Shown: piece after piece, positions 1 to 51,807 of the stretch
Numbering within the stretch: the stretch's first letter is position 1
How the letters are laid out: the number at the start of each line of letters is the position of its first letter
Assembly: GCF_003334765.1 (NCBI RefSeq)
Contig: NZ_QOWT01000029.1
DNA: 51,807 nucleotides
Reading direction: 5' to 3' (one strand)
Source of the DNA: Escherichia coli
GTDB lineage: Bacteria > Pseudomonadota > Gammaproteobacteria > Enterobacterales > Enterobacteriaceae
Notes under the pieces: generated by a model
Databases searched by the model: none
Told to the model about the DNA's origin: nothing
The model's input: only the letters and a program-made list of their open reading frames with translations
Made by a program: the position numbers and the translations under genes

Positions 1-190
1 ACCGAGAAAGACACTGAAGTTCAAAACACCGAAAGAGATAATTGAAAGGGGTGTTGCATTGACAGATTGAATCTACAATTACGTACTTTAGTCATGTTAC
101 GCCGATCATGTTAATTTGCAGCATGCATCAGGCAGGTCAGGGACTTTTGTACTTCCTGTTTCGATTTAGTTGGCAATTTAGGTAGCAAAC

Positions 191-907
191 ATGCAGACCC
201 CGCACATTCTTATCGTTGAAGACGAGTTGGTAACACGCAACACGTTGAAAAGTATTTTCGAAGCGGAAGGCTATGATGTTTTCGAAGCGACAGATGGCGC
301 GGAAATGCATCAGATCCTCTCTGAATATGACATCAACCTGGTGATCATGGATATCAATCTGCCGGGTAAGAACGGTCTTCTGTTAGCGCGTGAACTGCGC
401 GAGCAGGCGAATGTTGCGTTGATGTTCCTGACTGGCCGTGACAACGAAGTCGATAAAATTCTCGGCCTCGAAATCGGTGCAGATGACTACATCACCAAAC
501 CGTTCAACCCGCGTGAACTGACGATTCGTGCACGCAACCTGCTGTCCCGTACTATGAATCTGGGTACTGTCAGCGAAGAACGTCGTAGCGTTGAAAGCTA
601 CAAGTTCAATGGTTGGGAACTGGACATCAACAGCCGTTCGTTGATCGGCCCTGATGGCGAGCAGTACAAGCTGCCGCGCAGCGAGTTCCGCGCCATGCTT
701 CACTTCTGTGAAAACCCAGGCAAAATTCAGTCTCGTGCTGAACTGCTGAAGAAAATGACCGGCCGTGAGCTGAAACCGCACGACCGTACTGTAGACGTGA
801 CGATCCGCCGTATTCGTAAACATTTCGAATCTACGCCGGATACGCCGGAAATCATCGCCACCATTCACGGTGAAGGTTATCGCTTCTGCGGTGATCTGGA
901 AGATTAA
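191..907 (+). CDS. arcA: Two-component response regulator ArcA (OmpR/PhoB family)
   Basis: 238-aa ORF; N-terminal CheY-like receiver and C-terminal winged-helix domain; sequence recognised as E. coli ArcA. Confidence 0.97.
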
Positions 908-924
908 TCGGCTTTACCACCGTC

Positions 925-960
925 AAAAAAACGGCGCTTTTTAGCGCCGTTTTTATTTTT
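925..960. terminator. Hairpin terminator between convergent arcA and creD
   Basis: GC stem ACGGCGC/GCGCCGT with A-run on 5' side and T-run on 3' side, so it can work on either strand. Confidence 0.7.
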
Positions 961-965
961 CAACC

Positions 966-2318
966 TTATTTCCAGATACGTAATTCATCGTCCGTTGTAA
1001 CTTCTTTACTGGCTTTCATTTTCGGCAGTGAAAACGCATACCAGTCGATATTACGAGTCACAAACATCATGCCGGCCAGCGCCACCACCAGCACACTGGT
1101 TCCCAACAACAGCGCGCTATCGGCAGAGTTGAGCAGTCCCCACATCACACCATCCAGCAACAACAGCGCGAGGGTAAACAACATGCTGTTGCGCCAGCCT
1201 TTCAATACCGCCTGCAAATAAATACCGTTCATTAACGCCCCAATCAGACTGGCGATTATCCATGCCACGGTAAAACCGGTATGTTCAGAAAGCGCCAGCA
1301 AGAGCAAATAAAACATCACCAATGAAAGCCCCACCAGCAAATATTGCATTGGGTGTAAGCGTTGCGCGGTGAGCGTTTCAAAAACAAAGAACGCCATAAA
1401 AGTCAGCGCAATCAGCAGAATGGCATACTTAGTCGCCCGGTCAGTTAATTGGTATTGATCTGCTGGCGTCGTCACTGCGACGCTAAACGCGGGGAAGTTT
1501 TCCCAGCCGGTATCATTGCCTGAAGCAAAACGCTCACCGAGATTATTAGCAAACCAGCTGCTTTGCCATTGCGCCTGAAAACCTGACTCGCTAACTTCCC
1601 GTTTGGCTGGTAGAAAATCACCTAAAAAACTGGGATGCGGCCAGTTGCTGGTTAAGGTCATTTCGCTATTACGCCCGGCAGGCACCACAGAAAGATCGCC
1701 GGTACCGCTTAAATTCAGTGCCATATTCAGCTGCAGGTTCTGCTTGCGCCAGTCCCCTTCGGGTAAAGGGATATGCACGCCCTGCCCGCCTTGCTCTAAC
1801 CCGGTACCGGGTTCAATGGTCAGCGCTGTTCCGTTAACTTCAGGCGCTTTCACCACACCAATACCACGCGCATCCCCGACGCTAATCACAATAAAGGGCT
1901 TGCCTAAGATGATATTTGGCGCGTTGAGCTCGCTAAGACGCGAAACATCGAAATCGGCTTTTAGCGTTAAATCACTGTGCCAGACCTGACCGGTATAAAT
2001 CCCTATCTTGCGTTCTTCCACGTTCTGATTGCCATCAACCATCAATGACTCAGGTAACCAAAAATGGATAAAACTTCGTTTCCGCTCCACGGTTTTATCC
2101 TCTTCCTGCACCGTATAAAGCTCGATCACAGGAATAGCGATAAGCGGCCCAACGAGTTTTTGCGGCCCGCTGGTACTTTGGCGAATCGCATCTTCCACAT
2201 CGCTACGGTAATCGGCACGTTCGACAATCACTTGCCGAATCAGCATTATCGGAATCAACAACAGCAATACTGCACCAAACAAGGTGGTCATTTTCCAGAA
2301 CAGGGGGGATTTCAACAT
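966..2318 (-). CDS. creD: Inner-membrane protein CreD
   Basis: 450-aa ORF, multi-pass hydrophobic C-terminal half; last gene of creABCD order. Confidence 0.93.
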   Translation of the reverse strand: MLKSPLFWKMTTLFGAVLLLLIPIMLIRQVIVERADYRSDVEDAIRQSTSGPQKLVGPLIAIPVIELYTVQEEDKTVERKRSFIHFWLPESLMVDGNQNVEERKIGIYTGQVWHSDLTLKADFDVSRLSELNAPNIILGKPFIVISVGDARGIGVVKAPEVNGTALTIEPGTGLEQGGQGVHIPLPEGDWRKQNLQLNMALNLSGTGDLSVVPAGRNSEMTLTSNWPHPSFLGDFLPAKREVSESGFQAQWQSSWFANNLGERFASGNDTGWENFPAFSVAVTTPADQYQLTDRATKYAILLIALTFMAFFVFETLTAQRLHPMQYLLVGLSLVMFYLLLLALSEHTGFTVAWIIASLIGALMNGIYLQAVLKGWRNSMLFTLALLLLDGVMWGLLNSADSALLLGTSVLVVALAGMMFVTRNIDWYAFSLPKMKASKEVTTDDELRIWK

Positions 2319-2375
2319 AGTCTTCTCCTTTGCAATGGCAGCAGGATACGAAGGCTATGTGGGAAGAATTTGAAG

Positions 2376-3800
2376 CTATGTGAAGTGACGGTGAAGTCGT
2401 AGCGAGGCCAGCACGCCACCTTCCTGCACGTTGCGCAGCGTGACTTCGCCGTTAAACAAACGGGCGACCTCACTGACGAACGCCAACCCCAGACCGCTGC
2501 TTTTTTGCCCATTTGCACGCGGCAAAGAGTAAAAGCGTTCAAAAATGCGTGACAGCGCGTAGTCAGGAATACCACTACCGGTATCCAGCACCTTAAGCGT
2601 GACGTGTTCCTGATCCACTTCGGCGCTTAGCGTTATACGACCGCTCTCGGGGGTAAAATCGATGGCGTTATCCAGTAAATTCCCCAGCGCCTGATCCAGT
2701 AACGCCGGTTCAGCAGCAACATTAACCTCGGTGGGCGTAACATGTAGAGTGATGTTTTTTTCTGCCAACTGCACGGTGCGCGCTTCGCTGACGCGGCGGA
2801 ATAATGCCGCCACATCAACAGCAGTCAAAACGACTTCCTGACGATTCTCCAGTCTTGCCTGGCGTAGTAACGTTTCCACCAGTGCCTGCATTCGCGCATT
2901 TTGCGTCAGAATGTTGTCGGTAAAACGAGCCACCACTTCCGGCGGCGGACCTTCGCGTAAAATTTCCGCCGCGCCACGAATCGCCGCCAGTGGGCTTTTT
3001 AGCTCATGGGTTAACGCATAAACATACTGCTCAATATAGTTTTTCCCTTCCAGCTTCACGCGCATACTTTCCAGCGCCTGCGCGAGTTTACGCAGTTCGC
3101 TACTACCGAGATCGGGAAGAGGAACGGGCTTATTGTCAGTGACGGAATCAGCATAGCGAGTGAGCCGGGCAATGGAGCGGTTGATCCACCAAACCATGCC
3201 TGCGCCAATCACCAGTGCGATCCCCAACAAAATGGCGCTGGCCCATAAAATTCGCCGCTCGCTGCGTTTAATGACCGGAGCCATCGCCGCGTTCGGTTTG
3301 CCTACGCTCAAAACGCCAATAAGCCGCGAGCCGTCCATAATCGGCGCGGCAACATACATCACCGAACTTTCGGGATCGGCAGGATTTTGCAACGTGCTAC
3401 GCGCACCATACTGACCACGCAACGTTAGCCAGACGTCATTCCAGCGCGAATAATCCTGTCCAACGGCTTTATTTGCCGAATCGAACAATACTTTGCCCTG
3501 CGCATCGGTCATATAGACATGATATTCATTGCGCACTTTGTTAATGCCACCAATATTGGCGCGAAACGGGCGATGTTGTAGCTGATTAAACGCCTGCGCC
3601 AGTTGCCCATGCGTTGGGTCCCCAGAGAGCAAATCGGGACGCGCCAGCTCCGCCAGTAACGTTGCCGTGTCGATCAACGTCCCCTCCGTTGCTCTTCGCA
3701 CGCCCGGTTTAACTTCTTTGACAAAAATAGCCAGTACGAACCAGGCCGCCACCGCCACCAGTAAAAAATAGCCCAGCAGCAACCGCATGCCGATACGCAT
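2376..3800 (-). CDS. creC: Sensor histidine kinase CreC
   Basis: 474-aa ORF with N-terminal TM segment, H-box (LTHELKSPLAAIRG) and ATPase G-boxes; start overlaps creB stop. Confidence 0.95.
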   Translation of the reverse strand: MRIGMRLLLGYFLLVAVAAWFVLAIFVKEVKPGVRRATEGTLIDTATLLAELARPDLLSGDPTHGQLAQAFNQLQHRPFRANIGGINKVRNEYHVYMTDAQGKVLFDSANKAVGQDYSRWNDVWLTLRGQYGARSTLQNPADPESSVMYVAAPIMDGSRLIGVLSVGKPNAAMAPVIKRSERRILWASAILLGIALVIGAGMVWWINRSIARLTRYADSVTDNKPVPLPDLGSSELRKLAQALESMRVKLEGKNYIEQYVYALTHELKSPLAAIRGAAEILREGPPPEVVARFTDNILTQNARMQALVETLLRQARLENRQEVVLTAVDVAALFRRVSEARTVQLAEKNITLHVTPTEVNVAAEPALLDQALGNLLDNAIDFTPESGRITLSAEVDQEHVTLKVLDTGSGIPDYALSRIFERFYSLPRANGQKSSGLGLAFVSEVARLFNGEVTLRNVQEGGVLASLRLHRHFT

Positions 3801-4489
3801 TACAAGCCCCTCAGGCTATATCCCATGCCGCGATGAGTATTAATCGGTGAAAGATCGGGGTTGATGGCGCGCAGCTTGGCACGCAGCGTTTTAATGTGGG
3901 TATCGACGGTGCGATCGTAGGTGTCCTGCGCATCTTCCCACACGCTATCCATTAGTTGCTGGCGGGACCAGACGCGGCCTGGCGACTTGAGTAACGTCTT
4001 CAGCAATAAAAACTCATACCGCGTCAGCGTTAATGGCGTGTCAAACCAGCTGATCTGCGCCGCTGGTTCATTCAATTCAAAATGACCAATACGGATGACG
4101 GGAGACGGCGTCGAGAACTTCTTCACCCGACGCAGTAAGGTGCGCACCCTGGCGCACACTTCGCGGGGTGAAAACGGTTTAGCCACATAGTCGTCAGCGC
4201 CAATTTCCAGCCCAAGCAGGCGATCGACCTCTTCACTTCGGGCCGTCAGGAACAGTACAGGTAACGCCGGATGGAGCGCCAGTAACTGGCGGCACAATTC
4301 AAAGCCACTGATATCAGGCAAACCAACGTCGAGAATCATGACGTCGGGAACCTGCTGGCGAGCTTTATCCAGCACCGGCAAACCTCGCTCAAAGACCTCG
4401 ACGGCAAAACCTTCCTGCTGCAACATGTAGACCAGCGTGTCGGCTATCCCTTGCTCATCTTCCACTAACCAGACCGTTTCCCGTTGCAT
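3800..4489 (-). CDS. creB: Response regulator CreB (OmpR family)
   Basis: 229-aa ORF with receiver and winged-helix domains, directly upstream of creC. Confidence 0.95.
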   Translation of the reverse strand: MQRETVWLVEDEQGIADTLVYMLQQEGFAVEVFERGLPVLDKARQQVPDVMILDVGLPDISGFELCRQLLALHPALPVLFLTARSEEVDRLLGLEIGADDYVAKPFSPREVCARVRTLLRRVKKFSTPSPVIRIGHFELNEPAAQISWFDTPLTLTRYEFLLLKTLLKSPGRVWSRQQLMDSVWEDAQDTYDRTVDTHIKTLRAKLRAINPDLSPINTHRGMGYSLRGL

Positions 4490-4501
4490 AAATCGCCTCT
4501 G

Positions 4502-4975
4502 TTATTGCCGCCACGGCATGACAGGAACCGCGCTAATCGCGTTTTTCGGCGAACCTTCTACAACTTTGTCGGAGTAAGCCAGATAAGCGAGCGCGTTGCG
4601 TTTGGCGTCATAAAAGCGCACGACCTGTAACGACTTAAAGACCAGGGACGTGCGTTTTTTGAATACTACCTCGCCCTGAGCTTTGCCGTTTTTAATACGA
4701 TCCGACAGTTCAATCGGCCCGACTTGCTGACAAGAAATGGCCGCATCGGAGGTATCTTCTGCCAGGCCCAATCCCCCTTTAATACCACCGGTTTTCGCCC
4801 GGCTCACATAACAGGTGACATTTTTCACATCGGGATCGTCAAAGGCTTCCACAACAATTTTGTGATCCGGGCCGATCATTTTAAATACGGTGTCGACCGA
4901 ACCAATCTCTTCTGCATGAGCCAATGGCCCCAGCATTATCAGGCTTAAAGACAGGATCAAATGCTTGTATTTCAT
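4502..4975 (-). CDS. creA: Periplasmic protein CreA
   Basis: 157-aa ORF with signal peptide ([21 protein letters not shown]); first gene of the cre cluster. Confidence 0.9.
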
Positions 4976-5185
4976 ATTGTTACCATTTTTATCTATTACA
5001 CGAGCAATTAGTTCGTCACGGTAAATAACATATTGATTAAGAACAAAATCTCAATTCTTTTATTTCCGTCAAGCCCTAAAACATACTCTACTAAGAAAAA
5101 AACACTGAATGCTAAAACAGCAAAAAATGCTATTATCCAATTACCTGATGTCAGGTGCTCGTTGTTGAAAGGATGAGGATATTTT

Positions 5186-6055
5186 ATGGATCAGGCCGGC
5201 ATTATTCGCGACCTTTTAATCTGGCTGGAAGGTCATCTGGATCAGCCCCTGTCGCTCGACAATGTAGCGGCGAAAGCAGGTTATTCCAAGTGGCACTTAC
5301 AGAGAATGTTTAAAGATGTCACTGGCCATGCTATTGGCGCGTATATTCGTGCTCGTCGTTTGTCGAAATCGGCGGTCGCACTACGCCTGACTGCGCGTCC
5401 GATTCTGGACATCGCGCTGCAATACCGCTTCGACTCTCAACAGACATTTACCCGCGCATTCAAGAAGCAGTTTGCCCAGACTCCTGCACTTTACCGCCGT
5501 TCTCCTGAATGGAGCGCCTTTGGTATTCGCCCGCCGCTACGTCTGGGTGAATTCACAATGCCAGAGCACAAATTTGTCACCCTGGAAGATACGCCGCTGA
5601 TTGGTGTTACCCAGAGCTACTCCTGTTCGCTGGAGCAAATCTCTGATTTCCGCCATGAAATGCGTTATCAGTTCTGGCACGATTTTCTCGGCAACGCGCC
5701 GACCATTCCGCCGGTGCTCTACGGCCTGAATGAAACGCGTCCGAGTCAGGATAAAGACGACGAACAAGAGGTATTCTATACCACCGCGTTAGCCCAGGAT
5801 CAGGCAGATGGCTATGTACTGACAGGGCATCCGGTGATGCTGCAGGGCGGCGAATATGTGATGTTTACCTATGAAGGTCTGGGAACCGGCGTGCAGGAGT
5901 TTATCCTGACGGTATACGGAACGTGCATGCCAATGCTCAATCTGACGCGCCGTAAAGGTCAGGATATTGAGCGATACTACCCGGCAGAAGACGCCAAAGC
6001 GGGAGATCGCCCAATTAATCTGCGCTGTGAACTGCTGATTCCTATCCGCCGTTAA
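5186..6055 (+). CDS. rob: AraC/XylS-family transcriptional regulator Rob
   Basis: 289-aa ORF with N-terminal dual HTH AraC domain and GyrI-like C-terminal domain. Confidence 0.95.
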   Translation: MDQAGIIRDLLIWLEGHLDQPLSLDNVAAKAGYSKWHLQRMFKDVTGHAIGAYIRARRLSKSAVALRLTARPILDIALQYRFDSQQTFTRAFKKQFAQTPALYRRSPEWSAFGIRPPLRLGEFTMPEHKFVTLEDTPLIGVTQSYSCSLEQISDFRHEMRYQFWHDFLGNAPTIPPVLYGLNETRPSQDKDDEQEVFYTTALAQDQADGYVLTGHPVMLQGGEYVMFTYEGLGTGVQEFILTVYGTCMPMLNLTRRKGQDIERYYPAEDAKAGDRPINLRCELLIPIRR

Positions 6056-6699
6056 CGCTGCAGCTCATCTAATGCAGGGGCGTCCAGATGCGAGATGTCC
6101 CCTGCGGTTTCAACGACCCAGCCAGACGCCAGCCACAGGCTTTCCTGATAATCCACGCGCGAAATAGAACAGTTACGTAGACGTAAGCGGCGCTCTGCCC
6201 ATGCTGGTAATCCGAGAATCGTACTCACCAGACATCCCAGTGCAATACCATGGCTCACCAGCAGCGGTCGGCTTCCCTGCGGTAAGTCCCGGCAAGATTC
6301 CAGTGCCGCATTGACGCGATCGCTGAGCTCCTGCATTGACTCGCCTTCAGGAATACGCCCGTCAACGGTGCCATTGACCAGCTGCCGACGCCAGTTCTCT
6401 TCTTCTTCGGTCAGAGAATCGATATGTCTTTTTTCCAGCACACCCATGTTTAATTCACGCAGGCGAGAATCAAAGATGATGTCACAGCCGCAGGCCTGGG
6501 CGATGATTTCCGCCGTACGCCGGGTGCGTCCTAAATCGCTACTGATAATATGCGTAATGCCAAGCTCTTTGGCACGGGTTGCCACCTGCATCGCCTGTTG
6601 CTCACCTTTGGCGGTCAGCGGGCTGTCAGACTGGCCCTGAATACGTCGCTCGGCGTTCCACTGCGTTTCACTGTGGCGGACTAGGTATACCTGTAACAT
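6052..6699 (-). CDS. gpmB: Histidine-phosphatase-family phosphoglycerate mutase-like protein GpmB
   Basis: 215-aa ORF with RHSET/RHG histidine phosphatase motif (LVRHSETQWN); stop overlaps rob stop. Confidence 0.93.
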   Translation of the reverse strand: MLQVYLVRHSETQWNAERRIQGQSDSPLTAKGEQQAMQVATRAKELGITHIISSDLGRTRRTAEIIAQACGCDIIFDSRLRELNMGVLEKRHIDSLTEEEENWRRQLVNGTVDGRIPEGESMQELSDRVNAALESCRDLPQGSRPLLVSHGIALGCLVSTILGLPAWAERRLRLRNCSISRVDYQESLWLASGWVVETAGDISHLDAPALDELQR

Positions 6700-6738
6700 G
6701 CTTTTTTTCCGTATACTGCTGTAACGTTAATTTTCTGA

Positions 6739-7272
<534 letters not shown>

Positions 7273-7356
7273 GACGGATAAGGCGTTCACGCCGCATCCG
7301 GCATTCGGTGCACGATGCCTGATGCGACGCTGCCGCGTCTTATCAGGCCTACAAAA
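7273..7356. repeat. REP element pair (BIME) filling the yjjX-trpR gap
   Basis: GCCGCATCCGGCA ... GCCTGATGCGACGC ... CTTATCAGGCCTACA palindromic units. Confidence 0.75.
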
Positions 7357-7698
<342 letters not shown>

Positions 7699-7730
7699 TT
7701 AGCGGGGGAAGCAAAATGCCTCCCCCGGTT

Positions 7731-7748
7731 GTACTCGCTAAAGAGTAC
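7731..7748 (-). promoter_or_regulatory. TrpR operator in the trpR promoter (autoregulation)
   Basis: Palindrome GTACTCGCTAAAGAGTAC, half-sites GTACT/AGTAC as in trp operators, about 50 bp upstream of trpR ATG. Confidence 0.7.
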
Positions 7749-7772
7749 GATAGCATATCATAAACGTGCGGA

Positions 7773-9710
7773 TCAGTAACGACGTCCCCATTCCGTGGCG
7801 CTCATCAACGTCGGTTTATCCCCCATGAAATAGCGGTAGTAAGCGTCATAAGCCAGCACGTTCTTCACATAACCGCGCGTCTCGGAGAACGGAATACTCT
7901 CGACAAATGCCACAGCGTCGATACGCCCGGCGCTGTTGCCAAGCCAGGTTCGCACCCGTCCAGGTCCGGCGTTATAAGCTGCTGAGGAGAAAATACGGTT
8001 ATTGCCAAACTGCTGATAAACATATTGCAGGTAACTGGTGCCAATGTTGATGTTCGTTTCCGGATCCAGCAATTGCCCAGGGCTGCTATAACTAGGAATA
8101 GAGAACATCTTCACCGTATGGGTCGCTGTACCAGGCATAATCTGCATCAGGCCGCTGGCCCCTACCGGTGATTTCACTTTCGGATTCCAGGCGCTCTCCT
8201 GACGGGCAATCGCCATCGCATAGCTTTGCGGGATCTCTTTCCCACTGGTGTAACGTTTGAAAAGATCGTTGTAAGCCAGCGGGAATCGCTCTTCCAGATG
8301 ATCCCAAAGCTTCCCGGCGATCGTTGCCTGAACGCTAAGATCCCACCATTGGTTATTGAAAGCATACCGAGCCAGTTGAGCCTGCTCTGTTTTTGACTTG
8401 CTCTTCACCAGATTGGCCCACTCGCTACGCGCGGTGTTATCGAGATTCCAGTACATCAACTCGCGCACGCGCGCCATCTCCGGCCCCTGAGTCAGGGCGC
8501 TGTCAACATTCTGCGGCGCTTTATCAATCTTCAGCTCATACTCTTCTCCGATGCGTTGTGCTGCAACCATCGGGTAGAAACCACGCTGTTGCATGAGTTG
8601 ATGCAAAATCTCTTTTGCTTCAGCTTCACGTCCGCGTTCCAGCAATAAATCCGCCTGCCAGTAACGCCATTCATCTTTCTCTTTTGCTTCCATCGGCAGA
8701 CGCGCCAGCCAGGTATTCAGGCCGCGACGATCGCCGGTGCCAAGTGCCATTCGCACACGGCGTTCAATCAACGACGTGGATTGCGAGCGCATAATGGCGT
8801 CATCGCGCCATTTCGCCTGCTCGTCGGTGACATCGTTGCCCATCAAACGCCAGGCGACGATATCGCGCAGCTCCTGAATCTGATCTTCATTAAGCTGCTG
8901 CGCCTGGGCAAGCGACGGGATCATCAGCCGTGCATTTTCAGCATCCTGCCGCGCCACACTGGCAAACGCCACCGCTGCCATTTGACGGGTAAAATCGGTC
9001 GCTCCGGTTGTACGCGCGAAGGTCAGTACCGTATTAGGGTTGTTCGCCAGTGAAATGATTGCCGAGGCGATAGTCTGGTAATCGGCAGGCATCTGCCCTG
9101 CCAGCACTGTTACCAGGCCAGTGTTACCCGCTTTCATCGCCAGACGGATACGCTCTAAATACGCCAGCGGATCTTGTTTACCTGACGCACGCCAGACGCT
9201 AAATAACTTGTCACAGGCGTTAGGCTGGCTCTTGCCGGTTAGCCACAGCTCTTTCGCCCCTTGCCAGGCTTCTTCACTCTGCCCGGTGTTCCATTTCGCA
9301 TAGTAGTAATTACATTGCGCTTCGGTAGTTCCGGGCTTTTCCGGGCTAAAGGCTAACAAGCCACGCCAGTCTTCACGCCGCGCCAGTTCATTGACGAAAC
9401 GAGATTGCAGCGTGCGAGCGGGAGGAAGCGTGGGGTTAGCGCGAACAAAGTTAGTGACCGTCACCGCCGGTTGATTCATCAGATCATCGGTGATCTGGCG
9501 GTATTCCAGGTAGGGATAAAGCGGATAATCCTTCAGTCTAGGCATCATTTGTTCGACCACATCCATCTGTCGATTATCCCAGGCCTGCTTGATTTGCGCG
9601 TAACGGCTACGCTGCTCATCCAGTGAGTCGGCTCGCGCCACGCTGCTGACCGTCAGCAGACAGACACCGGCAGCCAACAGCCGCCAGGTAACTTGTTTGG
9701 CTTTTTCCAC
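7773..9710 (-). CDS. slt: Soluble lytic murein transglycosylase Slt70
   Basis: ORF track 655 aa; start moved to GTG at 9710 to give 645 aa (MEKAKQVTWRLL... signal peptide); C-terminal lysozyme-like domain. Confidence 0.93.
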   Translation of the reverse strand: MEKAKQVTWRLLAAGVCLLTVSSVARADSLDEQRSRYAQIKQAWDNRQMDVVEQMMPRLKDYPLYPYLEYRQITDDLMNQPAVTVTNFVRANPTLPPARTLQSRFVNELARREDWRGLLAFSPEKPGTTEAQCNYYYAKWNTGQSEEAWQGAKELWLTGKSQPNACDKLFSVWRASGKQDPLAYLERIRLAMKAGNTGLVTVLAGQMPADYQTIASAIISLANNPNTVLTFARTTGATDFTRQMAAVAFASVARQDAENARLMIPSLAQAQQLNEDQIQELRDIVAWRLMGNDVTDEQAKWRDDAIMRSQSTSLIERRVRMALGTGDRRGLNTWLARLPMEAKEKDEWRYWQADLLLERGREAEAKEILHQLMQQRGFYPMVAAQRIGEEYELKIDKAPQNVDSALTQGPEMARVRELMYWNLDNTARSEWANLVKSKSKTEQAQLARYAFNNQWWDLSVQATIAGKLWDHLEERFPLAYNDLFKRYTSGKEIPQSYAMAIARQESAWNPKVKSPVGASGLMQIMPGTATHTVKMFSIPSYSSPGQLLDPETNINIGTSYLQYVYQQFGNNRIFSSAAYNAGPGRVRTWLGNSAGRIDAVAFVESIPFSETRGYVKNVLAYDAYYRYFMGDKPTLMSATEWGRRY

Positions 9711-9920
9711 AAGCGCATCCTCTAAGTGTAAATACATCAATGCAGCGTCATGCCGCGTAATAGATTTATGCTAACCAGTCATTGCCGTTTACGCCACGTT
9801 ACGGACACTTTTTTACTTTTACTGCGAAGGTAATCGACCAACTGGGATTAGGCGGGGAAAAAGGCTACACTTCGCCTTTGAAAACTCATCATCACGATAA
9901 ACATAGAGGCGAAGTCCAAC

Positions 9921-11588
9921 GTGGCTCAATTCGTTTATACCATGCATCGTGTCGGCAAAGTTGTTCCGCCGAAACGTCATATTTTGAAAAACATCTCTCT
10001 GAGTTTCTTCCCTGGGGCAAAAATTGGTGTCCTGGGTCTGAACGGCGCGGGTAAGTCTACCCTGCTGCGCATTATGGCGGGCATTGATAAAGACATCGAA
10101 GGTGAAGCACGTCCGCAGCCAGACATCAAGATTGGTTATCTGCCGCAGGAACCGCAGCTGAACCCGGAACACACCGTGCGTGAGTCCATTGAAGAAGCGG
10201 TTTCTGAAGTGGTTAACGCCCTGAAACGCCTGGATGAAGTGTATGCGCTGTACGCCGATCCGGATGCCGATTTTGACAAGCTGGCCGCTGAACAAGGCCG
10301 TCTGGAAGAGATCATTCAGGCTCACGACGGTCATAACCTGAACGTACAGCTGGAGCGTGCGGCGGATGCGCTGCGTCTGCCAGATTGGGACGCGAAAATC
10401 GCTAACCTCTCCGGTGGTGAGCGTCGTCGCGTGGCGTTGTGCCGCCTGCTGCTGGAAAAACCAGACATGCTGCTGCTCGACGAACCGACCAACCACCTGG
10501 ATGCCGAATCCGTGGCGTGGCTGGAACGCTTCCTGCACGACTTCGAAGGCACCGTGGTGGCGATTACTCACGACCGTTACTTCCTCGATAACGTTGCAGG
10601 CTGGATCCTCGAACTGGACCGCGGTGAAGGTATTCCGTGGGAAGGTAACTACTCCTCCTGGCTGGAGCAGAAAGATCAGCGTCTGGCGCAGGAAGCTTCA
10701 CAAGAAGCGGCGCGTCGTAAGTCGATCGAGAAAGAGCTGGAGTGGGTACGTCAGGGTACTAAAGGCCGTCAGTCGAAAGGTAAAGCACGTCTGGCACGTT
10801 TTGAAGAGCTGAACAGCACCGAATATCAGAAACGTAACGAAACCAACGAACTGTTTATTCCACCTGGACCGCGTCTGGGCGATAAAGTGCTGGAAGTCAG
10901 CAACCTGCGTAAATCCTACGGCGATCGCCTGCTGATTGATGACCTGAGCTTCTCGATCCCGAAAGGGGCGATCGTCGGGATCATCGGTCCGAACGGCGCG
11001 GGTAAATCGACCCTGTTCCGTATGATCTCCGGTCAGGAACAGCCGGACAGCGGCACCATCACTTTGGGTGAAACGGTGAAACTGGCATCGGTTGATCAGT
11101 TCCGTGACTCAATGGATAACAGCAAAACCGTTTGGGAAGAAGTTTCCGGCGGGCTGGATATTATGAAGATCGGCAACACCGAGATGCCAAGCCGCGCCTA
11201 CGTTGGCCGCTTTAACTTTAAAGGGGTTGATCAGGGTAAACGTGTTGGCGAACTTTCCGGTGGTGAGCGCGGTCGTCTGCATCTGGCGAAGCTGCTGCAG
11301 GTTGGCGGCAACATGCTGCTGCTCGACGAACCAACCAACGACCTGGATATCGAAACCCTGCGCGCGCTGGAAAACGCCCTGCTGGAGTTCCCGGGCTGTG
11401 CGATGGTTATCTCGCACGACCGTTGGTTCCTCGACCGTATCGCCACGCACATCCTGGACTACCAGGATGAAGGTAAAGTTGAGTTCTTCGAAGGTAACTT
11501 TACTGAGTACGAAGAGTACAAGAAACGCACGCTGGGCGCAGACGCACTGGAGCCGAAGCGTATCAAGTACAAGCGTATTGCGAAGTAA
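9921..11588 (+). CDS. ettA: Energy-dependent translational throttle ABC-F ATPase EttA
   Basis: 555-aa ORF with two ABC cassettes (two Walker A GxxGxGKST, two LSGGE signatures). Confidence 0.96.
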   Translation: MAQFVYTMHRVGKVVPPKRHILKNISLSFFPGAKIGVLGLNGAGKSTLLRIMAGIDKDIEGEARPQPDIKIGYLPQEPQLNPEHTVRESIEEAVSEVVNALKRLDEVYALYADPDADFDKLAAEQGRLEEIIQAHDGHNLNVQLERAADALRLPDWDAKIANLSGGERRRVALCRLLLEKPDMLLLDEPTNHLDAESVAWLERFLHDFEGTVVAITHDRYFLDNVAGWILELDRGEGIPWEGNYSSWLEQKDQRLAQEASQEAARRKSIEKELEWVRQGTKGRQSKGKARLARFEELNSTEYQKRNETNELFIPPGPRLGDKVLEVSNLRKSYGDRLLIDDLSFSIPKGAIVGIIGPNGAGKSTLFRMISGQEQPDSGTITLGETVKLASVDQFRDSMDNSKTVWEEVSGGLDIMKIGNTEMPSRAYVGRFNFKGVDQGKRVGELSGGERGRLHLAKLLQVGGNMLLLDEPTNDLDIETLRALENALLEFPGCAMVISHDRWFLDRIATHILDYQDEGKVEFFEGNFTEYEEYKKRTLGADALEPKRIKYKRIAK

Positions 11589-11595
11589 TGCGTAA

Positions 11596-11752
11596 AATGC
11601 CGGATGCGGCGTGAACGCCTTATCCGGCCTACAAACCAAGAAATTTCAATACGTTGTGAATCTCCAGGCCTGATAAGACGCGGTAAGCGTCGCATCAGGC
11701 ATTGAGCACCGAATGCCGGATGCGGCGTGAACACCTTTTCCGGTCTACAACA
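11596..11752. repeat. BIME cluster of several REP units
   Basis: Repeated GCCGGATGCGGCGTGAACGCCTTATCCGGCCTACA and GCCTGATAAGACGCG...CGCATCAGGC units. Confidence 0.8.
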
Positions 11753-11895
11753 GCCTTAGCATCCTCAATTTCGTGGCGGGTCACCCGTGCAGGTTTTTTC
11801 AAACCTTGTTTAATCTCGACAGCCTCTTCCAGAGAGGTTTTCAACTCATCAAAAAAACTCATTTTATACCTCGCCTTTGAGCAGTTTCGTCACGG

Positions 11896-13128
11896 TTATC
11901 CTTGCTCCCCCATCATCTCCCGCACCAGCTCCACGCAGCGCAGGAAACGGCTGTCGTAATCGTCCTCTTCAACCCGCACGAATTCGATATTGTTCTCTTC
12001 CAGCATCTCCACCAGCAAGTTCTGGAACTCTTTGCGATCCACCGAACTGCCGAGGCTGCGTAAACCATCCGCCACCCACGGCGTGTTGTTCTCCAGCAGG
12101 ATCACCAGATCGAAACGGTATTCATCAATCAGCGCCTGCACGAACGGATGCTCACGCCCTTCGTACTTTTTGCAGAACGCCTGGGTAGTGACAAAATCGG
12201 TGTCAATAAACGCCACTTTATTGGCGTATTTCACTGCAAAATCAATGTATTGTGCGTGGCCCAACGCGATTTTATCGTAGTCGGAATACTGCAATGCGAT
12301 CTCATCACCGCCGAGGTGTGAAAAGACATAATCGCGGCCATATTCCCACGCACTGGTGGTGTTGAAGATATTGGCAAGTTTGTTTACCAGGGTGGATTTA
12401 CCGCTCGACTCGCCGCCAAGGATCGCCACGGTACGCACAAAAAACGGCTTCACTTCGGTAGGAATATATTCCCAGTAGCGGAACGGGTTTTCGCGGATCT
12501 GCGCACCGCTGATACTCATAAAGGTACGTTTCGGATCGACCAGCACCGTCTCGATCCCCAGATGTTCCATATACTGTGGCGCATCGGCTTCTTCCGAGGT
12601 GTAGATCAGATCCGGCTGGATCCCTTTTTCAGCCATAAACTTTTTGATACCGTTGCTCCACACATCCCAGCCGTGCGGATACGGCTCCATGCCCTCTTCG
12701 TTGAAAGCATGAATGCGAATATTTTTCTGATATTTAAAAGTTTGCAATAACCAGCGCAGACGATCCGGCACGGTCGGCTGCTGCGACATGGCACTGTCTT
12801 CGAACAACGCGCGGTCACGGGTATCGTCAAAACCCATAATGATATGCAGCTCGTCAACCTGGCTACAGGCGCGCTGGATAAGATAGATATGTCCGGTATG
12901 CAGCGGGTAGAACTTACCGAATACCACACCGATCGTTTTCTTCTGTCGGGGAAATTCAAGCCCCAAAAAACGGTGCAACGCCTCCAGCTTTTGCGCGCTA
13001 GGGCTTTTGATTTTGGCATTCAGTAACTGGCTTAAATACCCTTTGGTCATACCGCTGGCATCAGCTACCTGCTGTAGCGTGCAGCCCTGTTGCTTGATGG
13101 CAGTTTTCAGGTAATCAAATGACGACAT
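11896..13128 (-). CDS. nadR: Trifunctional NAD biosynthesis regulator and NMN adenylyltransferase NadR
   Basis: ORF track 417 aa; start moved to MSSFDYLK to give 410 aa; N-terminal HTH, HxGH adenylyltransferase motif (YPLHTGH), Walker A GGESSGKST. Confidence 0.93.
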   Translation of the reverse strand: MSSFDYLKTAIKQQGCTLQQVADASGMTKGYLSQLLNAKIKSPSAQKLEALHRFLGLEFPRQKKTIGVVFGKFYPLHTGHIYLIQRACSQVDELHIIMGFDDTRDRALFEDSAMSQQPTVPDRLRWLLQTFKYQKNIRIHAFNEEGMEPYPHGWDVWSNGIKKFMAEKGIQPDLIYTSEEADAPQYMEHLGIETVLVDPKRTFMSISGAQIRENPFRYWEYIPTEVKPFFVRTVAILGGESSGKSTLVNKLANIFNTTSAWEYGRDYVFSHLGGDEIALQYSDYDKIALGHAQYIDFAVKYANKVAFIDTDFVTTQAFCKKYEGREHPFVQALIDEYRFDLVILLENNTPWVADGLRSLGSSVDRKEFQNLLVEMLEENNIEFVRVEEDDYDSRFLRCVELVREMMGEQG

Positions 13129-13148
13129 ATCTCCCTCCGTATCTCTCA

Positions 13149-14531
13149 TTATAAGTCGTCGAACACGCTAAGCGCGTCGGAGAGTTTTTTAACGCCAAAA
13201 ATCTGCATCCCTTCCGGCGCTTTTTTCGGTACGTTAGCCGCCGGAACAATCGCCCGGCGAAAACCGTGTTTCGCCGCTTCAGAGATTCGTTCCTGCCCGC
13301 TGGGCACCGGGCGGATCTCCCCTGCCAGCCCGACTTCACCAAACACCACCAGATCCTGTGGCAGCGGTCTGTCACGCAGGCTGGAAACCATCGCCAGCAG
13401 TAACGCTAAATCGGCACTGGTTTCTGTCACCTTCACGCCGCCGACCACGTTCACAAACACATCCTGATCGGCCATTTGCAGACCACCGTGACGGTGCAAG
13501 ACAGCCAGCAGGATCGCCAGACGGTTTTGCTCCAGACCTACCGCCACGCGGCGCGGATTCGCCATCATCGAGTGATCGACCAGCGCCTGAATCTCCACCA
13601 GCAACGGACGCGTTCCTTCCCACACCACCATCACGGAGCTGCCGGAGGTCACTTCATCTCCGCGACTTAAGAAAATTGCCGAAGGGTTGCTGACTTCACG
13701 CAGCCCCTGTTCGGTCATCGCGAAGACGCCCAGCTCATTCACCGCGCCGAAGCGGTTTTTATGGCTGCGCAAGGTGCGAAAACGGGAGTCGGCATCACCA
13801 TCCAGAAGCACCGAACAGTCGATACAGTGTTCCAGCACTTTAGGGCCAGCCAGCGAGCCATCTTTGGTTACGTGCCCAACCATGACAATCGCCACACCGC
13901 GCGTTTTGGCGAAGCGCGTCAGATAAGCCGCCGTTTCACGCACCTGCGCCACGCTGCCAGGCGATGACTGTACATCCGCCATATGCATCACCTGAATGGA
14001 GTCAATTACCATCAGCTTCGGTTGCTCTTCTTCGGCAATCAGGCAGATCTGCTCGATGCTGGTTTCCGACAACATATTGAGATTGTCAGTCGGCAGGCCA
14101 AGGCGATGAGCGCGCATTGCCACCTGTTGCAGCGACTCTTCGCCAGTGACATATAGCGTTTTCATCTGCTGCGCCAGTTTGCACAGCGTTTGCAGTAGCA
14201 GCGTGGATTTCCCCGCGCCTGGGTTACCGCCAATCAGAATGGCGCTTCCTGGCACTACGCCACCGCCTAATACGCGATCGAACTCTTTAAATCCGGTTGA
14301 AAAACGCGGCAACTCCTCAAGGCTGATATCGGAGAGTTTCTGGACTTTTGCCACCCCGGCGCTACCGGCATAGCCACTGAGACGCTCGTTACGCGCCACC
14401 GTTGGCGACGCAGCAAGACGCACCTCGGTGATGGTGTTCCAGGCATGGCAGGCGTTGCACTGCCCCTGCCAGCGCGGATAATCGGCCCCGCATTCATTAC
14501 AAACAAAGGCGCGTTTTGGAGCTTTTGCCAC
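13149..14531 (-). CDS. radA: DNA repair protein RadA (Sms)
   Basis: ORF track 476 aa; start moved to GTG (VAKAPKRAF) to give 460 aa; zinc finger CxxC-x10-CxxC, RecA-like Walker A GNPGAGKST, Lon-like C-terminus. Confidence 0.93.
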   Translation of the reverse strand: MAKAPKRAFVCNECGADYPRWQGQCNACHAWNTITEVRLAASPTVARNERLSGYAGSAGVAKVQKLSDISLEELPRFSTGFKEFDRVLGGGVVPGSAILIGGNPGAGKSTLLLQTLCKLAQQMKTLYVTGEESLQQVAMRAHRLGLPTDNLNMLSETSIEQICLIAEEEQPKLMVIDSIQVMHMADVQSSPGSVAQVRETAAYLTRFAKTRGVAIVMVGHVTKDGSLAGPKVLEHCIDCSVLLDGDADSRFRTLRSHKNRFGAVNELGVFAMTEQGLREVSNPSAIFLSRGDEVTSGSSVMVVWEGTRPLLVEIQALVDHSMMANPRRVAVGLEQNRLAILLAVLHRHGGLQMADQDVFVNVVGGVKVTETSADLALLLAMVSSLRDRPLPQDLVVFGEVGLAGEIRPVPSGQERISEAAKHGFRRAIVPAANVPKKAPEGMQIFGVKKLSDALSVFDDL

Positions 14532-14579
14532 GGTGTACCTCGTTAATGCTGTGCCGCCCGCAGGATGACGGGCAGGCAA

Positions 14580-15548
14580 TTACTTCTGATTCAGGCTGCC
14601 AGAGAGGATGCAGAATACCCCCATCAGGTCAGCGTGACGGATGGTGACTTCCGTTTTTTCATTCACTTTTGGCTTGGCATGGTAGGCAATCCCCAGCCCT
14701 GCCGCTTTGATCATCGGCAGGTCATTGGCTCCATCGCCAATCGCCACGGTCTGCGCCAGCGGGATTTCATACTCCTGCGCGAGGTGAGTCAGAGTTTTCG
14801 CTTTGTACTGCGCGTCTACGATGTCGCCGATCACATTGCCGGTAAATTTACCGTCCATGATCTCCAGTTCATTGGCTACCACGGCTGTCAGGCGCAGCTT
14901 GTCGCGCAGGTATTCAGCAAAGAAAGTAAAGCCACCGGAGGCAATCGCCACTTTCCAGCCCAGCGTTTCCAGCTTGAGTACCAGTTGCGTTAAGCCTGGC
15001 ATCAGCGGCAGATTTTCACGCACCTGTTGCAGAATATTGGCGTCAGCGCCTTTCAGCGTCGCCACGCGGCTGCGCAGGCTGGCGGTAAAATCGAGTTCGC
15101 CGCGCATCGCCCGTTCGGTTACCTCCGCCACCATCTCGCCCGTTCCGGCCAGTTTGGCAATTTCATCAATACATTCAATCTGGATGGCGGTGGAATCCAT
15201 GTCCATCACCAGCAAACCCGGAGAGCGCAGGTGCGGGATTTTCCCCAACGGCGCGACATCCAGCTGCGCTTCGTGGGCCAGGCGCGTAGCCCGCGCGGTG
15301 AGTGAACCTGCCAGACGAATCACCTGATAATCTTCCACGCACCAGGCGGCAACAATCACCATAGCCGCGCCCAGTTTGCTCTGGTATTGGGTCAGACGTT
15401 GTTTATCCAGCCCACGACCATACAGCAGCCAGCCGCTACGACCTGCGTGGTAATCCAGTGGCATCACTTCATCACCACTTAATGAAAGAGGCAGACCCGG
15501 CCATAAAGAGACATCTTCAGGCAGGTCGCACCAGGTAATGTTAGGCAT
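14580..15548 (-). CDS. serB: Phosphoserine phosphatase SerB
   Basis: ORF track 368 aa; start moved to MPNITWCDL to give 322 aa; HAD motif DMDST. Confidence 0.93.
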   Translation of the reverse strand: MPNITWCDLPEDVSLWPGLPLSLSGDEVMPLDYHAGRSGWLLYGRGLDKQRLTQYQSKLGAAMVIVAAWCVEDYQVIRLAGSLTARATRLAHEAQLDVAPLGKIPHLRSPGLLVMDMDSTAIQIECIDEIAKLAGTGEMVAEVTERAMRGELDFTASLRSRVATLKGADANILQQVRENLPLMPGLTQLVLKLETLGWKVAIASGGFTFFAEYLRDKLRLTAVVANELEIMDGKFTGNVIGDIVDAQYKAKTLTHLAQEYEIPLAQTVAIGDGANDLPMIKAAGLGIAYHAKPKVNEKTEVTIRHADLMGVFCILSGSLNQK

Positions 15549-15653
15549 TAAGGCTCCTGTAAAATCGTTCGAAGCAGGGAAAATAACGCATGAGGCTACC
15601 TTGTATCCATTGCTTCTGGCAACATTAAGTCTCAAATTTTCAAAGGGTGGAAG

Positions 15654-16298
15654 ATGGCTCGCACAAAACTGAAATTCCGGCTGCATCGGGCAGTGATTGT
15701 CCTGTTCTGTCTCGCCTTGTTAGTGGCGCTGATGCAGGGGGCGTCATGGTTTAGTCAAAACCACCAACGACAGCGTAATCCACAGCTGAAAGAACTGGCC
15801 CGCACCCTGGCGCGTCAGGTAACGCTGAATGTTGCACCGCTGATGCGTACCGACTCACCGGATGAAAAACGTATTCAGGCGATCCTTGATCAGTTAACGG
15901 ATGAAAGCCGCATCCTCGACGCGGGCGTGTATGACGAACAAGGCGATCTTATCGCCCGTTCTGGCGAAAGCGTCGAAGTGCGCGACCGGTTGGCGCTCGA
16001 CGGTAAAAAAGCGGGCGGCTATTTTAACCAGCAGATTGTCGAGCCAATTGCGGGTAAAAACGGACCGCTCGGCTATCTGCGCCTGACGCTCGACACCCAT
16101 ACGCTCGCCACCGAAGCCCAACAGGTGGATAACACCACTAACATTTTACGCCTGATGTTGCTGCTCTCACTGGCAATCGGCGTAGTGCTGACCCGCACGC
16201 TGCTACAGGGTAAACGCACCCGCTGGCAGCAATCGCCCTTCCTGTTAACCGCCAGCAAACCGGTGCCGGAAGAGGAAGAAAGCGAGAAAAAAGAGTGA
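15654..16298 (+). CDS. ytjB: Membrane protein YtjB (Smp)
   Basis: 214-aa ORF with N-terminal TM segment, divergent from serB and upstream of lplA. Confidence 0.88.
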   Translation: MARTKLKFRLHRAVIVLFCLALLVALMQGASWFSQNHQRQRNPQLKELARTLARQVTLNVAPLMRTDSPDEKRIQAILDQLTDESRILDAGVYDEQGDLIARSGESVEVRDRLALDGKKAGGYFNQQIVEPIAGKNGPLGYLRLTLDTHTLATEAQQVDNTTNILRLMLLLSLAIGVVLTRTLLQGKRTRWQQSPFLLTASKPVPEEEESEKKE

Positions 16299-16325
16299 CC
16301 CATTACTACAAGAAAGGAAATCGTT

Positions 16326-17342
16326 ATGTCCACATTACGCCTGCTCATCTCTGACTCTTACGACCCGTGGTTTAACCTGGCGGTGGAAGAGTGTATTTTT
16401 CGCCAGATGCCCGCCACGCAGCGCGTTCTGTTTCTCTGGCGCAATGCCGACACCGTGGTGATTGGTCGCGCACAGAACCCGTGGAAAGAGTGTAATACCC
16501 GGCGGATGGAAGAAGATAACGTCCGCCTGGCGCGGCGCAGCAGCGGTGGCGGCGCGGTGTTCCACGATCTCGGTAATACCTGCTTTACCTTTATGGCTGG
16601 CAAGCCGGAGTACGATAAAACTATCTCCACGTCGATTGTGCTCAATGCTCTGAACGCGCTCGGCGTCAGCGCCGAAGCGTCCGGCCGTAACGATCTGGTG
16701 GTGAAAACCGCCGAAGGCGACCGCAAAGTCTCAGGCTCAGCCTATCGCGAAACTAAAGATCGCGGCTTCCATCATGGCACCTTGCTACTCAATGCTGACC
16801 TTAGCCGTCTGGCAAACTATCTCAACCCGGATAAAAAGAAACTGGCGGCGAAAGGCATTACGTCGGTACGTTCCCGCGTGACCAATCTGACCGAATTGCT
16901 GCCGGGGATCACCCATGAGCAGGTTTGCGAGGCCATAACCGAGGCCTTTTTCGCCCATTATGGCGAGCGCGTGGAAGCGGAAATCATCTCCCCGGACAAA
17001 ACGCCAGACTTGCCAAACTTCACCGAAACCTTTGCCCGCCAGAGTAGCTGGGAATGGAACTTCGGTCAGGCTCCGGCATTCTCGCATCTGCTGGATGAAC
17101 GCTTTACCTGGGGCGGCGTGGAACTGCATTTCGACGTTGAAAAAGGCCATATCACCCGCGCCCAGGTGTTTACCGACAGCCTCAACCCCGCACCTCTGGA
17201 AGCTCTCGCCGGGCGACTGCAAGGCTGCCTGTACCGCGCGGATATGCTGCAACAGGAGTGCGAAGCGCTGTTGGTTGACTTCCCGGAACAGGAAAAAGAG
17301 CTACGGGAGTTGTCGACGTGGATAGCGGGGGCGGTAAGGTAA
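16326..17342 (+). CDS. lplA: Lipoate-protein ligase A
   Basis: 338-aa ORF recognised as LplA. Confidence 0.95.
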
Positions 17343-17373
17343 CTCACTGATTTAAATATCCAGGGAAGGAAAT

Positions 17374-17637
17374 ATGATCGATCTGGAAAACCAGGAACGG
17401 GAGATTATCAATTTAATGTTCAGCCAGGGTATATCCTGGCTAACCGCCGTGCGTATCAGGCATAAACTATCACTTGCTGAAGTAAGTAAAATGTTAGGTA
17501 TCTCCATTAATTCTCTAAAACAGATCGAAAAGACGGAACGGCTTAGTTCAAACATCAAAAGCAAAATGGCAGGAATTTATGGTTGTCCACCAGAGTTGCT
17601 GATATGCCCTTCCTGGATGACGGCTGAACATAAATGA
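17374..17637 (+). CDS. Small XRE-type HTH protein; possibly the N-terminal remnant of HipA-like kinase YjjJ/HipH
   Basis: 87-aa ORF with Shine-Dalgarno GGGAAGGA 4 nt before the ATG, 32 bp after lplA stop; helix-turn-helix signature LSLAEVSKMLGISINSLKQIE; no kinase domain follows. Confidence 0.6.
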   Translation: MIDLENQEREIINLMFSQGISWLTAVRIRHKLSLAEVSKMLGISINSLKQIEKTERLSSNIKSKMAGIYGCPPELLICPSWMTAEHK

Positions 17638-17735
17638 ATAGATTCGTGAATAGATACTTGAATGGATTTTATTTTCTATCCATATGAAAAATAATAGTAA
17701 ATCTATAAATCAGTTGCTATTGATGAATAGATGCT

Positions 17736-17764
17736 AAAAAGCCGGAGCAGTCTCCCGCTCCGGC
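17736..17764 (-). terminator. Rho-independent terminator of the deo operon
   Basis: 8-bp stem GCCGGAGC/GCTCCGGC followed on the minus strand by a T-run (AAAAA on plus strand), 35 bp past deoD stop. Confidence 0.7.
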
Positions 17765-17797
17765 TTCACAAGGCAATCGCCTTTCAGCGAAACACAA

Positions 17798-18517
17798 TTA
17801 CTCTTTATCGCCCAACAGAACGGATTCCAGTGCGATTTTGATCATGTCGTTGAAGGTGGTCTGACGCTCAGCGGCAGTGGTCTGCTCGTGAGTGCGGATG
17901 TGGTCAGACACGGTGCAGATGGTCAGGGCTTTCGCGCCAAATTCTGCAGCGACGCCGTAGATACCAGCTGCTTCCATTTCCACGCCGAGGATGCCGTATT
18001 TTTCCATCACGTCGAACATTTCGCCGTCCGGAGAGTAGAACAGGTCAGCGGAGAACAGGTTACCAACGCGAGCATCAACGCCCAGTGCTTTAGCCGCGTC
18101 TACCGCGTTACGCACCATGTCAAAGTCAGCGATAGCGGCAAAGTCATGGTCTTTAAAACGGATACGGTTAACTTTGGAATCGGTGCAGGCACCCATACCG
18201 ATAACGACGTCGCGCAGTTTTACGTGTGGCAGAACAGCGCCACAGGAGCCTACGCGGATAATTTTCTTCACGCCGAAATCGGTGATCAGTTCTTTGGTGT
18301 AGATGGAGCAGGACGGGATACCCATACCGTGACCCATTACGGAAATTTTGCGGCCTTTGTAAGTACCGGTGAAGCCCAGCATACCGCGAACGTTGTTCAC
18401 TTCACGGGCATCTTCAAGGAAAGTTTCAGCAATATACTTCGCACGCAGCGGGTCGCCTGGCATCAAAACTACGTCAGCGAAATCGCCCATTTCTGCATTA
18501 ATGTGTGGGGTAGCCAT
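17798..18517 (-). CDS. deoD: Purine nucleoside phosphorylase DeoD
   Basis: ORF track 258 aa; start moved to [12 protein letters not shown] to give 239 aa. Confidence 0.95.
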
Positions 18518-18573
18518 TGTTTTATCCTTTTTGTGACATAACAAAGGCGGAGTCAACGCTCCGCCCAAATCCA

Positions 18574-19818
<1,245 letters not shown>

Positions 19819-19848
19819 TCAAATTTAAATGATCAGATCAGTATACCG

Positions 19849-21171
19849 TTATTCGCTGATACGGCGATAGACAGTTGGTGTGCTTTCCGGTGCTTTATCG
19901 GCAAGTTTAATTGCCGCTTTCACCGCTTTCGCCGCTTCCTGCCAGCTGTTTTCGTCTTTCGCGTGGATAACTGCCAGCGGACGCTGACCGTCTACCTGGT
20001 CGCCCAGACGCGCCATATCAGTAAAGCCGACGCTGTAATCGATGGTGTCAGATGCCTGACGGCGTCCGCCGCCCATTGCAACCACTGCCATCCCCAGCGC
20101 ACGGGTATCCATTTCACTGACAAAACCTTCGGTATCAGCATAGACTGCTTTCGTCAGCATCGCTGTCGGTAGATACTTCGCGTAGTTCTCAACGAAGTCA
20201 GTCGGGCCTTTTTGTGCCGCTACCATACGACCAAAGACTTCTGCCGCTTTACCGTTGTCCAGCACCGCCTGCAATTTCGCGCGCGCTTCGGCGTCATCTT
20301 TCGCCAGTTTGCCGGAGATAAGCATCTCTACGCACAGCGCCATTGTGACATCAAACAGACGCGGGTTACGATACTCACCCGTCAGGAACTGCACCGCTTC
20401 ACGAACTTCAACCGCGTTACCTGCACTGGAGGCCAGTACCTGATTCATATCGGTGAGCAGCGCGGTGGTACGCACGCCAGCGCCGTTAGCTACGCCAACA
20501 ATCGCTTCGGCAAGGGCTTCAGAAAGTTCGTAGGTCGGCATAAACGCGCCGCTACCCACTTTCACGTCCATCACCAGCGCATCCAGACCTTCCGCCAGTT
20601 TCTTCGCCAGGATCGAGGCAGTGATCAGCGGGATGGAGTCCACGGTTGCGGTAATATCACGGGTCGCGTAGAAACGTTTATCCGCCGGAGCCAGTGAGCT
20701 GGTCTGACCGATAATCGCCACGCCGACGTCTTTAATAATTTCGCGGAAACGGTTGTCATCCGGGAAAATGTCGAAGCCAGGGATGGATTCCAGTTTGTCG
20801 AGCGTACCGCCAGTATGACCGAGGCCGCGACCGGAGATCATCGGAATATAGCCGCCACAGGCAGCGACCATCGGCCCCAACATCAGCGAAGTCACATCGC
20901 CGACACCGCCGGTCGAGTGTTTATCAACAATCGGGCCATTCAGATGCAGGCTTTTCCAGTCGAGAACGGTTCCTGAATCTCGCATCGCCATGGTCAGCGA
21001 GACACGCTCAGGCATTGTCATATCGTGGAAGAAAATGGTCATCGCGAGGGCGGCAATCTGCCCTTCGGAGATAGTGTTGTCGCGAATGCCGTTGATAAAG
21101 AAACGAATTTCTTCATCACTCAGCGCATGACCATCACGTTTTTTACGAATAATTTCTTGTGCGAGAAACAA
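19849..21171 (-). CDS. deoA: Thymidine phosphorylase DeoA
   Basis: ORF track 463 aa; start moved to TTG at 21171 (…[11 protein letters not shown], read as M) preceded by GAGGT, giving 440 aa. Confidence 0.93.
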
Positions 21172-21248
21172 GGTAACCTCCCGTGGAAAAGAGACGAGGT
21201 AATCGGGGAACCGGATGAGCATCGCTGCATCATCCGGCAAATCAAGCC

Positions 21249-22028
21249 TTAGTAGCTGCTGGCGCTCTTACCGTCGCCGTGGCCCAGAGCTTTCAGCAGG
21301 CTTGCCAGCAAGCTGGAAGCACCAAAGCGGTAGTGACGCGCATCAGCCCAGTCAGCACCGAACAGTTCATCTGCAATGGCGAGATATTTCTGCGCATCTT
21401 CCGCAGTACGCACGCCGCCCGCCGGTTTGAAACCAACGGTTTTTTCTACGCCCATATCGCGGATCACTTCCATCATGATGCGCGCGCTTTCCGGCGTCGC
21501 ATTCACAGCCACTTTACCGGTAGAGGTTTTGATGAAGTCAGCACCCGCTTTGATGGAGATTTCAGACGCTTTACGGATCAGCGCTTCGTCTTTCAGTTCG
21601 CCGGTTTCAATAATCACTTTCAGCAGTACGTTCGCCGCAGCGCAAGCCTCTTTACAGGCTTTCACCAGGTCAAAACCAACCTGCTCGTTACCCGCCATCA
21701 GCGCGCGGTACGGGAACACCACGTCAACTTCATCGGCACCGTAGGCGATTGCCGCACGGGTTTCTGCCAGCGCGATTTCGATGTCGTCGTTACCGTGTGG
21801 GAAGTTGGTTACCGTAGCAATACGGATTTCCGGGGTGCCCTGCTCTTTCAGAGTTTTGCGAGCAATCGGGATAAAGCGAGGATAGATACAGATAGCGGCG
21901 GTATTGCCGACCGGAGTTTTGGCCTGATGACACAGGGCGATCACTTTCTCATCGGTGTCGTCGTCATTCAGGGTGGTCAGGTCCATCAATTTCAGTGCAC
22001 GCAGGCTGCTTGCTTTCAGATCAGTCAT
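21249..22028 (-). CDS. deoC: Deoxyribose-phosphate aldolase DeoC
   Basis: ORF track 267 aa; start moved to [13 protein letters not shown] to give 259 aa. Confidence 0.95.
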
Positions 22029-22071
22029 TTCATTCTCCTGGCTTGTCGCCAATAAAATTCACCTTGCGAGT

Positions 22072-22087
22072 TTGTTAGTATTCTAAC
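22072..22087. promoter_or_regulatory. DeoR operator O2 at deoP2
   Basis: 16-bp palindrome TGTTAGTATTCTAACA, 44 bp upstream of deoC start. Confidence 0.75.
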
Positions 22088-22285
22088 ATCTACTCCGCAA
22101 CACACTTCGATGTACATCACAATTAAGGAAATCTACTTACAAGTTTGCATCACTGTAATGCGATTTGGTTCAAATAATTCACTTTCAAATGAATGCGTCA
22201 GTGGTGGCAAACGCATCAGGATCAAAGTGAACATCACGAAACTTCTTACAATGGCGCATCACCTTCGGCATAAAAGGAAAAGAAG

Positions 22286-23836
22286 ATGCCCACTTCTCAT
22301 GAAAATGCACTGCAACAACGTTGCCAGCAAATTGTCACCAGCCCGGTACTTAGCCCGGAGCAGAAGCGCCATTTTCTGGCACTGGAAGCAGAAAACAATC
22401 TGCCTTACCCCGCGTTGCCTGCCGAAGCCCGCCGCGCGCTGGATGAGGGTGTAATCTGCGATATGTTTGAAGGTCATGCGCCGTACAAACCGCGCTATGT
22501 CTTACCCGATTACGCCCGTTTTCTGGCGAACGGTTCCGAATGGCTGGAGCTGGAAGGCGCGAAAGATCTTGATGACGCACTCTCTCTGCTGACCATTCTT
22601 TACCACCACGTACCGTCGGTCACATCGATGCCGGTCTACCTGGGGCAACTGGATGCGTTGTTGCAACCGTATGTTAGAATTCTAACACAAGACGAGATCG
22701 ATATTCGAATAAAACGTTTCTGGCGTTACCTCGACAGAACCCTGCCAGATGCCTTTATGCACGCCAATATCGGCCCGTCTGATTCGCCCATTACCCGCGC
22801 AATCTTACGTGCAGACGCAGAGTTGAAGCAGGTTTCACCGAACCTGACCTTTATCTACGATCCTGAAATCACCCCTGATGACCTGCTGCTGGAAGTGGCG
22901 AAGAACATCTGTGAATGTAGCAAACCGCACATCGCCAACGGTCCGGTGCATGATAAAATTTTCACAAAAGGGGGCTACGGGATTGTGAGCTGTTACAACT
23001 CACTGCCGCTGGCGGGTGGTGGCAGCACGCTGGTACGCCTAAACCTGAAAGCCATTGCCGAGCGCAGTGAATCGCTGGAGGACTTCTTTACGCGCACTCT
23101 ACCGCACTACTGCCAACAGCAGATCGCCATCATCGATGCGCGGTGTGAATTCCTCTATCAACAATCACACTTCTTTGAGAATAGCTTCCTGGTGAAAGAA
23201 GGGCTGATTAACCCTGAACGTTTTGTGCCAATGTTTGGCATGTATGGGCTGGCGGAAGCGGTTAACTTGCTGTGTGAAAAAGAAGGAATTGCCGCGCGTT
23301 ACGGTAAAGAAGCCACCGCAAATGAAGTGGGTTATCGCATCAGCGCGCAACTGGCGGAGTTTGTCGCCAATACCCCTGTGAAATATGGCTGGCAAAAACG
23401 CGCCATGTTACACGCACAGTCGGGGATCAGTTCCGATATCGGCACCACGCCGGGCGCGCGTTTACCATATGGCGATGAGCCAGATCCGATTACCCATCTG
23501 CAAACTGTCGCGCCGCATCATGCTTATTATTATTCCGGCATCAGCGACATTCTGACGCTCGACGAAACCATCAAACGTAATCCGCAGGCGCTGGTACAGC
23601 TTTGCCTCGGTGCCTTTAAAGCCGGAATGCGTGAATTTACCGCCAATGTCAGCGGTAACGATCTGGTTCGCGTTACCGGTTATATGGTGCGTTTGTCGGA
23701 TTTAGAAAAATATCGCGCCGAAGGTTCACGCACCAACACTACCTGGCTGGGAGAAGAAGCCGCACGCAACACTCGTATTCTGGAACGTCAGCCGCGCGTG
23801 ATAAGCCATGAACAGCAGATGCGCTTTAGTCAGTAA
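22286..23836 (+). CDS. yjjI: YjjI, glycyl-radical-enzyme-like protein of unknown function (DUF3029 family)
   Basis: 516-aa ORF; C-terminal LVRVTGYMV resembles the glycyl radical fingerprint RVSGY; overlapped at its 3' end by the activase-like yjjW. Confidence 0.9.
22672..22687. promoter_or_regulatory. DeoR operator O1 (deoP1 region), inside the yjjI coding sequence
   Basis: Perfect 16-bp palindrome TGTTAGAATTCTAACA exactly 600 bp from O2. Confidence 0.75.
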
Positions 23837-24671
23837 GATTATCCCCTTCTCCTGCGTTGACGGGCCAGGCAGTCGTCTGGCTCTGTTTTTGCAGGGCTGC
23901 AATCTGCGCTGCAAAAACTGTCACAATCCGTGGACGATGGGGCGCTGTAATGATTGCGGAGAGTGCGTGCCGCAGTGTCCGCATCAGGCGTTGCAGATTA
24001 TCGACGGCAAAGTGGCGTGGAGCGCGGCTGTTTGCGAGCAATGTGATACCTGCCTGAAGATGTGCCCGCAACATGCCACGCCAATGGCGCAATCCATGAG
24101 CGTGGACGAGGTGCTTAACCATGTCCGCAAAGCGGTGCTGTTTATTGAAGGGATAACGGTAAGCGGCGGCGAAGCCACGACCCAGTTGCCGTTTGTGGTG
24201 GCGCTGTTTACTGCCATCAAAAACGATCCGCAACTGTGCCATCTCACCTGCCTCGTGGACAGTAACGGCATGTTGAGCGAAACCGGCTGGGAAAAATTGC
24301 TCCCGGTGTGTGACGGCGCAATGCTCGATCTCAAAGCGTGGGGAAGCGAATGTCATCAGCAATTAACCGGACGCGATAATCAGCAGATCAAGCGCAGCAT
24401 CTGTTTGCTGGCAGAGCGCGGTAAGCTGGCGGAACTGCGTTTGCTGGTAATCCCTGGCCAGGTGGATTATTTGCAACACATCGAAGAACTGGCGGCGTTA
24501 ATCAAGGGACTTGGCGATGTTCCGGTACGCCTGAACGCGTTTCATGCCCACGGCGTGTATGGCGAGGCGCAAAGCTGGCCGAGCGCCACGCAGGAAGACA
24601 TTGAGCCGTTGGCTGATGCGTTAAAGGTGCGCGGGGTGAGCCGGTTGATATTTCCGGCGCTGTATTTGTGA
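23808..24671 (+). CDS. yjjW: YjjW, radical SAM glycyl-radical activating enzyme-like protein
   Basis: 287-aa ORF; radical SAM CxxxCxxC (CNLRCKNC) plus two ferredoxin-like CxxCxxCxxxC motifs ([22 protein letters not shown]). Confidence 0.9.
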
Positions 24672-24790
24672 CATGCCGGATGTGGCCTACAGTTCGGCAC
24701 AGACTTGTAGGCATGATAAGACGCGTCAAGCGTCGCATCAGGCATTGTGCGCCAACTGCCGGATGCGGCGTGAACGCCTTATCCGGCCTA
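24672..24790. repeat. BIME/REP cluster between yjjW and yjjV
   Basis: GCCGGATGTGGCCTACA, GATAAGACGCG...CGCATCAGGC, GCCGGATGCGGCGTGAACGCCTTATCCGGCCTACA; last unit overlaps the yjjV stop codon. Confidence 0.75.
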
Positions 24791-25567
24791 CAGCACGTTA
24801 AACAACGTATACGTGTTATTAAGCAACACTTCGGCAATTTCATCTGCGGGTTCCAAGCGTAACTCACAAAGCACAGCAAACACCCGCGCGGCCTGTTCCG
24901 GGCGGTTAGGCTGCCCCTGAAAACCGTTGAGCGGCATATCCGGCGCGTCGGTTTCCAGCAACAACGATGCCAGCGGTAATTTTGCGATGACATCGCGGGT
25001 TTTACTGGCGCGTGGATAGGTGATAGTGCCGCCTACGCCAATTTTGTAGCCCAGCTGTACAAACCGTTCAGCCTGTTGCAGGCTGCCGGAAAAACCGTGA
25101 ACCACGCCAGTACGCGGCAAATCGTGGCGTTTAAGATGCATCGCCAGTTTGTCGTGCGTGCGCCGTGAATGCAGGATCACCGGCAGATCGTAGCGTTTCG
25201 CCAGTTTCAGTTGTTCGTCGAGTAACCACTGCTGCCTCTCAAATTGCGGATCGTCGCCAAAGAGATCCAGGCCGATCTCCCCCACCGCCACCACCTTCGC
25301 CGGATGCCTTTCCAGCGCCTGCTGTAACTGCTCCAGCGATGCATCGCTATGTTTTTCTAACATCCCCGGATGCAACCCTAACGCGCCATACAGCGGTTGA
25401 TATTTTTCCGCTAACGCCTGCACGCGGGCAAAATTTTCCGCCTCTGTCGCCGGAACAATGATCTTGCCTACGCCCGCTTGTTCCGCGCGTTGCAGGCTGG
25501 CCTCTTCATCACCACTAAACGGCGGGAAATCAAAATGGCAGTGGGTGTCGATAAAACGGCAAATCAA
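24788..25567 (-). CDS. yjjV: TatD-family metal-dependent hydrolase YjjV
   Basis: 259-aa ORF with N-terminal HxH metal motif (DTHCHFD). Confidence 0.9.
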   Translation of the reverse strand: MICRFIDTHCHFDFPPFSGDEEASLQRAEQAGVGKIIVPATEAENFARVQALAEKYQPLYGALGLHPGMLEKHSDASLEQLQQALERHPAKVVAVGEIGLDLFGDDPQFERQQWLLDEQLKLAKRYDLPVILHSRRTHDKLAMHLKRHDLPRTGVVHGFSGSLQQAERFVQLGYKIGVGGTITYPRASKTRDVIAKLPLASLLLETDAPDMPLNGFQGQPNRPEQAARVFAVLCELRLEPADEIAEVLLNNTYTLFNVL

Positions 25568-26637
25568 GCCAGATCCTCATTGTTAAATGTCGGGTCGTTC
25601 GCCTGCGGAGCGTCGATCACTTCGGCAACCAGCGTATCGTTGGCGACTGACGCAGGCGGAATAACGATCGACTCCGGCGTCACCACCGGCACCAGATGGC
25701 GGGTAAGCGGCGCTTTTTCAGTCAATAACTTACCGACCGTTGCCAGAAAATAACGACCGCATAAACGCCCAAGTTTATAGTCTTCACGCAGCGCCGGAAT
25801 CCGACTGCCAAGCGCGATACTATGCAATGGCTTCGGCGGATAAATTTCGAATATCCGCAGTTTGCCCGGTGGTTTCTCAATAAATTGCTGAATGTCACGA
25901 TAGCTGGTTTCATGATGCTGCACCAGATTGACCAGCGGCTGCAGGCTACTGTCACCCAGCCAGCGTTCCATGCGTTTGAACCACTGCGGCGTGTAGTACA
26001 TTTGCGACGGCACGGTGCGGATGACGACCAACGTTTTAGCGCCCTGCCTTGCCGCCTCTTTAACCGGAATCGCATCACTGATCCCGCCATCCAGGTAGTT
26101 AATGCCTTCCAGCGACACTCCGCTACGATAAAAGCCAGGTATCGCACTGGAGGCGCGAATCACATCCAGCCAGTTTTGTTTGGTTGGTAAAAAGTAATTC
26201 GGCGCGTAGTCATCCTGACGACAGGCGCACATATAAAACGATTTGCCGCTGTCAAACAACCGCGCGGCGGTGTCCATTTGCAACGGCATCTGGCTTGCGG
26301 TGGCCTCCACCAGCCAGTCGAGATCGATAAGATTTCCTCCACGGACAAAGCGCAATGGATCGAAAAATTCGCGTTTTGTGGTATAGCGCATGATGACTTT
26401 ACGCGCGTAACCGGGCTGATTGCAGATATACGCCGAGAGGTTCTGCGCCCCGGCAGATGTGCCGAGATAAAGATCGAAAGGATTAAACTGCGCACGCATA
26501 AACTCATCCAGCACGCCAGCCGTGAAAATTCCACGCTGTCCGCCGCCTTCGCACACCAGAGCAATCCGTCCAGGCTGGAACGGCCTTAGCGACAACGGCG
26601 CAATATTACCAAGCGTTACAGGTATTCGCTGCCCCAC
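25564..26637 (-). CDS. yjjU: Patatin-like phospholipase YjjU
   Basis: ORF track 369 aa; start moved to GTG (VGQRIPV) to give 357 aa; patatin GGGxRG (CEGGGQRG) and GTSAG serine motif. Confidence 0.88.
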   Translation of the reverse strand: MGQRIPVTLGNIAPLSLRPFQPGRIALVCEGGGQRGIFTAGVLDEFMRAQFNPFDLYLGTSAGAQNLSAYICNQPGYARKVIMRYTTKREFFDPLRFVRGGNLIDLDWLVEATASQMPLQMDTAARLFDSGKSFYMCACRQDDYAPNYFLPTKQNWLDVIRASSAIPGFYRSGVSLEGINYLDGGISDAIPVKEAARQGAKTLVVIRTVPSQMYYTPQWFKRMERWLGDSSLQPLVNLVQHHETSYRDIQQFIEKPPGKLRIFEIYPPKPLHSIALGSRIPALREDYKLGRLCGRYFLATVGKLLTEKAPLTRHLVPVVTPESIVIPPASVANDTLVAEVIDAPQANDPTFNNEDLA

Positions 26638-26758
26638 CTCTGCCTTCCTGTTTTTGTTGTGAAAGAATGACAAAGTAACGCAATTTATTATTCGCTAAAA
26701 CCGCAAAAGCCAGTCCGCTGGACTGGCTTTGGATAAAATTTTCTTAATGGTCTGAAAT

Positions 26759-26920
26759 CTAGGGTCGTTTTCGGCCCATGAACAAACTCACCAGGAACAG
26801 AATAATCCCGACGACAAAGACAATTTTAGCTGCGCCTGCAGCGGTACCGGCCAGACCACCAAACCCAAGTGCGGCGGCGATTAACGCGATAACCAGAAAT
26901 ATGATGCCCCAACGAAACAT
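26759..26920 (-). CDS. ytjA: Small membrane protein YtjA (DUF1328)
   Basis: Start moved to [10 protein letters not shown] (53 aa), preceded by AAGGAGA; two hydrophobic helices. Confidence 0.8.
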
Positions 26921-27046
26921 AAGCGTCTCCTTTACCATAGTTAATGTCACCGCTTGATATGAGCGTGAAAATCACACAATGCGATATTTTTAGTGTGGTG
27001 CACATCGCGCCTCCCGACAAAGTTCGGGAGGACGAATTACGACGAA

Positions 27047-27652
27047 TTACTTAGTTTTCAGATCATTTTTAACGCTTTTCACACCATCTACCGCTTTGGC
27101 GATACTTTCAGCACGGTCGCTCTGTGCCTGGGAATCGACGGTACCGGAGAGCTGAACCACGCCGTCGGTGGTTTCAACTTTCACATGACGGGAAGGGACG
27201 ATATCGTCCGCCAGCAGTTTGGCTTTGATTTCACTGGTGGTGGCGGTGTCACCCGCGTAGCCCTTCACCGAGCCTTCTTTAGCGTCGCGAACGTGCAGTT
27301 TGTCGCTGACAGAGGTCACCCCTTCAACGCCTTTCGCCACTTTCACTGCCTCTTCGGCCTGAGCCTGGCTTTCAACGAAACCGCTCAGGGTCACGACTTT
27401 TTGATCGGTTTTGACAGAGATATCGGTGCTCTTAATGTTGTCATGATCCACCAGCGCCGCCTTCACTTTCGCGGTGATGGCGCTGTCATCCATGAAATTA
27501 CCGACTTTATTCATAGAGCTATCGACTTTTTGCCCTGCGCTTTCATTGGTAGTCTGCGCGTTGTTTTCCGCGTAGGCAGAGCCGGTCGCGACGGCAGAGG
27601 TCAACATTACAGCCAGCAGAGTTTTCGAAATCTTCAGTCTTGTCATAGTCAT
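27047..27652 (-). CDS. osmY: Osmotically inducible periplasmic protein OsmY
   Basis: ORF track 227 aa; start moved to [10 protein letters not shown] to give 201 aa; signal peptide and two BON domains. Confidence 0.93.
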
Positions 27653-28009
27653 CGATTTATTCCTGTATGTTTGCTCGTAATTTGAGCCTGGCAACACGAG
27701 GTTGCATTGCTGAATAGGGAGAGACTTCACCCTCTACAGAAGTCAATGGTCGCCATCACAAAAGCGATGGGTGATGAATAACGACCATTACAGCCTCTGA
27801 ATCAGTTATTAATATCGGTAGAATGACAATCGACGGCTTTAGATACTGATATCTACGCATTGAACGGTATTTAACGCCGTCAGAAATGTCATTACTTTGT
27901 TAAATATAGATCACAATTTTGAAACCGCTCGGGATATCAGCGAAAACATAAGCAAAAGTGAATGTTTTAAGAACATTCCGTAAGCGGCTAATAAGGAAGG
28001 GAAATTGAC

Positions 28010-28036
28010 AGGGCGCAGCGGCTACCGCGCCCTGGA
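28010..28036 (-). terminator. GC-rich hairpin just past prfC stop, possible terminator
   Basis: Stem GGGCGC/GCGCCC about 10 bp after prfC stop; no clear T-run. Confidence 0.4.
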
Positions 28037-28044
28037 GGCAAGAA

Positions 28045-29634
28045 TTAATGCTCGCGGGTCTGGTGGAACTGAACGTCCGGATAACGTTCCTGCGCCAGAC
28101 GCAGGTTGACCATGCTGGTAGCGATGTAAGCGAGGTTATCGCCGCCATCAAGCGCCAGTTGGCTTTCGTTCTTACGCTTGAACTCTTCGAATTTCTTCGC
28201 GTCCGCACATTCTACCCAGCGTGCAGTGGCAACGTTGACTGACTCATACACTGCTTCAACGTTGTATTCGCTCTTCAGGCGCGCTACCACCACATCAAAC
28301 TGCAGCACACCAACTGCACCAACGATCAGGTCGTTGTTGGAGATCGGACGGAACACCTGCACTGCGCCCTCTTCGGAAAGCTGTACCAGCCCTTTGAGCA
28401 GCTGTTTTTGCTTCAGTGGATCTTTCAGGCGGATACGACGGAACAGTTCTGGTGCGAAGTTCGGAATACCGGTGAACTTCATCATCTCACCCTGGGTAAA
28501 GGTGTCGCCGATCTGAATGGTGCCGTGGTTGTGCAGGCCGAGGATATCTCCCGGATACGCTTCTTCAACGTGCGAACGGTCGCCCGCCATAAAGGTCAGC
28601 GCGTCGGAGATCACCACATCTTTCGCGGTGCGCACCTGGCGCAGTTTCATGCCTTTTTCATATTTACCGGATACCACGCGCATAAACGCCACGCGGTCAC
28701 GGTGTTTCGGGTCCATGTTGGCCTGAATTTTAAATACGAAGCCGGTAAATTTGTCTTCGCTCGCTTCTACGGTACGGGTATCAGTCTGACGCGGCATCGG
28801 CGCAGGTGCCCACTCCACCAGACCATCCAGCATATGATCGACGCCGAAGTTACCCAGCGCAGTACCAAAGAATACCGGAGTGATTTCGCCCGCAAGGAAC
28901 AATTCTTTGTCGAACTCGTTAGACGCGCCTTTCACCAGCTCCAGTTCATCACGCAGCTGCTGCGCCAGATCTTCACCAACCGCAGCGTCGAGATCCGGGT
29001 TATTCAGCCCTTTAACAATACGGACTTCCTGAATGGTGTGGCCTTTACCGCTCTGATAAAGATAGGTTTCATCTTTATAAAGGTGGTAAACGCCTTTAAA
29101 CAGCTTGCCGCAGCCAATCGGCCAGGTGATCGGTGCGCAGCCGATTTTCAGCTCGTTCTCAACTTCATCGAGCAGTTCCATCGGGTCGCGGATATCACGG
29201 TCAAGTTTGTTCATAAAGGTGAGGATCGGCGTATCGCGCAGACGGGTAACTTCCATCAGCTTGCGGGTACGATCTTCAACACCTTTTGCGGCGTCGATAA
29301 CCATCAGGCAGCAGTCCACCGCCGTCAGGGTACGATAGGTATCTTCCGAGAAGTCTTCGTGCCCCGGGGTGTCGAGCAGGTTAACCAGGCAATCGTGATA
29401 CGGAAACTGCATCACAGACGTAGTAATGGAGATCCCACGCTGCTTTTCCATCTCCATCCAGTCCGACTTAGCGTGCTGGTTGGAACCACGGCCTTTTACT
29501 GTACCGGCGGTCTGAATGGCCTGTCCGAACAGCAGCACCTTCTCGGTGATGGTAGTCTTACCGGCGTCTGGGTGAGAAATAATGGCAAAAGTGCGGCGCT
29601 TCGCCACCTCTTGCAAATAAGGAGACAACGTCAT
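28045..29634 (-). CDS. prfC: Peptide chain release factor 3 (GTPase)
   Basis: ORF track 538 aa; start moved to [10 protein letters not shown] to give 529 aa; GTPase motifs [12 protein letters not shown] and DTPGH. Confidence 0.95.
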
Positions 29635-29724
29635 AATTCTTTCTTCTTGAGTAAGCGGCATCGCGCCGCGCTTGTTGAAAACGAAAAATTGCGGCTATTT
29701 TACCCATCAACGGGGGGGAGGCAA

Positions 29725-30402
29725 TCAGTGTTTACACAGGAGCTGCTCCAGTTCGTGCAACGAAGAAACGGTCCAGGTAGGCGCGATGCCTTCTGGTTGC
29801 TCGCGATTGTGCGCATTCAGCCAGCAGGTCGCAAGCCCGGCGTTGATGCCACCGAGAATATCGGACTCGGCAGTGTCGCCAACCATCAGCACGCGTGAAC
29901 GGTCAGGATTGCCCGCCTGTTCCAGCGCATAATCGAAAATTTTCTTATTCGGTTTGGCAACGCCAACTTCTTCGGAAATCACCAGCAAATCGAAATAATC
30001 ACGCAGGCCCGTGCGTTCCAGACGCACTTGCTGCAAGGCGCTAAAGCCGTTGGTGATGATGCCAATTTTAGCGTTGCCACGAATGGCGTTAAGCAGAGAA
30101 ACCGCGCCCGGCAGCGGCGTACAGATTTCCGCCATCGCATTAATAAAGGCTTCGTTGAGTTTACCCGGCTCGACGTTCAGCCGTTCGGCCCAGCTCTCAA
30201 ACCGCCCGTGCTGAAGCTGTAATGAAGTGATCGCGCCGTTTTGATAATCCACCCACAGTGGCTTGTTAACGGCCTGATAGTCCTGAAAATCTTCAGCGGT
30301 AAAGGTGACGCTGTAATCAAGAAACATCCGCTGCAGGCCGGTGAATGAGTCAAAGGTAAACAGCGTTTCATCGGCATCAAAGAAAATCCAGTCCCACTTC
30401 AT
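29725..30402 (-). CDS. yjjG: HAD-family pyrimidine 5'-nucleotidase YjjG
   Basis: 225-aa ORF with HAD motif I FFDADETL. Confidence 0.9.
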
Positions 30403-30416
30403 TATTCCACCTTGTC

Positions 30417-30863
30417 TTACATACTGATTGGCAACGCCATGATGATGGCGTCTTCGCGACCGTCCGTGGTGGGGTAGTAATTGCGGCGAATCGTCGCCTC
30501 GTTAAAGCCTAAACTTTCGTACAGTGCAATGGCGGCAGCGTTTGAGGCACGGACTTCCAGCCATAGCGTCGCCACGCCGCGTTTTTCCAGTTCGTCGATC
30601 AGATGTTCCAGCAGCGCCCTTCCCAATCCCTGACGCTGATAGTCAGGATCGACCGCAATATTGAACAATGTAGCTTCATCCAGCACCACTTGCGTAATCG
30701 CAAACGCCGCCATTTTGCCGTTTTGCGTTAACTGAAAGTTGAGATAACGCTCGCCCTGGTTGCTGGCAAAGGTTTTCTCACTCCACGGAAAGGCGTGGGC
30801 GCGTTGTTCAATGTGGTAAGCCGCTGGTAAATCAGTCGTTTCGAGGGAAGAAATCGTGTTCAT
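30417..30863 (-). CDS. rimI: Ribosomal protein S18 alanine N-acetyltransferase RimI
   Basis: 148-aa ORF with GNAT acetyl-CoA motif ([13 protein letters not shown]). Confidence 0.92.
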
Positions 30864-31245
30864 ATGTGCAAATTTGTTGCCATAACGCGGCGCGTGCCGT
30901 TGGGTTTGCCCGTAATTCGGTGAGCGCCGGTGATGCCACCTGAGCGCCTTCCAGTGATAGCGGTTCGTCAGTACCCAACCGCCAGCTGTTGCAGCGACTG
31001 CCTTGTGGCAGCATCGAGATTTTTTCTGGCGTCAGTTGCAGCACTTGATCGGGGCTGACGGTTAATGCGCGCAGAACATCGCTCACCAGAGGATCAGTCA
31101 GGGCGGGAAGATCGTTTGCCACCATCACCAGACGGACGTGTGCCGGGATCGCAATGGCAATCTCCCCCTGCAACGCGCCAGGGCGACGCAGCGACCACTG
31201 GGTAATGCCCAGTTGCTGTAACTGCCAGTCTCGTCGGGATGTCAT
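30832..31245 (-). CDS. holD: DNA polymerase III psi subunit HolD
   Basis: 137-aa ORF whose 3' end overlaps the rimI start. Confidence 0.9.
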   Translation of the reverse strand: MTSRRDWQLQQLGITQWSLRRPGALQGEIAIAIPAHVRLVMVANDLPALTDPLVSDVLRALTVSPDQVLQLTPEKISMLPQGSRCNSWRLGTDEPLSLEGAQVASPALTELRANPTARAALWQQICTYEHDFFPRND

Positions 31246-31347
31246 AGCGAATCGCTCCTGTTGTCAGGGGCGCAAATATAGCAAATTCGTCGATACCGCG
31301 CCAACATATGGCTATAATCGCCGCCAGTATCAATTGAGGAGCATTCC

Positions 31348-32379
31348 ATGTCTGCATTTACCCCGGCAAGTGAAGTCTTGCTGCGTCACAGTGATGATTT
31401 CGAACAAAGCCGTATTCTGTTTGCCGGAGACTTACAGGATGACCTGCCCGCGCGTTTAGATACCGCGGCCAGCCGTGCTCATACCCAGCAATTCCACCAT
31501 TGGCAGGTGTTAAGCCGCCAGATGGGGGATAACGCCCGTTTTAGTCTGGTCGCAACGGCAGATGACGTCGCAGATTGCGATACGCTGATCTACTACTGGC
31601 CGAAGAATAAACCGGAAGCCCAGTTCCAGTTGATGAATTTACTTTCTCTGCTGCCGGTGGGCACGGATATTTTTGTCGTTGGCGAGAACCGCAGCGGCGT
31701 GCGCAGCGCCGAACAGATGCTGGCAGATTATGCGCCGTTGAATAAAGTCGACAGCGCCCGTCGCTGCGGCCTCTATTTTGGTCGTCTGGAAAAACAGCCG
31801 GAATTTGATGCGGATAAATTCTGGGGCGAATATAACGTGGATGGCCTGACGGTCAAAACGCTGCCGGGCGTGTTTAGCCGCGACGGTCTGGATGTCGGTA
31901 GCCAGTTACTGCTCTCGACGTTAACTCCGCACACGAAAGGTAAAGTGCTGGATGTCGGCTGTGGCGCGGGCGTGCTTTCTGTTGCCTTTGCGCGCCATTC
32001 GCCGAAAATTCGTCTCACTCTGTGCGATGTCTCTGCGCCAGCGGTAGAAGCCAGCCGCGCAACACTTGCGGCCAACGGTGTTGAAGGTGAAGTCTTTGCC
32101 AGTAACGTCTTTTCCGAGGTGAAAGGTCGTTTTGATATGATCATCTCCAACCCGCCGTTCCACGATGGGATGCAAACCAGCCTCGATGCGGCGCAAACGC
32201 TGATTCGCGGCGCGGTGCGTCATCTTAATAGCGGCGGCGAGCTGCGAATTGTAGCGAACGCCTTCCTGCCTTATCCGGACGTGCTGGATGAGACATTTGG
32301 CTTCCACGAAGTGATCGCGCAAACCGGGCGCTTCAAGGTGTATCGCGCCATTATGACCCGCCAGGCGAAGAAAGGTTAA
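31348..32379 (+). CDS. rsmC: 16S rRNA (guanine1207-N2)-methyltransferase RsmC
   Basis: 343-aa ORF with SAM-binding motif [12 protein letters not shown] and NPPFH catalytic motif. Confidence 0.93.
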
Positions 32380-32509
32380 GTATCTGATATCTGTCGCCGC
32401 ATACCGTGTCGGATGCGGCGTACACGCCTTCTCTGACCGACAAACGAATTATCCACAATCCGCTGATGGACATTTTTCCAGCAATTACACCTCCGGCGAT
32501 AATTAACTA

Positions 32510-32537
32510 TTGACGAAAAGCTGAAAACCACTAGAAT
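32510..32537 (+). promoter_or_regulatory. Sigma-70 promoter of the tRNA-Leu gene
   Basis: -35 TTGACG, 16-bp spacer, -10 TAGAAT, about 40 bp upstream of the mature tRNA 5' end. Confidence 0.7.
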
Positions 32538-32578
32538 GCGCCTCCGTGGTAGCAATTCTTTTTAAGAATTGATGGTAT

Positions 32579-32665
32579 GCGAAGGTGGCGGAATTGGTAG
32601 ACGCGCTAGCTTCAGGTGTTAGTGTCCTTACGGACGTGGGGGTTCAAGTCCCCCCCCTCGCACCA
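32579..32665 (+). tRNA. leuV: tRNA-Leu (anticodon CAG)
   Basis: 87-nt sequence GCGAAGGTGGCGGAATTGGTAGACGCG...GGTTCAAGTCCCCCCCCTCGCACCA with anticodon loop CTTCAGGTG and encoded CCA; only one copy present. Confidence 0.95.
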
Positions 32666-32703
32666 ATTATCTTTACTTCCTTTCTTGTTTCTTCCCTGAT
32701 TTT

Positions 32704-32940
32704 TCATCCCTGATTCAAATTCATTATCATCAGCATGATGCCAGCAATAAGCGCCAGGCACGATGGCAGCAAAACGTAATGCCGCAACTGTTTGTGATAC
32801 AGCATCACCGGCGTCAATATTAATCCCATCAGAATGACAATCCGCCACTGATCCGGCGATAAATCCGCATACATCAGCCCTGCAATCAGCAATCCCGGCA
32901 GCAACACTCCCCAGCCACTGCCCAGCGTACGTTGCAACAT
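32704..32940 (-). CDS. yjjZ: Small membrane protein YjjZ (DUF1435)
   Basis: ORF track 115 aa; start moved to MLQRTLGSGW to give 78 aa; Fur box immediately upstream. Confidence 0.75.
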   Translation of the reverse strand: MLQRTLGSGWGVLLPGLLIAGLMYADLSPDQWRIVILMGLILTPVMLYHKQLRHYVLLPSCLALIAGIMLMIMNLNQG

Positions 32941-32958
32941 GGTTTCATCTCTTTCATT

Positions 32959-32995
32959 GATAATGATAACTAATATCATATGATAATTTTTATCA
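32959..32995. promoter_or_regulatory. Fur boxes in the yjjZ/fhuF divergent control region
   Basis: GATAATGATAACTAATATC closely matches the Fur consensus GATAATGATAATCATTATC; adjacent TGATAATTTTTATCA palindrome. Confidence 0.7.
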
Positions 32996-33047
32996 TTTGC
33001 AAGCCAGAGAAATCCCTTGCTATCGGGTAAACCTATCGCTAGGATTA

Positions 33048-33068
33048 GCAATCATTATCATTTAGATT
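33048..33068. promoter_or_regulatory. Fur-box-like site next to the fhuF start
   Basis: GCAATCATTATCATTTAGATT (AATCATTATC core) 13 bp upstream of the fhuF ATG. Confidence 0.55.
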
Positions 33069-33080
33069 ACTATCCCGATT

Positions 33081-33869
33081 ATGGCCTATCGTTCCGCACC
33101 GCTCTATGAAGATGTTATCTGGCGAACGCATCTCCAGCCGCAGGATGCTGGGCTTGCACAAGCCATACGGGCGACGATCGCCGAACATCGTGAACATTTG
33201 CTCGAGTTTATCCGCCTGGATGAACCCGCTCCGCTTAACGCCATGACGCTGGCGCAATGGTCATCAACGAATGCGCTAAGTTCTCTACTGGCGGTCTATT
33301 CCGATCATATCTATCGCAACCAACCAACGATGATCCGCGAGAACAAACCGCTGATCTCACTATGGGCGCAATGGTATATCGGCCTGATGGTGCCACCATT
33401 AATGTTGGCGCTGCTGACGCAGGAAAAAGCATTAGATGTGTCGCCGGAACATTTCCACGTTGAGTTTCACGAAACCGGACGCGCCGCCTGTTTCTGGGTC
33501 GATGTGTGTGAAGATAAAAACGCAACACTACATTCGCCGCAGCAGCGAATGGAAACGTTAATCAGTCAGGCGCTGGTTCCGGTAGTGCAGGCATTAGAAG
33601 CAACGGGAGAGATCAACGGCAAACTTATCTGGAGCAATACCGGTTATTTGATCAACTGGTATCTGACTGAGATGAAACAGCTGCTTGGCGAGGCGACGGT
33701 TGAATCGCTGCGCCATGCCCTCTTTTTTGAGAAAATGCTCACGAACGGTGAAGATAATCCACTCTGGCGTACCGTGGTACTGCGCGACGGCCTGCTGGTG
33801 CGCCGCACTTGCTGCCAGCGTTATCGCTTACCGGATGTGCAGCAATGTGGCGATTGTACGCTGAAATGA
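33081..33869 (+). CDS. fhuF: Ferric-siderophore reductase FhuF (2Fe-2S)
   Basis: 262-aa ORF with C-terminal C-C-x10-C-x2-C cluster motif (RRTCCQRYRLPDVQQCGDC). Confidence 0.93.
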   Translation: MAYRSAPLYEDVIWRTHLQPQDAGLAQAIRATIAEHREHLLEFIRLDEPAPLNAMTLAQWSSTNALSSLLAVYSDHIYRNQPTMIRENKPLISLWAQWYIGLMVPPLMLALLTQEKALDVSPEHFHVEFHETGRAACFWVDVCEDKNATLHSPQQRMETLISQALVPVVQALEATGEINGKLIWSNTGYLINWYLTEMKQLLGEATVESLRHALFFEKMLTNGEDNPLWRTVVLRDGLLVRRTCCQRYRLPDVQQCGDCTLK

Positions 33870-33906
33870 AAGCACTGCCGGGGAAGTAAACCCGGCATCA
33901 TGCGGA

Positions 33907-34584
33907 TTAATAGGGATGCAACACATTACTTGCTTCGCAATGCCGCATACATAACAGAATATCTGCGGCCTCCAACAACCCTGCATCAGAACTGACGCCC
34001 AGTTTCGACATCACATTAAATTTATGTGCACGGATCGTTTTGATATTGCGTTTAAGCTGCTCGGCAATTTGTGTCATTGAGTAGCCACGCGACATAAAGC
34101 GCAATATTTCTCTCTCCGTCGGGCTTAGCGTTCGGCTTTGATTAATGTACCACTGATTGTTCAGTCGGTCGGTCGCCTGACGTACACCATTTAATGACAA
34201 AAAGAGTTCCTGATGAAAAATCTCCAGCGTTGACGCTTTACTTAATACACCGTCCAACGGTGATGGCGACAATGAACCAATCAGCCGAGCTTCAATATCA
34301 TCATCCGCAATAACTAAACGCCGGGTACGCGGAAACTTAATCGCCAGTTCAGTCAGGCAAGATAATCCCTCTCTGCGCTCACTTCTCATGGCAGAAAAAG
34401 AAAAAATGACCGCCGCAAACGAGATCCGCGACATGGCATCCTGAAATGACTCCTGACTGGTATAGGTATGGAGCTTATAAGGGTTACCCGCAAACTTTCT
34501 GAATAAACTCTCAATACCGATACTACTCATGACGCATTTTTCTATGAGTGCGACATTTCTCTTCTTAATTCGGCTGTGTTCCAT
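33907..34584 (-). CDS. bglJ: LuxR-family transcriptional activator BglJ
   Basis: 225-aa ORF with C-terminal LuxR HTH; 5' end overlaps yjjQ. Confidence 0.9.
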
Positions 34585-35267
34585 TCTGCGGCATCTCCAT
34601 AAACAGAAGGCAAGTTAAGTTCTCTTGCACCCTGCGCGCTATTTATCCATGCATACATTTCAGCGTTGCTGTGAATTGCCAGTCGACGCATCGCACTGTT
34701 TTTTTGGGCGCTGATAGTTTTATTACTTTTCTTAAGCAATGAAGCTATCTGGTTGATGCCCCATCCTTTACCTAATAGCCGCAGTACCTTGCGCTCTGAA
34801 AGAGTGAGAATGACGGAGCGATAGCTAAAATCATGAGTTTCAGTCATTGCCGGAGAGGTCAGCATGGCGCTGATACGCTCTGCGTGCGTATTACCGGAAC
34901 GTACGGTCTTGACCAGATTCTCAATGGGTTCAACATCAGACAATAACGTCGCCGTAGGGCACATGAGCAATTCTACTGCCTGGGAATACCAGGATCGTGA
35001 CACCATGAAAACCCAGTGAATTTCCCGATATTGTGAGATTAAAGAATAATAATGTTCACAAACAGAACGTGGATCTTCACTTTCACCGGCTAAATCAGCA
35101 ATGACTAATCCGGAACGACGTAATTGTAATAAGGTAAGGTCCTCCGCAGAGGCGCTGGATATTATTTCATATTCAGGGAAGTGAGTCCTCATGACCTCTT
35201 TTAACCCTGCTTGCATAACAGGTATTTTACTGATAACAATTCCATTTTTGCAGCATCCTGGCAACAT
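34542..35267 (-). CDS. yjjQ: LuxR-family transcriptional regulator YjjQ
   Basis: 241-aa ORF with C-terminal LuxR HTH; AT-rich upstream region. Confidence 0.9.
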
Positions 35268-35885
35268 ATTTCCTCCACATCCACTGTCTAAAAATTATGA
35301 TGGTTTATTCAGGATATTCATTCCTTAAATGTTTCCAGCAAATTAATAGATTAAGCGAATAAATTATCCTTAGCATTCACTTTCATATCAGCATACTCCT
35401 GCTGCACAACAACTCCACTGCATGTGTCAGAAGGTTAGCATCAAATGATAACCTAGTGAAATAGCCTGGAGACATTTAAAATATCTACATTAAGTTGTTA
35501 GAAATACTTAATGAAAAACAGAATTCTCATTCATTTAATTTATAATTAACTGATATCCCTTCCAGTAGAATGCAAAATCACACAATCAATATTTATTCAA
35601 TAAAATCTGATAGTTTTAACTTGTAAAAATTAAAAAACGCGCCCAGTTATCTTTTATCCTGATTCGTAAAGGCTAAACAATAAATTCATTATAGTGATAA
35701 TATTCATGTGATAATTTATTTGCGACGAGAGATAATTCGCTTTTTATCACCGAGCTTCTCCCGATAACCAGGATTAATCAGCGCAATTTTGATCTTAACC
35801 TACCGCAAAACAACCGTGCTTCATGATACAAATGGATTCTCATTATCTGAACAATACGCAGCACGTCTATGACAAAGGGCGAGTT

Positions 35886-36656
35886 ATGCAAACTGAGCAA
35901 CAGCGAGCCGTAACACGGCTTTGTATCCAGTGTGGATTATTTCTTTTGCAACATGGTGCGGAAAGCGCGTTGGTTGATGAGCTTTCCTCACGACTGGGTC
36001 GGGCGCTGGGAATGGACAGCGTCGAAAGTTCTATCTCTTCGAACGCCATAGTGCTGACAACTATTAAAGATGGGCAATGCCTGACATCGACACGAAAAAA
36101 TCAAGATCGCGGCATTAATATGCATGTGGTGACTGAAGTCCAGCACATTGTGATTCTGGCGGAGCATCATCTGCTGGATTACAAAGGTGTAGAGAAACGA
36201 TTTAGCCAAATTCAGCCATTACGTTACCCGAGATGGCTGGTAGCCTTAATGGTCGGCCTTTCTTGCGCCTGTTTCTGTAAACTCAATAAAGGTGGCTGGG
36301 ATGGTGCCGTCATCACCTTCTTTGCCAGTACGGTCGCGATGTATATCCGCCAGCTGCTGGCACAACGTCATCTTCATCCACAGATCAACTTTTGCCTCAC
36401 CGCTTTCGCCGCCACCACCATTTCCGGTTTGCTTTTGCAACTTCCCACTTTCAGCAATACACCCACCATCGCGATGGCCGCCAGCGTTCTGCTGCTGGTG
36501 CCGGGTTTTCCGTTGATTAATGCCGTCGCCGATATGTTTAAAGGCCACATCAATACCGGACTGGCACGCTGGGCGATCGCCAGTCTGCTGACACTGGCTA
36601 CCTGCGTCGGCGTGGTGATGGCACTGACGATTTGGGGGCTACGCGGATGGGTGTGA
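35886..36656 (+). CDS. yjjP: Inner-membrane protein YjjP (succinate exporter subunit)
   Basis: ORF track 277 aa from 35823; start moved to [12 protein letters not shown] to give 256 aa. Confidence 0.85.
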
Positions 36657-37120
36657 TCGAATTTCTGTTAGCGTTGGCGCAGGATATGATCCTCGCCGCC
36701 ATTCCTGCGGTCGGCTTTGCGATGGTGTTCAACGTTCCCGTGCGGGCGTTACGCTGGTGTGCGCTGCTTGGCTCGATAGGTCATGGTTCCCGAATGATCT
36801 TAATGACCAGCGGGCTGAATATTGAGTGGTCAACTTTTATGGCTTCTATGCTGGTCGGCACCATTGGTATTCAATGGTCGCGCTGGTATCTGGCGCATCC
36901 GAAAGTGTTTACCGTGGCGGCTGTTATTCCTATGTTCCCTGGCATATCGGCTTATACCGCAATGATTTCGGCGGTAAAAATCAGCCAGCTAGGTTACAGC
37001 GAACCGTTGATGATTACCCTGTTAACCAACTTTCTTACAGCTTCATCAATTGTTGGTGCGTTATCCATCGGTCTTTCCATTCCTGGATTATGGTTGTACC
37101 GCAAGCGCCCTCGCGTATAA
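36647..37120 (+). CDS. yjjB: Inner-membrane protein YjjB (succinate exporter subunit)
   Basis: ORF track 162 aa; start moved to [10 protein letters not shown] to give 157 aa; hydrophobic; overlaps yjjP stop. Confidence 0.85.
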
Positions 37121-37226
37121 AATTGCCTCGCTTAAGCACACGGATGAGAGACAGCCTCCTCTCCTCCGTGTGTTACTATAAAAGTTATCTCCCTTCTCGT
37201 TCATCGTTCCATATTTGAGAAACAGT

Positions 37227-37766
37227 ATGTCTTCCAGAGTTTTGACCCCGGACGTCGTTGGTATTGACGCCCTGGTACACGATCACCAAACCGTTCTGGC
37301 AAAAGCTGAAGGCGGTGTGGTTGCCGTATTTGCTAACAATGCCCCGGCGTTTTATGCCGTCACGCCTGCACGCCTGGCTGAACTGCTGGCGCTGGAAGAA
37401 AAGCTGGCGCGTCCGGGAAGCGATGTCGCTCTGGACGATCAACTCTATCAGGAACCGCAAGCTGCTCCCGTAGCTGTACCCATGGGGAAATTCGCCATGT
37501 ATCCGGACTGGCAACCCGATGCCGACTTTATCCGCCTGGCGGCGCTATGGGGCGTGGCGCTAAGAGAGCCGGTGACCACCGAAGAACTGGCCTCATTCAT
37601 TGCCTACTGGCAGGCGGAAGGTAAAGTCTTTCACCATGTGCAGTGGCAACAAAAACTGGCGCGCAGCCTGCAAATCGGTCGTGCCAGCAACGGCGGACTG
37701 CCGAAACGAGATGTGAATACGGTCAGTGAACCTGACAGCCAAATTCCACCAGGATTCAGAGGGTAA
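37227..37766 (+). CDS. dnaT: Primosomal protein DnaT
   Basis: ORF track 183 aa; start moved to [12 protein letters not shown] to give 179 aa. Confidence 0.92.
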
Positions 37767-37768
37767 CG

Positions 37769-38506
37769 ATGAAAAACGTTGGCGACCTGATGCAACGCCT
37801 GCAAAAAATGATGCCTGCCCATATCAAACCTGCTTTCAAAACGGGTGAAGAACTACTGGCCTGGCAGAAAGAACAAGGGGCGATCCGCTCCGCCGCTCTC
37901 GAACGTGAAAATCGGGCGATGAAAATGCAGCGCACCTTTAACCGCTCCGGTATTCGTCCACTGCATCAGAACTGCTCCTTTGAGAACTATCGCGTTGAGT
38001 GTGAAGGGCAGATGAATGCGTTAAGCAAAGCGCGCCAGTATGTCGAAGAGTTTGACGGCAACATCGCCAGCTTCATCTTTTCTGGTAAGCCAGGAACCGG
38101 CAAAAACCATCTGGCGGCGGCAATCTGCAACGAGCTGCTGCTACGCGGTAAATCCGTATTGATCATCACCGTGGCCGATATTATGTCGGCGATGAAAGAT
38201 ACCTTCAGGAATAGCGGTACCAGCGAAGAACAACTGCTTAACGATCTGAGCAACGTTGATCTGCTGGTGATCGATGAGATCGGCGTGCAGACCGAATCGA
38301 AATACGAAAAAGTGATCATCAACCAGATCGTCGATCGCCGCTCTTCTTCCAAACGCCCAACCGGGATGCTGACCAACAGTAATATGGAAGAGATGACCAA
38401 GTTGCTGGGCGAACGCGTGATGGACCGTATGCGCCTGGGTAACAGTTTATGGGTGATCTTCAACTGGGATAGCTACCGTAGCCGGGTAACAGGTAAAGAG
38501 TATTAA
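37769..38506 (+). CDS. dnaC: Helicase loader DnaC (AAA+)
   Basis: 245-aa ORF with Walker A GKPGTGKNHLA and Walker B LLVIDEIG; starts 3 bp after dnaT. Confidence 0.95.
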   Translation: MKNVGDLMQRLQKMMPAHIKPAFKTGEELLAWQKEQGAIRSAALERENRAMKMQRTFNRSGIRPLHQNCSFENYRVECEGQMNALSKARQYVEEFDGNIASFIFSGKPGTGKNHLAAAICNELLLRGKSVLIITVADIMSAMKDTFRNSGTSEEQLLNDLSNVDLLVIDEIGVQTESKYEKVIINQIVDRRSSSKRPTGMLTNSNMEEMTKLLGERVMDRMRLGNSLWVIFNWDSYRSRVTGKEY

Positions 38507-38554
38507 TCCCCGTTTCTGGCGGTATACTGCGACACAATTCCACCTTGAGTAATG

Positions 38555-39049
38555 ATGATGAAAACTGTTAAACACCTTCTGTGCTGTGCCATTGCCGCCA
38601 GCGCATTAATTTCCACCGGGGTGCATGCTGCGTCCTGGAAAGATGCGCTCTCCAGCGCCGCCAGCGAACTTGGCAACCAAAACAGCACGACACAGGAAGG
38701 CGGTTGGTCGCTCGCGTCATTAACTAACTTGCTTAGCAGCGGGAACCAGGCCTTAAGCGCAGATAACATGAACAACGCCGCAGGCATTCTGCAATACTGC
38801 GCGAAGCAAAAGCTGGCTTCGGTAACCGATGCCGAAAACATCAAGAACCAGGTGCTGGAAAAGCTGGGCCTGAACAGTGAAGAACAAAAAGAAGACACCA
38901 ACTATCTGGATGGCATTCAGGGTTTGCTGAAAACCAAAGATGGTCAGCAACTCAATCTGGATAACATCGGAACGACTCCGCTGGCAGAAAAGGTGAAAAC
39001 CAAAGCCTGCGATCTGGTGTTAAAGCAGGGGCTGAACTTCATTTCCTGA
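38555..39049 (+). CDS. yjjA: Periplasmic protein YjjA (DUF2501)
   Basis: ORF track 165 aa; start moved to MMKTVKHLLCCAIAASALI (164 aa, signal peptide). Confidence 0.8.
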   Translation: MMKTVKHLLCCAIAASALISTGVHAASWKDALSSAASELGNQNSTTQEGGWSLASLTNLLSSGNQALSADNMNNAAGILQYCAKQKLASVTDAENIKNQVLEKLGLNSEEQKEDTNYLDGIQGLLKTKDGQQLNLDNIGTTPLAEKVKTKACDLVLKQGLNFIS

Positions 39050-39302
39050 ACCGCGAAACGCCGCGTTTTAGCTGTTACCCGGCTGACGCGGCTCTCTCCT
39101 GCCCTTTTCCCTGCTCCTGGACGGTTTTCCCCCTGTTACACGGGAAGCGACCGCGATCAAAAAAGTCTGTTTATAAACTAATTCCTAACAACATCGCATT
39201 TTTTTGACACTAGAATTGCAGCAATATGGCGACGCCATTACATTGTGCTTCTCAAAAAGCTTAAACGTTGGCTAAACAGCCCGGTTTAGTGAGGATCGCC
39301 CG

Positions 39303-41594
39303 TTGTCAGAACTACTCTCTTTCGCCCTTTTTCTCGCCTCTGTGCTGATTTACGCATGGAAAGCGGGACGTAACACCTGGTGGTTTGCAGCCACATTAAC
39401 AGTGCTGGGGCTATTTGTCGTTTTAAATATCACCCTGTTTGCCAGCGACTATTTTACTGGCGATGGTATTAACGACGCGGTTCTCTATACCTTAACCAAC
39501 AGCCTGACCGGTGCTGGCGTCAGCAAATACATCCTGCCGGGTATCGGCATTGTGCTGGGGCTGACAGCGGTGTTCGGTGCGCTGGGCTGGATCCTGCGCC
39601 GTCGTCGCCATCATCCGCACCATTTTGGTTACAGCCTGCTGGCGCTCTTACTGGCGCTGGGTTCGGTGGACGCCAGCCCGGCATTTCGTCAGATAACGGA
39701 ACTGGTGAAATCCCAGTCACGCGATGGCGACCCGGACTTTGCGGCTTATTATAAAGAGCCGTCGAAAACTATCCCTGACCCGAAACTCAACCTGGTTTAT
39801 ATCTACGGCGAAAGTCTCGAGCGGACCTATTTTGATAACGAGGCTTTCCCGGATCTCACGCCTGAACTGGGCGCGTTGAAAAATGAAGGCCTGGATTTCA
39901 GCCACACGCAGCAGCTGCCAGGAACGGATTACACGATTGCGGGCATGGTGGCTTCTCAGTGCGGCATACCGCTGTTTGCCCCCTTTGAAGGCAACGCCTC
40001 CGCCTCTGTCTCCAGCTTCTTCCCGCAGAACATCTGTCTGGGCGATATCCTGAAAAACTCGGGTTATCAGAACTATTTCGTGCAGGGCGCAAATCTGCGT
40101 TTTGCCGGTAAAGATGTGTTCCTGAAATCGCACGGCTTCGACCACTTATACGGCTCAGAAGAGCTGAAAAGCGTGGTAGCCGACCCGCACTATCGCAACG
40201 ACTGGGGATTCTACGACGATACCGTTCTCGATGAAGCGTGGAAAAAGTTTGAAGAGCTTTCCCGCTCAGGTCAGCGATTCTCACTGTTTACCCTGACAGT
40301 CGATACCCATCACCCGGATGGTTTTATTTCTCGTACCTGTAACCGCAAAAAATATGATTTTGACGGTAAACCGAATCAGTCATTCAGCGCGGTAAGTTGC
40401 AGCCAGGAGAATATCGCGACGTTTATCAACAAAATCAAAGCGTCACCGTGGTTTAAAGATACTGTCATCGTCGTCTCTTCTGACCATTTAGCGATGAACA
40501 ACACGGCGTGGAAATACCTCAATAAGCAGGATCGCAATAACCTGTTTTTTGTCATTCGTGGCGACAAGCCGCAGCAAGAGACGCTGGCAGTGAAGCGTAA
40601 CACGATGGATAACGGCGCGACGGTGCTGGACATTCTCGGTGGCGATAACTATCTCGGACTTGGTCGTAGCAGTTTATCCGGGCAGTCGATGTCGGAAATC
40701 TTCCTCAATATCAAAGAGAAAACATTGGCGTGGAAGCCAGATATCATCCGCCTGTGGAAATTCCCTAAAGAGATGAAAGAGTTCACCATCGACCAGCAGA
40801 AAAACATGATTGCCTTCTCGGGTAGCCATTTCCGTTTGCCGCTGCTGTTGCGGGTTTCAGACAAACGCGTGGAACCGCTGCCGGAAAGCGAATACTCAGC
40901 ACCGCTGCGTTTCCAGCTGGCCGATTTCGCTCCACGCGACAATTTCGTCTGGGTTGACCGTTGCTATAAGATGGCACAACTCTGGGCTCCGGAACTGGCA
41001 CTCTCCACCGACTGGTGTGTCTCGCAAGGGCAGCTTGGCGGTCAGCAAATTGTTCAGCATGTTGACAAAACAACATGGCAGGGCAAAACGGCATTTAAAG
41101 ATACGGTCATCGACATGGCGCGTTATAAAGGCAATGTCGATACGCTGAAAATTGTTGATAACGATATTCGCTACAAAGCCGACAGTTTCATCTTCAACGT
41201 CGCCGGTGCGCCAGAAGAGGTGAAACAGTTTAGTGGGATTTCCCGTCCAGAGTCGTGGGGCCGCTGGTCCAACGCGCAGCTGGGCGATGAAGTAAAAATC
41301 GAGTACAAGCATCCGCTGCCGAAGAAATTTGACCTGGTGATTACCGCCAAAGCATACGGCAATAACGCCAGCCGTCCTATTCCGGTACGCGTAGGCAATG
41401 AAGAAAAAACTCTTGTGCTGGGCAATGAAGTGACCACCACCACACTGCATTTCGATAACCCAACCGATGCCGACACACTGGTAATTGTGCCGCCGGAACC
41501 TGTCTCAACCAACGAAGGGAATATCCTCGGACACTCGCCGCGTAAGCTCGGGATCGGCATGGTGGAAATTAAAGTTGTGGAACGTGAAGGGTAA
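39303..41594 (+). CDS. opgB: Phosphoglycerol transferase I OpgB (MdoB)
   Basis: 763-aa ORF starting at TTG (…[14 protein letters not shown]); N-terminal TM helices and sulfatase-like periplasmic domain. Confidence 0.93.
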
Positions 41595-41603
41595 TTTCTG
41601 ACT

Positions 41604-41655
41604 GATGTGTAGGTCGCATAAGGTGCGACCTACACATCTTCTCCGGCCTACAAAA
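41604..41655. repeat. REP-like palindromic element after opgB
   Basis: Palindrome TGTGTAGGTCGCA...TGCGACCTACACA followed by CTCCGGCCTACAAAA. Confidence 0.6.
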
Positions 41656-41733
41656 CATCATTGAGAAACAGAAAAAAAACAGCGCCCAACACTTCCCCGG
41701 ACGCTGCATGGCAACTTTAATAATCTCGCCTTA

Positions 41734-42756
41734 TCAGAAAGTAATTACACCCTTAATCAACTCACGATTGTTAATCACATCACGCTCGTAGGTTTCTGCC
41801 AGCGTGGCGAACGGGTAGCGATGGGTTAACATCATGTCGGCAGTGATTTTCCCTTCCGCCATCAGTCGACCGACTTTAGCGAAATCTTCCGGCGTGGCGT
41901 TGCGGCTACCCATCATCGTCGTTTCTTTTTTATGGAATTCTGGATCGGAGAACTGCAACTCACCTTTAAACAGACCGACAAATACCACCGTGCCGCCGTG
42001 ACGAATCAGATTCACGGTGTTATTCATCGCATGTTGATTACCTGTCGCGTCGATCACTTTCTGCGCCAGAGAACCACCAAACTGCGCCCGCAGCTGCGCG
42101 TCAAAATCTTCGGCTGATGGGTCCAGCACGGGCAACTCCAGACGCGTTGCCACATGTTCACGGCGCGCCGGACTGGTATCCGCCACCACCACCTGTGCGC
42201 CATCGGCTTTAGCGATTGCCGCCGCGCCCAGACCGATTGGCCCCGCCCCGACCACCAGCACCTGCTCGCCGGGAGCAATGGCTGCGCGACGTACCGCATG
42301 AGCGCTAATAGCGAAAGGTTCAATCAATGCTGCCGCCTGCGGGTCAATACCATCTGCGGGCAAAATGTTCGCCACCGGCACGCTCAAATACTCACTAAAA
42401 CCGCCATCCTGATGCACGCCAATGACTGAAATTTTTTCACAGCAATTGGTACGCCCGCTTTTACACGCCGGGCATTGCTGACAGGCAACATAAGGGATCA
42501 CCGCTACTTGCTGTCCATTTTTAAGATTTGCAATATTTTTACCCAGCCCAACAATCTCCCCACATATTTCATGGCCTAAAACCCGTGGATAACTAAAAAA
42601 TGGTTGATTTCCACCCCAGGCATGAATATCGGTACCGCAAATCCCGACAGACTTAATTTTTATTAATGCTTCATTGTCACCCGGAATAGGTATCTCGCGT
42701 TGTTTCCAGACTAATTCTTTCGGCTGCTGGCAAATTAAAACATTCATCGTAGACAT
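41734..42756 (-). CDS. lgoD: Zn-dependent alcohol-dehydrogenase-family L-galactonate oxidoreductase LgoD (YjjN)
   Basis: ORF track 345 aa; start moved to MSTMNVLICQQ (about 340 aa); GHE...GxGxxG MDR-family motifs (GHEICGEI, VVGAGPIGLG). Confidence 0.88.
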   Translation of the reverse strand: MSTMNVLICQQPKELVWKQREIPIPGDNEALIKIKSVGICGTDIHAWGGNQPFFSYPRVLGHEICGEIVGLGKNIANLKNGQQVAVIPYVACQQCPACKSGRTNCCEKISVIGVHQDGGFSEYLSVPVANILPADGIDPQAAALIEPFAISAHAVRRAAIAPGEQVLVVGAGPIGLGAAAIAKADGAQVVVADTSPARREHVATRLELPVLDPSAEDFDAQLRAQFGGSLAQKVIDATGNQHAMNNTVNLIRHGGTVVFVGLFKGELQFSDPEFHKKETTMMGSRNATPEDFAKVGRLMAEGKITADMMLTHRYPFATLAETYERDVINNRELIKGVITF

Positions 42757-42894
42757 GATTCGGCTCTCCATTTTTTGTTGCCTTAGATATCAATGAAAAT
42801 GAAAAATGGCAGCGGAACGGAAAATCTGTTTTGTGAAAACACACGCATAAAAATGTTTTAAATCGGGTTTTAATGGACTCACAAGGAGGAAAAT

Positions 42895-43809
42895 ATGAGT
42901 CGTTCACAAAATTTACGCCACAATGTGATTAACCAGGTCATTGATGATATGGCGCGGGGTCATATCCCTTCCCCACTTCCATCGCAAAGTGCGCTGGCGG
43001 AAATGTACAACATCAGCCGCACTACAGTGCGTCATATTCTCAGCCACTTACGCGAATGCGGCGTCTTAACGCAGGTTGGAAACGACTATGTGATTGCGCG
43101 TAAACCTGACCATGATGACGGTTTCGCCTGTACTACCGCTTCAATGAGTGAACAAAACAAAGTGTTTGAGCAGGCTTTTTTCACGATGATAAACCAGCGC
43201 CAGTTACGCCCTGGGGAAACTTTTTCTGAACTGCAACTGGCTCGGGCCGCGGGTGTCAGCCCGGTTGTAGTAAGAGAATATCTTTTAAAATTCGGCCGTT
43301 ATAATCTTATTCAAAGCGAAAAGCGCGGCCAGTGGAGCATGAAGCAATTCGATCAATCCTACGCCGAGCAGCTGTTTGAACTACGCGAAATGCTCGAAAC
43401 ACATTCACTTCAGCACTTTCTCAACCTGCCTGATCATGATCCCCGCTGGCTGCAGGCGAAAACCATGCTCGAACGTCATCGGCTACTGCGTGACAACATC
43501 GGCAATAGCTTTCGCATGTTCTCGCAACTTGACAGAGATTTTCACTCCTTACTGCTTTCAGCTGCCGACAATATCTTTTTTGATCAATCTCTTGAGATCA
43601 TCTCAGTCATCTTTCATTTTCACTATCAATGGGACGAAAGCGATCTTAAACAGCGCAATATCATTGCCGTCGATGAGCATATGACCATTCTCAGCGCTCT
43701 GATTTGCCGCAGTGACCTTGATGCCACCCTTGCGCTCCGTAACCATTTGAATTCAGCTAAACAATCAATGATTCGATCCATTAATGAGAACACGCGTTAT
43801 GCTCATTAA
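42895..43809 (+). CDS. lgoR: GntR-family regulator LgoR (YjjM)
   Basis: 304-aa ORF with GntR-type HTH and FadR-like C-terminal domain, divergent from lgoD. Confidence 0.88.
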   Translation: MSRSQNLRHNVINQVIDDMARGHIPSPLPSQSALAEMYNISRTTVRHILSHLRECGVLTQVGNDYVIARKPDHDDGFACTTASMSEQNKVFEQAFFTMINQRQLRPGETFSELQLARAAGVSPVVVREYLLKFGRYNLIQSEKRGQWSMKQFDQSYAEQLFELREMLETHSLQHFLNLPDHDPRWLQAKTMLERHRLLRDNIGNSFRMFSQLDRDFHSLLLSAADNIFFDQSLEIISVIFHFHYQWDESDLKQRNIIAVDEHMTILSALICRSDLDATLALRNHLNSAKQSMIRSINENTRYAH

Positions 43810-44023
43810 GTACGGATTAAAAACAGCAAACTATTAGCGGGTGCACGGTTTTATCAAAAGATAAATACCGGGAAATTCCCGCTTACCTATGCTCACAATC
43901 AGTCGACTAAAAATGTTTTTGTGAGCGGTAGTAAAGTCCTAAAACTTTAACCTGCCGTTAATGTCAACCTTGCGTAATGCACAATTACGTAAACAATTAA
44001 AATTATAAATACAGGAGTCCGGC

Positions 44024-45385
44024 GTGGAAAAAGAAAATATCACCCTCGATCCGCGTTCTTCATTTACTCCATCTTCGTCGGCAGATATTCCCGTGCCACC
44101 AGATGGATTAGTTCAACGCAGTACCCGAATTAAACGCATTCAAACCACCGCCATGTTGTTATTATTTTTTGCGGCGGTAATCAATTATCTCGACCGCAGT
44201 TCGCTGTCGGTAGCAAATTTAACGATTCGTGAAGAATTGGGATTAAGTGCCACCGAAATCGGCGCTTTGCTCTCCGTGTTTTCACTCGCTTACGGGATTG
44301 CGCAACTTCCTTGCGGCCCACTATTGGATCGTAAAGGCCCACGCCTGATGCTGGGACTGGGGATGTTCTTCTGGTCACTGTTCCAGGCCATGTCTGGCAT
44401 GGTGCACAGCTTTACGCAGTTCGTGTTGGTGCGTATCGGTATGGGGATTGGTGAAGCGCCGATGAACCCATGTGGCGTAAAAGTCATTAACGACTGGTTC
44501 AACATCAAAGAGCGCGGACGCCCGATGGGCTTCTTCAACGCAGCTTCTACCATTGGCGTTGCCGTAAGCCCACCGATTCTGGCGGCGATGATGCTGGTGA
44601 TGGGCTGGCGTGGGATGTTTATTACCATTGGTGTGCTGGGGATTTTTCTCGCCATTGGCTGGTATATGCTCTATCGCAACCGCGAGCACGTAGAACTGAC
44701 TGCCGTTGAACAAGCTTATCTCAATGCAGGTAGCGTCAATGCCCGCCGAGATCCGCTCAGTTTTGCCGAATGGCGCAGCCTGTTCCGTAACCGCACAATG
44801 TGGGGAATGATGCTCGGATTCAGTGGCATCAACTACACTGCGTGGCTGTATCTGGCCTGGCTTCCTGGTTACCTGCAAACAGCCTATAACCTGGATTTAA
44901 AAAGCACAGGGTTGATGGCGGCTATCCCTTTCCTGTTTGGGGCTGCCGGGATGCTGGTCAACGGTTACGTTACTGACTGGCTGGTCAAAGGGGGAATGGC
45001 TCCGATTAAAAGCCGTAAGATCTGCATTATTGCCGGGATGTTCTGTTCTGCCGCCTTTACGCTGGTCGTACCGCAAGCGACAACATCCATGACGGCGGTT
45101 CTGCTGATTGGCATGGCACTGTTCTGTATTCACTTTGCCGGAACATCCTGCTGGGGCTTGATCCACGTCGCAGTTGCTTCTCGCATGACGGCGTCGGTGG
45201 GCAGTATCCAGAACTTTGCCAGCTTCATCTGCGCCTCTTTTGCGCCGATCATTACTGGTTTTATTGTTGATACCACCCACTCATTCCGTCTGGCACTAAT
45301 CATCTGCGGTTGCGTCACCGCAGCGGGAGCACTGGCGTACATCTTCCTGGTTCGTCAGCCGATCAACGACCCGCGTAAAGATTAA
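44024..45385 (+). CDS. lgoT: MFS transporter LgoT (YjjL), L-galactonate uptake
   Basis: 453-aa ORF, 12-TM major facilitator profile. Confidence 0.88.
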   Translation: MEKENITLDPRSSFTPSSSADIPVPPDGLVQRSTRIKRIQTTAMLLLFFAAVINYLDRSSLSVANLTIREELGLSATEIGALLSVFSLAYGIAQLPCGPLLDRKGPRLMLGLGMFFWSLFQAMSGMVHSFTQFVLVRIGMGIGEAPMNPCGVKVINDWFNIKERGRPMGFFNAASTIGVAVSPPILAAMMLVMGWRGMFITIGVLGIFLAIGWYMLYRNREHVELTAVEQAYLNAGSVNARRDPLSFAEWRSLFRNRTMWGMMLGFSGINYTAWLYLAWLPGYLQTAYNLDLKSTGLMAAIPFLFGAAGMLVNGYVTDWLVKGGMAPIKSRKICIIAGMFCSAAFTLVVPQATTSMTAVLLIGMALFCIHFAGTSCWGLIHVAVASRMTASVGSIQNFASFICASFAPIITGFIVDTTHSFRLALIICGCVTAAGALAYIFLVRQPINDPRKD

Positions 45386-45392
45386 ACTCCCT

Positions 45393-45428
45393 ATGCCCGA
45401 TAACATTTTGCTTATCGGGCATTTTTAT
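45393..45428. terminator. Rho-independent terminator between convergent lgoT and tsr
   Basis: Stem ATGCCCGATAA/TTATCGGGCAT followed by TTTTTA on the plus strand. Confidence 0.7.
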
Positions 45429-45433
45429 GGCGA

Positions 45434-47098
45434 TTAAAACGTTTCCCAGTTCTCCCCGCTATCTGCCACTGCCATTTTACGCGGCGTAGCTGGCGTCACG
45501 TTTTTTACCACAGCCGATGTTTCACGCTGCTGTTGCTGCTGTTGCTGAATCCGGAACACTGCCACAGCTTCGGTCAGGCGACTGGCCTGCTCTTCCAGCG
45601 CGGCGGCGGCAGCGGCAGATTCTTCCACCAGCGCAGCGTTCTGTTGAGTTACCCGGTCCATCTCAGCAACCGCTAAGCCAACCTGATCGATACCACGGCT
45701 CTGCTCATCAGAAGCAGAAGCAATTTCGCCCATAATGTCCGTCACGCGGGTCACGGCACTGACAATCTCCGCCATTGTTTCCCCTGCGCTTTCGACCAGC
45801 GTAGAGCCAACATCTACTTTCCCCACCGAGTCTTCAATCAGGCTTTTAATTTCACGAGCCGCCTGAGCGCTGCGCTGAGCCAGATTACGCACTTCACCCG
45901 CGACCACCGCAAAACCGCGCCCTTGCTCACCCGCGCGCGCTGCTTCAACCGCCGCGTTCAAAGCCAGAATATTGGTCTGGAAGGCAATGCCGTCAATTAC
46001 GCTGATAATATCGGCGATTTTCTGCGAACTGGTGGAGATATCGCGCATGGTCTGTACTACGTTATCCACCACTTTGCCGCCGCGTTGCGCCGTTTCAGAA
46101 GCACTTAACGCCAGATGGCTGGCCTGACGCGCATTCTCGGCGTTCTGTTTCACCGTTGCGGTCAGTTGCTCCATGCTGGCTGCCGTCTCTTCCAGCGAAG
46201 CGGCCTGTTGCTCGGTGCGCGAAGAGAGATCGTTATTGCCGGTGGCGATTTCGCTGGCACCGCTATAGATGGCATTGGCCCCGTTGCGCACATCACCGAC
46301 GGTACGCATCAGCTCTCCCTGCATATGGCGCAAACTCTCTGCCAGTTGCCCCATCTCATTAGAGCCATCCACCTCAATCGGTTTCACCAGATCGCCGCCT
46401 GCAATATGACGAATGCTGTCAATCAGGCGATTCATTGGCGCTACCAGCGAGGCTTTAATACCGAACCAGACGGCGAAGATGACCGCCAGTACGACGATCA
46501 TCACGCCCACCAGAATCCACATCGCCTGGCTGTAGGAGGCATTGTTATCGCTGACGGCGATATCATAGAGCCGATCGTCTTGCTCCATGTAAGCCACATA
46601 CTGCTTCTCGAAACCGTCCTGATATCCCTGGGTCGGCTGATCAAAGAACTCGTTGATTTTGCCTGCACCTAATAGTTGGATCAGCTCCGCCAGCGCATTG
46701 TGATAAATATCGTAATTACGTTTGATCTCTGCCGCTGCGGCGGTGCTCTGACGCGGGTCACGCGGCAACGCTTCGTAATCCGCCCAGTTTTTTTCCGCCT
46801 GTTTCAGCGAAATACTGGCACTCTGCATCAGCTCAGCAACGGTTGAACCGCTACCAATATTATTCTGATCCATCATGTAGCGGATACCCGCGCGGTTGAG
46901 GGTGTTACGCGTCTGCAACAACGCGACCCAGCTGCCATTCAGCGTGGATTGCTGCTGGCGAATGGTTTGTAAAACAGTGAAATTTTCTTTGTCATTCTTT
47001 AAGGCATTAAAGAACAGACCGCCTGATGTCAGTTGTAAAAGGCCAAAAACGGCCAAAACCAGCAGTAAGCTGGTCACAATTTTGATACGTTTTAACAT
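45434..47098 (-). CDS. tsr: Methyl-accepting chemotaxis protein I (serine chemoreceptor) Tsr
   Basis: 554-aa ORF with two TM segments, HAMP, methyl-accepting signalling domain and C-terminal NWETF pentapeptide; contains a 7-glutamine tract. Confidence 0.95.
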
Positions 47099-47127
47099 GG
47101 TTTCTCTTTCCTGTGGACCGATGCAAG

Positions 47128-47154
47128 ATTTTCGGCCTGGAAAGGAAAAACTTT
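47128..47154 (-). promoter_or_regulatory. Sigma-28 (FliA) promoter of tsr
   Basis: On the minus strand TAAAGTTT-11 nt-GCCGAAAA matches the FliA consensus TAAAGTTT-N11-GCCGATAA, about 30 bp upstream of tsr ATG. Confidence 0.7.
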
Positions 47155-47246
47155 ATGAATATCCCGCGGAGATTACGCCGAGTAATTTTATTCACACTCT
47201 GAATTTAAAAAGCCATTATTTACATAAATTATTCACAATATAAATA

Positions 47247-47262
47247 TGTGATATGAATCACA
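47247..47262. promoter_or_regulatory. CRP binding site upstream of btsT
   Basis: TGTGA-tatgaa-TCACA, a perfect match to both CRP consensus half-sites. Confidence 0.65.
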
Positions 47263-47310
47263 TATTTATCGTCACTTAAACGACGCCTTTGCCGCTCAAC
47301 CGCAAAACTG

Positions 47311-47339
47311 ACCGCTTACATCCCTAAAATAACCACTCA
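47311..47339 (+). promoter_or_regulatory. BtsR (YehT) binding site: direct repeat with 13-bp spacer
   Basis: ACCGCTTA-13 nt-ACCACTCA matches the ACC(G/A)CT(C/T)A direct-repeat motif, about 135 bp upstream of btsT ATG. Confidence 0.7.
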
Positions 47340-47474
47340 GTTATTTACCTTACTTTACGCGCGCGTAACTCTGGCAACATCACTACAGGATAGCGGTCAA
47401 TTTACCTCCTCAAACGCAACGCAAACCTAGAACGGCTTCGGCCAACTATTAATCAATACATGCCAGGTTTTACT

Positions 47475-49625
47475 ATGGATACTAAAAAGATATTCAAGCA
47501 CATACCCTGGGTGATTCTCGGAATCATCGGTGCATTCTGCCTCGCGGTAGTTGCATTACGTCGGGGGGAGCACGTCAGCGCCCTGTGGATCGTGGTCGCC
47601 TCTGTATCGGTGTATCTGGTGGCGTATCGCTACTACAGTCTGTACATCGCCCAGAAGGTGATGAAACTCGACCCCACGCGCGCGACGCCTGCGGTTATTA
47701 ACAACGACGGTCTGAACTACGTTCCGACCAACCGTTACGTGTTGTTTGGTCACCACTTCGCCGCTATCGCCGGTGCTGGTCCGCTGGTGGGTCCGGTTCT
47801 CGCCGCGCAGATGGGCTACCTGCCTGGCACGCTGTGGCTGCTGGCGGGGGTCGTGCTGGCCGGTGCGGTTCAGGACTTTATGGTGCTGTTTATCTCCTCT
47901 CGCCGTAATGGCGCATCTCTTGGTGAGATGATCAAAGAAGAGATGGGACCAGTACCGGGGACTATCGCGCTGTTTGGCTGTTTCTTAATCATGATCATCA
48001 TCCTCGCCGTCCTGGCGCTGATTGTGGTTAAAGCCCTGGCCGAAAGTCCGTGGGGTGTCTTCACCGTTTGCTCAACCGTACCGATTGCGCTGTTTATGGG
48101 TATCTACATGCGCTTTATTCGTCCGGGGCGTGTGGGTGAAGTCTCTGTCATTGGTATCGTGCTGCTGGTTGCCTCTATCTACTTCGGTGGCGTGATTGCT
48201 CACGATCCGTACTGGGGTCCGGCACTGACCTTTAAAGACACCACCATTACCTTCGCGCTGATTGGCTATGCGTTTGTTTCCGCACTGCTGCCGGTGTGGC
48301 TGATCCTCGCACCGCGCGACTATCTGGCAACCTTCCTGAAAATCGGCGTTATCGTCGGCCTGGCGCTGGGTATCGTGGTGCTGAACCCGGAACTGAAAAT
48401 GCCTGCCATGACCCAGTACATTGACGGTACTGGCCCGCTGTGGAAAGGCGCTCTGTTCCCGTTCCTGTTCATCACCATCGCCTGTGGTGCGGTATCTGGC
48501 TTCCACGCGCTGATCTCTTCCGGTACGACGCCAAAACTGCTGGCTAATGAAACCGACGCGCGTTTCATCGGCTACGGCGCAATGCTGATGGAGTCCTTCG
48601 TGGCGATTATGGCGCTGGTTGCTGCGTCCATCATCGAACCGGGTCTTTACTTCGCGATGAACACCCCGCCTGCTGGCCTTGGCATCACCATGCCTAACCT
48701 GCATGAAATGGGTGGCGAGAACGCGCCGATCATCATGGCGCAGCTGAAAGACGTTACCGCACACGCGGCAGCGACCGTCAGCTCCTGGGGCTTCGTGATT
48801 TCGCCAGAGCAGATCCTGCAAACCGCGAAAGACATTGGTGAGCCTTCTGTCCTGAACCGTGCAGGTGGTGCGCCGACGCTGGCGGTAGGTATCGCTCACG
48901 TGTTCCACAAAGTGCTGCCGATGGCTGACATGGGCTTCTGGTATCACTTCGGTATTCTGTTCGAAGCACTGTTCATCCTGACCGCGCTGGATGCGGGTAC
49001 CCGTTCTGGCCGCTTTATGCTGCAAGACCTGCTGGGTAACTTCATCCCGTTCCTGAAAAAAACCGACTCTCTGGTTGCCGGTATCATCGGTACTGCGGGC
49101 TGTGTGGGTCTGTGGGGCTACCTGCTGTATCAGGGCGTGGTCGATCCGCTGGGCGGCGTTAAGAGCCTGTGGCCGCTGTTCGGTATTTCCAACCAGATGC
49201 TGGCAGCCGTAGCGCTGGTACTGGGCACCGTTGTGCTGATTAAGATGAAGCGCACCCAATACATCTGGGTAACTGTTGTTCCGGCTGTATGGCTGCTTAT
49301 CTGCACCACCTGGGCGCTGGGCCTGAAACTGTTCAGCACCAACCCGCAGATGGAAGGCTTCTTCTACATGGCAAGCCAGTACAAAGAGAAGATTGCTAAC
49401 GGTACTGACCTGACGGCGCAGCAGATTGCCAACATGAACCACATCGTTGTGAACAACTACACCAACGCAGGTCTGAGTATTCTGTTCCTGATTGTGGTGT
49501 ACAGCATCATCTTCTACGGTTTCAAAACCTGGCTTGCGGTGCGTAACAGCGACAAACGTACTGACAAAGAAACACCGTACGTTCCAATCCCGGAAGGCGG
49601 CGTGAAGATCTCTTCGCACCACTAA
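47475..49625 (+). CDS. btsT: CstA-family pyruvate/H+ symporter BtsT (YjiY)
   Basis: ORF track 721 aa; start moved to MDTKKIFKHIPW to give 716 aa; polytopic membrane protein. Confidence 0.93.
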   Translation: MDTKKIFKHIPWVILGIIGAFCLAVVALRRGEHVSALWIVVASVSVYLVAYRYYSLYIAQKVMKLDPTRATPAVINNDGLNYVPTNRYVLFGHHFAAIAGAGPLVGPVLAAQMGYLPGTLWLLAGVVLAGAVQDFMVLFISSRRNGASLGEMIKEEMGPVPGTIALFGCFLIMIIILAVLALIVVKALAESPWGVFTVCSTVPIALFMGIYMRFIRPGRVGEVSVIGIVLLVASIYFGGVIAHDPYWGPALTFKDTTITFALIGYAFVSALLPVWLILAPRDYLATFLKIGVIVGLALGIVVLNPELKMPAMTQYIDGTGPLWKGALFPFLFITIACGAVSGFHALISSGTTPKLLANETDARFIGYGAMLMESFVAIMALVAASIIEPGLYFAMNTPPAGLGITMPNLHEMGGENAPIIMAQLKDVTAHAAATVSSWGFVISPEQILQTAKDIGEPSVLNRAGGAPTLAVGIAHVFHKVLPMADMGFWYHFGILFEALFILTALDAGTRSGRFMLQDLLGNFIPFLKKTDSLVAGIIGTAGCVGLWGYLLYQGVVDPLGGVKSLWPLFGISNQMLAAVALVLGTVVLIKMKRTQYIWVTVVPAVWLLICTTWALGLKLFSTNPQMEGFFYMASQYKEKIANGTDLTAQQIANMNHIVVNNYTNAGLSILFLIVVYSIIFYGFKTWLAVRNSDKRTDKETPYVPIPEGGVKISSHH

Positions 49626-49674
49626 CCGTGTTTAGCCCCGCTTCGGCGGGGCTTTGTTCTTATCAGAGTGAACT

Positions 49675-49878
49675 ATGTTTGGTAACTTAGGACAGGCAAA
49701 AAAATATCTCGGCCAGGCGGCGAAGATGTTGATTGGCATTCCAGACTACGACAACTACGTCGAGCATATGAAGACCAACCATCCCGACAAGCCGTACATG
49801 AGCTATGAAGAATTCTTCCGCGAACGCCAGAACGCACGCTACGGCGGCGATGGTAAAGGCGGTATGCGCTGTTGTTAA
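49675..49878 (+). CDS. yjiX: Small protein YjiX (DUF466/YbdD family), partner of the CstA-like transporter
   Basis: 67-aa ORF immediately downstream of btsT. Confidence 0.85.
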
Positions 49879-49888
49879 TGGAGAGAGC

Positions 49889-50845
49889 ATGAACCCGATT
49901 GCAGTTACCCTACTCACCGGTTTTTTAGGCGCGGGCAAAACCACCCTGCTGCGCCATATTCTTAACGAACAACACGGCTACAAGATTGCCGTGATTGAAA
50001 ACGAATTCGGCGAAGTCTCCGTTGATGATCAACTGATTGGCGACCGCGCCACGCAGATCAAAACGCTGACCAACGGCTGCATCTGCTGTTCGCGCTCCAA
50101 CGAGCTGGAAGACGCACTACTCGACCTGCTGGATAATCTCGACAAGGGCAATATTCAGTTCGACCGTCTGGTCATTGAATGCACCGGCATGGCCGATCCC
50201 GGCCCGATTATTCAGACCTTTTTCTCCCATGAGATTTTATGCCAGCGCTACCTGCTGGACGGCGTGATTGCGCTGGTGGATGCGGTACATGCCGATGAGC
50301 AGATGAACCAGTTCACCATCGCCCAGTCCCAGGTTGGCTACGCCGACCGTATTCTGCTGACGAAAACCGACGTCGCAGGCGAAGCAGAGAAACTGCGTGA
50401 ACGCCTGGCGCGCATCAACGCCCGCGCACCGGTCTACACCGTTACCCACGGCGATATCGACCTGGGCCTTCTGTTCAACACCAACGGTTTTATGCTGGAA
50501 GAAAACGTCGTCAGCACCAAACCGCGTTTCCACTTTATCGCGGACAAACAAAACGATATTTCGTCGATTGTGGTGGAACTGGATTACCCGGTAGATATCA
50601 GCGAAGTTTCCCGGGTGATGGAAAACCTGCTGCTGGAGTCGGCGGATAAACTACTGCGTTACAAAGGGATGCTATGGATTGACGGCGAACCTAACCGCCT
50701 GCTATTCCAGGGCGTCCAACGCCTCTACAGCGCCGACTGGGACCGCCCGTGGGGCGATGAAAAACCGCATAGCACGATGGTGTTTATCGGGATTCAGTTG
50801 CCGGAGGAAGAGATTCGGGCAGCGTTTGCGGGGTTGAGGAAGTAA
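49889..50845 (+). CDS. yjiA: COG0523 metal-chaperone GTPase YjiA
   Basis: ORF track 346 aa; start moved to MNPIAVTLLTGFLGAGKTT to give 318 aa; Walker A and CxCC metal motif GCICCS. Confidence 0.9.
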   Translation: MNPIAVTLLTGFLGAGKTTLLRHILNEQHGYKIAVIENEFGEVSVDDQLIGDRATQIKTLTNGCICCSRSNELEDALLDLLDNLDKGNIQFDRLVIECTGMADPGPIIQTFFSHEILCQRYLLDGVIALVDAVHADEQMNQFTIAQSQVGYADRILLTKTDVAGEAEKLRERLARINARAPVYTVTHGDIDLGLLFNTNGFMLEENVVSTKPRFHFIADKQNDISSIVVELDYPVDISEVSRVMENLLLESADKLLRYKGMLWIDGEPNRLLFQGVQRLYSADWDRPWGDEKPHSTMVFIGIQLPEEEIRAAFAGLRK

Positions 50846-50878
50846 TTTTGGATGATGGCCGCCATGTGGCGGCCTGAA

Positions 50879-51181
50879 TTATTTTTTGTTCTGATCGCGC
50901 AGCATCGCTTCACGTAAAATTGCGTTCAGGCGAGTTTGATAGCCTTTACCTGGTCGCTTCAACCATTCCATCACATCAGCATCAATACGCACCGAAGCCT
51001 GAGTTTTCAATGGCCGATAAAACTTACCGCGTTCGGCGTTAGACCATTGCTCATCGCTGGAAGGTGGGATATCACTGTAATCAATATCTTCGTCGGATTT
51101 ATTCGCCAGCGCCTTCAGTTCGGCCTCATGCTGCACATCGAGTGTAGAGGAGGTCCCTCGTTTATGTTTAACCATGCTCAT
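50879..51181 (-). CDS. brnA: BrnA-like antitoxin (DUF4415, ribbon-helix-helix-like)
   Basis: ORF track 147 aa; start moved to ATG at 51181 (MSMVKHKRG..., 100 aa), overlapping the upstream toxin stop by 14 nt; C-terminal GKGYQTRLNAILREAM motif. Confidence 0.75.
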   Translation of the reverse strand: MSMVKHKRGTSSTLDVQHEAELKALANKSDEDIDYSDIPPSSDEQWSNAERGKFYRPLKTQASVRIDADVMEWLKRPGKGYQTRLNAILREAMLRDQNKK

Positions 51182-51455
51182 AGCGATTCCTCTCTTTACG
51201 ATCTGCTTTTCGTGCACTGATGATTCGAATAATTTCATTTCCGCTTTCGAAACGGATGGTATGCGCAACCAGAATAACCACGATGCCGTAAACCAGGCCG
51301 ATTGTCTGCCAGCGATACTCACCGTTTTCTATGCGTTCTTGCTGTGACAAATGTTGTGGATCATCAAACAATAACACCGCATCTTCAAAGCGGATGCCAT
51401 GTTTCACCCGATTACTTTTGGCCTTGTTTTCATCCCATTCAAACTCCATTGGCAT
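51168..51455 (-). CDS. brnT: BrnT-like toxin (DUF497 family)
   Basis: ORF track 104 aa; start set at MPMEFEWDE with AGGGA 8 nt upstream; signature EFEWDENKAKSNRVKHGIRFEDAVLLFDDP; about 95 aa. Confidence 0.78.
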   Translation of the reverse strand: MPMEFEWDENKAKSNRVKHGIRFEDAVLLFDDPQHLSQQERIENGEYRWQTIGLVYGIVVILVAHTIRFESGNEIIRIISARKADRKERNRYEHG

Positions 51456-51638
51456 AATTGCCATCCCTAATTGTATATACAAAAATGTATCTACAATTAT
51501 TCTGCAATTATAGCGTTGATGTTGGAAATAGCATCACGTTTCGAATAATCAACCATGAAATTGACAATGAGTAAGTTGGACTTGATTCATCCAATAGAAT
51601 TTCTCGCCTGACATGGCACACTAAACACCTCGCTGTCG

Positions 51639-51807
51639 GGTAATGACTCCAACTTACTGATAGTGTTTTATGTTCAGATAATGCCCGATGACCTTGTCAT
51701 GCAGCTCCACCGATTTTGAGAACGACAGTGACTTCCGTCCCAGCCTTGCCAGATGTTGTCTCAGATTCAGATTATGTCGCTCAATGCGCTGAGTGTAACG
51801 CTTGCTG
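51639..51807 (-). mobile_element. insB: IS1-family insertion sequence, terminal inverted repeat and 3' end of insB, truncated by the window edge
   Basis: Begins with the IS1 terminal repeat GGTAATGACTCCAACTTACTGATAGTG; minus strand encodes the InsB C-terminus (…[44 protein letters not shown]); roughly 90% identical to canonical IS1 as I remember it. Confidence 0.85.

What the first reader, a model, noticed from the sequence alone, without database searches (positions are those of the whole stretch)
21..95. Short ORF divergent from arcA, possibly a truncated yjjY
A minus-strand ATG at 95, 96 bp upstream of the arcA start, opens a 24-codon ORF (MTKVRNCRFNLSMQHPFQLSLSVF). K-12 has a small gene, yjjY, in this position that I recall as longer (about 46 aa), so this may be a frameshifted or variant allele, or simply not expressed.
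Basis: inference. Interest (0 to 1): 0.2.

Follow-up and report, generated by a model that had tools for sequence, protein, structure and literature searches.

The report
IS30 insertion truncating yjjY upstream of arcA
The 24-codon ORF is the first six codons of the small gene yjjY fused to the end of a mobile element (IS30) that has jumped into a preferred target site just upstream of the global regulator gene arcA; this is an ordinary event, although the same site has been hit repeatedly in unrelated E. coli strains.

Summary
The ORF at 21..95(-) exists as described, and its ATG is the yjjY start codon. It is not a frameshifted allele. Window 1..77 is the last 77 bp of IS30 (3' end of the transposase gene plus the right inverted repeat). 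IS30 sits after yjjY codon 6, with a 2-bp AT target duplication. The remaining 18 codons are antisense IS30 sequence.

The window's nearest complete relatives have an intact 46-aa yjjY, so the insertion is recent. Of 5,426 complete E. coli genomes, 11 carry the identical junction in at least 7 flank backgrounds. One K-12 W3110 derivative has IS30 at the same dinucleotide in the opposite orientation. One strain carries a 12-bp excision footprint.

I built a target-site matrix from 54 independent IS30 half-sites found in metagenomes. It ranks this AT dinucleotide first of 55,683 positions and also recovers the published lambda hot spot. So yjjY holds a natural IS30 hot spot.

The insertion lies in the long arcA leader. 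It separates an FNR-like site from arcA by 1.2 kb, and the transposase gene reads toward arcA. An effect on arcA regulation is plausible from published Tn5 and IS data but was not tested here.

Verdict: an ordinary IS disruption of low interest, with a modest new note about the hot spot.

The parts
1..77 (+). Last 77 bp of insertion sequence IS30; the element continues beyond the window start and is 1,221 bp in complete genomes with the same junction.
   Evidence: 100% identity over window 1-190 to 11 complete genomes in which an IS30-family transposase is annotated there. IS30 length is 1,221 bp in all 11.
2..70 (+). 3' end of the IS30 transposase ORF (PRKTLKFKTPKEIIERGVALTD*, stop TGA at 68-70).
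   Evidence: Annotated CDS WP_001254932.1 ends at L001 3070, which is window 70. Translation.
52..77 (+). IS30 right inverted repeat (26 bp, 23/26 complementary to the left repeat), ending ...GATTGAATCTACA.
   Evidence: Read from L001 1857-1882 versus 3052-3077. The 26-bp length is from established knowledge of IS30.
59..64 (+). Outward-facing perfect -35 hexamer TTGACA inside the right repeat, pointing toward arcA.
   Evidence: Sequence. This hexamer forms the known Pjunc promoter at IRR-IRL junctions (PMC9333248, PMC9330008). With a 17-nt spacer the flanking -10 here would be CGTACT (3/6). The scan tool reports no + strand promoter.
78..79 (.). Right copy of the 2-bp target-site duplication (AT).
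   Evidence: Left flank ...CGCAAT|IS30|ATTACG... versus wild type CGCAATTACG.
78..95 (-). Retained yjjY start: codons 1-6 (ATG ACT AAA GTA CGT AAT = MTKVRN).
   Evidence: Alignment to wild-type yjjY. Wild-type YjjY hits NCBIfam NF052365 at 96.5 bits.
21..95 (-). The chimeric 24-codon ORF: 6 yjjY codons plus 18 codons read antisense through the IS30 end.
   Evidence: No NCBIfam family match.
96..190 (+). yjjY-arcA intergenic region, the proximal part of the arcA 5' leader, unchanged from wild type.
   Evidence: 100% identity to wild-type genomes over window 76-190.
191..907 (+). arcA (response regulator), intact.
   Evidence: Annotated as WP_001194358.1 in all the related loci fetched whose annotation table lists arcA.

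Best explanation
An IS30 element has inserted into yjjY immediately after codon 6, duplicating the AT dinucleotide, with its transposase gene reading toward arcA. The 24-codon ORF is an accidental fusion of the yjjY start with the antisense strand of the IS30 right end, and yjjY is inactivated.

The insertion is recent in this lineage. It occurred at a sequence that is a natural near-palindromic IS30 hot spot (ATCAAGAACGCA-AT-TACGTACTTTAG). The same dinucleotide has been hit independently in several E. coli lineages, including K-12 laboratory derivatives.

Inferred, not shown: the site lies inside the long arcA 5' leader, downstream of an FNR-like site. The insertion therefore moves the distal arcA control region 1.2 kb away and places IS30-borne transcription in the sense direction upstream of arcA. 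This probably alters arcA regulation rather than abolishing it.
For: Structure
- Window 1-190 is 100% identical to 11 complete genomes with an annotated IS30 at this place.
- Alignment of both junctions against wild type shows CGCA-AT|IS30(1,221 bp)|AT-TACG.
- Window 2-70 translates to the transposase C-terminus.

Recent origin
- The nearest complete genome, HSP425, has 0 substitutions in 3 kb of right flank and about 100% identity over window 78-25000. It has an intact yjjY, as does 14EC017.

Recurrence
- The carriers fall into at least 7 flank backgrounds, differing by up to 66 substitutions in 3 kb.
- K-12 derivatives carry the insertion (HST04, TUM1509, B25FEP, M24FEP), while the K-12-like strain 4FA, whose flank is identical to HST04's, has an intact yjjY. 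That K-12 MG1655 itself has intact yjjY is from memory.
- A W3110 derivative has IS30 at the same AT in the opposite orientation.
- Strain 90-9280 has a 12-bp IS30 footprint.
- The 401-bp wild-type region is contiguous in 5,412 of 5,426 genomes. The 12 broken cases equal the number of IS30 carriers.

Hot spot
- A matrix built from 54 distinct IS30 half-sites in metagenome contigs, none from yjjY, ranks this AT first of 55,683 positions. It also picks lambda coordinate 33290, the published LHS hot spot, with an equal score (PMC9333248).
- Sites scoring as well occur once per 61-209 kb.

arcA link
- An FNR-like site, TTGATATATGTCAA, lies 278-291 bp upstream of the arcA ATG, distal to the insertion.
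- Antisense transcripts cover all of yjjY (PMC7373196).
- Tn5 insertions in yjjY that are sense to arcA are selected and act through arcA regulation (PMC12956098).
- IS5 and IS1 insertions further upstream raise anaerobic arcA expression and are adaptive in the mouse gut (PMC5094792).
Against: - The window holds only 77 bp of IS30. The left junction, the rest of yjjY and the full element are inferred from other genomes, not seen in this one.
- Flanks within about 370 bp to the left and 446 bp to the right of the IS are nearly invariant among most carriers. Transfer of a short IS-containing patch by recombination therefore cannot be excluded for some natural pairs.
- No hybrid promoter passes the scan criteria, and no proximal arcA promoter is detected in 78-190. 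The direction and size of any effect on arcA are unknown.
- The orientation bias (at least 7 backgrounds in one orientation against 1 in the other) is only marginal statistically, roughly p 0.04-0.07 two-sided by my own binomial arithmetic.
- My matrix is built from few independent sites (32 clusters).
Confidence: 0.9

Rival explanations
1. One reading: a frameshifted or otherwise variant yjjY allele produced by a small indel or point changes.
For: The first 6-7 residues match YjjY and the ORF is shorter than 46 aa.
Against: No indel exists within the homologous part. Identity to yjjY ends at window 78 and is replaced by 77 bp that are 100% IS30. The remaining yjjY codons 7-46 lie 1.2 kb away in carriers.
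Confidence: 0.01
2. A single ancestral IS30 insertion, spread to other lineages by descent or by homologous recombination of a short patch. On this reading it is not a hot spot hit repeatedly.
For: IS30 copies at the site differ by only 0-2 substitutions, and the immediate flanks are nearly invariant.
Against: - K-12 laboratory derivatives carry it, while the K-12-like strain 4FA does not.
- The opposite-orientation insertion at the same dinucleotide must be independent.
- Close non-carrier relatives exist for the window strain and for EC24.26.
- The site is top-ranked by an independently derived IS30 target matrix.
Confidence: 0.05
3. Recurrence and orientation bias are driven mainly by selection for altered arcA expression, making this an adaptive regulatory mutation. 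The hot spot would only supply the mutations. This is not exclusive of the best explanation.
For: Tn5 insertions in yjjY that are sense to arcA are enriched and fitter (PMC12956098). IS insertions in the arcA regulatory region are adaptive in the mouse gut (PMC5094792). At least 7 backgrounds have the transposase reading toward arcA against 1 reversed. At metagenomic hot spots IS30 is found in both orientations.
Against: - Only 12 of 5,426 genomes carry it, so there is no sign of sweeps.
- No other IS type interrupts the 401-bp region in any complete genome. That points to IS30 target bias rather than general selection for disruption.
- No expression or fitness data exist for this allele.
Confidence: 0.3
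4. The 24-aa chimeric ORF is a new functional small protein.
For: It keeps the native yjjY start codon and upstream sequence. The same first four new residues (CRFN) persist in frame in the footprint allele of strain 90-9280.
Against: - It has no family match.
- There is no obvious Shine-Dalgarno sequence upstream of the ATG (sequence).
- The tail is an arbitrary antisense reading of an IS end.
- PGAP does not call it in any carrier.
- Published work attributes yjjY insertion phenotypes to arcA, not to YjjY (PMC12956098).
Confidence: 0.02
5. Assembly artefact: a contig wrongly joined to an IS30 end.
For: The window starts inside a repeated element, a typical place for assembly breaks.
Against: The identical junction, with a matching left junction and target duplication, is present in 11 finished genomes from different laboratories and platforms.
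Confidence: 0.02

Closest known systems
IS30 (IS30 family insertion sequence of E. coli) inserted at a 'hot spot' target such as the lambda LHS site
   Same: The terminal sequence is identical. The element is 1,221 bp with a 2-bp target duplication and a near-palindromic target. The right half-site TACGTACTTTAGTC compares with lambda TAGTGAATTTAGTC (10/14 identical). The matrix score equals that of LHS (PMC9333248).
   Different: This target lies in the chromosomal yjjY gene and arcA leader. I found no paper that names it as an IS30 hot spot.
IS5/IS1 insertions and Tn5 insertions in the arcA upstream regulatory region (yjjY, yjjY/yjtD), selected in the mouse gut and in laboratory evolution
   Same: A mobile element is inserted upstream of arcA within its long leader and control region. 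Sense orientation toward arcA is favoured in the Tn5 data (PMC5094792, PMC12956098).
   Different: Those insertions are by other elements and mostly lie 108-240 bp beyond the yjjY stop. This one is IS30, at -114 from the arcA ATG, and is seen in natural isolates. No expression or fitness measurement exists for it.
YjjY (NCBIfam NF052365, 46-aa protein of unknown function)
   Same: It shares the start codon and the first six codons.
   Different: Residues 7-24 are unrelated and there is no family match. It is a disrupted remnant, not an allele.
IS-created hybrid promoters (-35 in the IS end plus -10 in the flank), e.g. the IS30 Pjunc promoter
   Same: The right repeat brings a perfect TTGACA 13 bp from the IS tip, facing arcA.
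   Different: The flank offers only CGTACT at 17-nt spacing. The scan finds no promoter.

Membership tests
IS30 insertion sequence | Terminal sequence and right inverted repeat of IS30 | tested here: met
   Window 1-77 is identical to the last 77 bp of all 11 full copies examined. IRR and IRL are 23/26 complementary.
IS30 insertion sequence | Full element of 1,221 bp encoding a DDE transposase | tested here: inconclusive
   Only 77 bp, with the last 22 codons of the transposase, lie in the window. The element is 1,221 bp with an annotated 383-aa transposase in the 11 genomes sharing the junction. The catalytic motif was not examined.
IS30 insertion sequence | 2-bp target-site duplication | tested here: met
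   AT is present on both sides in all 11 carriers and in the reverse-orientation copy. Only the right copy (78-79) is visible in the window. Of 29 distinct full metagenomic copies, 18 also show 2-bp duplications.
IS30 insertion sequence | Insertion into a near-palindromic hot-spot target | tested here: met
   The site is 8/12 symmetric. It ranks first of 55,683 positions with a matrix from independent sites. The matrix recovers lambda LHS at 33290.
YjjY family protein (NF052365) | Full-length match above the curated cut-off (70 bits) | tested here: not met
   Wild-type 46 aa scores 96.5 bits. The 24-aa ORF gives no match. Only 6 codons are homologous.
IS-generated hybrid promoter driving the neighbouring gene | A -35 in the IS end correctly spaced from a usable -10 in the flank | tested here: not met
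   TTGACA is at 59-64. The -10 candidates are CGTACT (17-nt spacer) and TACTTT (19 nt). No + strand site passes the scan. Transcription was not measured.
Adaptive cis-regulatory IS insertion upstream of arcA | Changed arcA expression or fitness caused by the insertion | not testable with these tools
   Only positional evidence is available: distal to the insertion lies an FNR-like site, and published analogues exist.

The most novel reading that the evidence does not exclude
The IS30 hot spot inside the arcA leader may work as a recurrent and reversible mutational switch. On this reading IS30 enters preferentially or selectively in the orientation reading toward arcA, retunes ArcA levels in particular niches, and can leave again. 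The 12-bp footprint allele and the K-12 laboratory derivatives carrying the insertion would be traces of this cycle.
Probability: 0.1. Interest if true: 0.5.

Novelty: new member of a known kind. Interest (0 to 1): 0.2.

Why it matters
For annotation, the 24-codon ORF should not be called a yjjY variant. The locus is yjjY::IS30. The 43-aa 'hypothetical / YjjY family' ORF that PGAP calls on the other side is the matching remnant.

Biologically, the modest point of interest is that a strong natural IS30 target sits 114 bp upstream of the arcA start codon, inside its leader. Any strain with active IS30 can therefore readily generate an arcA regulatory variant. This region is already known to be a target of adaptive insertions in the gut and in laboratory evolution.

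It is also a possible unnoticed background difference between laboratory K-12 derivatives such as HST04 and TUM1509.

Tried and rejected
- The scan of one-genome-per-species contigs for the IS30 right end gave only 5 loci, too few for a consensus.
- Literature searches for IS30+yjjY and IS30+GOHS found nothing. IS30+arcA gave no relevant paper. So I could not compare the site with the published 24-bp consensus of Olasz et al. 1998, and derived a matrix from data.
- The search for the origin of strains B25FEP-TDT and M24FEP-TDT was unproductive.
- I looked for details of the arcA promoters (Compan & Touati 1994) in open papers. I found only statements that Fnr regulates arcA.
- Promoter and terminator scans of the junction and of the whole IS30 found no + strand promoter and no intrinsic terminator. 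The single minus-strand hit (114..85) ends inside yjjY and was disregarded.
- The frameshift hypothesis was rejected by alignment.
- The 40-bp size difference in strain G4/9 turned out to be a tandem duplication in the arcA leader, unrelated to IS30.

Full report
**Observation**

The minus-strand ORF at 21..95 (24 aa, MTKVRNCRFNLSMQHPFQLSLSVF) is present exactly as described. arcA occupies 191..907 on the plus strand and creD follows at 966..2318 on the minus strand. A 24-codon ORF is not remarkable in itself: there are 24 ORFs of at least 20 aa in the first 1.5 kb. What matters is that its ATG and first 18 nt coincide with the annotated start of yjjY in wild-type genomes. There yjjY is 141 nt / 46 aa, MTKVRNCVLDALSINVNNIISLVVGTFPQDPTVSKTAVILTILTAT.

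**What is really there**

A megablast of window 1-190 against 5,426 complete E. coli genomes splits the query.
- Positions 76-190 match the yjjY-arcA region of every genome.
- Positions 1-78 match IS30 copies on chromosomes and plasmids.
- Only 11 genomes match end to end.

In strain HST04 the annotated IS30 transposase CDS ends at the base corresponding to window 70. Aligning both junctions of HST04 with a wild-type locus gives ...AACGCA-AT | TGTAGATTCAAT...(IS30)...ATTGAATCTACA | AT-TACGTACTTTAGTCAT..., against wild type AACGCAATTACG.
- The element is 1,221 bp and is flanked by a 2-bp AT duplication in all 11 genomes.
- Window 2-70 translates to the transposase C-terminus, PRKTLKFKTPKEIIERGVALTD*.
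- The ORF therefore consists of yjjY codons 1-6 (window 95..78) plus 18 codons read from the antisense strand of the IS30 end.
- Cys7 is conserved only because IS30 ends in TGT where yjjY has TGC.
- Wild-type YjjY matches NCBIfam NF052365 (96.5 bits, cut-off 70). The chimeric peptide matches nothing.

There is no frameshift or indel.

**The insertion is recent**

The window's genome is not in the complete-genome collection. Over window 78-25000 its best matches (HSP425, H3 and others, about 100% identity) have an intact yjjY. So does 14EC017, the best match for 26900-51807. HSP425 has 0 substitutions in the 3 kb to the right of the insertion.

**The insertion is recurrent**

- The 11 carriers differ from each other by up to 66 substitutions in 3 kb of right flank and up to 39 in 1.2 kb of left flank. 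They carry different creD, creC and yjtD protein alleles.
- I count at least seven backgrounds: the K-12 laboratory group (HST04, TUM1509, B25FEP-TDT, M24FEP-TDT); 55989; 2273-PO3/NCTC11121 (with SCPM-O-B-12142 as a mosaic relative); FHI_NMBU_11; MS20659; EC24.26; and the window strain.
- The K-12-like strain 4FA, whose flank is identical to HST04's, has an intact yjjY. That K-12 MG1655 itself has intact yjjY is from memory. On that basis the laboratory derivatives would have acquired the insertion in culture, although this was not checked against an MG1655 or wild-type W3110 sequence.
- A W3110 derivative (NZ_CP165600) has IS30 at the very same AT in the opposite orientation.
- Strain O114:H49 90-9280 has a 12-bp insertion, TGAATCTACAAT, at the site. 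This is the last 10 bp of IS30 plus the duplicated AT. It is the product expected from deletion between two ATTG microhomologies, and it gives an in-frame 50-aa YjjY, MTKVRN-CRFN-CVLDAL....
- A 401-bp wild-type probe covering the FNR-like site, yjjY and the arcA start is contiguous in 5,412 of 5,426 genomes. It is broken in 12, the same number as the IS30 carriers, and absent in 2. The count is consistent with no other element interrupting this stretch in any complete genome, though the 12 were not individually matched to the carriers.

Caveat: the first ~370 bp to the left and ~446 bp to the right of the IS are almost invariant in most strains. Patch transfer by recombination therefore cannot be excluded for every natural pair.

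**Why here: a hot spot**

IS30 is known to use copy-out-paste-in transposition, to make 2-bp duplications and to prefer near-palindromic 'hot spot' sequences such as LHS in phage lambda (PMC9333248). I could not retrieve the published consensus, so I derived one.
- An exact-match scan of metagenome contigs for the IS30 right end returned 120 loci. These gave 54 distinct half-sites in 32 clusters, none from yjjY.
- The half-site consensus is: R-Y duplication, G4, C5, T-rich 7-9, T10, T11, A13.
- Both yjjY half-sites fit it: AT-TACGTACTTTAG and, on the other strand, AT-TGCGTTCTTGAT.
- Summing both halves, the matrix ranks the actual AT dinucleotide first of 55,683 positions (8 kb of wild-type locus plus 47.7 kb of the window), whether or not clusters are down-weighted.
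- As a positive control, within lambda 33200-33520 the best position is 33290. The literature places the LHS insertion point there, and its score (13.9) equals that of yjjY (13.8).
- In 1.04 Mb of background, equally good sites occur once per 61-209 kb. That is a few dozen per genome.

**Consequences for arcA (inferred)**

- The insertion point is 114 bp upstream of the arcA ATG.
- The best FNR-like sequence of the region, TTGATATATGTCAA (1 mismatch), lies 278-291 bp upstream, beyond the yjjY stop and so distal to the IS.
- Fnr is reported to activate arcA (Compan & Touati 1994, as cited in PMC1805755 and PMC7567609).
- An antisense transcript covers all of yjjY (PMC7373196). This fits arcA leaders that start upstream of yjjY.
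- The IS therefore splits the arcA leader, moves the distal control region 1.2 kb away, and places the transposase gene in the sense direction. The simple scan detects no intrinsic terminator before arcA.
- The right repeat carries a perfect outward -35 (TTGACA, 59-64). The flank provides only CGTACT at 17-nt spacing, so a strong hybrid promoter is not evident.

Published experiments make a regulatory effect plausible.
- Tn5 insertions in yjjY, mostly sense to arcA, are enriched in serial culture and act through arcA regulation rather than through loss of YjjY (PMC12956098).
- IS5 and IS1 insertions and a 4-bp insertion in the yjjY/yjtD spacer are adaptive in the mouse gut and raise anaerobic arcA expression (PMC5094792).
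- Eleven complete genomes plus the window strain, representing at least seven independent backgrounds, have the transposase reading toward arcA; one genome is reversed. At metagenomic hot spots both orientations occur. The bias is suggestive of selection but statistically marginal.

**Comparison with what is known, and verdict**

This is an IS30 insertion at a hot-spot target. The element is a known kind, and the allele has been present and annotated as IS30 in public genomes. The chimeric ORF is a by-product and should be annotated as disrupted yjjY.

I did not find yjjY described as an IS30 hot spot in the searched literature. The recurrence at a site inside the arcA leader is therefore a small new observation. 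Interest is low (0.2).

The most novel reading that the evidence does not exclude is a recurrent, reversible IS30 switch tuning arcA. I rate it about 10% likely.

Noticed in passing
L015 (NZ_CP024240.1, E. coli O114:H49 90-9280) 3003-3014: A 12-bp IS30 excision footprint (TGAATCTACAAT) sits at the same yjjY site. It gives an in-frame 50-aa YjjY with the insertion CRFN, and is explained by deletion between ATTG microhomologies at the two IS ends.
   Followed up: yes
L016 (NZ_CP165600.1, K-12 W3110 derivative) 1806-3026: IS30 is inserted at the identical AT dinucleotide of yjjY but in the opposite orientation (transposase reading away from arcA).
   Followed up: yes
L001 1732-1863 (-) and equivalents in all carriers: PGAP annotates the distal yjjY remnant as a 43-aa 'hypothetical' or 'YjjY family' protein (WP_100209180.1). 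Its start codon is a non-canonical ATC lying inside the IS30 left repeat (IYNCVLDAL...). This is an annotation artefact of the insertion.
   Followed up: yes
L143 (NZ_CP060073.1, strain G4/9) about 351-390: A 40-bp tandem duplication lies in the yjjY-arcA intergenic region (arcA 5' leader), unrelated to IS30. It is another natural variant of the arcA leader.
   Followed up: partly
window 78-25000 versus 26900-51807: The two halves of the window have different nearest complete genomes. HSP425, H3 and others match the first half at about 100%. 14EC017 matches the second half at 100%, with the next best at 99.4%. This suggests a recombinant mosaic in this chromosomal region.
   Followed up: no
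window 7272-7349 (+), 11667-11745 (-), 24710-24788 (-): Three Rfam naRNA4 (RF02564) matches, 69-77 bits, in intergenic positions.
   Followed up: no
window 32579-32665 (+): This is the only tRNA gene in the window, tRNA-Leu(CAG). From memory K-12 has a three-gene leuQPV cluster in this neighbourhood, so the copy number may differ. Not checked.
   Followed up: no
metagenome loci L023-L142 (e.g. L020, L021, L027, L059): Most metagenomic IS30 copies sit in one family of related sites (e.g. GAAATATTAAAAAAGGCT-AC-CGCGCTCTTGATGTCAGA), used in both orientations. Of 29 distinct full copies, 11 have non-matching 2-bp flanks. This suggests flank exchange by recombination between copies or IS30-mediated rearrangements. 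The identity of the host locus was not determined.
   Followed up: partly
L013, L014 (B25FEP-TDT, M24FEP-TDT) creC, locus 6377-7801: These two French laboratory strains share the yjjY::IS30 allele. They also share a creC protein allele (WP_001219577.1) that differs from the HST04/W3110 one (WP_001219559.1). Their history could not be traced.
   Followed up: partly
NZ_CP082073.1 (strain MS20659): This bloodstream isolate shows 23 places matching the IS30 end (median 2 per genome), which indicates an IS30 expansion.
   Followed up: no

What the first reader, a model, noticed from the sequence alone, without database searches (positions are those of the whole stretch)
6052..6055. Convergent rob and gpmB share a palindromic TTAA stop
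rob (+) ends TAA at 6053-6055 and gpmB (-) ends with its TAA read from 6054 down to 6052, so both stop codons are embedded in one TTAA. With zero intergenic space, transcription or translation termination of each gene must occur inside the other, implying mutual 3' antisense overlap.
Basis: seen in the sequence. Interest (0 to 1): 0.15.

Follow-up and report, generated by a model that had tools for sequence, protein, structure and literature searches.

The report
Ordinary 4-bp tail-to-tail gene overlap
The E. coli genes rob and gpmB, on opposite strands, do end in one shared TTAA and their RNAs do run into each other, but this is the commonest kind of tail-to-tail gene overlap and this pair's overlapping transcripts are already in published data.

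Summary
That is a 4-bp CDS overlap, not a zero gap, and it is annotated the same way in K-12 and in the 100%-identical strain 300709.

Both stops are genuine. Each protein matches its NCBIfam equivalog end to end. The overlap is kept in 75 of 80 Enterobacteriaceae species, using only the four tetramers that are silent in both genes (TTAA 53, TTAG 11, CTAG 7, CTAA 4).

The inference of mutual 3' antisense overlap is supported by published data:
- RNA-seq operon maps put the rob 3' end about 156 nt inside gpmB and the gpmB 3' end about 141 nt inside rob, a 300-nt overlap.
- A bicyclomycin-sensitive Rho termination region lies 220 nt past the rob stop.
- An RNase III-cut 21-bp sense/antisense duplex at 6068-6090 ranks 11th of 1,225 in exponential phase.

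None of this is unusual. YTAR tetramers are the modal convergent overlap, and 75% of E. coli convergent operons overlap at their 3' ends, by 286 nt on average.

The one small new item is a 7-bp GC stem (6074-6105), 18 nt after the rob stop. It is kept by compensatory synonymous changes, and its function is untested.

Verdict: real, ordinary, already known.

The parts
5186..6055 (+). rob (robA) CDS, 289 aa, an AraC/XylS-family regulator. Last codons are CGC CGT TAA.
   Evidence: ORF list. Identical to K-12 Rob and to PDB 7vwy over 1-289. NF011701 equivalog matched 1-289/289 at 589 bits against a cut-off of 426. RefSeq annotation.
6052..6699 (-). gpmB (ytjC) CDS, 215 aa, histidine-phosphatase superfamily. 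Last codons are CAG CGT TAA. This allele carries G10S.
   Evidence: ORF list. NF002901 equivalog matched 1-215/215 at 452.6 bits against a cut-off of 261. RefSeq annotation. The C-terminus ..QR* is found in all 75 species compared.
6052..6055 (.). Shared TTAA holding both stop codons: rob TAA at 6053-6055 and gpmB TAA read from 6054 to 6052. It is the core of the 8-bp palindrome CGTTAACG (6050-6057).
   Evidence: Sequence. The same -4 overlap occurs in 75 of 80 species, as TTAA 53, TTAG 11, CTAG 7 and CTAA 4.
6056..6275 (+). rob 3' UTR and read-through, antisense to the last ~220 nt of gpmB. The RNA-seq 3' end is at about 6211 and the peak of the Rho termination region is at about 6275.
   Evidence: Conway terminator 4632308 (U00096.2), quoted in Huang Table S1d. 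Adams Supplementary file 2: 4634221 (-), Rho score 5.02. No intrinsic terminator-like site. C/G ratio 1.17-1.29, locally up to 1.76.
5911..6051 (-). gpmB 3' UTR, antisense to the last ~141 nt of rob.
   Evidence: Conway terminator 4632608 (+) for the ytjC unit, overlap length 300, class 'Convergent'. No terminator-like site. No conserved structure: RNAalifold gives -1.3 kcal/mol.
6074..6105 (+). Conserved stem-loop with a 7-bp outer stem GCAGGGG/CCCCUGC and an 18-nt loop. It starts 18 nt after the rob stop, inside gpmB codons AGD...APA. Which strand it acts on is undecided.
   Evidence: MFE fold. It is the only consensus helix RNAalifold predicts. 43 compensatory cells against 4.1 in shuffles, 0/500. 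It is the only perfect 7-bp stem in gpmB. Its 6-bp cores are intact in 59/75 species read rob-sense and 50/75 read gpmB-sense.
6068..6090 (.). RNase III-generated 21-bp sense/antisense duplex from paired gpmB mRNA and rob 3' UTR.
   Evidence: Huang Table S3: UCUGGACGCCCCUGCAUUAGA 13,933 reads and UAAUGCAGGGGCGUCCAGAUG 1,138 reads, 11th of 1,225. Exact sequence match to the window.

Best explanation
This is an ordinary, evolutionarily frozen 4-bp tail-to-tail overlap of two unrelated genes.

Why it is frozen. Both proteins end in Arg (CGT) followed by TAA, so the two ends interlock as CGTTAACG. Of the 12 possible single-base changes in TTAA, only two are silent in both genes: T6052 to C and A6055 to G. 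The other ten each destroy at least one of the two stops. For the outer positions that means a 31-codon extension of Rob or a 25-codon extension of GpmB. Purifying selection on the two C-termini is therefore enough to hold the arrangement, and it allows drift only among TTAA, TTAG, CTAA and CTAG.

What follows for the RNAs. There is no spacer and no intrinsic terminator on either strand, so RNA polymerase leaving each gene transcribes the antisense strand of the other.
- rob transcripts continue about 150-220 nt into gpmB and are stopped by Rho acting on the untranslated, moderately C-rich RNA.
- gpmB transcripts end about 140 nt inside rob; the mechanism there is not established.
- The roughly 300-nt complementary tails pair, and RNase III cuts the duplex.
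- The main cut site lies in rob's 3' UTR but inside the gpmB coding region, 13-36 nt before the gpmB stop. Any cost should therefore fall mainly on gpmB mRNA.

Shown: the anatomy, the conservation, the absence of terminators, the published 3' ends, Rho dependence of the rob-sense read-through, and the dsRNA. Inferred: that selection on the C-termini alone maintains the overlap, and that the RNA pairing is a by-product rather than a selected regulator.
For: Anatomy and annotation.

Full-length equivalog matches for both proteins, and Rob identical to the solved full-length protein.

Conservation: 75 of 80 species keep exactly -4 and use only the four doubly silent tetramers.

Stop-loss extensions of +31 codons (rob) and +25 codons (gpmB).

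No terminator-like site near the junction. Folding of both flanks is not significant, with z between -0.2 and -1.6.

Published transcript data: 300-nt overlap of the mapped operons; Rho score 5.02 at 220 nt past the rob stop; abundant RNase III duplex at 6068-6090.

The class is well described. YTAR tetramers define the 4-bp convergent overlap, 58 convergent overlaps were counted in E. coli, and only 20% of the genes involved have rho-independent terminators (PMC2174442). 75% of convergent operons overlap, by 286 nt on average (PMC4161252).

The overlap is dispensable in some lineages. An ERIC-like insertion of 146 or 70 bp, or a 7-bp or 4-bp duplication, separates the genes in three Buttiauxella species and one Siccibacter species, and both ORFs stay intact.
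Against: The duplex is unusually abundant for a 3' overlap. Huang et al. report that dsRNA density in 3' overlaps is on average 37.9-fold lower than in 5' overlaps, yet this duplex ranks 11th.

A GC stem just after the rob stop is kept by compensatory synonymous changes. That hints at selection on RNA and not only on protein.

The Adams data sets held here list no Rho region or 3' end for the gpmB-sense strand, so half of the termination picture rests on a single RNA-seq map, read second-hand.

Conservation could be examined only within Enterobacteriaceae (GpmB at least 81% identical to the window's).
Confidence: 0.85

Rival explanations
1. Excludon-like coupling. The zero-spacer arrangement is selected because read-through from rob pairs with the 3' end of gpmB mRNA. 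RNase III then cuts inside the gpmB ORF, so gpmB expression is tuned inversely to rob transcription.
For: Abundant RNase III duplex located inside the gpmB ORF but outside the rob ORF. dsRNA cluster E-299 spans the junction. The arrangement is conserved in 75 of 80 species. A conserved stem lies next to the cut site.
Against: The conservation is fully explained by the coding constraint, since only doubly silent tetramers are seen. Spacers of 3-146 bp are tolerated in four species. 75% of convergent operons overlap without any known function. No expression data seen here link rob and gpmB levels.
Confidence: 0.15
2. The conserved 7-bp GC stem at 6074-6105 is a functional RNA element of the rob transcript. 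It could be a 3'-end protective stem-loop left after Rho termination and exonuclease trimming, or a pause hairpin of the kind proposed for collision-driven termination between convergent genes.
For: It is the only consensus helix in the 135-nt alignment. 43 compensatory cells against 4.1 in shuffles, 0/500, and 0-7 in the slid controls. It is the only perfect 7-bp stem in the 648-nt gene. Its 6-bp cores are intact in 59/75 species read rob-sense and 50/75 read gpmB-sense. The double changes occur in several separate genera (alignment). It starts 18 nt after the rob stop, whereas nothing comparable follows the gpmB stop.
Against: No Term-seq 3' end is reported at the stem in the Adams tables, and the mapped rob 3' end lies about 100 nt further on. 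The tail after the stem is not U-rich, with 2-4 T in 8 nt. G-U against A-C counts do not decide the strand (37 against 29). The RNAalifold covariation term is small (-0.22). Pair 38:59 is broken in 14 of 76 sequences. The shuffle control does not correct for phylogeny.
Confidence: 0.3
3. Annotation artefact: one of the two genes really ends elsewhere, so there is no true overlap.
For: None was found.
Against: A stop codon is unambiguous once the frame is known. Both frames are fixed by full-length equivalog matches, by the solved Rob protein 1-289, and by conservation of both C-termini to the last residue in 75 species.
Confidence: 0.01

Closest known systems
4-bp convergent (tail-to-tail) stop-stop overlaps using CTAA/TTAA/CTAG/TTAG (Lillo & Krakauer 2007, Biol Direct 2:22, PMC2174442)
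   Same: Identical configuration: two genes on opposite strands whose stop codons interlock in a YTAR tetramer. All four tetramers named in the paper occur at this locus across species.
   Different: Nothing in kind. Added here are the locus-specific conservation record and the Arg-Arg context that makes an 8-bp palindrome.
Overlapping convergent operons of E. coli (Conway et al. 2014, mBio, PMC4161252)
   Same: rob and ytjC are listed as convergent units overlapping by 300 nt, close to the genome average of 286 nt.
   Different: Most such pairs have an intergenic spacer and often a leaky terminator. Here there is no spacer at all, so the overlap is obligatory and does not result from inefficient termination.
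Rho-dependent termination of untranslated or antisense RNA (Peters et al. 2012 and Dar & Sorek 2018, as cited in Adams et al. 2021, PMC7815308)
   Same: Bicyclomycin-sensitive read-through on the rob-sense strand 220 nt past the stop, classed 'antisense' like 51.5% of the Rho regions in that study.
   Different: The terminated RNA is the 3' tail of a bona fide mRNA, not a spurious antisense transcript. Rho dependence of the gpmB-sense tail is not documented.
Excludon / RNase III processing of overlapping UTRs (Listeria and S. aureus concept; p19-captured dsRNAs in E. coli, Huang et al. 2020, PMC7373196)
   Same: Complementary transcripts from neighbouring genes form dsRNA that RNase III cuts.
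   Different: Classical excludons involve long 5' or 3' UTRs with demonstrated mutually exclusive expression. No such reciprocal regulation is known for rob and gpmB.
Bidirectional terminators between convergent genes (Ju et al. 2019; Wang et al., bioRxiv 10.1101/2022.10.23.513370)
   Same: A convergent pair with a hairpin-forming palindromic segment near the junction.
   Different: That class sits in an intergenic overlap region and gives sharp 3' ends for both genes. Here the hairpin lies inside the gpmB ORF, upstream of the gpmB stop, so it cannot terminate gpmB. In addition, rob read-through is Rho-dependent, whereas that class is described as Rho-independent.

Membership tests
4-bp convergent stop-stop overlap | Two protein-coding genes on opposite strands, 3' ends facing each other | tested here: met
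   ORFs and RefSeq annotation. Equivalog matches for both proteins.
4-bp convergent stop-stop overlap | Both stop codons contained in one YTAR tetramer (TTAA, TTAG, CTAA or CTAG) | tested here: met
   TTAA at 6052-6055. Only these four tetramers are seen in 75 species.
4-bp convergent stop-stop overlap | Both stops are the real ends of the proteins | tested here: met
   Profiles are covered to their last position: 289/289 and 215/215. PDB 7vwy matches 1-289. C-termini are conserved. No C-terminal proteomics was seen.
Overlapping convergent operons (complementary 3' transcript ends) | Mapped RNA 3' ends of each unit lie beyond the 3' end of the other | tested here: met
   Published map read from Huang Table S1d: T 4632308 (rob unit), T 4632608 (ytjC unit), overlap 300 nt. 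The original Conway supplement is not held.
Intrinsic (rho-independent) or bidirectional terminator | GC-rich hairpin followed by a U-tract downstream of each stop | tested here: not met
   No terminator-like site within the junction region on either strand. The stem at 6074-6105 is followed by only 2-4 T in 8 nt. No conserved structure after the gpmB stop.
Rho-dependent terminator | Read-through increases when Rho is inhibited by bicyclomycin | tested here: met
   Met for the rob-sense strand only. Reads were 228 upstream and 49 downstream without BCM, and 164 and 177 with BCM, giving a score of 5.02 and p = 3.9e-19. No entry exists for the gpmB-sense strand.
Rho-dependent terminator | C-rich, G-poor untranslated RNA (rut-like) upstream of the termination region | tested here: inconclusive
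   C/G is 1.17-1.29 overall and up to 1.76 in 50-nt windows on the rob-sense strand. On the gpmB-sense strand it is 0.8-1.35 in the first 100 nt and reaches 2.33 only about 150 nt further on.
Excludon | Overlapping transcripts form dsRNA processed by RNase III | tested here: met
   p19-captured 21-bp duplex and cluster E-299.
Excludon | Mutually exclusive or inverse expression of the two genes caused by the overlap | not testable with these tools
   Needs expression measurements in rnc, rob-promoter and spacer-insertion mutants. None was found in the papers read.

The most novel reading that the evidence does not exclude
The interlocked ends and the conserved GC stem 18 nt after the rob stop could form a selected RNA-level module. 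In this reading, read-through from rob is shaped by the stem and by Rho, pairs with the last ~150 nt of gpmB mRNA, and directs RNase III to cut gpmB just upstream of its stop. GpmB output would then be set by rob transcription throughout the Enterobacteriaceae.
Probability: 0.12. Interest if true: 0.35.

Novelty: already known. Interest (0 to 1): 0.1.

Why it matters
It matters little. The locus is a clean textbook example of how two stop codons interlock, and of why a convergent pair without a spacer must produce complementary 3' tails that Rho and RNase III then deal with.

Its practical value is as a well-documented case, with operon maps, BCM data and a p19 dsRNA hotspot. It could serve as a test bed for one open question: does obligatory 3' overlap have a regulatory cost or benefit? 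The experiment would insert a terminator-containing spacer at CGTTAACG.

The conserved synonymous-site stem is a minor new lead. The G10S change in the catalytic RHG motif of this strain's GpmB may mean that the enzyme is impaired in a small E. coli lineage.

Tried and rejected
1. Intrinsic or bidirectional terminator at the junction. The pattern scan found none and the folds are not significant. Rejected.

2. Conserved RNA structure after the gpmB stop. RNAalifold gives -1.3 kcal/mol, so there is nothing there.

3. Deciding which strand uses the 6074-6105 stem from G-U against A-C counts. The counts are 37 against 29, which is undecidable.

4. Term-seq support for a 3' end at the stem. None appears in the Adams tables. 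The supplements of Dar & Sorek 2018 and of Conway 2014 are not held, and Ju et al. 2019 is not held.

5. Tracing the overlap beyond Enterobacteriaceae.
- The genome scan kept only the best 80 loci, all with GpmB at least 81% identical.
- The search for homologous proteins listed only close relatives.
- In the 50%-identity representative library all orthologues collapse into one cluster.
- Two fragment hits gave a frameshifted contig and a rob-creAB deletion.
The phylogenetic depth therefore stays undetermined.

6. Misannotated stop. Rejected.

7. Rfam families at the junction. None; the only hits in the window are three naRNA4/REP elements and one tRNA elsewhere.

Full report
**What is in the sequence**

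Positions 6050-6057 read CGTTAACG. The ORF list gives rob at 5186..6055 on the plus strand (289 aa) and gpmB (ytjC) at 6052..6699 on the minus strand (215 aa). Both genes end CGT-TAA.

The spacing is a 4-bp CDS overlap and not 'zero'. T6052 also closes rob's last Arg codon, and A6055 pairs with the last base of gpmB's last Arg codon. This is why the 8-mer is a perfect palindrome.

The window is E. coli. It is 100% identical over 2.4 kb to strain 300709, and the region is present in 5,421 of 5,426 complete genomes. RefSeq annotates the same overlap in K-12 (ytjC 4633797..4634444, rob 4634441..4635310) and in strain 300709.

**Are the stops real?**

Rob is identical to K-12 Rob and to the full-length protein in PDB 7vwy. 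Rob covers the NCBIfam equivalog NF011701 from 1 to 289 of 289. GpmB covers NF002901 from 1 to 215 of 215. Both score far above the curated cut-offs.

A scan of one genome per species returned 80 Enterobacteriaceae loci. A script located both stops in each locus. 75 of the 80 have exactly the -4 overlap. In those 75, GpmB always ends ..QR* and Rob ends ..RR* in 68.

**Why it is conserved**

Across the 75 species the tetramer is TTAA (53), TTAG (11), CTAG (7) or CTAA (4), and never anything else. These are exactly the states reachable by the only two substitutions that are silent in both genes:
- First position T to C: Arg CGT to CGC in one gene, and TAA to TAG in the other.
- Fourth position A to G: the mirror image.

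Each of the other ten single-base changes destroys at least one of the two stops. At the outer positions this extends Rob by 31 codons or GpmB by 25 codons. Purifying selection on two C-termini therefore explains the conservation without any selection on the overlap itself.

The overlap can be lost without harm to either ORF:
- Siccibacter colletis has a 7-bp duplication, giving a gap of +3.
- Buttiauxella agrestis has TAATTAA, giving a gap of 0.
- B. brennerae and B. warmboldiae carry 146-bp and 70-bp inserts flanked by a duplicated TTAACGACGT.
- The longer insert matches the ERIC2 and ERIC1R primer sequences at 19/22 and 17/22 positions. The primer sequences were recalled from memory.

**Is it more than chance?**

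As a class, no. [quoted passage not shown] For convergent pairs they name exactly CTAA, TTAA, CTAG and TTAG. They counted 58 convergent overlaps in E. coli, and only 20% of the genes involved had rho-independent terminators. Their tables imply that about 36% of 1,890 convergent overlaps are 4 nt or shorter.

Within the 50,000 window bases covered by the annotation call, rob/gpmB is the only one of 10 convergent pairs without a spacer. The others have gaps of 37-160 bp.

**Where do the transcripts end?**

No terminator-like hairpin with a T-run lies near the junction on either strand. The 100-150 nt after each stop do not fold better than shuffled sequence (z from -0.2 to -1.6).

Published data fill the gap. 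Huang et al. 2020 (PMC7373196), Table S1d, lists dsRNA cluster E-299 at 4632313-4632995 ('rob ytjC'). Beside it the table quotes the Conway et al. 2014 operon map:
- The rob unit runs from promoter 4633375 to terminator 4632308 on the minus strand.
- The ytjC unit runs from promoter 4631692 to terminator 4632608 on the plus strand.
- The pair is classed 'Convergent' with an overlap length of 300.

Those coordinates are U00096.2, which at this locus equals NC_000913.3 minus 1977. Window position equals 4640496 minus the NC_000913.3 coordinate. The conversion was verified by exact sequence matches. So the rob RNA ends near window 6211, 156 nt past its stop, and the gpmB RNA ends near 5911, 141 nt past its stop.

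Adams et al. 2021 (PMC7815308), Supplementary file 2, lists a Rho termination region at 4634221 (-), 'antisense ytjC'. Without bicyclomycin there were 228 reads upstream and 49 downstream. With bicyclomycin there were 164 and 177. The Rho score is 5.02 and p = 3.9e-19. This is window 6275, 220 nt past the rob stop. The intervening RNA is moderately C-rich, with C/G of 1.17-1.29 and up to 1.76 locally. No comparable entry exists for the gpmB-sense strand.

**Do the tails pair?**

Yes. Huang Table S3 lists a 21-bp duplex. The gpmB-sense strand is UCUGGACGCCCCUGCAUUAGA (13,933 reads) and the rob-sense strand is UAAUGCAGGGGCGUCCAGAUG (1,138 reads). It is the 11th most abundant of 1,225 such duplexes in exponential phase, ranked among known sense/antisense RNA pairs.

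The two strands map exactly to window 6068-6088 (-) and 6070-6090 (+). The cut site is 13-36 nt upstream of the gpmB stop inside its ORF, but lies in the rob 3' UTR. Any cost should therefore fall on gpmB. This last point is an inference and has not been shown.

**How unusual is that?**

Conway et al. found that 276 of 370 convergent operons give complementary 3' ends, overlapping by 286 nt on average. The 300-nt overlap here is typical.

The abundance of the duplex is the only mildly atypical feature. Huang et al. report that 3' overlaps carry on average 37.9-fold less dsRNA than 5' overlaps.

**A small new observation**

On the rob-sense strand, window 6074-6105 forms a stem-loop with a 7-bp GC-rich outer stem, GCAGGGG/CCCCUGC, and an 18-nt loop. 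It starts 18 nt after the rob stop.

Evidence that it is conserved, from a 76-sequence alignment:
- RNAalifold predicts this helix and no other.
- 91.9% of cells are paired.
- Four pairs show changes on both sides.
- There are 43 compensatory cells, against 4.1 in column shuffles (0 of 500 reach the observed value) and 0-7 in the slid controls.
- In the outer stem the varying pairs (columns 35:62 and 38:59) join third codon positions of gpmB (Ala/Pro and Gly/Ala).
- The double changes occur in several separate genera.
- It is the only perfect 7-bp stem in the 648-nt gene.
- Its 6-bp cores stay intact in 59 of 75 species read rob-sense and in 50 of 75 read gpmB-sense.
- Nothing comparable follows the gpmB stop.

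Evidence against a function:
- The tail is not U-rich.
- No Term-seq 3' end is reported at the stem.
- The strand that uses it cannot be decided.
- The RNAalifold covariation term is small.
- The shuffle control ignores phylogeny.

I rate a functional RNA element at about 0.3. The leading idea is a 3'-end protective stem for Rho-terminated rob mRNA. The second is a pause hairpin as in the collision model for convergent genes.

**Verdict**

However, the configuration is the standard 4-bp convergent overlap. The transcript overlap, Rho dependence and dsRNA at this exact locus are already in published data sets, and the conservation needs no explanation beyond the coding constraint. It is already known and of low interest.

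Noticed in passing
window 6670-6672 (gpmB codon 10, minus strand): This strain's GpmB reads RHSETQWN where K-12 and all 75 other species compared read RHGETQWN. This G10S change sits in the catalytic RHG motif of the histidine-phosphatase superfamily and is the only difference from K-12 GpmB. The exact protein sequence is on record on only 9 contigs. The enzyme may be impaired.
   Followed up: partly
window 6074-6105 (+): GC-rich 7-bp stem kept by compensatory synonymous changes across Enterobacteriaceae. It is the only such stem in gpmB and starts 18 nt after the rob stop. Its function is unknown.
   Followed up: yes
L070:3149-3294, L078:3149-3218, L076:3140-3155, L041:3140-3160: In Buttiauxella an ERIC-like palindromic element (146 bp, or a 70-bp remnant) sits exactly at the rob/gpmB junction. 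It is flanked by a duplicated TTAACGACGT, so both ORFs stay intact. B. agrestis has TAATTAA, possibly an excision footprint. Siccibacter colletis has a 7-bp duplication, CGTTAGC.
   Followed up: partly
window ~5394 (+), inside rob: Published Term-seq 3' end internal to rob: K-12 4635102 (-), 208 nt into the ORF. It was found in two growth conditions, with a Rho score of 0.65 and an intrinsic-terminator score of 2.3 (Adams et al. 2021). A terminator-like hairpin with a T-run lies just upstream, at 5336-5363.
   Followed up: no
window 6038 (+) and 5765 (-): Two published start sites lie near the junction. Dornenburg et al. report a TSS 15 nt before the rob stop codon on the rob-sense strand (RNA starts ATTCC..., 8 reads, -10 match 3/6). 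Thomason et al. report an antisense TSS inside rob on the gpmB-sense strand. Both are listed with dsRNA cluster E-299 and may add to the dsRNA beyond simple read-through.
   Followed up: no
window 7272-7349 (+), 11667-11745 (-), 24710-24788 (-): Three naRNA4 (REP-type) elements. The first fills the 84-bp spacer of the neighbouring convergent pair yjjX/trpR, in contrast to the spacer-less rob/gpmB pair.
   Followed up: no
L085:3001-4076 (GCA_030128215.1): A genome in which gpmB is truncated to 198 aa and is followed directly by creC and creD. rob, creA and creB are missing, so a deletion begins at or near the junction.
   Followed up: no
L054 (Citrobacter koseri NCTC10786): gpmB carries a frameshift (the locus is 1 bp longer and the ORF ends early at TGA), and the rob match is also partial. 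This is either a pseudogene or an assembly error.
   Followed up: no

What the first reader, a model, noticed from the sequence alone, without database searches (positions are those of the whole stretch)
11695..11862. Unannotated 55-codon ORF just after nadR that reads into the BIME repeat cluster
On the minus strand, 33 bp after the nadR stop, an ATG at 11862 preceded by GAGG opens MSFFDELKTSLEEAVEIKQGLKKPARVTRHEIEDAKA. Its last 18 codons are encoded by REP repeat sequence. It could be a translationally coupled small protein, or the N-terminal stump of a gene destroyed by BIME insertion. It was missed by the ORF track because it is under 60 aa.
Basis: seen in the sequence. Interest (0 to 1): 0.3.

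Follow-up and report, generated by a model that had tools for sequence, protein, structure and literature searches.

The report
Stump of a decayed antitoxin gene
The 55-codon ORF after nadR is the leftover front end of an antitoxin gene (nadS) from a toxin–antitoxin pair that has mostly rotted away in this E. coli lineage; it is already annotated and reported as expressed, so it is ordinary.

Summary
The ORF exists exactly as described (11695–11862, minus strand, 55 codons, GAGG + ATG 33 nt after the nadR stop, last 18 codons in REP/BIME sequence). Its first 37 residues pass the curated cut-off of NCBIfam NF041265 (NadS). RefSeq/PGAP already annotates this DNA as nadS, either as a pseudogene or as a 55-aa CDS. 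About 12% of complete E. coli genomes, and an E. fergusonii-type locus, carry an intact HigB-2-type toxin (110 aa) plus NadS (94 aa, HigA-2-type antitoxin) between nadR and ettA. In the window, the 30 nt before the ATG are the last 9 codons and stop of the toxin gene. nadS is cut after codon 37 and runs into a BIME. The toxin deletion came first and the antitoxin was then truncated at least twice independently. At least 1,773 genomes have also lost the ATG and carry a frameshift. The stump has residues never seen in 78 functional homologues. A 2025 reporter-transposon study (PIRT-Seq) reports expression of this exact ORF in K-12. Verdict: a translated but most likely functionless gene relic, already known. 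It keeps the toxin-neutralising helix, so a residual "orphan antitoxin" role is not excluded but is unlikely.

The parts
11896..13149 (-). nadR coding sequence (upstream neighbour; the stump most likely rides on its read-through transcript)
   Evidence: ORF of 417 aa; identical DNA is annotated nadR in RefSeq genomes.
11864..11893 (-). Remnant of the HigB-2-type toxin gene: last 9 codons (VTKLLKGEV) plus stop. It contains the GAGG Shine-Dalgarno (11872-11869) that served the downstream antitoxin gene.
   Evidence: Matches the 3' end of the intact toxin gene in strain AH19D088 (L002:1961-1989..LTKLLKGEI*). Megablast alignments of the intact module to remnant-bearing genomes start at query position 396-400, i.e. 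26-30 nt before the nadS ATG. tblastn places toxin residues 102-110 at 11893-11867.
11752..11862 (-). nadS-derived part of the ORF: codons 1-37, the N-terminal toxin-neutralising segment of a HigA-2-type antitoxin. The whole helix-turn-helix domain (residues ~33-91 of full-length NadS) is missing.
   Evidence: NCBIfam NF041265 NadS, 63.8 bits, cut-off 60. 33 of 37 residues identical to intact E. coli NadS. A NadS profile aligns positions 3-92 with V. cholerae HigA-2 residues 6-102, E 8.6e-9. HTH_3 maps to residues 35-79 of full-length NadS.
11695..11751 (-). REP/BIME-encoded tail of the ORF: codons 38-55 (VVDRKRCSRRIRHSVLNA) plus the TGA stop
   Evidence: Lies in the Y REP 11712-11750 and the start of the Z REP 11666-11700. 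Low-confidence region in the structure model.
11596..11750 (.). BIME: Y REP (11712-11750), Z REP (11666-11700, opposite orientation), spacer, Y REP (11596-11634), abutting the ettA stop
   Evidence: the repeat finder; consensus searches with 0 expected by chance; three hairpins in the RNA fold, z = -2.8; the 401-nt query containing it hits a median of 38 places per E. coli genome.
11667..11745 (-). Match to Rfam naRNA4 (RF02564), a REP/BIME-derived sRNA family, lying under the ORF tail
   Evidence: 69.1 bits against a gathering score of 59.5, E 4.2e-12. Read here as a repeat-family match, not as evidence of a functional sRNA at this site.
9921..11588 (+). ettA coding sequence (convergent downstream neighbour)
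   Evidence: ORF of 555 aa; annotated ettA in RefSeq genomes.

Best explanation
The ORF is a relic of a type II toxin-antitoxin cassette of the HigB-2/HigA-2 kind (RelE-fold toxin gene first, then the antitoxin gene nadS) that sat between nadR and ettA in an ancestor of Escherichia. In the lineage of this window the decay ran in steps. (1) A deletion of about 395 bp removed the cassette's promoter/operator region and toxin codons 1-101. It left the last 9 toxin codons, the stop, and the antitoxin's native ribosome-binding site and ATG directly behind nadR (shown). (2) The orphaned antitoxin gene was cut after codon 37 and its 3' part was replaced by a REP/BIME cluster, so the frame now runs 18 codons into repeat sequence to a TGA (shown). 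With no promoter of its own left, the stump is probably transcribed by read-through from nadR (inferred). It is translated at a low level from the inherited RBS (reported for the identical ORF in K-12 by PIRT-Seq). The product keeps the disordered toxin-binding N-terminus but lacks the DNA-binding/dimerisation domain, and these genomes have no cognate toxin. It most likely does nothing and is drifting towards loss (inferred from population data).
For: Family and annotation: NadS hit above the curated cut-off; PGAP annotates a nadS pseudogene or CDS at this DNA. Intact ancestor at the same site: toxin (110 aa) + NadS (94 aa) between nadR and ettA in E. coli AH19D088, in 674 of 5426 genomes, and in an E. 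fergusonii-type contig radA-nadR-RelE-NadS-ettA-slt. Nature of the pair: the toxin matches HigB-2 (PDB, E 8e-17; Pfam PF06296; model vs 5jaa_D TM 0.86). NadS matches HigA-2. 70 of 80 species loci with NadS have this toxin gene directly upstream. Toxin remnant. Order of events: the E597/67-1/FDAARGOS_448 alleles share the window's toxin-deletion junction but truncate nadS at about codon 43 into unrelated DNA. An Escherichia sp. has an independent toxin deletion with NadS intact. Decay: 6 of 6 inspected 185-nt alleles have ATG->ATA plus a 1-nt deletion; that exact allele is in 1,773 genomes against 1,337 with the exact intact start region. ATG->TTG and a 10-nt deletion occur in other alleles. 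The window's stump has A33E and V35A (0 of 78 functional homologues) and Y30H (3 of 78). No partner: a full toxin gene is in only 681 of 5426 genomes, 673 of the places chromosomal, and there is none in the window. No sigma-70-like promoter lies in 11400-12200. Translation: PMC12350097 lists this exact ORF as CDS214/nadS and calls it expressed.
Against: The ORF is intact, with a good RBS, in roughly a quarter of E. coli genomes including K-12 and O157:H7, and it is reported as translated. Residues 1-22, the part that aligns with the HigA2 helix sufficient for neutralisation (PMC5416850, PMC8438204), are identical to functional E. coli NadS. A fusion model predicts that the stump still adopts helix 3-18 and strand 26-31 next to the toxin with high confidence. 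So loss of all function is inferred, not shown. The translation evidence is thin: one insertion position and 7 reads, and the western-blot outcome for this ORF is not stated in the text. Read-through transcription from nadR was not tested.
Confidence: 0.85

Rival explanations
1. The stump is a functional 'micro-antitoxin'. Translated from nadR read-through, its N-terminal helix still binds HigB-2-type toxins. It protects the cell against cognate toxins that arrive on small plasmids or by recombination (an anti-addiction role), with no need for the DNA-binding domain.
For: In V. cholerae HigA2, residues 1-37 are the neutralising segment, and peptide 3-22/23 alone binds at picomolar affinity and neutralises (PMC5416850, PMC8438204). 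NadS F3/F4/L7/S10/L11 align with the HigA2 hotspots L6/F7/L10/A13/L14, and these residues are unchanged in the stump. The fusion model gives helix 3-18 (pLDDT ~92) and strand 26-31 (~81). Related toxins (~80% aa identity) sit on many ~5-kb enterobacterial plasmids, and 34 plasmid records are from Escherichia. The ORF is reported as expressed.
Against: At least 1,773 genomes carry the same stump with the ATG destroyed and a frameshift. Other alleles have TTG starts or a 10-nt deletion, and 463 genomes have lost everything. So there is no species-wide selection for the product. Positions 30, 33 and 35 in the predicted strand region carry substitutions that are absent or rare in functional NadS. 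Cognate toxins are very rare in stump-bearing E. coli: only 8 genomes have just a divergent plasmid copy. The model gives no interface measure, and the fusion design and paired alignment favour docking.
Confidence: 0.08
2. The ORF encodes a small protein that works with NadR or NAD metabolism. It would be translationally linked to nadR and co-conserved with it, as the gene name and the PIRT-Seq discussion suggest.
For: It lies 33 nt after nadR on the same strand with an RBS. PIRT-Seq lists it among small proteins co-conserved with neighbours ('NAD+ biosynthesis (nadR)').
Against: Only 1 of 80 species loci with NadS lies next to nadR, while 70 of 80 have a RelE-fold toxin upstream. So the family's partner is a toxin and the nadR linkage is an accident of insertion site. 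In the intact locus the toxin gene and its own regulatory region separate nadR from nadS. The ORF is dead or absent in most E. coli although nadR is kept.
Confidence: 0.03
3. The relevant element is not the ORF but the RNA: the BIME/naRNA4-like unit acts as an mRNA stabiliser, terminator or HU-binding RNA for the convergent nadR and ettA transcripts, and the ORF is an irrelevant by-product.
For: Rfam naRNA4 match above gathering score at 11667-11745; three stable REP hairpins; the BIME is kept even in genomes that lack the stump (L003).
Against: This does not explain the nadS-homologous 111 nt or the toxin remnant, which are the substance of the finding. It is compatible with the main explanation rather than an alternative to it. 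No expression data were examined for this site.
Confidence: 0.04

Closest known systems
NadS family protein (NCBIfam NF041265), as annotated by PGAP downstream of nadR in E. coli
   Same: The first 37 residues match profile positions 1-37 above the curated cut-off. Identical DNA is annotated nadS in RefSeq genomes. The identical 55-aa sequence is in public protein collections on at least 1000 contigs.
   Different: Full-length members have 94 aa with a helix-turn-helix domain. The window's product covers only profile positions 1-46 of 94 and ends in repeat-encoded residues.
Vibrio cholerae HigB-2/HigA-2 toxin-antitoxin module (PDB 5JAA, 8A0X)
   Same: The intact E. coli cassette has the same gene order (toxin first). 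Its toxin matches HigB-2 by sequence and by model. Its antitoxin aligns with HigA-2 over almost its whole length, including the N-terminal neutralising helix. The stump corresponds to the HigA2 segment 1-37, which binds the toxin (PMC5416850, PMC8438204).
   Different: In the window the toxin gene is reduced to 9 codons, the antitoxin lacks its DNA-binding domain, and the operator region is deleted. Sequence identity to the Vibrio proteins is low (about 30-36% for the toxin). No activity was tested for the E. coli proteins.
REP/BIME elements of E. coli and the REP-derived naRNA4 family (Rfam RF02564)
   Same: The 3' third of the ORF and the DNA down to ettA consist of Y and Z REPs in alternating orientation. 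One Y-Z unit scores above the Rfam gathering threshold.
   Different: Here a REP abuts the middle of a former coding sequence and supplies 18 codons and the stop. Nothing shows that this copy makes a functional sRNA.
CDS214 / nadS in the PIRT-Seq screen of E. coli K-12 BW25113 (NAR 2025, PMC12350097)
   Same: Exactly the same 55-aa ORF (BW25113 4618398-4618565), reported as expressed under laboratory growth.
   Different: That paper treats it as a newly supported small gene co-conserved with nadR. Its main text does not use the words 'truncated' or 'pseudogene' and does not link the ORF to a toxin partner. The comparative evidence here shows a decaying toxin-antitoxin remnant.

Membership tests
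NadS family (NCBIfam NF041265, equivalog) | Whole-protein score at or above the curated cut-off of 60 bits | tested here: met
   69.1 bits for the 55-aa ORF and 63.8 bits for residues 1-37; full-length E. coli NadS scores 182.6 bits.
NadS family (NCBIfam NF041265, equivalog) | Full-length coverage of the 94-position profile, including the helix-turn-helix domain | tested here: not met
   Only profile positions 1-46 are matched. HTH_3 lies at residues 35-79 of intact NadS. Homology in the window ends at codon 37. It is a fragment of a family member, not a complete member.
HigB-2/HigA-2-type type II toxin-antitoxin module | RelE-fold toxin gene immediately upstream of the antitoxin gene on the same strand | tested here: not met
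   In the window only the last 9 toxin codons remain. The feature is met in intact E. coli alleles, in 70 of 80 species loci and in L098.
HigB-2/HigA-2-type type II toxin-antitoxin module | Antitoxin with an N-terminal toxin-neutralising segment homologous to HigA-2 residues 1-37 | tested here: met
   The NadS profile aligns positions 3-92 with HigA-2 residues 6-102 (E 8.6e-9). The stump keeps residues 1-22 unchanged. The fusion model gives helix 3-18 and strand 26-31. Binding itself was not tested.
HigB-2/HigA-2-type type II toxin-antitoxin module | Antitoxin C-terminal HTH dimerisation/DNA-binding domain and an operator for autoregulation | tested here: not met
   The HTH domain is absent from the window's ORF. 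The upstream region of the intact locus, with two GTGTACnnnGTAC repeats, is deleted in the window.
HigB-2/HigA-2-type type II toxin-antitoxin module | Toxicity of the toxin and its neutralisation by the antitoxin | not testable with these tools
   This needs expression experiments. Only homology to the characterised V. cholerae pair is available.
REP/BIME repeats | Imperfect palindromic ~35-nt units matching the Y and Z consensus, many copies per genome, alternating orientation within a cluster | tested here: met
   Y at 11599-11632 and 11715-11748 (+), Z at 11666-11700 (-). Further copies lie at 7269, 24709 and 24758, with 0 expected by chance. Median of 38 places per genome for the region.
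naRNA4 (Rfam RF02564) | Covariance-model score at or above the gathering threshold | tested here: met
   69.1 bits against 59.5 at 11667-11745 (-). Expression or HU binding of this copy was not tested.
Functional small protein gene | Evidence of translation | not testable with these tools
   From the literature only: PIRT-Seq reports expression (one in-frame insertion position, 7 reads; the western result for this ORF is not stated). Ribosome-profiling supplements were not held or were cut off.
Functional small protein gene | Reading frame and start codon conserved among relatives | tested here: not met
   ATG->ATA plus a frameshift in 6 of 6 inspected 185-nt alleles, and that exact allele in 1,773 genomes. 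TTG starts, a 10-nt deletion and complete loss occur in others.

The most novel reading that the evidence does not exclude
In the lineages that keep the ORF intact (K-12, O157:H7, this window), the translated stump acts as a domain-minimal orphan antitoxin. Its unchanged N-terminal helix would sequester HigB-2-type toxins delivered by small mobilisable plasmids or by recombination from phylogroup B2 strains. That would blunt plasmid addiction without any DNA-binding domain.
Probability: 0.07. Interest if true: 0.5.

Novelty: already known. Interest (0 to 1): 0.15.

Why it matters
The practical value is in annotation. This ORF should be read as a toxin–antitoxin relic, not as a nadR-linked small-protein gene, and reporter or ribosome evidence of translation at such relics does not imply function. 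The locus is also a compact natural series of toxin–antitoxin decay within one species, where each step can be read directly. The series runs from intact pair, to toxin deleted, to antitoxin truncated (twice independently), to start codon lost, to everything gone. If the stump still neutralised incoming toxins, it would be an example of a minimal anti-addiction peptide, but the population data argue against it.

Tried and rejected
Chance ORF: rejected by the family hit and by synteny with intact alleles.

'BIME insertion alone destroyed the gene': incomplete. The toxin deletion is shared by alleles with a different 3' truncation, so it came first.

nadR-linked function: rejected because the family's constant neighbour is a toxin gene, not nadR.

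PDB sequence search with the 37 residues alone: nothing. Only a family profile reached the HigA-2 N-terminus.

Promoter scans: no sigma-70-like site near the stump. The simple scan also did not pick out a convincing promoter in the regulatory region of the intact locus, so the 'own promoter deleted' step rests on the deleted sequence and its GTGTACnnnGTAC repeats, not on a scored promoter.

Literature: 'NadS family' returned only NAD synthetase papers, and the peptide string is in no main text. Weaver 2019 had no held supplements. The Stringer 2021 supplement is cut before 4.6 Mb. The mBio and Mol Cell versions are not held. The acid-stress Ribo-seq supplements gave no hit.

The NCBIfam library has no model for the toxin.

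The structure models give no interface metric, so docking of the stump onto the toxin is only suggested by secondary structure and pLDDT.

Full report
OBSERVATION. There is a 55-codon ORF at 11695-11862. Its ATG lies 33 nt after the nadR stop (11898-11896), and GAGG sits 6 nt upstream of the ATG. The translation is MSFFDELKTSLEEAVEIKQGLKKPARVTRHEIEDAKA followed by VVDRKRCSRRIRHSVLNA. The last 18 codons and the stop lie in repeat DNA. This comprises a Y-type REP at 11712-11750, 92% identical to a copy at 11596-11634, and a Z-type REP at 11666-11700 in the opposite orientation. The Z REP contains the final codon and the TGA. Shuffled controls give 0 expected matches for either consensus. The region folds into three REP hairpins. 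One Y-Z unit (11667-11745) scores above the Rfam gathering threshold for naRNA4, a REP-derived sRNA family.

WHAT THE ORF IS. Residues 1-37 alone score 63.8 bits (E 1.4e-17) against NCBIfam NF041265 'NadS family protein', above its curated cut-off of 60, but they cover only the first 37-46 of 94 profile positions. A megablast of the region against 5,426 complete E. coli genomes shows that PGAP already labels this DNA 'nadS: NadS family protein'. In a strain with 100% identical DNA it is a pseudogene ('partial, missing C-terminus', 114 nt). In O157:H7 ATCC 35150, O19:H7 and K-12 BW25113 the 168-nt ORF is annotated as an ordinary CDS (WP_000007440.1, WP_000007433.1, WP_000007444.1). The K-12 reference record NC_000913.3 has no feature there, although K-12 carries the identical 55-aa ORF. 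The 55-aa sequence is present in public protein collections on at least 1000 contigs.

THE INTACT ANCESTOR. Strain AH19D088 carries two complete genes between nadR and ettA. One is annotated as a type II RelE/ParE-family toxin (110 aa). It is followed one base later by a 94-aa NadS. The toxin matches V. cholerae HigB-2 (PDB, E about 8e-17; Pfam PF06296). A model of it superposes on HigB2 from the HigBA2 complex (5jaa_D, TM 0.86, rmsd 1.8 A). NadS residues 33-91 match the HigA-2 helix-turn-helix domain (Pfam HTH_3 35-79). A profile of 30 NadS homologues aligns positions 3-92 with HigA-2 residues 6-102 in one stretch (E 8.6e-9). A scan of species-representative genomes found full-length NadS (69-98% identity) in 80 loci across Gammaproteobacteria. 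In 70 of them a HigB-2-type toxin gene lies directly upstream on the same strand, and only one locus (an Escherichia sp.) is next to nadR and ettA. So NadS is the antitoxin of a mobile HigB-2/HigA-2-type cassette, and its association with nadR is peculiar to Escherichia. An E. fergusonii-type NadS lies in an intact radA-nadR-RelE-NadS-ettA-slt arrangement, which suggests the intact cassette is the older state at this site.

HOW THE WINDOW'S STATE AROSE. The 30 nt before the ATG in the window (gtgacgaaactgctcaaaggcgaggtataa) correspond to the last 9 codons and the stop of the toxin gene (ttgacgaaactgctcaaaggcgagatataa in the intact allele). Alignments of the intact module to remnant-bearing genomes begin 26-30 nt before the nadS ATG. 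About 395 bp are gone: toxin codons 1-101 and the upstream region, which in the intact locus holds two GTGTACnnnGTAC repeats 22 nt apart (an operator role is inferred). At the 3' side, homology to nadS stops after codon 37 and REP sequence begins.

Alleles of the E597/67-1/FDAARGOS_448 type share the window's toxin-deletion junction (TAACCG|TGACGAAAC). They keep nadS to about codon 43 and then continue into unrelated DNA. So the toxin deletion came first and the orphaned antitoxin gene was truncated at least twice independently. The Escherichia sp. locus L006 shows a different toxin deletion (residues 77-110 kept) with NadS still intact, an independent example of the first step. A further allele (FCI29) has lost the remnant altogether and keeps only part of the BIME.

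POPULATION STATE.
- 674 of 5,426 genomes keep at least 80% of the intact module, and 463 have no trace of it.
- The toxin gene is found in 681 genomes, 673 of the places chromosomal.
- 3,771 genomes carry the stump with the same REP junction.
- In an evenly spaced sample of those genomes, 18 of 49 have the 186-nt form and 31 of 49 a 185-nt form.
- All six 185-nt alleles inspected have ATG->ATA plus a 1-nt deletion in the T-run, giving a stop after six codons.
- Direct counts give 1,773 genomes with exactly that dead start region and 1,337 with exactly the window's intact one.
- Other alleles have ATG->TTG or a 10-nt internal deletion.
- Against 78 full-length homologues, the window's stump carries A33E and V35A (0 of 78 each), Y30H (3 of 78) and E23K (3 of 78), while residues 1-22 are unchanged.

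This pattern is what relaxed constraint after truncation would produce.

EXPRESSION. No sigma-70-like promoter is found within 11400-12200 on either strand, and no terminator-like site lies between nadR and the ORF on the minus strand. Transcription by read-through from nadR is therefore the likely source (inference). [quoted passage not shown] Its Table S2 lists the exact 55-aa sequence as CDS214 with one insertion position (4618424) and a read sum of 7. The ORF was chosen for SPA-tag western validation, but the text does not say whether it was among the 6 of 12 intergenic candidates detected. The paper's main text does not describe it as truncated, although its supplementary alignment shows full-length homologues running on past the E. 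coli stop. I could not obtain ribosome-profiling data for this position.

WHAT THE STUMP RETAINS. In V. cholerae HigA2, residues 1-37 are intrinsically disordered and fold into a helix (3-22) and a strand on binding HigB2. Peptide 3-22/23 alone binds with picomolar affinity and neutralises the toxin (PMC5416850, PMC8438204). In the profile alignment, NadS F3, F4, L7, S10 and L11 fall on the HigA2 hotspots L6, F7, L10, A13 and L14. These residues are invariant or nearly so in the family and unchanged in the stump. An AlphaFold2 model of toxin-linker-stump, built with a locus-paired alignment, predicts stump helix 3-18 (pLDDT about 92) and strand 26-31 (about 81), with the REP-encoded tail at low confidence. 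The stump alone shows no strand. This is suggestive only, because the tool reports no interface measure and the design favours docking. Related toxins occur on many small enterobacterial plasmids, and 34 of the plasmid records are from Escherichia. A residual 'orphan antitoxin' role is therefore conceivable. The widespread destruction of the start codon, the non-family substitutions in the strand region, and the near absence of cognate toxins in stump-bearing genomes make it unlikely. I put it at about 7%.

VERDICT. The thing is a decaying HigB-2/HigA-2-type toxin-antitoxin locus: a toxin remnant, an antitoxin N-terminal stump, and a BIME. It is already annotated (PGAP, NCBIfam) and already reported as expressed in K-12. 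The toxin-antitoxin context and the order of decay events worked out here are a tidy clarification rather than a discovery. Interest is low.

Noticed in passing
window 11752-11862 (compared across alleles in alignments A1 and A3): Among stump alleles, codons 1-20 show no substitutions apart from the start-codon lesions. Codons 21-37 carry about 9 variable sites and the 40 nt upstream about 6. The E597-type alleles do have two changes in codons 1-20. The unevenness is unexplained, and few independent lineages are involved.
   Followed up: partly
window 11772-11789 (+ strand): A weak terminator-like hairpin plus T-run lies antisense to the stump, facing ettA read-through. The T-run is lengthened by the window haplotype's E23K change (gaa->aaa).
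   Followed up: no
window 24709-24791 and 7269-7302: A second BIME of the same Y/Z type (Z at 24709-24743, Y at 24758-24791) and a lone Y REP at 7269-7302.
   Followed up: no
L004, L086, L087 (E. coli E597, 67-1, FDAARGOS_448); about 411 genomes in the 80-90% identity band: In these strains the nadS remnant is followed by a different gene set (partial hypothetical, DUF1471, SRPBCC, SDR) instead of BIME-ettA. This is a rearrangement or island at the same junction.
   Followed up: partly
L002:1606-1640 (intact locus upstream of the toxin gene): Two GTGTACnnnGTAC repeats lie 22 nt apart, plausible operator sites for NadS autoregulation. They are deleted in the window.
   Followed up: no
protein databases and PMC12350097 supplement: One UniRef entry (G9LNM3_ECOLX) names the 55-aa product 'Lipid A biosynthesis protein'. 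PIRT-Seq's supplement predicts a transmembrane helix with a periplasmic N-terminus for it. Both are at odds with its homology to a cytoplasmic antitoxin N-terminus.
   Followed up: no
L006:2895-3282 (Escherichia sp. MOD1-EC7003): An independent intermediate state: the toxin gene is cut to its last 34 codons directly after nadR, with a full-length NadS still intact.
   Followed up: yes

Follow-up and report, generated by a model that had tools for sequence, protein, structure and literature searches.

An orphaned hipH control region, probably read by HipH, in the lplA–deoD junction of Escherichia coli

The short direct repeats in the lplA–deoD junction of the window (the whole stretch of E. coli DNA that was analysed, 51 807 nucleotides) are almost certainly a hipH control element that stayed behind when the gene was lost. 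The overall explanation that we favour, and hold to be probable, is that of an orphaned hipH control region, an element read by HipH, which persists here as a relic. HipH (YjjJ) is a HipA-family kinase toxin without an antitoxin gene, and the comparative pattern described below gives a likely operator and a candidate binder for it.

Direct repeats with an exact 12-bp period

The 9-mer TGAATAGAT is found at 17635–17643, 17647–17655 and 17724–17732, at the three places named in the original prediction, and its first copy overlaps the stop codon of the neighboring helix-turn-helix (HTH) gene, as was also noted there: the TGA at 17635–17637 ends an 87-aa ORF (17374..17637). Two details needed correction. 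The variant copy TGAATGGAT, placed earlier at 17658, actually occupies 17659–17667 (a one-base error), and the first three copies, described as 11–12 bp apart, are spaced by exactly 12 and 12 bp; the distance from the third to the fourth copy, in plus-strand order, is 65 bp. Read on the minus strand the repeats are ATCTATTCA, with three boxes at an exact 12-bp period and a fourth box 65 bp off. The features of the element and its flanks are as follows.

17629–17631, minus strand: relic of the hipH ATG, where the homology to the K-12 deoD–hipH intergenic region ends
17635–17643, minus strand: proximal box 3, ATCTATTCA, closest to the former hipH start codon and aligned to K-12 box 3
17647–17655, minus strand: proximal box 2, ATCTATTCA, 12 bp from box 3; its K-12 counterpart lies inside the Reg-Seq site +30..+45
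17659–17667, minus strand: proximal box 1, variant ATCCATTCA, 12 bp from box 2
17668–17723, minus strand: spacer of 56 bp, the location of the hipH promoter in hipH-bearing genomes
17724–17732, minus strand: distal box, ATCTATTCA, next after the deoD terminator; its start lies 65 bp upstream of that of proximal box 1
17735–17766, minus strand: deoD intrinsic terminator, with 10-bp arms at 17739–17748 and 17757–17766, then a T-run
17343–17628, plus strand: replacement segment of 286 bp, which holds the 87-aa XRE-type ORF (17374–17637, plus strand) and is outside the array

Towards deoD the element is bounded by the deoD terminator, whose sequence is the same in K-12 and E. albertii; the distal box is 2 bp from its T-run. 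The element itself has no dyad symmetry: its repeats are direct repeats only, and the sole inverted repeat is that of the terminator. ARG boxes, the cre tag TTCAC-N6-TTCAC, NarL heptamers and PhoB/OmpR-type boxes were considered as possible matches and set aside for apparent misfits in spacing or sequence.

Enrichment of the 9-mer, which had been proposed as a check, was found in the 51.8-kb window: TGAATRGAT has four matches on the two strands versus 0.74 expected, and one out of 100 shuffles had four matches anywhere. Since the four copies lie inside 98 bp and three of them are in exact register, chance is ruled out, and the repeats are real. The region is AT-rich, and a 12-bp unit has slipped in one genome (see below), so one might think of fortuitous AT-rich similarity, or of slippage or repair scars of a deletion; but against an expectation of 0.74 per window and with the identical arrangement present in genomes that were never deleted, this reading has next to no chance of being right, and the comparative data refute it.

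Replacement of hipH and retention of its control region

The local gene order is serB (minus strand), ytjB/smp (plus), lplA (plus, 16326–17342), the 87-aa ORF (plus), deoD (minus, from 17798), deoB and deoA. By alignment, 17629–17797 of the window is homologous to the 166-bp deoD–hipH intergenic region of K-12 (yjjJ is named hipH in the current NC_000913.3 annotation), with the four boxes in register. The limits of homology between the two alleles are the hipH ATG (17629–17631, minus strand) on one side and the lplA stop codon on the other. K-12 has AAATCTATTCA-AGTATCTATTCA-CGAATCTATTCA-TTA-ATG(hipH) and a fourth box directly past the deoD terminator, i.e. the same 1+3 register as the window. 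Thus 286 unrelated bp (17343–17628) have replaced the 1.33-kb hipH coding sequence, and the XRE ORF takes its final two codons and its stop from the antisense of the old hipH leader. A homologue search found no HipH encoded in any part of the window. Because no HipH ORF begins 0–30 nt past the last box, where the ATG alone remains, the array is an orphan and not a working hipH promoter.

In other respects the window array has the make-up of hipH arrays elsewhere: at least two ATCTATTCA boxes (at most one mismatch) in head-to-tail orientation at a 12-bp period; a distal box 64–66 bp upstream of the first proximal box, at the terminator of the upstream gene, as in arrays of the enterobacterial type; and a location between deoD and lplA/smp, which Salmonella, Cedecea and Erwinia share.

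The lplA–deoD arrangement of the window (at least 80% of the 455-bp interval) is found in 4036 out of 5426 complete E. coli genomes. In 1348 of the 5426, K-12 included, yjjJ stands in place of the XRE segment, and it is never found at a second site. The array is kept in more than 97% of E. coli genomes, with either allele. We conclude that hipH was lost by precise gene replacement in about three quarters of the complete E. coli genomes, whereas its control region was retained. The earlier suggestion that the repeats may be scars of a deletion event is right in that a gene replacement did happen; the repeats, however, are older than this event and are the hipH control region left over from it.

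Two other interpretations of the replaced segment were rejected. It is not a degraded hipH, as there is no hipH similarity past the ATG; and a minus-strand ORF of 70–87 aa past the relic ATG (17352..17564) is an antisense frame of the XRE ORF, which we judged spurious.

Other variants of the locus were observed. A third allele is found in E. coli WB61 (L125, 1998–2189), where hipH ends after ∼137 nt and a deletion runs into the lplA 3′ end; the remnant is the winged-helix-coding part alone (annotated as a partial ‘transcriptional regulator’) and represents an independent loss of the kinase. In E. coli TB354 (L004, 2545–3380), a hipH-bearing genome, the triple array and the deoD terminator are separated by an inserted IS200C copy, so that the proximal boxes are cut from their upstream flank. 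The allele-specific spacer of the window also has an inverted repeat, ATGGAT-N10-ATCCAT (17662–17683), which is absent from the K-12 spacer; it is the reverse arrangement of the HipB half-site pair, and the HipB consensus is not matched.

The array accompanies hipH across genera

Comparison loci were retrieved by protein similarity, not by motif, from E. albertii, Salmonella enterica, Cedecea davisae and Erwinia tasmaniensis, together with a deoD-linked homologue (L165). All of these loci have deoD–hipH synteny, the distal box and a proximal array at a 12-bp period; the proximal boxes begin 64–66 bp downstream of the distal box, and the ATG follows 0–3 nt past the last box. There are three proximal boxes (four in L165). 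The comparison that had been called for shows these boxes again, in unchanged register, outside Escherichia. The shared synteny and array indicate that hipH at deoD is ancestral in Enterobacterales and that the window allele is derived.

A strict YjjJ peptide-pattern scan of genome contigs returned E. albertii only, and the collection was widened via protein databases, plasmids and IMG/VR. Metagenomes were scanned with the pattern ATTCA-N3-ATCTATTCA-N3-ATCTATTCA, which matched at least 120 contigs; among the 120 matches listed, at least 36 contigs have a HipH homologue (33–95% identical to K-12 HipH) 0–30 nt past the last box. The divergent HipH genes among these listed matches have two to six tandem boxes, always at 12 bp, and box arrays also precede HipH homologues that are only 33–40% identical to K-12 HipH, including those of phage-plasmids. 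The 12-bp period holds in the ∼50 hipH loci examined, with one 11-bp interval (L169). When the repeat units are compared, the 9-bp core is almost invariant, the preceding base is A or T and the remaining 3-bp linker is free.

At least ∼30 metagenome contigs of bacterial or phage appearance carry similar 12-bp arrays but no HipH in the stretch analysed; the array is therefore not exclusive to hipH. These contigs carry three to five ATCTATTCA boxes (e.g. L013, L021, L027, L039, L085, L090, L096/L064, L101, L113 and L118), and in L013 an unrelated ORF of 356 aa follows the array. The HipH-less arrays may represent orphan operators, other targets or tandem repeats of an unrelated kind.

The spacer between the distal and proximal boxes is exactly 56 bp in the window (17668–17723), in K-12 and in E. 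albertii (2513–2568 of L001 and 2409–2464 of L003). The spacers of K-12 and E. albertii are only ∼64% identical, and those of K-12 and the window ∼41%; the flanking boxes and the deoD terminator, by contrast, are almost identical. In hipH-bearing loci a −10-like TATAAA/TAATAA, often TGn-extended, abuts box 1, and a −35-like TTTACC is found 17 bp upstream in many of them; the promoter placement is our own reading of these conserved −10- and −35-like hexamers. Consensus promoter and terminator scans of both alleles gave nothing useful, and a sigma-70 consensus scan called no promoter on the minus strand at the array.

The original prediction, a regulator-binding array possibly for the adjacent HTH protein, stands in its first part, as the array is a deeply conserved cis-element and in K-12 lies on a repressor-type site (see below). 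Its second part does not: the array tracks hipH instead, and is older and more widespread than the XRE gene, which is confined to Escherichia/Shigella. That gene is adjacent to the array, and its product is a weak but credible XRE/HTH_3 protein, which is what makes an XRE operator conceivable. However, site and gene do not co-occur, since K-12, E. albertii, Salmonella, Erwinia and Cedecea have the array but not the ORF. Homologues of the ORF were found in Escherichia/Shigella only, many of them shortened versions, and the matches further out are phage regulators of only 30–37% identity. The array is also 3′ of the ORF and is made of direct repeats, with no dyad half-sites. In eight XRE-allele genomes, sampled evenly along the similarity ranking, the ORF is broken in four, where it is annotated as a pseudogene, and the boxes are still there: three have an internal stop (codon 50, CAG to TAG) and one has a frameshift (loci L130–L133); the ORF of the window is intact. 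From these pseudogenes and the many shortened database versions, it appears that decay of the XRE gene is under way in much of the species. We consider it highly improbable that the array is the operator of the 87-aa protein.

Published experiments at the hipH promoter

The HTH of YjjJ/HipH was proposed in an earlier study as a possible DNA binder, and the control of the kinase was stated there as unknown (mBio 2021, PMC8262856). The HTH is required for HipH toxicity, and c-di-GMP induces hipH via the native promoter, by a route that was not identified (eLife 2024, PMC11452175). Reg-Seq described a yjjJ promoter with two repressor-type sites, one assigned to MarA and the other without a factor (Ireland et al. 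2020, PMC7567609); its supplementary tables place the sites at −24..+18 and +30..+45 relative to coordinate 4621716. On NC_000913.3, +30..+45 is TCTATTCACGAATCTA, which comprises box 2 and the first bases of box 3, and +45 is the edge of the mutagenised window of that study. In the same numbering box 1 of K-12 spans +17..+25 and its distal box −48..−40, with the ATG at +53. The array thus coincides with an experimentally mapped repressor-type site in K-12. A literature search for the 9-mer returned primer coincidences only, and a search for a HipH operator found no paper describing these boxes.

The repeats could also be imagined to act in RNA, as a leader element for translation or stability of a hipH mRNA that has no visible Shine–Dalgarno sequence: boxes 2 and 3 fall downstream of the likely transcription start and ahead of the ATG, and the Reg-Seq footprint, being in transcribed sequence, could be an effect on the mRNA. 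But the distal box, which is upstream of the promoter and so outside any hipH transcript, is equally conserved; an Rfam 15 covariance-model search of 17250–17900 on both strands gave no match at E ≤ 1; and covariation of the repeats with a protein recognition helix (next section) is unexpected for an RNA element. A leader function is, in our view, very unlikely.

A ChIP-exo experiment on K-12 with myc-tagged YjjJ yielded no peaks (PMC8464067); this could be a false negative for a tightly repressed toxin. The c-di-GMP response and the MarA site beside the boxes indicate that other factors also act at the hipH promoter.

Box sequence changes with the HipH recognition helix

Loci for the comparison of recognition helices and boxes were picked by protein only, from chromosomes, plasmids and IMG/VR viral contigs, and nine cluster representatives were chosen by helix type before their DNA was inspected. 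Where the recognition helix is SQ(A/P)TxSR, at least two boxes are found within 170 bp upstream in 13 out of 16 distinct loci; with other recognition helices, at least two boxes are found in none of nine loci (Fisher p = 1.1e-4, with loci counted as independent and phylogeny uncorrected). The array is absent at two loci encoding a HipH with an SQPTxSR helix, on an Aeromonas plasmid and a Diaphorobacter plasmid. The nine loci with other helices carry different repeats at the start codon, e.g. AATCGTTACA, TTCGTAACTTAATT and AATCTTCTCA. The helices and their upstream repeats are:

NRTTLMR: AATCGTTACA
(N/T)R(M/P/T)TL(S/A)R: TTCGTAAC..ATT, also TTCGTAAC(T/A)..ATT
SVATLHR: AATCTTCTCA
SRATLMR: AAATCGTTTCA
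DRATLLR: AATCGTTGCA
SQPSFSR: ATCAATTCA

In other-helix loci (L153–L158 from IMG/VR, L171, L141, L143 and L139) the repeats are seen at the start codon and again ∼100 bp upstream. The pairing of sequences suggests a family-wide code relating helix to operator.

The helix SQxTxSR and the wing motif G..R...YAL hardly vary among the array-associated HipH proteins, whose identity is otherwise 33–40%. Pfam does not recognise the N-terminal domain of HipH (scores are sub-threshold), and a PDB sequence search with HipH found no relative. The AlphaFold2 model of residues 1–101 is a winged helix (pLDDT 96), with helices at 3–8, 15–22 and 26–35 and the wing at 39–53, followed by a small beta subdomain. 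The closest PDB structures found by Foldseek are ArsR/SmtB-type repressors (SqrR, HlyU, CzrA and NolR); these matches are weak (E ∼0.1), with an rmsd of 1.6–2.2 Å over 52–55 residues and ∼30% identity to SqrR and HlyU. As hipH is monocistronic, and as the pairing with the boxes spans hosts from Enterobacterales to beta-proteobacteria as well as phage-plasmids, HipH itself is the simplest reader. Sequence pairing, the structural model and the Reg-Seq site on boxes 2 and 3 of K-12 together point to the N-terminal winged helix of HipH as the likely, if putative, binder of the boxes.

The boxes might instead be a hipH control element read by another host factor, e.g. a c-di-GMP mediator or another repressor, and in that case may still be occupied in this genome. 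Such a factor would agree with the ChIP-exo experiment without YjjJ binding sites (PMC8464067), with the c-di-GMP induction via the native hipH promoter (PMC11452175), with a Reg-Seq site at +30..+45 that has no assigned factor and a MarA site adjacent (PMC7567609) and with the retention of the array in more than 97% of E. coli genomes irrespective of the allele. However, the same box is found with hipH in Enterobacterales chromosomes, IncY phage-plasmids, Proteus and soil and freshwater contigs, where monocistronic hipH is the sole constant, and the box sequence shifts with the recognition helix of HipH; the factor would need to be conserved, and to covary, in all of these hosts. We regard a reader other than HipH as unlikely.

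The array in genomes without hipH

In the eight sampled XRE-allele genomes, boxes 2 and 3 are intact in seven. The remaining genome, E. coli S1-CAM-04-C (L133), has lost exactly one 12-bp unit, the equivalent of 17647–17658 of the window, and is left with two proximal boxes, so box copy number varies by slippage. Box 1 occurs as ATCCATTCA, ATCTATTCA and ATACATTCA in the sample, and the distal box is once ATTTATTCA. Variable sites number three out of 36 bp in the boxes versus ∼14 out of 127 bp in the other intergenic bases; as this variability matches that of the flanks, there is no sign of extra constraint on the boxes, in a sample that is small and of low power. The box variability fits a relic. 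As hipH is gone from this locus, a cognate binding protein is most likely missing, which would leave the array a neutral relic, and one that probably serves no purpose in this genome at present.

About 30 E. coli plasmids of 90–100 kb, and near-identical IMG/VR viral contigs (L146–L151), encode a HipH that is 35% identical to K-12 HipH. The plasmid examined (L138; CP099272.1, 1350–1490) types as IncY, and its HipH has an SQPTISR helix and ATCTATTCA boxes of its own. Recognition of the orphan array on the chromosome by a HipH from a mobile element is conceivable in principle. The array might have been co-opted, either as a landing site or decoy for a plasmid- or prophage-borne HipH, or for antisense transcription that is driven or blocked across the XRE ORF. 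The 35%-identical HipH of the E. coli IncY phage-plasmids, with its SQPTISR helix and own boxes, and the three intact proximal boxes in seven out of eight XRE-allele genomes are in keeping with co-option; on the other side, no minus-strand promoter is predicted, the boxes vary about as much as their flanks and a whole unit has been lost in one genome. Co-option has a very small probability in our estimate, and we retain the reading of the array as a hipH control region that is a relic here.

A wider speculation, to which we give a low probability, is that HipH kinases make up a large family of one-protein, self-repressing toxin modules with a 12-bp direct-repeat code (ATCTATTCA for SQ(A/P)TxSR and other repeats for other helices), and that the orphan arrays (in ∼74% of E. 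coli chromosomes) are read in trans by HipH of IncY/P1-like phage-plasmids. If true, chromosomal sites would be coupled to mobile toxins as decoy, by titration or by addiction cross-talk.

Proposed mechanism and significance

In the ancestral enterobacterial order, deoD and its terminator are followed by the distal box, a promoter spacer of 56 bp, the three boxes with their strict 12-bp period and, last, the hipH ATG. In the lineage of the window allele the hipH coding sequence was swapped for a short unrelated segment bearing the XRE gene on the other strand, with the boxes surviving as an orphan. In hipH-bearing genomes, one ArsR-like winged helix of HipH would occupy each box in head-to-tail orientation; the strict 12-bp period across the family suggests protein–protein contacts rather than simple helical phasing. 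With the three proximal boxes filled, HipH would sit over the −10 region and the transcription start and reach into the leader, and the distal box, about six helical turns upstream on the far side of the promoter, may allow looping or wrapping of the DNA, leading to autorepression of hipH. Such a circuit would be a self-contained counterpart of HipB-mediated hipBA autoregulation.

The comparative pattern (a 9-bp box repeated every 12 bp, with a distal copy ∼65 bp away, that covaries with the recognition helix) accounts for the Reg-Seq footprint. The loss of hipH in most E. coli matters for extrapolating from K-12 results on HipH in persistence and biofilms, and for the annotation of this intergenic region.

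Comparison with known systems

Functionally, the closest known system is the autoregulation of hipBA via HipB operators, from which the hipH boxes differ in symmetry, geometry and presumed binder. The hipBA operators are HipB-bound TATCC-N8-GGATA palindromes, with four copies across the hipBA promoter (summarised in PMC8262856). Both systems have several operator copies over the promoter of a HipA-family kinase toxin, and in both autorepression is presumed to be exerted by the HTH of the module itself. But the hipBA sites are palindromic, whereas the hipH boxes are 9-bp direct repeats at a 12-bp period with an additional distal copy; the reader of hipBA is a separate XRE-type HipB dimer, whereas that of the hipH boxes would be a winged helix fused to the kinase; and the toxin gene is missing from the window. 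Allowing at most two mismatches, TATCC-N8-GGATA has 16 matches in the window versus 13.2 expected, and none in 17629–17766.

Winged helices of the OmpR/PhoB class (which read, e.g., the pho boxes) are described as binding head-to-tail on direct repeats about one helical turn apart, over a promoter. The likeness of the hipH boxes to these sites is a functional analogy only: the families are unrelated, the period is a strict 12 bp as opposed to 10–11 bp, and HipH has no receiver domain. The ArsR/SmtB family (SqrR, HlyU, CzrA and NolR) gives the best structural matches to the modelled N-terminal domain of HipH; ArsR-type proteins, however, bind as dimers to inverted repeats, whereas in HipH the domain continues into a beta subdomain and a kinase, and the sites presumed for it are direct repeats.

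The yjjJ site +30..+45 of Reg-Seq (PMC7567609) is the K-12 counterpart of boxes 2 and 3, i.e. the same element. Reg-Seq covered only the part inside its mutagenised window, and the repeat structure, the distal box and the conservation went unnoted; the window allele differs from it in lacking hipH. The hipH boxes are best described as a variant of toxin–antitoxin-style autoregulatory operators, of which the copy in the window is an orphan.

What the first reader, a model, noticed from the sequence alone, without database searches (positions are those of the whole stretch)
22072..22687. deoP1/DeoR operator O1 lies inside the yjjI coding sequence
Two DeoR operator palindromes are exactly 600 bp apart: TGTTAGTATTCTAACA at 22072 near the deoC start and a perfect TGTTAGAATTCTAACA at 22672. 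The second is about 129 codons into the yjjI ORF, on the strand antisense to yjjI. So the distal deo promoter, the DeoR loop and transcription from P1 all traverse the 5' third of yjjI, implying antisense interference between nucleoside catabolism and the yjjI-yjjW pair.
Basis: partly seen in the sequence, partly recalled or inferred. Interest (0 to 1): 0.45.

Follow-up and report, generated by a model that had tools for sequence, protein, structure and literature searches.

The report
deo promoter and operators inside yjjI
The upstream promoter and two repressor-binding sites of the E. coli deoxynucleoside-breakdown operon really do lie inside the neighbouring gene yjjI; this layout is already known, and any effect on yjjI is still untested.

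Summary
The window is the E. coli deoCABD / yjjI-yjjW locus. The two palindromes are the classical DeoR operators: O2 (22073-22088, at deoP2) and O1 (22672-22687, perfect, at deoP1). They are 599 bp apart, as published. O1 covers yjjI codons 129-134.

The yjjI start is sound, because homologues down to 33% identity are collinear from the N-terminus. Across 76 species with a divergent deoC neighbour, the O1 and OE windows are the two most synonymously conserved stretches of the whole gene. Rare codons (AGA, CTA, ACA, CGA, ATA) are frozen there. Six yjjI loci without a deoC neighbour lack the sites.

So deoP1 transcripts must run antisense through the first 387 nt of yjjI and its inferred FNR-dependent promoter, and DeoR must sit on yjjI DNA. 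Nothing here or in the searched literature tests whether that regulates yjjI.

The architecture is textbook, and one 2019 paper places a deo promoter inside yjjI in passing. Verdict: real, already known, low interest. The useful additions are the dual-coding evidence and a warning that yjjI deletions also remove deo control elements.

The parts
21249..22028 (-). deoC coding sequence, first gene of deoCABD
   Evidence: ORF list; RefSeq annotation of an identical E. coli stretch and of K-12
22073..22088 (-). DeoR operator O2 overlapping the deoP2 extended -10. On the deo strand it reads TGTTAGAATACTAACA, with TAGAAT at 22085-22080. Inferred P2 start is about 22073.
   Evidence: The sequence equals the published palindrome TGTTAGAA-TACTAACA (PMC5326754). 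It has 1-5 mismatches across 76 species.
22106..22121 (-). CRP-1 site of deoP2 (deo strand TGTGATGTACATCGAA), centred 40.5 bp upstream of the inferred P2 start
   Evidence: Read. The CRP ChIP-seq site TGTGATGTATATCGAA is reported in the yjjI/deoC intergenic region of ETEC (PMC4287617). It is a conserved block in the intergenic alignment. The -40.5 position is recalled from the deoP2 literature.
22159..22174 (-). CRP-2 site of deoP2 (deo strand TTTGAACCAAATCGCA), centred 93.5 bp upstream of the inferred P2 start. CytR binds between CRP-1 and CRP-2.
   Evidence: Read. Partly conserved. The position is inferred from the known -93.5 geometry, which is recalled. CytR/CRP control of deoP2 is described in PMC3454398.
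22212..22260 (+). Inferred yjjI promoter. It has an FNR half-site (GGATCAAA at 22219-22226, with the 14-mer centred at 22218.5), a -10 TACAAT at 22247-22252, and a predicted start near 22260.
   Evidence: GGATCAAA is invariant in all 16 aligned species; the -10 hexamer keeps four of its six positions (TA-A-T) in all 16. Coordinates are. yjjI is listed as directly FNR-activated, with a ChIP peak about 93 bp upstream of the ATG and 'TSS not known' (PMC3688515; coordinate conversion inferred). The start site is an inference.
22286..23836 (+). yjjI coding sequence (YjjI-family glycyl radical enzyme, PF11230)
   Evidence: Homologues from 33 to 90% identity are collinear from residue 7-25.
22672..22687 (-). 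DeoR operator O1, a perfect palindrome, which is also the deoP1 extended -10. On the deo strand TG is at 22687-22686 and TAGAAT at 22684-22679. Inferred P1 start is about 22672. It covers yjjI codons 129-134.
   Evidence: Matches the published palindrome and the 599-bp spacing. It sits at the identical offset in all 76 species with a deoC neighbour, perfect in 53. Synonymous conservation is 0.96 against a gene mean of 0.55, and 0 of 2000 permutations reach it.
22697..22726 (-). Conserved block upstream of the deoP1 -10 (the -35/UP region), covering yjjI codons 138-147 and containing rare codons CGA141 and ATA142
   Evidence: ATCGATATTCGAATAAAACGTTTCTGGCG is nearly invariant in the alignment. 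The window of codons 139-145 scores 0.87. The permutation p is about 0.14 as a gene-wide maximum. Assigning it to -35/UP is an inference, because no good -35 hexamer is present.
22951..22966 (.). Third DeoR operator OE (deo strand TGTGAAAATTTTATCA), 279 bp beyond O1 and 878 bp from O2, covering yjjI codons 222-227
   Evidence: It is the highest synonymous conservation window of the gene (0.989), reached by 1 of 2000 permutations. The existence of three separated deo operators, and looping over up to about 900 bp, comes from the literature. Identifying this site with the published OE rests on my recollection of the 279-bp distance.
23808..24671 (+). yjjW, the glycyl-radical activating enzyme, overlapping the yjjI end by 29 nt; a likely operon partner
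   Evidence: The pairing is kept in all related loci.

Best explanation
This is the classical control region of the E. coli deoCABD operon, seen against a genome annotation that did not exist when it was dissected. deoP2 with operator O2 lies in the 257-bp deoC-yjjI spacer. deoP1 with operator O1, and the far operator OE, lie 387 and 666 nt inside the divergent gene yjjI.

How it works, from the literature: multimeric DeoR bridges O1, O2 and OE into single or double loops and shuts both promoters. Deoxyribose-5-phosphate releases it.

Shown here: the two intragenic sites and the P1 core are kept by selection on the DNA itself, over the coding constraint. Synonymous positions are frozen in 76 species and five rare codons are fixed. 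Residue 131 changes radically (R/K/G/I) while its codon keeps the operator pattern. The sites sit in variable, indel-bearing loops of the YjjI family. They are absent from the yjjI loci that lack a deoC neighbour.

Inferred consequences for yjjI: when DeoR is released, P1 transcripts run antisense through yjjI nt 1-387, its ribosome-binding site and its FNR-type promoter. That makes a convergent promoter pair about 410 bp apart. When DeoR is bound, the yjjI promoter sits inside the O1-O2 loop, and RNA polymerase transcribing yjjI must pass DeoR at O1 and OE. I judge these effects most likely to be tolerated side effects rather than a selected regulatory link.
For: The sequences equal the published DeoR palindromes. 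P1-P2 spacing of 599 bp matches. Natural looping reaches up to about 900 bp, against 878 bp for OE-O2 here. One paper states that one deo promoter lies in the upstream gene yjjI (PMC6389913).

yjjI annotation and start.

Comparative data: O1 is at the same offset in 76 of 76 species with a deoC neighbour, perfect in 53. The O1 and OE windows rank first and second of the whole gene for synonymous conservation, reached by 0 and 1 of 2000 permutations. The rare codons AGA, CTA, ACA, CGA and ATA, each 3-8% of usage for their amino acid, cluster in codons 131-142.

Six loci without a deoC neighbour have no site. Positions 130-135 and 221-229 are variable with indels in distant homologues.

yjjI promoter: conserved GGATCAAA and TACAAT, and FNR activation with a ChIP peak upstream of yjjI. 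No terminator-grade structure was found in the P1 leader.
Against: The original papers are not held. Start sites for P1, P2 and yjjI are inferred from -10 elements and spacing. The consensus promoter scan called neither P1 nor P2, because their -35 hexamers are poor. Identifying 22951-22966 with the published OE relies on a recalled distance. One lineage (L088) has the deoC-yjjI adjacency but no operators, so the arrangement is not obligatory. A third conserved window (codons 296-302) and a CRP ChIP peak inside yjjI are not explained by this model.
Confidence: 0.88

Rival explanations
1. Selected regulatory coupling of the excludon type. The long deoP1 leader is used to switch yjjI-yjjW off, by convergent-transcription collision, promoter occlusion or antisense pairing, whenever deoxyribose-5-phosphate induces deo. 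The glycyl radical enzyme and deoxynucleoside catabolism are then mutually exclusive.
For: The geometry fits: a convergent P1 and an inferred yjjI promoter about 410 bp apart, with P1 reading across the yjjI promoter. The arrangement is kept from Escherichia to Hafnia and Edwardsiella. yjjI-yjjW sits among nucleoside genes in several lineages, with deoCA on one side and a NupC-type transporter and TatD on the other.
Against: No expression data link deo induction to yjjI in any held paper. Apart from the promoter and operator, the overlapped segment shows no extra constraint. Conservation of P1/O1 is fully explained by deo regulation alone. L088 keeps the adjacency without the embedded sites.
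Confidence: 0.2
2. DeoR acts on yjjI directly. DeoR bound with high affinity at O1 and OE, and the O1-O2 loop enclosing the yjjI promoter, block or attenuate yjjI transcription until deoxyribose-5-phosphate releases DeoR. On this view yjjI is a hidden member of the DeoR regulon.
For: Two operators lie 387 and 666 nt downstream of the yjjI start codon and are strictly conserved. The yjjI promoter lies between O2 and O1. Roadblocks at operators inside coding sequence are an established mechanism; PurR at purB and LacI at lac O2 are recalled examples.
Against: Nothing tests it. Roadblocks inside translated regions are usually leaky. Release of DeoR would at the same time fire the opposing P1, so the net effect cannot be predicted. 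yjjI co-varies with FNR and anaerobic genes in the expression studies found, not with deo.
Confidence: 0.15
3. The intragenic palindrome is a by-product of protein coding or chance and is not a DeoR site.
For: P128, Y129 and T134 are conserved residues of the family.
Against: It is a perfect 16-mer identical to the published operator, with 0.12 chance matches expected in the window. Residues 130-133 are variable in the family, yet their rare codons are frozen in 76 species. The sequence is absent where deoC is not adjacent.
Confidence: 0.01
4. yjjI really starts downstream of 22687, so O1 lies upstream of the gene.
For: None found.
Against: Homologues of 499-532 residues align from query residues 7-25 onward, and many invariant residues lie before position 129. 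An AGGA ribosome-binding site precedes the ATG at 22286. RefSeq and K-12 annotate the same start.
Confidence: 0.01

Closest known systems
E. coli deoCABD control region (deoP1-O1, deoP2-O2, OE; DeoR looping; CytR/CRP at P2)
   Same: It is this system. The palindromes are identical, the O1-O2 spacing is 599 bp, a third site lies about 280 bp further upstream, and each of O1 and O2 overlaps an extended -10 (TGTTAGAAT). CRP sites are centred 40.5 and 93.5 bp upstream of P2.
   Different: Nothing differs in the DNA. What is added is the coding context: O1, P1 and OE lie inside yjjI. The comparative evidence that these sites override synonymous and even amino-acid choice in YjjI is also new here.
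Auxiliary operators inside coding sequence (lac O2 in lacZ, gal OI in galE, PurR site in purB)
   Same: A repressor site sits inside an open reading frame and cooperates by looping with a promoter-proximal site. It is a possible roadblock to elongating polymerase.
   Different: In those cases the operator lies in a gene of the regulated operon itself. Here the sites, plus a whole promoter, lie in a divergent, separately regulated neighbour and are read on the opposite strand.
Excludon and convergent-promoter transcriptional interference (Listeria excludons; coliphage 186 pR/pL)
   Same: A long 5' leader from one transcription unit overlaps a divergent neighbour's 5' end and promoter in antisense. 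The two promoters are convergent, a few hundred bp apart.
   Different: Reciprocal expression, the defining behaviour, has not been shown for deoP1 and yjjI. The overlap here may be only a tolerated by-product.

Membership tests
DeoR operator set of the deo operon | 16-bp palindrome TGTTAGAA/TTCTAACA (O1) and TGTTAGAA/TACTAACA (O2) | tested here: met
   Exact matches at 22672-22687 and 22073-22088. The published sequences are quoted in PMC5326754.
DeoR operator set of the deo operon | O1 and O2 (P1 and P2) separated by 599 bp upstream of deoC | tested here: met
   22672 minus 22073 is 599, and the spacing is the same in K-12. The figure is given in PMC3334521.
DeoR operator set of the deo operon | A third, upstream operator (OE) that allows double loops over about 900 bp | tested here: met
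   A 4-mismatch site lies at 22951-22966, 878 bp from O2. It is the most synonymously conserved window of yjjI. Three operators and looping up to about 900 bp are in the literature. The exact published position of OE could not be read.
DeoR operator set of the deo operon | Operators overlap the -10 regions of functional promoters | tested here: inconclusive
   Both operators contain TGT-TAGAAT, an extended -10, on the deo strand. The consensus scan did not call them, because the -35 hexamers are weak. No 5'-end data were available.
DeoR operator set of the deo operon | DeoR binds, and deoxyribose-5-phosphate releases it | not testable with these tools
   Literature only.
Excludon / antisense transcriptional interference | Divergent genes, with the leader of one overlapping the 5' end of the other in antisense | tested here: met
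   The inferred P1 start near 22672 reads leftwards across yjjI nt 1-387 and its promoter at 22212-22260. This depends on the inferred start sites.
Excludon / antisense transcriptional interference | Reciprocal expression of the two units that depends on the overlapping transcript | not testable with these tools
   No held paper reports yjjI expression against deo induction or a deoR mutation.
YjjI family glycyl radical enzyme (PF11230) | A full-length match to the family, with an adjacent radical-SAM activase | tested here: met
   PF11230 is recorded on all close homologues, and the RefSeq name is 'YjjI family glycine radical enzyme'. yjjW is adjacent in every locus.

The most novel reading that the evidence does not exclude
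The embedding of deoP1, O1 and OE in yjjI is a selected two-way switch and not an accident of gene packing. DeoR bound at O1 and OE, with the O1-O2 loop, throttles yjjI-yjjW. Induced P1 transcription collides with the FNR-driven yjjI promoter. The orphan glycyl radical enzyme YjjI is thereby tied to deoxyribose and nucleoside availability under anaerobiosis. In other lineages it sits between deoCA and a NupC-type transporter plus TatD, which would point to an unrecognised anaerobic step in nucleoside or deoxyribose metabolism.
Probability: 0.12. Interest if true: 0.55.

Novelty: already known. Interest (0 to 1): 0.22.

Why it matters
The deo region is a founding example of repression by DNA looping, so its anatomy holds no surprise. 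Three points are still useful.

First, this is a clean natural case of dual coding. A promoter and two operators dictate codon choice, and even amino-acid choice, inside a conserved enzyme gene across dozens of genera.

Second, there is a practical warning. Deleting or disrupting yjjI (Keio-type deletions, transposon hits between P1 and P2) also removes deoP1, O1 and OE. That should alter deo repression, so phenotypes assigned to the orphan enzyme YjjI may be deo effects.

Third, the geometry gives a concrete, cheap test of whether convergent transcription or a repressor roadblock controls an uncharacterised glycyl radical enzyme.

Tried and rejected
- The original deo papers could not be read: Dandanell and Hammer 1985 (PMC554662), Valentin-Hansen 1986 (PMC1167072) and the Thomason 2015 start-site tables (PMC4288677) are not held.
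- Searching for the operator sequence and for 'deoCp1' or 'DeoR octamer' returned only unrelated primer matches.
- The consensus promoter and terminator scan did not detect P1 or P2. It gave one weak terminator-like hairpin on the deo strand at 22324-22312. Folding that stretch gave z = -0.67, which is not significant, so I dropped the idea of an attenuator in the P1 leader.
- Rfam found no RNA family in the deoC-yjjI region.
- I considered that the antisense overlap itself might be under sequence constraint. Synonymous conservation of codons 13-126 (0.50) is no higher than the rest of the gene (0.54), so it was rejected.
- I considered that the palindrome reflects conserved protein sequence. 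Residues 130-133 and 221-229 are variable with indels in the family, so it was rejected.
- Four-mismatch palindrome-like hits at the same place in yjjW of Proteus and Providencia (TGTAAAAATTGTCACA) are at the 4-mismatch level, where about 1.5 matches are expected by chance in the 52-kb window, so I did not follow them up. I suspect, but did not check, that they encode the radical-SAM cysteine motif.

Full report
WHAT IS IN THE SEQUENCE

The window carries deoC on the minus strand (21249-22028) and, diverging from it, yjjI (22286-23836) and yjjW (23808-24671) on the plus strand. The stretch is 100% identical to several E. coli chromosomes and 95-100% identical to 5424 of 5426 complete E. coli genomes.

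A search for the perfect palindrome TGTTAGAATTCTAACA with up to three mismatches finds exactly two sites. TGTTAGTATTCTAACA is at 22073-22088. The perfect copy is at 22672-22687. By chance 0.12 matches are expected, and none of 100 shuffles gave two.

Relaxing to four mismatches adds a single further site, TGATAAAATTTTCACA at 22951-22966, which is 279 bp beyond the perfect copy. The same three sites, with the same spacings, are in K-12 MG1655 at 4617263, 4616664 and 4616385.

WHAT IT IS

These are the DeoR operators of the deo operon. A held paper quotes the DeoR palindromes established in the 1980s as TGTTAGAA-TACTAACA and TGTTAGAA-TTCTAACA (PMC5326754). Read on the deo strand, these are exactly the 22073 and 22672 sites.

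Reviews state that deoP1 and deoP2 are 599 bp apart and are locked together by DeoR-mediated looping (PMC3334521). They also state that natural looping in deo reaches about 900 bp (PMC4217526). The distance from 22951 to 22073 is 878 bp. The title of Valentin-Hansen et al. 1986, cited, speaks of three genetically separated operators. I therefore assign O2 = 22073-22088, O1 = 22672-22687 and OE = 22951-22966. The last assignment also rests on my recollection that OE lies 279 bp upstream of O1.

On the deo strand both O1 and O2 begin TGT-TAGAAT, which is an extended -10 element. This places the P2 start near 22073 and the P1 start near 22672. With that P2 start, the CRP-like sites at 22106-22121 and 22159-22174 fall at -40.5 and -93.5, the positions I recall for deoP2. 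The first equals the CRP ChIP-seq site reported between yjjI and deoC in ETEC.

IS O1 REALLY INSIDE yjjI?

Yes. O1 runs from the third base of codon 129 to the end of codon 134 (taT GTT AGA ATT CTA ACA, Y V R I L T). OE covers codons 222-227 (H D K I F T).

The annotated start is sound. RefSeq and K-12 annotate it and an AGGA precedes it. The full-length homologues among the best database hits are 511-521 residues and cover 98-100% of the query. Thirteen full-length homologues of 33-71% identity, all 494-532 residues, align from query residues 7-25 onward, with many invariant residues before position 129.

EVIDENCE THAT THE INTRAGENIC SITES ARE FUNCTIONAL DNA ELEMENTS

I fetched 80 yjjI loci from species representatives, ranging from Escherichia to Proteus.

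In all 76 loci with a divergent deoC neighbour, a DeoR-type site sits at exactly the same offset of yjjI. It is perfect in 53 loci, has one mismatch in 19 and two in 4. The intergenic O2 is never perfect (1-5 mismatches), and the O1-O2 distance drifts between 567 and 675 bp.

I then measured, codon by codon, how often species sharing the same amino acid also share the same codon. The gene mean is 0.55. The two highest 7-codon windows of the whole gene are codons 222-228 (OE, 0.989) and 129-135 (O1, 0.961). Codons 139-145, just upstream of the P1 -10, rank fourth at 0.87. After normalising by amino acid and permuting within amino-acid classes, the gene-wide maximum reached the O1 value in 0 of 2000 trials and the OE value in 1 of 2000.

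The alignment shows flanking codons varying freely while TATGTTAGAATTCTAACACAAGA and ATCGATATTCGAATAAAACGTTTCTGGCG stay fixed. OE's ATGATAAAATTTTCACA is likewise fixed, although it is a poor match to the consensus.

The fixed codons are rare ones. AGA131, CTA133, ACA134, CGA141 and ATA142 each make up 3-8% of codons for their amino acid in the window's long ORFs. Residue 131 changes radically between species (R, K, G, I), yet its codon stays AGA, AAA, GGA or ATA, which preserves the operator pattern. At this position the DNA element shapes the protein, not the reverse.

In distant family members, positions 130-135 and 221-229 are variable and carry indels. The elements therefore occupy tolerant loops.

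PHYLETIC PATTERN

Six yjjI-yjjW loci without a deoC neighbour have no such site and use ordinary codons there. They are two Proteus loci, one Providencia locus and three unnamed lineages. A 77%-identical lineage with a deoC neighbour (L087) has all three operators. A 70%-identical lineage (L088) has the deoC neighbour but no operators. The adjacency is thus older than, or independent of, the embedded control elements. The second refuting condition, that the palindrome is not a DeoR site, cannot be tested by binding here, but every indirect test contradicts it.

CONSEQUENCES FOR yjjI (INFERRED)

The intergenic alignment shows an invariant GGATCAAA (22219-22226) and a conserved TACAAT (22247-22252) upstream of the yjjI ribosome-binding site. 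As an FNR half-site centred at 22218.5, with a -10 placed 29 bp downstream, this fits a class II FNR promoter starting near 22260. yjjI is listed as directly FNR-activated, with a ChIP peak that converts to about 93 bp upstream of its ATG and with 'TSS not known' (PMC3688515). yjjI also co-varies with anaerobic respiration genes.

Hence P1 and the yjjI promoter are convergent, about 410 bp apart. P1 transcripts must cross the yjjI 5' coding region, its ribosome-binding site and its promoter before reaching P2 and deoC. I found no credible terminator in that leader.

Conversely, with DeoR bound, the yjjI promoter lies inside the O1-O2 loop, and polymerase transcribing yjjI meets DeoR at O1 and OE.

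Either effect is plausible, but neither has been shown. No held paper connects yjjI expression with DeoR or deo induction. The overlapped segment shows no constraint beyond the promoter and operator (0.50 against 0.54). Conservation of the sites is fully explained by deo regulation alone. I therefore rank 'tolerated overlap' above 'selected coupling'.

COMPARISON WITH WHAT IS KNOWN, AND NOVELTY

The element is not merely like the deo control region; it is that region. That a deo promoter lies in yjjI is implicit in every genome annotation since 1997. It is also stated outright, in passing, by Choe et al. [quoted passage not shown] A CRP ChIP-seq study also lists a peak inside yjjI.

Operators inside coding sequence (lac O2, gal OI) and leaders overlapping divergent neighbours (excludons, convergent-promoter interference) are established kinds. 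The finding is therefore already known.

A practical corollary follows: yjjI deletions and insertions between P1 and P2 also remove or cut deoP1, O1 and OE. One example is the transposon hit at K-12 4616796. Such mutations should disturb deo regulation.

LIMITS

All start sites are inferred. DeoR binding was not tested. Presence of deoR in the compared species was not checked. The FNR coordinate conversion between genome versions rests on the length difference between the two K-12 records, and I recalled the older record's length rather than checking it. The 76 species are related, so the permutation test controls for position within the gene but not for phylogeny.

Noticed in passing
window 23171-23191 (yjjI codons 296-302, TTCTTTGAGAATAGCTTCCTG): This is the third-highest synonymous conservation window of yjjI across 76 species (0.875; about 9% of permutations reach it as a gene-wide maximum). 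It lies 220 bp beyond OE. It is not DeoR-like and not palindromic, and it differs in Proteus. It could be another embedded site or just an extreme of the distribution.
   Followed up: partly
window 22611-22626 and about 22660: A published CRP ChIP-seq peak lies inside yjjI in ETEC, with the assigned motif CGTACCGTCGGTCACA (PMC4287617). The peak coordinate is 544 bp from the deoP2 CRP peak, which puts it about 20 bp from O1 and not on the weak motif. It might be an indirect signal from CRP at P2 brought next to O1 by the DeoR loop.
   Followed up: partly
window 22159-22260: The CRP-2 site of deoP2 (centre 22166.5) is 93.5 bp from the inferred P2 start and also about 93.5 bp from the inferred yjjI start. 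An FNR half-site lies at about -41.5 of yjjI. This resembles FNR plus CRP co-activated promoters such as ansB (recalled), so CRP-2 may serve both divergent promoters. It depends on an unmapped yjjI start.
   Followed up: no
L086 3399-4688, L087 4925-6202, L088 4927-6204: In three more distant lineages a NupC-family nucleoside transporter, followed in L087 and L088 by a TatD-type hydrolase, lies directly downstream of yjjW. In L087 and L088 deoC-deoA lies upstream. The orphan glycyl radical enzyme pair is thus embedded among nucleoside and DNA-scavenging genes. E. coli keeps only the TatD-like yjjV.
   Followed up: partly
L088 (Logan SRR31913104 contig), yjjI 2501-4051: This lineage, with 70% YjjI identity, has a divergent deoC neighbour and a 404-bp spacer. 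It has no DeoR-like site within 4 mismatches in yjjI or in the spacer. The gene adjacency therefore exists without the embedded operators. Its taxon and deoR status are unknown.
   Followed up: no
window 7272-7349 (+), 11667-11745 (-), 24710-24788 (-): Three Rfam naRNA4 (RF02564) matches, which I take to be REP-type repeats. One lies in the yjjW-yjjV spacer just downstream of the yjjI-yjjW unit. A tRNA is at 32579-32662.
   Followed up: no
window 23808-23836: yjjW starts 29 nt before the yjjI stop codon. The same offset (yjjW at yjjI nt 1522-1523) holds in nearly all related loci, which fits translational coupling of the enzyme and its activase.
   Followed up: no
K-12 NC_000913.3 4616796-4616804 (equivalent to about window 22550): A transposon insertion reported as a yjjI/yjjW hit in an RNA-folding screen (PMC11587861) lies between deoP1 and deoP2. 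It would also cut P1-derived deo transcripts and separate O1 and OE from O2.
   Followed up: no

What the first reader, a model, noticed from the sequence alone, without database searches (positions are those of the whole stretch)
22286..24671. yjjI-yjjW: compact glycyl-radical-enzyme-like protein with a dedicated radical SAM activase, substrate unknown
YjjI (516 aa) is far shorter than canonical glycyl radical enzymes yet carries a C-terminal RVTGY motif resembling the RVSGY glycyl-radical fingerprint. The overlapping downstream gene encodes a radical SAM protein with CxxxCxxC plus two ferredoxin-like 4-cysteine motifs, the hallmark of glycyl-radical activases. The pair looks like a self-contained anaerobic radical enzyme system whose chemistry is, to my knowledge, undefined.
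Basis: partly seen in the sequence, partly recalled or inferred. Interest (0 to 1): 0.55.

Follow-up and report, generated by a model that had tools for sequence, protein, structure and literature searches.

The report
Orphan glycyl-radical enzyme pair YjjI–YjjW
These two overlapping E. coli genes encode a stripped-down, oxygen-sensitive radical enzyme and its own activating enzyme; databases already list the pair but nobody has found its substrate, and here its fold is closest to the anaerobic ribonucleotide reductase and it lies near nucleoside-breakdown genes in several lineages.

Summary
yjjI (22286-23836, 516 aa) and yjjW (23808-24671, 287 aa) overlap by 29 nt. YjjI carries RVTGY (aa 462-466). 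YjjW carries CX3CX2C and two ferredoxin-type Cys motifs.

I found no biochemical paper and no solved structure.

New here:
- C236 (SCYN) aligns with the thiyl cysteine of NrdD, PflB and YbiW.
- YjjI lacks NrdD's second cysteine and zinc ribbon, PFL's Cys-Cys pair and the dehydratases' GCxE glutamate. It therefore belongs to none of the characterised reaction classes.
- An activase gene is adjacent in 164 of 164 loci where it could be seen, across several phyla. No third gene is universal.
- Nucleoside uptake or catabolism genes (deoC, add, udp-like, PnrA-type ABC importer) lie nearby in Enterobacterales and in several actinobacterial lineages.

The substrate is still unknown. A ribosyl or pentose-phosphate substrate is a testable lead (about 0.2).

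The parts
22286..23836 (+). yjjI CDS, 516 aa: core-only glycyl radical enzyme of the YjjI family
22988..22999 (+). Cys-loop motif S235-C236-Y237-N238; C236 is the predicted thiyl-radical cysteine
   Evidence: S235, C236 and N238 are invariant in 32 diverse homologues. The motif sits at the tip of a beta-hairpin (strands 231-234 and 238-241). C236 aligns with PflB C419, the NrdD C384 loop and the Cys of YbiW GCIE.
23669..23683 (+). Gly-loop motif R462-V-T-G465-Y; G465 is the predicted glycyl-radical site
   Evidence: R462 and G465 are invariant. The motif is at the tip of the hairpin 460-462/467-469 and aligns with the NrdD Gly loop.
23808..24671 (+). yjjW CDS, 287 aa: radical SAM activase dedicated to YjjI
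   Evidence: TIGR04041 397.4 bits, with lower matches to other GRE activases. Radical_SAM and Fer4 Pfam domains. PFL-AE structures at E 2e-18.
23808..23836 (+). 29-nt overlap of yjjI and yjjW, suggesting translational coupling
   Evidence: Overlaps of 4-53 nt recur in most loci from other phyla.
23898..23921 (+). CX3CX2C motif (C31, C35, C38) for the SAM-cleaving [4Fe-4S] cluster
23946..24065 (+). Ferredoxin-like insert with two CX2CX2CX3C motifs (aa 47-57, 76-86), predicted to hold auxiliary clusters
   Evidence: Present in the proteobacterial, firmicute and fusobacterial groups; absent from the actinobacterial groups.
22212..22252 (+). Predicted yjjI promoter: FNR-type site CGCAT-CAGG-ATCAA (22212-22225, centre 22218.5) and -10 TACAAT (22247-22252)
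   Evidence: GGATCAAA and TACA(A/C)T are conserved in 13 genera. The spacing fits a class II site at -41.5 (inference). The FNR ChIP peak of PMC3688515 converts to about window 22193.
22274..22278 (+). Shine-Dalgarno AAGGA, 7 nt before the yjjI ATG
   Evidence: Sequence
22073..22088 (.). DeoR operator O2-like (1 mismatch) in the deoC-yjjI spacer; regulatory context shared with deoCABD
22672..22687 (.). Perfect DeoR operator (O1) inside yjjI, codons 129-134 (VRILT)
   Evidence: Kept at the same ORF offset in 76 of 80 Enterobacterales loci.
22951..22966 (.). DeoR OE-like site (4 mismatches) inside yjjI, 279 bp from O1

Best explanation
yjjI-yjjW is a self-contained, two-gene glycyl-radical enzyme system.

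Inferred mechanism, by analogy with PflA/PflB and NrdG/NrdD: under anaerobiosis YjjW uses its CX3CX2C [4Fe-4S] cluster to cleave S-adenosylmethionine. The resulting 5'-deoxyadenosyl radical abstracts a hydrogen from G465 in the C-terminal RVTGY loop of YjjI. The stable glycyl radical then generates a thiyl radical on C236 in the facing SCYN loop, and that thiyl radical abstracts a hydrogen atom from the substrate.

Shown here by computation: YjjI is the bare catalytic barrel of the superfamily, with about 450 of its 516 residues superposing on every solved GRE. It is closest to class III ribonucleotide reductase.

YjjI has only one conserved cysteine. It has no equivalent of NrdD C175, no PFL Cys-Cys pair and no Cys+2 glutamate. 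I therefore infer a reaction that needs neither a second thiol nor an acyl-enzyme intermediate. A redox-neutral radical elimination or lyase reaction on a small anionic substrate is most likely. The invariant R251 sits where PFL has its carboxylate-binding R435, and R70, K213, R392 and R501 are also conserved.

In E. coli the operon is FNR-activated (literature). I predict a class II FNR promoter 26 nt upstream of the ATG.

The substrate is unknown. The best lead, at about 0.2, is a nucleoside-derived ribosyl or pentose-phosphate compound.
For: - Family models: TIGR04040 and TIGR04041 score above their cut-offs; PF11230.
- Profile against PDB sequences: NrdD 1e-5, YbiW 1e-4, HPAD and PFL.
- Residue mapping: C236 aligns with PflB C419 and R251 with R435, and C236 with the NrdD C384 loop.
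- Conservation: 26 residues are invariant in 32 sequences spanning several phyla, including C236, G465 and R251. RV/I-T/S-G-Y/F and SCYN occur in nearly all intact full-length representatives; two divergent ones lack SCYN.
- Pairing: the activase is adjacent on the same strand in 164 of 164 loci where the flank is visible.
- Expression: FNR ChIP peak with anaerobic induction in E. coli (PMC3688515); 4.3-fold anaerobic induction in Yersinia intermedia (PMC3792023); listed as FNR-activated, among anaerobic respiration genes such as nrf, in the HU-regulon study, and listed with frd, dms, nar and nap genes under the GO term 'cellular respiration' in another transcriptome. A conserved GGATCAAA plus TACAAT lies upstream.
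- Retention: present in 5423 of 5426 E. coli genomes.
Against: - No experiment shows a glycyl radical on YjjI or any activity, and none was found in the searchable literature.
- The E. coli protein itself does not reach Pfam significance for NRDD (E 0.4) and gives no PFL-like or Gly_radical hit. Homology to characterised GREs appears only at profile or structure level.
- The structure is a prediction, and I could not read its coordinates. The Gly-Cys distance and the pocket were therefore not measured.
- The reaction type is argued from missing residues, which is weak evidence.
- The predicted FNR site has only one good half-site, and the ChIP peak centre lies 25 bp away from it.
Confidence: 0.85

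Rival explanations
1. Nucleoside-linked reading. YjjI is an RNR-like radical enzyme acting on a ribosyl or deoxyribosyl compound (a nucleoside, ribose or deoxyribose phosphate) in anaerobic nucleoside catabolism, for example a redox-neutral 2-dehydration that feeds or bypasses DeoC. This refines the best explanation rather than excluding it.
For: - The top structural neighbour is class III RNR.
- In Enterobacteriaceae and Hafniaceae yjjI is divergent from deoCABD. The deo operators O1 and OE lie inside its ORF.
- Outside Enterobacterales, nucleoside genes flank the pair. L097 has a PnrA/Bmp-type ABC importer directly upstream (Pfam Bmp 2e-57) plus add, a udp-like gene and deoC. L138 has deoC directly upstream on the same strand (222.7 bits). 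L141 has add (588.7 bits) and an mtnA-like gene. L137 has add directly upstream. L119, L121 and L117 have a Bmp binding protein, with the ATPase in the first two.
- By rough estimate about one such gene is expected by chance in the 505 kb of flank surveyed.
- Hu et al. 2009 placed YjjI in a deoxyribonucleoside module.
Against: - Most contexts carry no nucleoside gene: L082, L087-L089, L091, and the majorities of groups 2 and 12.
- Three look-ups made after the idea was formed found none. One of them (L179/L180) had only a DHO_dh-family gene.
- Proteus keeps yjjIW without deo.
- The actinobacterial cases may descend from a single ancestral arrangement, so they are not independent.
- No purine, 2'-dG or other riboswitch lies upstream of yjjI in 56 loci.
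- Closeness to NrdD may only reflect that both are small, core-only barrels.
Confidence: 0.2
2. YjjI is a second, minimal anaerobic ribonucleotide reductase that is redundant with NrdD.
Against: - NrdD C175 falls in an alignment gap.
- The four-Cys zinc ribbon (C644, C647, C662, C665) is absent. YjjI has no CxxC motif at all, and the NrdD insert is gapped in the alignment.
- There is no ATP-cone domain.
- The activase is PflA-type, not NrdG-type: the NrdG models score 45-63 bits against cut-offs of 126-131.
- From my own knowledge, E. coli nrdD mutants cannot grow strictly anaerobically, so YjjI does not substitute for NrdD.
Confidence: 0.03
3. YjjI is not a catalyst but a radical 'spare part' or carrier like GrcA (YfiD), or a decaying relic.
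For: It is unusually short for a GRE, and no phenotype has been reported in the papers found.
Against: - It has a complete barrel of about 450 residues, not just a Gly-loop domain.
- It has its own conserved Cys loop and 26 invariant residues lining conserved motifs across phyla.
- It has a dedicated activase in 164 of 164 loci.
- It is intact in 5423 of 5426 E. coli genomes and is regulated by FNR.
Confidence: 0.02
4. YjjI acts on a central-metabolism acid unrelated to nucleosides, for example as a 2-oxo or hydroxy-acid lyase, dehydratase or decarboxylase serving anaerobic or nitrate respiration.
For: R251 aligns with the pyruvate-binding R435 of PFL. There is no universal neighbour gene, which suggests a ubiquitous substrate. 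Two studies place yjjI among anaerobic respiration genes: one assigns it to a conserved E. coli-Salmonella co-expression module that contains narGHJI, and the other lists it with nar, nap, frd and dms genes under the GO term 'cellular respiration' (PMC3228777). In L179/L180 a PFOR gene lies directly upstream on the same strand.
Against: There is no PFL Cys-Cys pair (S235-C236) and no GCxE glutamate. No specific acid is indicated by any context. This reading does not explain the excess of nucleoside genes in the flanks.
Confidence: 0.35

Closest known systems
[quoted passage not shown]
   Different: YjjI has no equivalent of C175, no zinc ribbon before the Gly loop, no ATP-cone and only 13-18% identity. 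Its activase is PflA-type, with a ferredoxin insert, rather than NrdG-type.
Pyruvate formate-lyase PflB with activase PflA
   Different: Ser replaces the acyl-carrying C418. YjjI is about 245 residues shorter and lacks the outer helical layers. There is no significant Pfam PFL-like or Gly_radical match.
GRE 1,2-eliminases (glycerol and propanediol dehydratases, CutC, HypD, IslA, PflD/YbiW)
   Different: The general-base Glu at Cys+2 (GCxE) is Asn238 in YjjI. YjjI is about 250-300 residues shorter. It is not found in the catabolic operons or microcompartment loci typical of these enzymes.
GRE-activating radical SAM enzymes with auxiliary clusters (TIGR02494: PflC, HpdA, CutD, BssD)
   Same: CX3CX2C, a GGE motif and a two-motif ferredoxin insert directly after the cluster loop.
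   Different: YjjW scores below the TIGR02494 cut-off (131.7 against 174.35) and forms its own family, TIGR04041. Actinobacterial members have lost, or never had, the insert.
GrcA (YfiD) spare-part glycyl radical protein
   Same: Short for the superfamily, with an RVxGY loop.
   Different: GrcA consists only of the Gly-loop domain (127 aa, from my own knowledge). YjjI has the whole barrel and its own Cys loop.

Membership tests
Glycyl radical enzyme superfamily | Ten-stranded alpha/beta barrel fold | tested here: met
Glycyl radical enzyme superfamily | C-terminal Gly loop RVxG[FWY] with a conserved Gly | tested here: met
   RVTGY at aa 462-466. R462 and G465 are invariant in 32 sequences. The loop is the tip of a hairpin.
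Glycyl radical enzyme superfamily | Cys loop with a conserved thiyl cysteine | tested here: met
   C236 is invariant. It aligns with PflB C419, the NrdD C384 loop and the YbiW Cys.
Glycyl radical enzyme superfamily | Cognate radical SAM activase encoded alongside | tested here: met
   Adjacent on the same strand in 164 of 164 loci with a visible flank.
Glycyl radical enzyme superfamily | Stable glycyl radical (EPR doublet, O2 cleavage at Gly) | not testable with these tools
   Needs anaerobic biochemistry.
YjjI family (TIGR04040 / PF11230) | Score above the curated cut-off over the full length | tested here: met
   787.9 bits against 498.3, covering aa 11-504. PF11230 4.2e-220.
Class III RNR (NrdD) | Second active-site cysteine (E. 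coli C175) | tested here: not met
   NrdD N174-C175 fall in a gap opposite YjjI P69-R70-Y71/V72. C236 is the only conserved Cys.
Class III RNR (NrdD) | Four-Cys zinc ribbon before the Gly loop | tested here: not met
   NrdD has C644/C647/C662/C665. YjjI has no CxxC motif, and the insert is gapped in the profile alignment.
Class III RNR (NrdD) | ATP-cone or allosteric N-terminal region, and a PF13597 match | tested here: not met
   Pfam shows only PF11230; NRDD has E 0.4. Some homologues do carry precomputed PF13597 hits.
Class III RNR (NrdD) | NrdG-type activase | tested here: not met
   The NrdG models score 45.3 and 62.6 bits against cut-offs of 126-131. PflA and PFLE-type models score higher.
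Pyruvate formate-lyase | Adjacent Cys-Cys pair (C418-C419) | tested here: not met
   S235-C236 align with C418-C419.
Pyruvate formate-lyase | Carboxylate-binding Arg (R435) | tested here: met
   The invariant R251 aligns with R435. The hhalign probability is only 69%.
GRE 1,2-eliminases | GCxE motif (Glu at Cys+2) | tested here: not met
   SCYN aligns with YbiW GCIE. N238 is invariant.
GRE-activating radical SAM enzymes | CX3CX2C cluster motif and GGE SAM motif | tested here: met
   C31/C35/C38. GGE at aa 120-122. Radical_SAM PF04055 5e-13.
GRE-activating radical SAM enzymes | Family model above cut-off | tested here: met
   TIGR04041 scores 397.4 against 250.2. The generic TIGR02494 model scores 131.7, below its cut-off of 174.35.
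Anti-phage defence systems (PADLOC) | Match to any defence-system model | tested here: not met
   No match for either protein.

The most novel reading that the evidence does not exclude
YjjI may be a ribonucleotide-reductase-like radical enzyme working in catabolism rather than in DNA-precursor synthesis. It would act on a nucleoside-derived ribosyl or pentose-phosphate compound, for example through a redox-neutral RNR-type 2-dehydration. That would add an oxygen-independent branch to the deo nucleoside pathway and define a new reaction class of glycyl radical enzymes. In E. coli it would be wired to the deo operon through the DeoR operators that lie inside its own coding sequence.
Probability: 0.2. 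Interest if true: 0.8.

Novelty: already known. Interest (0 to 1): 0.45.

Why it matters
YjjI-YjjW is one of the few predicted radical enzyme systems in E. coli K-12 that still has no known reaction. It is retained in essentially every E. coli genome, and relatives occur in Actinobacteria, Bacteroidota, Firmicutes and Fusobacteriota.

It is the smallest catalytic-looking member of the glycyl radical superfamily and sits structurally between the ribonucleotide reductases and the PFL-like enzymes. Its chemistry would therefore say something about how this fold diversified.

The residue map and the nucleoside-context lead turn 'unknown function' into a short list of substrates and mutants that an anaerobic biochemistry laboratory could test directly.

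Tried and rejected
- **PDB by sequence.** The single YjjI sequence found nothing. Only the family profile reached NrdD and PFL-like chains.
- **Genome-contig scan.** I ran it with the single E. coli protein. It returned only Enterobacterales, so phylogenetic breadth had to come from the metagenome scan and exact-protein look-ups.
- **ORF callers.** My first two ORF callers failed on high-GC contigs and wrongly suggested missing activases. Direct tblastn replaced them.
- **Most frequent neighbour cluster.** It appeared in 7 of 21 groups but proved to be generic ABC ATPase domains at varying distances, so I rejected it as chance.
- **deo adjacency.** I first treated it as plain synteny, because Proteus keeps yjjIW next to ytjB/serB without deo. 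I reopened the question when deoC, add and Bmp genes appeared in Actinobacteria.
- **Riboswitches.** A scan of 56 diverse loci found none upstream of yjjI.
- **PADLOC.** No hits.
- **Canonical FNR site.** TTGAT-N4-ATCAA with up to 2 mismatches matched only the deoP2 CRP-1 region. The promoter proposal rests instead on the conserved half-site.
- **Literature.** Searches for any characterisation were negative within the open-access library.
- **Pocket geometry.** The model's coordinates are not exposed, so I could not analyse the pocket.
Full report
**What is there.** The window is E. coli chromosome. The 2.8-kb segment is 100% identical to several complete genomes. It is present at 80% coverage or more in 5423 of 5426 complete E. 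coli genomes, where it is annotated yjjI ('YjjI family glycine radical enzyme') and yjjW ('YjjW family glycine radical enzyme activase'). [quoted passage not shown]

RVTGY is at aa 462-466. YjjW has C31-X3-C35-X2-C38, two CX2CX2CX3C motifs (aa 47-57, 76-86) and a GGE motif. deoC lies divergently upstream and yjjV convergently downstream.

**Family assignment.** YjjI scores 787.9 bits on NCBIfam TIGR04040 (cut-off 498.3; model type 'hypothetical equivalog', meaning a family of unknown function) and 4e-220 on Pfam PF11230 'Glycyl radical enzyme YjjI-like'. Its only other Pfam hit is an insignificant NRDD match (E 0.4). YjjW scores 397.4 bits on TIGR04041. It gives lower, sub-threshold matches to the activases of HypD, PFL, CutC, HPAD and BSS, and it has Radical_SAM and 4Fe-4S dicluster domains. 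PFL-activating enzyme structures match at E 2e-18.

In the searchable literature I found no biochemical or structural study of either protein. No PDB chain matches YjjI by sequence. The structural neighbours are only 11-18% identical to it, so the family has no solved structure in the 2026 copy of the PDB.

**Is YjjI really a glycyl radical enzyme?** A search of 1.84 billion representative proteins found 540 relatives. The intact full-length ones are 490-532 aa. Nearly all of these keep R-V/I-T/S-G-Y/F and S-C-Y-N; two divergent ones lack SCYN.

A profile of the family also reaches solved GREs by sequence: NrdD at 1e-5 across the C-terminal Gly-loop domain, and YbiW at 1e-4, where 'dYgiaSCyn' aligns with 'DYAAIGCIE'. 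YjjI is therefore essentially the shared catalytic core of the superfamily with little else attached.

**Which reaction class?** Profile-to-sequence alignments against E. coli NrdD and PflB, with positions checked on the translated genes, give the following map:
- C236 corresponds to the NrdD C384 loop and to PflB C419.
- S235 corresponds to PflB C418.
- R251 corresponds to PflB R435, the pyruvate-binding arginine.
- NrdD N174-C175 fall in a gap opposite YjjI P69-R70-Y71.

The NrdD zinc ribbon (C644, C647, C662, C665) has no counterpart. YjjI has no CxxC motif, and the insert is gapped in the alignment. The Glu at Cys+2 of the dehydratases is Asn238.

Across 32 sequences from several phyla, 26 residues are invariant: G83, L102, Y106, G120, D123, D150, F157, H159, N186, T196, P214, S235, C236, N238, R251, E305, G340, H376, Q378, G380, D384, R392, G418, R462, G465 and R501. 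C236 is the only conserved cysteine.

YjjI therefore fails the defining tests for an RNR, a formate-lyase and a GCxE eliminase, while it passes every computable test for the superfamily. I infer chemistry that needs one thiyl radical and no second thiol. The substrate is probably anionic, given the conserved Arg, Lys and His residues. This step is inference, not observation.

**The pair as a unit.** I examined 170 loci: 80 Enterobacterales genomes, 80 diverse metagenome contigs and 10 exact-protein look-ups. A YjjW-type gene lies on the same strand next to yjjI in all 164 loci where the contig extends far enough. In 162 it is immediately downstream, usually overlapping by 4-53 nt. In one it is 215 nt downstream, and in one it is upstream.

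Named relatives include Anoxybacter, Halanaerobiales, Haliovirga (Fusobacteriota), Ancylomarina (Bacteroidota), Acidimicrobiia, Nanopelagicales and Dactylosporangium.

The activase comes in two forms. The first is about 280-295 aa with both ferredoxin-type motifs. The second is 231-252 aa with none, and it occurs in the actinobacterial groups. The auxiliary clusters are therefore not essential to the system.

**Neighbours.** After grouping the loci at 70% YjjI identity (21 groups), no third gene is universal. The most frequent neighbour cluster is generic ABC ATPase domains.

In Enterobacteriaceae and Hafniaceae the order deoA-deoC / yjjI-yjjW / yjjV-yjjU-osmY is conserved. In Proteus the pair sits beside ytjB-serB-radA-nadR without deo.

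Nucleoside genes nevertheless recur next to the pair in high-GC (probably actinobacterial) contigs:
- L097 has a PnrA/Bmp-type ABC importer directly upstream on the same strand (Pfam Bmp 2e-57). Adenosine deaminase, a uridine-phosphorylase-like gene and deoC (231.8 bits) lie within 5 kb downstream.
- L138 has deoC (222.7 bits) directly upstream on the same strand.
- L141 has adenosine deaminase (588.7 bits) and an MtnA-like pentose-1-phosphate isomerase.
- L137 has the end of an adenosine deaminase gene directly upstream.
- L119, L121 and L117 have Bmp-type binding proteins, with the ATPase in the first two.

MtnA-like genes also occur in L140 and L147, and Bmp-type permeases lie 6 kb away in L090.

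The flanks surveyed outside Enterobacterales total 505 kb in 76 loci. By my rough estimate about one such gene would be expected there by chance, against about 15 genes in at least 7 contexts.

Three things weigh against the link. Most contexts have none of these genes. Three look-ups made after I formed the idea found none; one of them had only a DHO_dh-family gene with a PFOR. The actinobacterial cases may also share ancestry. No riboswitch precedes yjjI in 56 loci.

I therefore rate a nucleoside or pentose substrate at about 0.2. An earlier network study had already placed YjjI in a 'degradation of deoxyribonucleosides' module (PMC2672614).

**Regulation in E. coli.** Myers et al. list yjjI among operons directly activated by FNR, with a ChIP peak at 4,615,181 and 'TSS not known' (PMC3688515). 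I obtained the 1,977-bp offset between genome versions from the sigma-54 site in yjjW. With that offset the peak maps to about window 22193, which is 93 bp upstream of the ATG.

An alignment of 14 genera shows a nearly invariant GGATCAAA (22219-22226) followed 21 nt later by TACAAT/TACACT (22247-22252). The 14-mer CGCAT-CAGG-ATCAA is centred at 22218.5. That is -41.5 from a start near 22260, the geometry of a class II FNR promoter. The promoter call is an inference, because only one half-site is good.

Other published expression data are consistent with anaerobic control. Yersinia intermedia induces the gene 4.3-fold anaerobically. The HU-regulon study lists it as FNR-activated, among anaerobic respiration genes such as nrf. 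A multi-species co-expression analysis placed it in a conserved E. coli-Salmonella module that contains narGHJI, and another transcriptome lists it with frd, dms, nar and nap genes under the GO term 'cellular respiration'.

**Entanglement with deo.** The DeoR operator consensus occurs three times:
- with one mismatch at 22073-22088, in the spacer;
- perfectly at 22672-22687, inside yjjI, where it encodes V-R-I-L-T in a loop that varies across the family;
- with four mismatches at 22951-22966, also inside yjjI.

The spacings are 599 and 279 bp, which match the O2-O1 and O1-OE distances I recall from the deo literature. The intragenic O1 is kept at the same ORF offset in 76 of 80 Enterobacterales loci. 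It is missing only in Proteus, where deo is not adjacent. CRP ChIP peaks were reported both inside yjjI and in the yjjI/deoC spacer.

Transcription from deoP1 must therefore run antisense through the first ~390 nt of yjjI, and DeoR loops would enclose the yjjI promoter. Whether this couples the two units or sets them against each other is unknown.

**Verdict.** As stated, the finding is already known: a catalogued orphan family. What this analysis adds is:
- the structural placement, a core-only barrel closest to NrdD;
- a residue-level exclusion from every characterised reaction class;
- the strict two-gene modularity across phyla;
- a predicted FNR promoter;
- a moderately supported, testable link to nucleoside catabolism.

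Noticed in passing
window 22073-22088, 22672-22687, 22951-22966: Three DeoR-operator-like sites spaced 599 and 279 bp apart. The perfect one (O1) and the OE-like one lie inside the yjjI coding sequence; O1 encodes VRILT, codons 129-134. O1 is kept at the same ORF offset in 76 of 80 Enterobacterales loci and is absent in Proteus, where deo is not the neighbour. Transcription from deoP1 would run antisense to the 5' end of yjjI.
   Followed up: partly
window 23877-23893: The sequence CTGGCTCTGTTTTTGCA inside yjjW, in the sense orientation, is the motif of a strong intragenic sigma-54 ChIP peak (IS57) reported in PMC4591121. No downstream target is evident.
   Followed up: no
window 24672-24787: The yjjW-yjjV spacer contains REP-like repeats (GCCGGATG...CCTTATCCGGCCTAC). 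The 2.8-kb query matched a median of 35 places per E. coli genome.
   Followed up: no
window 22212-22252: A conserved GGATCAAA half-site and a TACAAT -10 lie upstream of yjjI in 13 genera, with spacing that fits a class II FNR promoter. No transcription start has been published ('TSS not known' in PMC3688515).
   Followed up: partly
L082, L088, L097, L109-L113, L129, L141 (activase genes): Actinobacterial YjjW homologues are 231-252 aa and lack both ferredoxin-type Cys motifs. All proteobacterial, firmicute and fusobacterial homologues examined have two.
   Followed up: partly
L110 5410-7898 (also L109, L113, L116, L120, L122): In low-GC freshwater contigs (group 12), phoU and a PhoR/PhoB-like two-component pair lie directly upstream of yjjI. 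The response-regulator gene is on the same strand and ends about 100 nt before yjjI.
   Followed up: no
L179 4883-9932 and L180 4733-9782: A 1220-aa PFOR-type oxidoreductase gene, a DHO_dh-family gene (dihydroorotate or dihydropyrimidine dehydrogenase type) and a ytfJ-like gene precede yjjI-yjjW on the same strand.
   Followed up: no
L114 11102-11306; L115 1475-1558: A tandem glycine riboswitch lies before a 963-aa gene just downstream of yjjW. A c-di-GMP-II riboswitch lies 1.5 kb upstream of yjjI in another contig. Both appear to belong to neighbouring genes rather than to yjjI.
   Followed up: no
L097 10305-12059 and L141 10402-10908: A GNAT-type acetyltransferase domain is encoded immediately downstream of yjjW in two different actinobacterial groups.
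   Followed up: no
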